Shown here in pieces: positions 1 through 17,286 of a stretch of DNA of 17,286 nucleotides. Position 1 is the first letter of the stretch. Each line of letters begins with the position of its first letter. The position numbers and the translations under genes are program-made. The DNA is taken from assembly GCA_054661495.1 (NCBI GenBank), contig BAAFSQ010000214.1, positions 1 through 17,286 on the forward strand, written 5' to 3'. The notes below the pieces were generated by a model, which worked only from the letters and a program-made list of their open reading frames with translations, was not told where the DNA came from and made no database searches. Source of the DNA: Zygophlyctis sp. KS116 (lineage: Eukaryota > Fungi > Chytridiomycota).

Positions 1-125
1 GTAATGACTGTTTTAATATGGTCATGAATGCTGAAAATCCAAAATGTCCCTGGTGTCGGCAAAAATTAAAAAAGAAACCAGAGGCGAAAAGAAAATTTCC
101 AAGATTTTTTGGTATCAGACGATAA
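1..125 (+). CDS. 3' end of a RING-finger protein (partial; probable E3 ligase)
   Basis: The frame starting at base 3 reads (C)NDCFNMVMNAENPKCPWCRQKLKKKPEAKRKFPRFFGIRR*, with stop TAA at 123-125. CxxC...CPxCR is the C-terminal half of a RING domain. Not in the ORF track. Confidence 0.75.
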   Translation, partial: NDCFNMVMNAENPKCPWCRQKLKKKPEAKRKFPRFFGIRR

Positions 126-288
126 CATTCAAAAACAATGATAAACATTTTTTCTAGCAATTCATAAATTTTTAATTTACTCATAATCATTTTATTTTGA
201 TACTGATTTAATTGTCTGATTGTCGAATCGGACATCGGGAACGGTCGGTCTGTCCGTGGATTTGTAGGTGAAAGCGTAGGATATTTTA

Positions 289-1420
289 ATGACTGGGAAC
301 AATCCAAATGCTATAATTTCAAATATTGTCATTACTGCGATATCTATCGGTGCTGCAAAGTTTTTGGTTGATGCCGGAATAGAATTATACTCATCGCTCA
401 CTAGACAAAGGCATGGGCCAAGACTGATGAAGCTCTTGAATCGAATGAAATCGCAAAACATAAAACTGAATCAATACGAAGAGTTGATAGCCACCGAAGT
501 TATTTTTCCTGAAGATATTGATGCTACTTTTTCTGATATTGGAGGGCTCGATTCAGTTATTGGAAATTTAAGAGAAACGGTTTTACTTCCTCTATGCCAT
601 GCTGCATTCTTCTCTAGACATCTCAGCCCACCAAAAGGAGTTCTTCTCTATGGTCCTCCTGGTTGCGGTATCTAAAAATAATTTAAATCTAGGTAAAACT
701 CTCTTGGCAAAGGCAATTGCAAAAGAAGCTGGAGCAGTTTTTATTAATTTACATATTTCAACTTTAATGGATAAATGGGTAATTTTAAAACACTAATAAA
801 AGTTTGGTGAATCTCAAAAGTTGGTTAATGCTGTTTTTTCACTTGCTAGAAAAGTTCAGCCATGTATAATATTTATTGTAAACTATTTAAACTTTTAATA
901 TTAGGATGAAATTGATTGTTTTCTACGAGAAAGATCAAAGGGAGATCATGAAGTTACTGCAATGATGAAGGCAGAATTTATGACACTTTGGGATGGTTTA
1001 GAATCTAGCATTGATACATCTAGAATTATAGTTTTAGGCGCAACAAATTTACCAAATAGTTTAGATCCTGCTATACTTCGAAGAATGCCAAAAAGATTTC
1101 ATATAGGATCTCCTGATTTAAATCAAAGAATTCGTATTTTAGAGCTATTACTAAAGAATACTTTATTAGAGCAAGGTCTAACTGTACAAGAAATCGCGGA
1201 ATGCAGTAAAGGATATTCTGGAAGTGATTTAAAAGAAATGTGTAAAAGTGCTGCATTTGTACCTATTCAGGAACTTATTAGATCTCACAAGGGTTCTGTT
1301 CAAGATTTGGATCTCTCAGAGTCTGTAAATTTAAGACCGTTAAAGTTTCGGGATTTTTTCCCTGCCCAACAGAAAATAGGAATGGTTGATAGAGATTTAA
1401 CAGTAAATGATTTGGATTAA
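289..1420 (+). CDS. MSP1: Msp1/ATAD1-like AAA+ ATPase, 351 aa after splicing
   Basis: Introns 668-692 (25 nt), 779-802 (24 nt) and 878-904 (27 nt) restore Walker A GPPGCG|KT, DKW|FGESQKLV and Walker B IIFI|DEID. Also MMKAEFMTLWDGL, GATN and LRRMPKRF, plus an N-terminal hydrophobic anchor and NQYEELIA...TFSDIGGLD, all typical of Msp1. Confidence 0.92.
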
Positions 1421-1495
1421 ATCTTTTGAATATTAATTTTTTATTTTTTATTTCTAGTAATCATAGCATAGACTTTATATACCGTCTAGAGTTAC

Positions 1496-1568
1496 CATTC
1501 AGAGGGTTGTCTGAATGAGAGCGGTCAAGAAGCCGCAGATTGTTTCAGATAAACGATCAGCGTTCTGA
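1496..1568 (+). promoter_or_regulatory. Candidate 5' leader hairpin plus 17-codon uORF upstream of the CCCH gene
   Basis: CATTCAGA (1496-1503) pairs with TCTGAATG (1510-1517) around a 6-nt loop. The 3' arm contains the ATG (1515) of MRAVKKPQIVSDKRSAF* ending at 1568. The main ATG is at 1615. Confidence 0.3.
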
Positions 1569-1614
1569 CTCACGAGGCTCAAGGCTGAAACATCAAATTT
1601 TACTCTTTTCTGGA

Positions 1615-2748
1615 ATGCCATCAAGAGATTATCTATCTACTCCTCCCCCTTTGAGTGGGCATCAAAATGGATCTGAATTACCAAATGCCAATGAAGCACC
1701 CCTGACTCCTGCTACTCCAAAGCGACCAGAGAAAAAGTCTTCGCTTTATAAAACTGAGCTGTGTAGATCTTGGGAAGAAACTGGGCAATGTCGGTAAGTG
1801 CTCTTCCAGAATCTTATCAATAGATATGGAAACAAGTGTCAGTTTGCTCATTCAGGGAATGAATTGCGATTGATTGATCGACATCCAAAGTACAAGACTG
1901 AAATGTGTAAGACATTTTGGGATAGAGGAACTTGCCCTTATGGAAAGAGATGTTGTTTTATTCATAATGAAAAAGATAAGATTTTAGAGTATCAAATGGC
2001 TCAAAAGAAATTGGCAGAAGAAGCCGCTAATGAAGTTGAACAACAAGACTTGAATCCTCATGCTACGCCTCAGGCTTCAAATGGAGAGTCTCCGGAAACT
2101 TCGCCTGCGCTCTCAGTAGCATCAGAAGTACGGCCAATAAGAAGAAAAACTACATTGGAAGGTTCATCTTTTCCTTTTCTATTGGAAAGTGGTTCTCCTA
2201 TGGAAAATGGAAATATTTCTGGAATTGAATCATCTCCTGTTTTTTCTAGAAGATCTACAATACTTCCTCCCGGAATCCCATTAGACCCTATTCAGGATTT
2301 ATCTGATATTCTACAAGAGACCTATTTGGATTCTACATTAAGGGACGATGTCATTTTTAGAGATATTATCAATTCTGATGATCATTTGGCGTCTTCTCCC
2401 TCTATCTCAATTCCAAAATCTCATGATGTGACTCATGGGCGTTCAAGCTTTTTGTCTCAGCAATTTTTATCTCCTCCTCGCTCTAGTCATGGCTTAGGTT
2501 TTTCTAATGTAATTTCCCCTACTCTTGGTTCTGGATTTAGTAATGGTGATATATTTGAAGATAATTCTTCATCAGCCATGGAACCTTTTAATGATGATAT
2601 ATTTTCAAAATCATGGTCAGCTCATTCAGTTGGACAACGGCATCGCCGGACTAGAACATTTACAGAGACTTCGGCTGGTGGGTTTGCATCAAATCAATAT
2701 TTGGGATTAACAAATTTGGTCCCTTTAGATGAAAATATTGGTTTCTAA
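1615..2748 (+). CDS. Tandem CCCH zinc-finger mRNA-decay factor (TTP/Zfs1/Cth1-2 family), 367 aa
   Basis: Fingers [17 protein letters not shown]|YGNKCQFAH and [26 protein letters not shown], each with a YKTE lead-in. The 30-nt intron 1794-1823 (GTAAGT..TAG) joins finger 1. Ser/Pro-rich disordered tail. Confidence 0.9.
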
Positions 2749-2923
2749 TGCTCGACTTATTTTTATGCTTTTTATCTATTACCTCAGTTCGCTGTGCATT
2801 ACCCGCAATATGATTATTTTTAAACTGTAGTGGCTAAATAAATTAAAAAGTAATTATTAATAGTGATGCACTGATCAACGTAATTTCCCGGACAATCTTA
2901 AATTCCCGTATAATATTTATTAT

Positions 2924-5923
<3,000 letters not shown>

Positions 5924-5957
5924 TTGCGTCGTAAAACTTACCAATTTGCGCGTTTTG

Positions 5958-6153
5958 ATGCGACTCCGAAAGTCTTTTAGATCTGTAAGTCTAGTTATTA
6001 ATAATCAAGGTCAAGAATGCAATCAAAGATTTAATGCAAAACTCAAATGGAACTGCATCAGAAATATCTGTAAGAGCTGATAAAATCCAAGATGAACCCA
6101 TGGAAAAGCTTCAAAAAGATTCAATCGCTGAATTAAGAAAGAAATCTGCTTGA
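5958..6153 (+). CDS. Candidate spliced 56-aa microprotein of unknown function
   Basis: Exon 5958-5984, then a 25-nt intron 5985-6009 (GTAAGTCTAGTTATTAATAATCAAG), then exon 6010-6153. Product: MRLRKSFRSVKNAIKDLMQNSNGTASEISVRADKIQDEPMEKLQKDSIAELRKKSA*. It stops 2 bp from the stop codon of the convergent methyltransferase. Confidence 0.55.
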
Positions 6154-6155
6154 AT

Positions 6156-7187
6156 TTATGATTTCTTAAATTTGCAAATAAAAAATCCTTGATATTGTGA
6201 GTCTGGAAAAATTCTGAGAAATCTATTGTCCGCCAATGCAAAATGAGAAAATGATTGCAAGCTGCATAATTCCAAATCAGCATGTCGTTCTAGAAAAGTG
6301 TTTGCAATCCCTTCATTTTCAATAGAGTTTAATGTGCAAGTAGAATATACGAGTGACCCTCCTGTAGATAATAGAGAATAAGCAGCCTCCAAGAGTGCAG
6401 ATTGTAATCGGGCATACTTTTTGACTCCTAAAAGAGACCAATCACGATAAGATTTGGGATCCTTTAGAGATATAATTCCTTCTCCTGAACAAGGAGCATC
6501 AAGTAGAATATAATCAAAGGGTAGATCAAAAGATTTAGAGGAATTTTTATCAGTGATTTCATCCTTTTCCAATATCTGAAACTTTCTAGCATCTGCAGAT
6601 CTAATTTCTAGTCTGGATTTGAGATTTCTAGGAACCAGGGTATTCATGTTACGATAAAGTCTACTTAATCTATCTGAACTAATATCATTTGCAATTAGAG
6701 TGCTGTTTTGATTAGTGTCACCAGTATGTAGGGATTCTAATGATTCTAGTAACTGAAATGTTTTCCCTCCTGGAGCTGCACACATGTCTAGTACTCTAGA
6801 TCCTGGGGTTGGATTTAATATAATAGGAGGGATCATTGATGAAAGAGACTGAAAATGAATTTGTCCGGATGTATGACATGGTAAATGGTAAAGATCGTTG
6901 ACCTGTGCATCTGCTTCAGTAAGAATAAAAGCTCCCGAATTCCATTCTTGTTTGGAAATGTTTGATTTGAATTTTTTAAATCTTAGATATTCTTGGATAT
7001 CATTGAGGATTTTAGATTCTAGAGCTTTATCAGTTTTAGGGACCTTTAAGCGATTAAATCTAAATGATGTTTTTCTGGGTGTATTGTATGATTTAATTAA
7101 TGCATCAAGCTGACCTGGAGTATATTGATCTTTAAGGCATTCTAATAAACTGGACAGTAACTCTCTACCTTTTCTAATAGATGTCAT
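6156..7187 (-). CDS. RsmB/RsmF/NOP2-Sun family RNA (cytosine-5) methyltransferase, about 343 aa
   Basis: Motifs QSLSSMIPP, VLDMCAAPGGKT, LLDAPCSG (motif IV Cys), VYSTCT (catalytic motif VI Cys), ENE and GFFI. No intron is needed. A possible but unconfirmed upstream exon starts at ATG 7259 via an atypical 30-nt intron 7194-7223. Confidence 0.9.
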   Translation of the reverse strand: MTSIRKGRELLSSLLECLKDQYTPGQLDALIKSYNTPRKTSFRFNRLKVPKTDKALESKILNDIQEYLRFKKFKSNISKQEWNSGAFILTEADAQVNDLYHLPCHTSGQIHFQSLSSMIPPIILNPTPGSRVLDMCAAPGGKTFQLLESLESLHTGDTNQNSTLIANDISSDRLSRLYRNMNTLVPRNLKSRLEIRSADARKFQILEKDEITDKNSSKSFDLPFDYILLDAPCSGEGIISLKDPKSYRDWSLLGVKKYARLQSALLEAAYSLLSTGGSLVYSTCTLNSIENEGIANTFLERHADLELCSLQSFSHFALADNRFLRIFPDSQYQGFFICKFKKS

Positions 7188-7393
7188 CAACTGCTACAAA
7201 CTCTACGGGTCAAGCTGTAGTACAAGGCGCTGACAAATCTGCTGATTAGATCTACTCATCGTATGAATTAGATACACCGTACGCATCATTAACGAAAAAT
7301 AATACTAATGGATGCATTATGATGGTAAATAAGTTACTGAATGACATATTATTCTTTCACATGATCGACAGTGGGACGTCACAAAAAACATAA

Positions 7394-8983
7394 ATGGCAT
7401 CATGTAATACTTGTTTAGTATGGACAAAGCTTCAGTCAATGAAATGGGTAACTTTTGTTTTCTCTTGTCTGTGTATGGCTACTGCTGGAACGATCAGTAC
7501 CTTTGCAGTGTTTTCTGAAGGACTTCGGACAAAATTTAATTTTGGCACAAGTGATGTGAATCTAATCAGTTCTTTTGGAACTTCATCTCTATATGTATCA
7601 TTACTACTTATTGGTCCAATTTATGATAAATTAGGTGTTAAATTCACAATGGTAATTATCACAGTCTAAACCATAGGTAATGGGAATGGCAGCTCATTTG
7701 ACTGGATATCTTTTACTATGGGCTGCTTACGATCAAAGAATATCAATAGAACCTTCTCCAGTAATTCTTGGAGCATTTTATTTTCTGGCAGGATACGGTG
7801 CCGTTTGCTTTTACATGTCATCAGTTGGAGTTAATGTTATCAATTTCAAAGCCAAATATATCGGATTAGTGACTGCTTTTCTATTGTTATCATATGGTAT
7901 GTCTGGATCTATATATTCGCAAATATTTTCATTTTTCTATGCAGATATTGGTGATGGTAAGAGTGATATTCCAGGATATCTACTCTTTATTGCGATCAGT
8001 GGAACAGTTATCAATTTTATTTGTACAGTTTTTATGTTTTCAGTTTCTCAAACTATGGAGAATAAACTCTTGGAAGAGTCTAAAGGGACATCAAAGAAGG
8101 AACCTTTACTCCCAGCTGCAATAAAATCATCAGAGATCAAGCAGAATGATGATTTTGAAATTCCTTTAATCGATAGAAAAGCACCTCAAACGTTATATTC
8201 AAATCCTGATCCAGAGTCTGCCAATACAGCAGTAGTTCTTACAGAACAGACACAATCAGAAGAACCTCCCGATAATTCGCTTACTCCTGGTCAAATCTTA
8301 ATGACAGGAGTGTTCTGGTTATATACAATCACATATACTGTCCAGCAAGGGTTTTCATATGTGACTAATATATCGTTTATCATAAAAGCGATTGAAGGTC
8401 CGAATGCAGATCCCACTTGGATAGCTAAAACTGCAGCAGATCATATTACTCTTTTCTCTGTTGCTAATAGTGCAGCCAGATTTTTGTTTGCTATTCTTTC
8501 TGATATTATTGGAGATAAATTGGGACTCGATCGCTCCTTCTTATTGATTATTGGTGAACTTATCATGTTCATCCCTCAACTTGCATTGGCAATTGGAACA
8601 GATGCAATAGATGTTGGTAATAATGTACTCTGGATGTGCTCATTATTCGTTGGCGTTGGATGGGGAGCAGGTGGTGCCTTATTTCCTTCATTGACAAGAG
8701 ATTTTTTTGGTATGAAAATTGATGTATTAAAAATCAAGGAACAAAATATTATGGAACAGCGAGCGGTTTTATAATGACTTCAGTACCAATAGGCATCGTA
8801 TTTTCTAATCAGATATTTGGTGCATTCTATGATATGGAATCTTTAGCACAAGGCTCAAATGATGGTCAATGTTATGGAAAAACTTGTTATCAAAGCGCTT
8901 TTGTAGTGAGCTCTGTTCTTCAACTAATTGCAGTCATTCTATCAATTGTTTTATTTAGATTCAGAATGACAAGATCAAGATAA
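7394..8983 (+). CDS. MFS transporter, nodulin-like/Mch1-like, 511 aa
   Basis: Introns 7652-7676 (25 nt) and 8710-8738 (29 nt). Two hydrophobic halves separated by a hydrophilic loop. GPIYDKLG motif, LTRDFFG|TKYYGTASG, and IFGAFYD...QCYGKTCYQSAF, characteristic of nodulin-like MFS. Confidence 0.87.
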
Positions 8984-9034
8984 TAATAGAATCCCTTGTT
9001 TCGGAATTTCACGCGTACCTCTCTGCCTCATTTA

Positions 9035-9385
9035 ATGTCCTCTCGGTTATCAGCACGAGATGAGCTAGCAAAGAGCATCGGCTTCTGTCCAAAAGGTAAT
9101 GCATAATATTGATAATCATGAGATGCCATGGGATGGCTCTACGCAGCTCGTGGATACTATAAACTCAAAAAATATCATAATGTAATAGAATGCGTAGCAG
9201 CAGCACTTCGAAATGAAAGGACCAAAAGAGAAGCACAACATCTTTTAGCATTTTCACTTTTAAATACAGGACAAAATGAATCAGCAGCTGCTGCATTTTT
9301 CAAATCAATCAGTCTAGGAAATGATACTGATTGGCAACCTTTAGTGGAACTATTTTTAGACGAACCCAAACTAAAATTGACTTAA
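9035..9385 (+). CDS. Small TPR-like helical-repeat protein, 107 aa
   Basis: ATG 9035 (MSSRLSARDELAKSIGFCPK|DAMGW), with a 27-nt intron 9096-9122 that carries an in-frame stop. WLYAARGYYKLKKY and AQHLLAFSLLNTGQNESAAAAFFKSI fit the TPR consensus. Confidence 0.7.
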
Positions 9386-9969
9386 AAACAATTATTCTTT
9401 GGACATATACGTTGATGTTGCCTTACATAAGTTCTTCTAGCAAATTGTTTAGAACATTCAGGGCATCCAAACCTTTTGAGACCAATGTGCGAAGACGCAT
9501 AATGAACCTTGAGATTACTTTTTCTGGTATATAATCTTGGGCATTTTGGACAAGCAAATTTCCCATCACTATTCCTATCTACTAGATCTAGCCATTCTAA
9601 TCTATCATCGTTCCATTTCTGTCTTGCTGTGATTGTCCCAGTTATTCTCAACTGTTTAGTTGCAGATGTTGTCTTGACTAGACTTGATTCAGACTTTGCA
9701 TCATCAGACTCTGGAGGCGTAGTCATTGTAAACTGATAAATAGATGGATTTAATACACCATCGAATAAATCTTCCAAATCATTAAAACCATTAGAAATTG
9801 GAGATGGATTTTGAATTTTCTCTGGGGGATCTAGAATGGGAATTTCACTAGACATTCCTAGTAAATTAAAAAAGAATGATTTTTCATCTGAATCCAAGTC
9901 CAGGGGTTGATTTGACATTGAAACAATTATTTTAACAATAGTCCAGGGTAAGTACTCATGTTTCACCAT
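9382..9969 (-). CDS. Two-finger C2H2/C2HC zinc-finger protein, probable transcription factor
   Basis: CPKCPRLYTRKSNLKVHYASSH, linker IGLKRF, then CPECSKQFARRTYVRQHQRIC. Acidic N-terminal region. The start may instead be ATG 9918. Confidence 0.85.
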   Translation of the reverse strand: MVKHEYLPWTIVKIIVSMSNQPLDLDSDEKSFFFNLLGMSSEIPILDPPEKIQNPSPISNGFNDLEDLFDGVLNPSIYQFTMTTPPESDDAKSESSLVKTTSATKQLRITGTITARQKWNDDRLEWLDLVDRNSDGKFACPKCPRLYTRKSNLKVHYASSHIGLKRFGCPECSKQFARRTYVRQHQRICPKNNCF

Positions 9970-9973
9970 TGAA

Positions 9974-10017
9974 AAAATTTGCTAGTCACGAAAATTTGCA
10001 TCTTGAAAATTTGCATC
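9974..10017. promoter_or_regulatory. Repeated motif in the divergent promoter between the C2H2 gene and chitin synthase
   Basis: GAAAATTTGCATC occurs exactly at 9990-10002 and 10005-10017, with a partial AAAATTTGC at 9974-9982. An SCB-like CACGAAAA lies at 9987-9994. Confidence 0.5.
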
Positions 10018-10024
10018 GTATTAA

Positions 10025-12735
10025 ATGGCTGATCAAGCGACTGATAAAGAACGGCTCTTATCAGACAATGGTCAACAAAATATTAAGCATACATATTTAC
10101 CCAGGCATGCACAGATATTAACTAAATCCAATCAATCTGCATTGTCTGTTCAGATCCCAAGCGATTCAAAAAATGGAAATTCTTTTACTGCAATTCCAAT
10201 CGATTGCATTGACAATTACTCTGAGATTTCGGATGCTGAAAGTATTGCTCATTCTAATAGTATCTATAATCAACCGGTCATGGGGCGACCATTTGGTAGT
10301 AGTTTTCAGCAGTACAAACCAAATCCTCCTTATCGTCAACCAATCAGAAAACCAACGGTGCGTCATATACCTTTGACTCGTCAAGGGAACTTGGTGCTGA
10401 ATGTTCCAGTTCCTGATCGAGTTTTACAGAATCAAGACGGGAAAATTGATGAAGAATTCAAATATATGAGATATACGGCGGTGACTTGTAATCCTGATGA
10501 TTTTCTGGCTAGAGGATTTTCTCTAAGACAACAGGAATGGAATAGACACACTGAATTATTTATCGTTATAACAATGTACAATGAAGATGAAAAGCTTTTT
10601 TGTAGATCAATGACAGCTGTTATGAATAATATTATATATCTCTGTAAAAGACGAAAGGATTCAATGTGGGGGAGAACAGGTTGGCAAAAAGTTGTCGTTT
10701 GTATAGTTGCTGATGGGAGATCTAAAATTGATCGACAAGTTTTAAATGTTTTAGGAATCATGGGAGTATATCAAGATGGAGTTATGAAGGATCATGTGAA
10801 TGAAAAGGCTGTTACGGCTCATATTTTTGAATATACAACTCATATTGTTGTAACACCAGATTTTAAAGTAAGAGGAGCTGAAGAGGGAACTGTTCCAATT
10901 CAAATCTTATTTTGTTTGAAAGAGAATAATGCCAAGAAGGTATAATTTATTATCATAATATTTATAGATTAATTCTCATCGATGGTTTTTTAATGGTTTT
11001 GGGCCTCTAATTAGACCAAATGTTTGTGTATTAATTGATGTGGGTACAAAACCAAATAATACTTCAATATATCATTTATGGAGAGCTTTTGATAAATATC
11101 CTTCTGTTGGTGGTGCATGTGGTACGATTATAAAACTTTACATTCTAGGTGAAATATATGCTGATTTAGGGACATGCTGGTGGAAACTGATAAATCCCCT
11201 TGTAGCTGCTCAGAATTTTGAATACAAAATGAGTAATATACTCGATAAACCATTAGAATCAGTATTTGGATATATTAGCGTACTTCCTGGTGCGTTTTCG
11301 GCCTATAGGTATGTGGCGTTACAAGGACGACCTTTGATGCAATACTTTAAGGGTGAAGCATTGCATGGTCATAATAATATTGCCGATGCTAACATGTACT
11401 TGGTAAAGTTATAAATTTATTCAACCTCTAGGCTGAAGATCGTGTTCTATGTTTTGAGATTGTCACAAAGAGAAATCAAACTTGGTATTTAAAATACGTG
11501 AAAGCTGCAAAGGCTGAAACCGACGTTCCTGACAAGGTTGCTGAATTTATATCTCAACGTCGTCGCTGGTTAAATGGGACATTTTTTGCAGGATTTTACT
11601 CATTTAAACGTTGGTATGATATTCTTGATTCTGGCCACAATATATTCCGTATACTTGCTTTTGCAATTCAAACAATTTATAATGCTGTCATTCTTCTCTT
11701 GAATGTAAGTCATTGGGTCAATTTATAATATATAGTGGATTATGTTGTCCAGTTTTTACCTTGCGTTTCACTTTATCGGAAGTCACAAATATCTTGGTAA
11801 TTTATCGAATGATCCTTTTTATGGATATGGTGATACTATATACCCTGCATTAGAAGGGCTTTATGTCGTGTCTATTATTCTCGTTATTGTATCGTCTCTT
11901 GGAAATCGCCCTCAATCTTCAAAATGGATATTTATTCTTTGTATTTGGCTTTTTGCTATTATTATGGCATCAATGATATATGCAAGTGGTTTTAATATCT
12001 ACTTGAATATAATTCAGATAAAAGAACAATGGAAAGGAATACAAACCATTATCCAATTTTCTGCTTCTCGTGATTTGCTGATAGCTTTTGCTTCTACATT
12101 TGGTATATATTTTGTCAGCTCGTTACTCTATCTTGATCCTTGGCACATGTTTACCAGTTTTATTCAATACACTCTTTTGTATCCAAGCTATGTCAACATA
12201 TTGAATGTATATGCATGTAAGTTTTATTTTTATAATTTTTAGTCTGTAATATTCATGATGTTACTTGGGGAACAAAGGGAGACAATACAGCTGTCTCTTT
12301 AGGAGAAGCCAAAATGGTTAAAGGGAAAGATGGATTAAATATGGTATCTATGGAACTTGCAGATCGTAAAAACATTAATGCAAACTATAATCTTTTCTTA
12401 AAAGATTTAGCAGGTCCTCGTCAGAAAGTTAATGAACAAACAAATCAGAATCTTACTCAGGATGATTATTTTCGCAAGTATCGTACTGCTGTTTTGTTAA
12501 GCTGGTTCTTTACAAATGGTCTGATTATTGTTGCCTTCACCAATCGTAAACTCTCGACATTAATTTATGGTTGGTTTGGTGTATCAGAAGATGAATCTTT
12601 TCATCCATATTTAAGGGTAATATACTTTCAAAATTAATTTCAAAGCTTTTATTTTATACATTAGCCGGTATCTCAGGCATCAGGTTTTTAGGTTCTATTA
12701 CCTATATTATATTTTACATTGTGTTATGCTGCTAG
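10025..12735 (+). CDS. Chitin synthase, division 1 (class I-III type), 846 aa
   Basis: Motifs [26 protein letters not shown]|INSHRW, GGACG|[20 protein letters not shown]|AEDR, QRRRW and AF|[12 protein letters not shown]. Six introns: 10940-10967 (28), 11122-11148 (27), 11403-11431 (29), 11705-11735 (31), 12217-12242 (26) and 12617-12645 (29). Confidence 0.96.
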
Positions 12736-12780
12736 CACTTAATAAATTGATAAAGTTCAAGATCAGGTTAGGTCTTGCAA

Positions 12781-13323
12781 ATGGCAATACATCGTCTTTG
12801 CAGATTGCTATCTAGCAAACGTAGCGATATTCTATCCAAGTATGAACTCTTTCCGTCATCTACCGCTCCAAATCAGCTAATCACATCCGTTGGAAACTAT
12901 GGACTAACAATTGGAAATGTATCACTAAGAGGGCCGGTAATTATTCACTTGGGAAAGATGTTCTTATGGGATGTCCCACTGTATGGAGTTGGAGGTCGAT
13001 CATCAAAAGATCCACAAGTAAATGATCCAAATTCACCCTTTCATGAATGGAGCTGGGAGGCATTTGATATATTTGATGCAGTAGATCCATCACCTGAAAT
13101 CTTGGTAATTGGTTCAGGTGCAAAAACATATCAGTTTCCTCAGGTATTTACTCAGAAATTTCAAAAGTTGGGAATTCAATTAGAAATTAGCGATTCTAAG
13201 AATGCATGTGCTACTTATAATCTTTTATCTAAAGAAGGGAGACTAGTCTCTTGTGCAATTATTCCAGCGATACCAACTAGTGCAAAAACTGGTAAAACTC
13301 TTGTTGATCTCTTTAAATTGTGA
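12781..13323 (+). CDS. NDUFAF3: NDUFAF3/Mth938-domain protein (complex I assembly factor 3-like), 180 aa
   Basis: PEILVIGSG...LGIQLEISDSKNACATYNLLSKEGRLVSCAIIP is the Mth938/DUF498 signature. The basic N-terminus is consistent with a mitochondrial presequence. First ATG is at 12781. Confidence 0.85.
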   Translation: MAIHRLCRLLSSKRSDILSKYELFPSSTAPNQLITSVGNYGLTIGNVSLRGPVIIHLGKMFLWDVPLYGVGGRSSKDPQVNDPNSPFHEWSWEAFDIFDAVDPSPEILVIGSGAKTYQFPQVFTQKFQKLGIQLEISDSKNACATYNLLSKEGRLVSCAIIPAIPTSAKTGKTLVDLFKL

Positions 13324-14123
13324 TCAAGGTTGATATTAGAATCAAAATTGTACTGATCACTGATAAATCTTGTCTTGAAGGAATATTATAGATAAATGTT
13401 AATTGCATATTTTCTCGAACATATCCAACTAGATTATTGTCTGAAAGTACTATAATTACTAATGAAACAACTAGAGAAACATAGAAATCATACCCGGGAT
13501 GAGGAAATATTGTGACTTGAGATTTCTTGGTCCGTTTCTTAGTATTTTTGACTGTTATTATATGATTCCATGCAGCAATTATCCACAAGTATAAAATTGT
13601 AGACCCGCAAGATGATAAAATCCCTACAATTAATTGTCCCATATACGATGTCTGAGTAAGATGAGAATACGTTGCATGATCTTTAAATAAAAGTATCCCA
13701 TTGACCAGACTAAACCCCTTTGCAATGCAAAGAAACAAGTTAAAAAAAGGATCTAGTATCAGTAATAGAGGACTCCAAAGCCTGCTAAAAATAGAGATAT
13801 GGAAAACTAAATAGTGAAAAGCAATATAAATTGGTAGCAAATATCCATTAATTAACCAAGCCACCGGTGTTCCTGAAAGAATATCTACATCTATTAATTT
13901 ATCAATATTACTCGCAAAGGATGCACCTCCAAAAGCTAGAAAAAGAGTTGTGATCAAACCAAAGAAATACTACTTTTAGAGTTACAATAATTACACTATC
14001 AAATTCAGAAGTCTGCAGTTTCTTCTTAGTCCGAAGAGAAAACGCAAGTGCTCTTATCGAATGGAACAAGATCGTATTAGAATGAGCAGAGATCATAAAT
14101 GTCTTTACAGCAGCATAAAGCAT
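13313..14123 (-). CDS. TRIC/TMEM38-like multi-pass membrane protein, about 252 aa
   Basis: Intron 13970-13994 (25 nt) joins two ORF-track frames (FDS|YFFGLITT). Removing the in-frame 27-nt intron 13885-13911 gives AFGGASFANILSGTPVAWL, which with GILSSCGSTIL resembles the two glycine-rich repeats of TRIC channels. Alternative in-frame ATG at 14180. Family call is by pattern recognition only. Confidence 0.6.
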
Positions 14124-14177
14124 TTTTACTGAAAATTGATGATTAAAGATGATCGATTCGAGAAGTACGTAGTGTCG

Positions 14178-14212
14178 CATTGTCTGATGTCCGAATGACG
14201 TTTTCAATTTAT
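14178..14212 (+). repeat. 35-bp direct repeat, left copy
   Basis: CATTGTCTGATGTCCGAATGACGTTTTCAATTTAT, identical to 15161-15195. Confidence 0.95.
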
Positions 14213-14395
14213 CGACTATATCGGGGTTTCGAAATGATTGATGGGATGAATCAAAATGACCAAAATAATTCATTGATAAGTCTAAGATCAATTCAGAGAT
14301 TTTATCTTTGTCCGGAGAAAGCACCTGCGAATCCTAAACTTACCCGTTGAACGTGGGAAACTTTAGGTTGAAGAAAGCTTCTTGTGACTTTAAAA

Positions 14396-15034
14396 ATGTT
14401 TCAATCTTCTGCTTATACTCTTCCAAAACTCTTTATGGCCTCAAAAGGGGAGGCCGGGAAGGCTGCACATTCTGTTCTAAGGCATGTAACTTGTCTTGTC
14501 AAAGCAGAGAAAGCTGATGGCACCACAACTGTTGGATCTGGATTTCTTTATTCTTCAACATATACAATAATGACATGCAAGCATGTCGTTAAGGATGCTA
14601 TTAAAGTGACAGTAGATGGTTTCGAAGCCAAAGTAGCTGCTGAGAGTGATTATTTTGATTTGGCAGTTTTAACAGTTAAGGATTATGAAAATCAGACCCA
14701 TGATCTTCCTTATTTAAAGATGGCCCCATGTGTGGAAGTTGGAGATGTTGTCTTTTGCGGTGGGTTTTTCAATCAGGCATATCATTTTTCTGATGGCATT
14801 GTTTCAAGAAGTGATGATCCTCACACCATTGTGGTCACAAATCATACTGATCATGGCACCTCAGGCGGCCCTGCTGTTGGAAAAGGATTAAGGGAACTAT
14901 TTGGTGTGATCTGTGAAGATTATGGCATTTCTCATCATCGAACTTCATTGATACATCCATTGGACATTGATATCTTTTTGAAAAGTTTTCCAGAATTACC
15001 TCAAATTGAAGTGTACAAGCAATATCAGGTTTGA
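14396..15034 (+). CDS. Trypsin-like (S1/Trypsin_2-type) serine peptidase, 212 aa, intronless
   Basis: GSGF, IMTCKHVV (His), DLAVL (Asp) and GTSGGP (Ser) form a complete triad. No evident signal peptide or PDZ domain. Confidence 0.88.
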   Translation: MFQSSAYTLPKLFMASKGEAGKAAHSVLRHVTCLVKAEKADGTTTVGSGFLYSSTYTIMTCKHVVKDAIKVTVDGFEAKVAAESDYFDLAVLTVKDYENQTHDLPYLKMAPCVEVGDVVFCGGFFNQAYHFSDGIVSRSDDPHTIVVTNHTDHGTSGGPAVGKGLRELFGVICEDYGISHHRTSLIHPLDIDIFLKSFPELPQIEVYKQYQV

Positions 15035-15160
15035 TAGAGGATTGAATTTGCAGATAAAAAATATGTTTCCTTGCATTTTTAAACTAAATGTATGACGATT
15101 GCTCCATAATCATAATTTTTTTTATAAAATGTATATAGTCGAAGCTCGCAAATAGAGTAT

Positions 15161-15195
15161 CATTGTCTGATGTCCGAATGACGTTTTCAATTTAT
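15161..15195 (+). repeat. 35-bp direct repeat, right copy
   Basis: Identical to 14178-14212. Confidence 0.95.
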
Positions 15196-15276
15196 TAGAT
15201 TTTCAATGTTTTTAAATTCTTTCAAGCGTGTACTAAAAACAGGTCCGACTTTTATATTTTTTTCTACTATAATAGA

Positions 15277-16188
15277 TCAATTCCTCAAGGAATTATTTAC
15301 AGGCAATATTGGCTTATTCTTGTACACTGTATATCCAATCCCTCCTAAAAACGTGAGTGCGATTCCTATTCCATTAATAATTCCTAGAGAGCTTGAAAAT
15401 AACATAAAAGATAACAAAACAGTAGTTACTAGTTTTATATTTCCTGCTATTGACATTGTTAATGCTGATGTTTTCTTATTAGAGATAAATGAAGTAATAT
15501 TGACTATAAATGCAATTATTCCATTACATAATAATAGCATGCTTGATCTAGAGTCTAGACGGGCATACACTTTCTTGAATTCTCCAGTTGAAAGAGAGAC
15601 TGATAGAGTAATGATGAAAGCAAAAAAAGAATTATAAAATAATAAATCAAGAGTTCCAAAAGATTTTTGTAGTTTATGAGTTAGTACACCTTTCAGACAT
15701 GAGACCCATGTTGCAAAAAGACATGTCAGAGTCCCAAATAATGAGAAATAATAATCACCGGTAGTTGTAAAGATGACACCAATTACAATTGGAAGAATTC
15801 TTAGCATTAGCTCTTCAGAGACCTGCTCTTGAGAATAAAATAGATTGATAAGAATTGTAATAAACGGTCCCAAGGCTCGTATTCCCTGATGTACAGATAC
15901 TGATACCAGGCTGAGAGAATATGTCGATAGAAATATATTTGCTGTATACAATAAAGAGAAGAATAGAATTTCATGCAATGCAGTTATTTTATGTAGTTTA
16001 ATCAGTTTGAGAAAATGCCCAAGACAAAGACAAGACACAGTTACAAACATTTGTATTGCCGTTAGAAGCCAAGGAAAGGAAAATGGGTAAAATTGTGTCA
16101 TGTACTTGTTGTATAATGTGATAATAATGTTGCTTAGAAGCCATGATATTAACCAAACGGAGCGGTCAATAGTTGGTTTAAAAGTCAT
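15277..16188 (-). CDS. Triose-phosphate/nucleotide-sugar transporter family (DMT, SLC35-like), 303 aa
   Basis: NIIITLYNK, FSFPWLLTAIQM, SLSLVSVSVHQGIRALGP and NKKTSALTMSIAGNIK. Roughly 9-10 hydrophobic segments. Intronless. Confidence 0.88.
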   Translation of the reverse strand: MTFKPTIDRSVWLISWLLSNIIITLYNKYMTQFYPFSFPWLLTAIQMFVTVSCLCLGHFLKLIKLHKITALHEILFFSLLYTANIFLSTYSLSLVSVSVHQGIRALGPFITILINLFYSQEQVSEELMLRILPIVIGVIFTTTGDYYFSLFGTLTCLFATWVSCLKGVLTHKLQKSFGTLDLLFYNSFFAFIITLSVSLSTGEFKKVYARLDSRSSMLLLCNGIIAFIVNITSFISNKKTSALTMSIAGNIKLVTTVLLSFMLFSSSLGIINGIGIALTFLGGIGYTVYKNKPILPVNNSLRN

Positions 16189-16327
16189 TCCAATGTCCGA
16201 AACTCAATCTTTTAATTTTAAGAGATTCGCCAAGAGAGAACCGATGATACAAGAGTTCATGATTTTACTTCTTTAAGGATAAACTCAAATAATACTTGTT
16301 GGATCGATTAAACTAGGATATACAATA

Positions 16328-17286
16328 TTATTCAACAAACGCTGGTATTTCAGGATCATCTGTGACAGAAAGCCACTTTTCAACCTTTGCAATGGACTCT
16401 GCACGTTCTTTATCATAATCTTCTTCCTCATAATCGTAGCCCTCGTAATAGTATTCATCATAATCATCTGCCTCATAATCGTATTCATCATAATCTTGCG
16501 CTTCCATCTCGGCCTTTAATGTTTCCCTGTTTTCGTGAAAGCATTCGTTATGAAATTTCAAAAAAACCGATCCTGGCCATTCATTCTTCTTTTCCGGATC
16601 AAAATGAATCTCCGTTCCATTGTAAGAAAATAATGAACCCTTTAATTCTTTATCTGCAACTGATTTTTCTTCTGGAAGTTCGTGCTGGTCTAATGTCTTA
16701 ATAACATAACCGTTTTCTGTTTTAAAAATAGTAAATTCAAACTTATCAAATGAAGCATGTAGAGGCCGCGACATTAGTATTCCATTTCTAACATCCATTA
16801 TACGATGTTCGGGATTATTACAGCTATAAGGAAGTGCGGCGTCGAAAACCTTCTTACCAACCAAGTCATTCTTTTGAAAGTAAGCCCATGGGACTATATG
16901 GCATGCATCACACTCATTTTCATTTATACCAGTAAGAGCACAGCCATTCCTATCTCTATTAAGAATCCGGGCTCTGAATGATGATTGATTAAGTTCCGCA
17001 CCATTGCCTGTTCGACTACCTGAGCTGGCAGTAGATCGGCGTCTTTTTAGAGGTAGCTCGATTGCTGTTTTTAGTTAAAAACAAATACCTTGAGAGTTTA
17101 CTGTTTCTTGGAGCTTCAATTGTAGACGAAGCTCTTCATTCTTTAGCAATTGCTCCTCTCTCTTTAGAACATGCTCTTCTAATTGCTCTTTTTTCTTTAG
17201 CAAATGCTTTTTTTCTTTAATCAATTGCTCTTTTTCCTTGATCAAATTCTGTAATGAAACTCCTTCCTCATTCCCATATTTTCTCT
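16328..17286 (-). CDS. Coiled-coil + HNH_2-type endonuclease (Crinkler/CR-effector-like), 5' end outside the window
   Basis: The frame extends upstream of the ORF track: FRARILNRDRNGCALTG...CDACHIVPW...DVRNGILMSRPLHASFDKFEFTI...WPGSVFLKFHNECF. A 24-nt intron 17065-17088 links to a KEKEQL heptad exon. KRRR is NLS-like, and the tail is acidic and Tyr-rich. Confidence 0.85.
16411..16500 (-). repeat. Six degenerate 15-nt tandem units encoding an acidic DYD/E tail
   Basis: Plus-strand units TATCATAATCTTCTT, CCTCATAATCGTAGC, CCTCGTAATAGTATT, CATCATAATCATCTG, CCTCATAATCGTATT and CATCATAATCTTGCG encode QDYDEYDYEADDYDEYYYEGYDYEEEDYD. Confidence 0.8.
17141..17250 (-). repeat. Degenerate 21-nt (heptad) repeats encoding a coiled coil
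   Basis: Recurrent CTTTAG..AATTGCTC units encode NLIKEKEQLIKEKKHLLKKKEQLEEHVLKREEQLLK. Confidence 0.65.

Follow-up and report, generated by a model that had tools for sequence, protein, structure and literature searches.

A 35-bp direct repeat around a single-copy protease gene of Zygophlyctis sp. KS116 as the probable edge of a local tandem duplication

In the genome of Zygophlyctis sp. KS116 a single protease gene lies between two identical copies of a 35-bp sequence, which raises the question of how this arrangement arose. The DNA analyzed here, referred to as the window, is the entire contig C214 with a length of 17,286 nucleotides. It belongs to an assembly of 12.7 Mb, which comprises 1,175 contigs and has a G+C content of about 35%. 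An earlier note on this DNA had described an exact 35-bp duplication around a lone, intronless trypsin-like peptidase and had proposed the recent insertion of a gene-carrying element. The description was confirmed by sequence comparison within the window: positions 14178-14212 and 15161-15195 are identical, and the pair encloses one gene with an intact ORF, which is present once in the genome and matches Trypsin_2. As to the origin of the repeat, the two copies probably mark where the units of a local and partial tandem duplication meet head-to-tail.

The spacing between the two 35-mers is 983 bp. The pair was found to be the sole exact direct repeat of at least 16 bp in the 17.3-kb window; the longest repeat over 100 Markov shuffles was 17 bp, compared to the 35 bp observed. 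In the 12.7-Mb genome the 35-mer was counted twice at up to 3 mismatches, both times at this locus, and it is thus not the high-copy dispersed repeat that the earlier note had named as a finding against its own proposal. The similarity of the two copies extends to the left by 8 nt with 5/8 matches (to position 15153 at the right copy), resulting in 43 nt at 93% identity. Homology beyond these 43 bp was absent, as the 100-nt flanks on either side align within the range of the shuffled sequences.

The enclosed protease gene (14396-15034, plus strand) is an uninterrupted ORF of 212 codons. Its product matches PF13365 (Trypsin_2) with 57.4 bits (gathering cut-off 27.6; E 3.6e-15) and was aligned to E. 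coli DegS over all three catalytic motifs, with the triad His63-Asp88-Ser156. The Trypsin_2 fold signature and the three motifs are shared with the HtrA/DegS proteases (MEROPS S1C). The canonical HtrA, DegP and DegS proteins carry one or more C-terminal PDZ domains, whereas no PDZ match was found in the 212-aa protein described here, in which about 55 residues lie between the catalytic serine and the C-terminal end. The clade of stand-alone proteases to which this protein belongs is little known, and no obvious signal peptide was detected in it.

The family consists of stand-alone proteins of approximately 200 to 240 aa, 27 representatives of which were found at E<1e-10 in an exhaustive profile-free search. 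Only one member is named, a hypothetical protein from the aphelid Amoeboaphelidium protococcarum; the remainder stem from metagenome contigs, and the neighbouring genes on the contigs of relatives look eukaryotic (Rbx1-type RING, Sec63, PLAT, subtilase, LRR). Relatives with 33–48% identity (L008-L012) have no gene neighbours in common with the window and are hence uninformative. The protease genes of the relatives are likewise single uninterrupted ORFs; therefore, the absence of introns appears to be a family trait and no sign of retroposition. A protein search of the whole genome identified one copy of the gene, which is intact among three close strains with dN/dS values between 0.14 and 0.30. 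The protease is best regarded as an ordinary, selectively maintained single-copy gene and not as transposon cargo.

To the left of the protease, a non-coding divergent intergenic region (14213-14395) is followed by a multi-pass membrane-protein gene on the minus strand (13313-14123). This gene consists of exon 2 (13313-13969), an intron of 25 nt (13970-13994) and exon 1 (13995-14123, beginning at a conserved ATG). The intron was read from the sequence and compared with relatives, and the two exons were searched separately, never joined. The label "TRIC-like", which had been assigned to the gene, found no support: neither exon, searched separately against Pfam, matched the TRIC profile even at E values up to 10, and Atlas gave no usable match. 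The left 35-bp copy is composed of minus-strand sequence upstream of this gene together with a lineage-specific in-frame ATG at 14178-14180.

To the right, the spacer 3′ of the protease (15035-15160) is followed by the right 35-bp copy and by the 3′ flank or UTR (15196-15276, minus strand) of a triose-phosphate/nucleotide-sugar transporter family gene (15277-16188, minus strand; Pfam TPT, E 1.8e-29), which is convergent with the protease. It had been stated that the other convergent pairs in the window are separated by −11 to +2 bp. This holds only approximately, since a second pair (3313-4092, plus strand, and 4162-4614, minus strand) lies 69 bp apart by raw ORF coordinates. The 3′ end of the transporter and its flank (15204-15488) were also found as a 95% copy at positions 1-283 of contig C176, beside an ArfGAP-type zinc-finger gene. 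For the remaining part of the transporter, no second copy was detected in the genome. The C176 copy represents either a fragment of the gene or a repeat at which the assembly broke off.

Each 35-mer contains one site of the hexamer CGGACA, which in the left copy lies at 14188-14193. The recurrence of this motif, reported earlier, was confirmed with 12 sites in the window compared to 2.2 expected; none of 200 shuffles reached 12. Sites were found for example at positions 2889, 14188, 14309, 15171 and 16194, several of them just 5′ of start codons and in gene orientation. CGGACA is probably a core-promoter or 5′-leader motif of the organism.

The case for a tandem origin comes from relatives, chiefly from one metagenome contig of 1.4 kb (L013). 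A first close relative, an ENA scaffold of 10.9 kb (L025), is collinear with window positions 3996-14999 at 97.5% identity and repeats the left junction, i.e., the membrane-protein gene, the 35-mer (3 mismatches), the intergenic region and the protease. The second, an ENA contig of 1.2 kb (L007; about 98.5% identical), contains the right junction exactly, in the order spacer (about 99% identical), 35-mer and transporter flank. At the start of L007, 85 nt of the transporter (equivalent to 15360-15444) are fused directly to protease position 14570. This 15444/14570 junction is head-to-tail as well and belongs to a different unit of 875 bp, with no shared k-mer at the join.

The third relative, L013 from a JGI metagenome, encodes a protease that is 94% identical on the amino acid level. 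It has the same spacer/35-mer junction, with 2 mismatches in the 35-mer and a spacer that is 86% identical to that of the window. Past its right 35-mer follows the equivalent of window positions 14213-14423, which covers the complete region upstream of the protease as well as its first 29 coding bases (intergenic duplicate at L013:839-1030). The right copy in L013 is about 255 bp long, collinear with the start of the unit and 97% identical to the first copy of the same contig, at a spacing of 990–992 bp. It is followed by a third partial copy (24 nt at 96%, then 35 nt at 71%), by 150 bp of unmatched sequence (L013:1117-1268, without a match in the window's genome) and by the transporter 3′ flank (L013:1269-1373, matching 15199-15295).

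Both junctions of the window were thus found again in assemblies made independently: L025 has the left junction, and L007 and L013 have the right one. The correctness of the window's assembly leans on this agreement with three independent metagenome assemblies, no single contig of which spans both 35-mers. The three close relatives carry the protease wherever their contigs reach that far, and no empty site was found among them. A metagenome scan with a degenerate 35-mer returned no match and also missed L013, which should match.

Tandem segmental duplication, partial deletion, unequal crossing-over and concerted evolution between units belong to general genome biology. The locus agrees with such a duplication in several respects. 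The end of the unit is joined directly, head-to-tail and in the same orientation, to its start; the spacing equals the unit length (983 bp in the window, 990–992 bp in L013); extent and copy number vary among the related genomes (window, L007 and L013); and the copies are identical within the window's genome. The left edge of the duplication is the same in all strains, whereas its length differs: the stub of the second unit measures 35–43 bp in the window and in L007, and about 255 bp, with a third stub behind it, in L013. The locus differs from the general case in that only 35–43 bp of the second unit are left here, which mimics a target-site duplication, and in that only a few bases separate the unit boundaries from the upstream in-frame ATG that belongs to the neighbouring gene.

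Under the tandem reading, the unit would measure about 983 bp (~14170-15152) and comprise the flank upstream of the membrane-protein gene, the divergent intergenic region, the protease and the 3′ spacer as its end. Its duplication would have arisen in an ancestor of the KS116 strain and its close relatives. The array would then have grown, shrunk and been trimmed differently from strain to strain, probably by unequal recombination or replication slippage between units. In the genome of the window, the second unit would have been trimmed to 35–43 bp and fused to the transporter 3′ flank, the right 35-bp copy being read as the stub of this unit. Between strains the 35-mer differs by 2–3 bases, yet the two copies of the window are identical. 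This suggests ongoing exchange and concerted evolution between units, as exchange would keep the copies identical within one genome.

The spacer/35-mer junction is common to strains whose spacers have diverged by 14% (window and L013) and therefore does not go back to a recent event, in conflict with the age assigned to it before. In 200 kb sampled from the same genome, tandem gene duplications were detected at two loci with units of 1.8–4.2 kb; the process is thus active in this genome. An isolated short repeat with unrelated flanks was not found in the same sample. The unit spacings at the two loci (L032, C4 20001-30000; L037, C9 20001-30000) were 4,217, 3,455 and 1,805 bp, with many collinear exact blocks. 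Read in this way, the 35-bp pair is a unit-edge feature of a known kind, a remnant of tandem duplication at an unstable locus and part of ordinary genome turnover.

In the more distant relatives L014 and L015 (79% nucleotide identity), a protease homologue lies beside a peroxidase-like gene and is broken by deletions and an in-frame TGA. The protease 3′ end and its downstream sequence are repeated 2.6 kb upstream in L014 (180 bp at 97%), which is a partial duplication of the same protease gene in another lineage. The L014 contig was the sole return of a metagenome scan with the protease protein. The peroxidase-like neighbour of the broken homologue in L014 (787-2208, minus strand, 473 aa) ends in a domain of about 90 aa, which matches approximately 60 places in the window's genome and therefore belongs to a large expanded family.

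Two outgroup lineages (L026/L027 and L028), whose membrane proteins are 61–65% identical to that of the window, carry an Aurora-like kinase gene directly upstream of the membrane-protein gene. The side with DUF498 is common to both outgroup lineages, and in L027 the chitin-synthase genes beyond it are likewise common with the window. Homology between window and outgroups stops exactly at the conserved ATG (14121-14123), and the orthologous kinase of the window's genome was found on contig C392 (83% identity, next best 47%). Judged by gene order, an evolutionary synteny breakpoint lies at the 5′ end of the membrane-protein gene, because the outgroup neighbour is a kinase, the homology ends at the ATG and the orthologous kinase lies on C392. 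In the outgroups, the kinase stop codon and the membrane-protein ATG are 2 nt apart (TAA AG ATG; L026 6380-6800, L027 1-480, L028 1050-1560), an extreme gene packing, and the last kinase intron measures 26–27 nt.

The outgroup sequences also bear on the start of the membrane-protein gene, for which further in-frame ATGs exist upstream at 14180 and 14270. The minus-strand ATG at 14180, in which the duplicated segment had been said to end, is indeed in frame; the conserved outgroup start codon aligns with 14121-14123 and not with 14180. Compared to the window, L025 and L013 have extra bases in 14213-14395 (an 11-column alignment gap; 7 bp counted by eye), and either length shifts the minus-strand frame above 14180. 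A start at 14270 was ruled out by this indel and by the outgroup start, which is equivalent to 14123.

A segment of 33 bp from the 3′ coding end of the protease (14983-15015, plus strand) recurs exactly at C392:703-735, about 80 bp past the kinase stop codon. Either the protease may once have had its place between kinase and membrane-protein gene, or short templated patches may mark the junctions of rearrangements here. The 33-bp copy begins where the ORF of a truncated paralogue ends (stop codon 702-704). A further exact patch of 20 bp (C392:613-632, identical to C569:2156-2175) lies at the deletion junction that truncates this C392 paralogue of a 340-aa gene; its match sits about 1.5 kb away in the paralogous contig C569. 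A reading of C392:641-701 as a mosaic of scrambled protease snippets was ruled out, as this region is homologous to C569:147-207. Both regions weakly resemble protease positions 14925-14952 (27–28 nt).

Exact patches of this type bear on a different origin of the 35-bp pair, in which the protease is native to its place and the right copy is templated filler. It would have been copied from about 1 kb away when a break in the spacer between protease and transporter was repaired, i.e., as an insertional duplication by template switching or polymerase-theta-type end joining and not as a duplication of a whole unit. The sharp edges of the repeat, its unrelated flanks and the patches at the C392 rearrangement junctions (33 bp of the protease 3′ end; 20 bp shared with C569:2156-2175) fit this explanation. 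Nevertheless, it is considered unlikely. The copy in L013 is, with about 255 bp, far longer than typical filler; it is collinear, has unit-length spacing and is followed by a third partial unit. L007 and L014 carry further head-to-tail junctions at the same gene, and no isolated patch of such a kind was observed in 200 kb of other sequence.

The insertion proposed earlier would have been a one-off event, in which a gene-carrying segment was placed at the locus with a 35-bp target-site duplication as a non-autonomous mobile cassette, by nuclease-primed insertion or as a retrocopy; the longer copies of the relatives would then result from later amplification between the 35-mers. In its favour, exact direct repeats enclose exactly one gene, the gene is intronless within an intron-bearing genome, and the outgroups show that the adjacency of protease and membrane-protein gene is derived. 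To this extent the earlier proposal stands: with the kinase adjoining the membrane-protein gene in two outgroup lineages, the protease side is the derived one. A mobile cassette, however, found no support, and an insertion of this kind is held to be quite improbable. Removal of the cassette had been expected to restore a compact transporter-to-membrane-protein junction. No relative has such a junction, no empty site was found, and in both outgroup lineages the neighbour is the kinase and not the transporter. The interpretation of the 35-bp copies as a target-site duplication finds no support in L013, whose right copy of about 255 bp is collinear with the unit start and has a third partial copy after it; its last partial unit continues with unit sequence behind the 35-mer and not with transporter flank. 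The age of the spacer/35-mer junction likewise argues against the insertion.

A further point cited for a mobile element was a 10-bp inverted repeat, which is present in the window with a left arm at 14212-14221 (TCGACTATAT) and a right arm at 15133-15142 (ATATAGTCGA). An equally long inverted repeat between the two 40-nt inner ends was obtained in 5 of 5,000 shuffles and is thus nominally unlikely by chance. The left arm reads TCGACTTCAT in L025 and TCGACTCAAT and TCGACTAAAT in the two copies of L013, with 2–3 of 10 positions changed in each. The right arm reads ATATAGTTCA in L013 (2 of 10 positions changed) and is not complementary to the left arms of that contig. Because the arms are not maintained between related strains, the inverted repeat is taken as a chance match.

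Gene-carrying non-autonomous DNA transposons of the Pack-MULE/MITE-like type have terminal inverted repeats (TIRs) and target-site duplications, and those of typical DDE transposons are several times shorter than 35 bp. A short one-gene segment, flanking direct repeats and a short inverted repeat near the ends are shared with these elements. The locus differs in that it has no family, no conserved TIRs and no empty site among the relatives, and in that the repeat reaches about 255 bp in one of them. Paralogs with the same ends and different flanking duplications, as predicted for an element, were not found in whole-genome DNA and protein searches. A DNA search of the whole genome with 14100-15300 returned only the locus itself, the transporter-end copy on C176 and the 33-bp fragment on C392. 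Cassette and 35-mer are thus unique to the locus, and no other locus has the ends of the cassette.

Processed retrocopies mediated by LINEs have target-site duplications of variable length, and an intronless gene between direct repeats would resemble them. In contrast, the segment extends over 183 bp of non-coding DNA upstream of the gene, it has no intron-bearing parent gene, and the whole protease family appears to be intronless. In agreement with the earlier note, no poly(A) tract was found at either end (no A-run before 15161, no T-run after 14212). Helitrons have 5′-TC and CTRR-3′ ends with a 3′ hairpin and insert between A and T without a target-site duplication. A Helitron was considered and rejected: the left end can be read as A/TC, but neither CTRR nor a convincing hairpin was found at the right end, and a flanking duplication of 35 bp is unexpected for such an element.

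Circle integration by recombination, another mechanism named earlier, is formally close to a tandem duplication and survives in this sense. A partial insertional duplication, or a single insertion whose 35-mers later served for amplification by unequal crossing-over, would be expected to leave similar structures.

A contig that under-represents the locus was also considered, with at least two full units collapsed by the short-read assembler or with different haplotypes joined. The order of flank, unit, first 43 bp of the unit and other flank corresponds to the minimal path through the assembly graph of a tandem repeat. Contigs of relatives break at the repeat edges (L013 starts inside the repeat, L025 ends inside the 33-bp patch), and C176 ends within the 95% copy of the transporter 3′ end. 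A collapse would, however, alter the copy number and not the nature of the feature, and with both junctions found again in independent metagenome assemblies it has a low probability. It is very improbable that the protease unit of about 1 kb is a recombination-driven amplicon, which excises and re-integrates, e.g., as a small circle, via about 35 bp of homology and has moved between loci leaving footprints of 33–35 bp, such as the 33-bp fragment on C392.

The locus calls for caution, as one gene between exact 35-bp direct repeats mimics a new mobile cargo cassette, whereas the environmental relatives point to a local tandem duplication whose edge has been worn down, in a part of the genome that changes quickly. 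The duplication junctions around the protease gene differ in each of four related assemblies, and the site coincides with the break in gene order relative to the outgroups. It may therefore be of modest use for studying the gain, loss and reshuffling of genes in very compact fungal genomes.

Sequence divergence is distributed unevenly around the locus. Compared to L025, the region 13500-15000, which contains the membrane-protein gene and the protease, differs by 3–7.5%, whereas the remainder of the collinear stretch differs by 0–2%. L007 is a mosaic in relation to the window, with about 6% divergence up to ~14765 and about 0.3% after it. Both patterns suggest recombination between diverged haplotypes, and the raised divergence from L025, a local hot spot, also speaks for the tandem reading. 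Beyond the transporter, a 15-bp periodic repeat was found at 16394-16509 within a minus-strand gene with an HNH_2 domain, where it encodes an acidic low-complexity stretch rich in Asp, Glu and Tyr.
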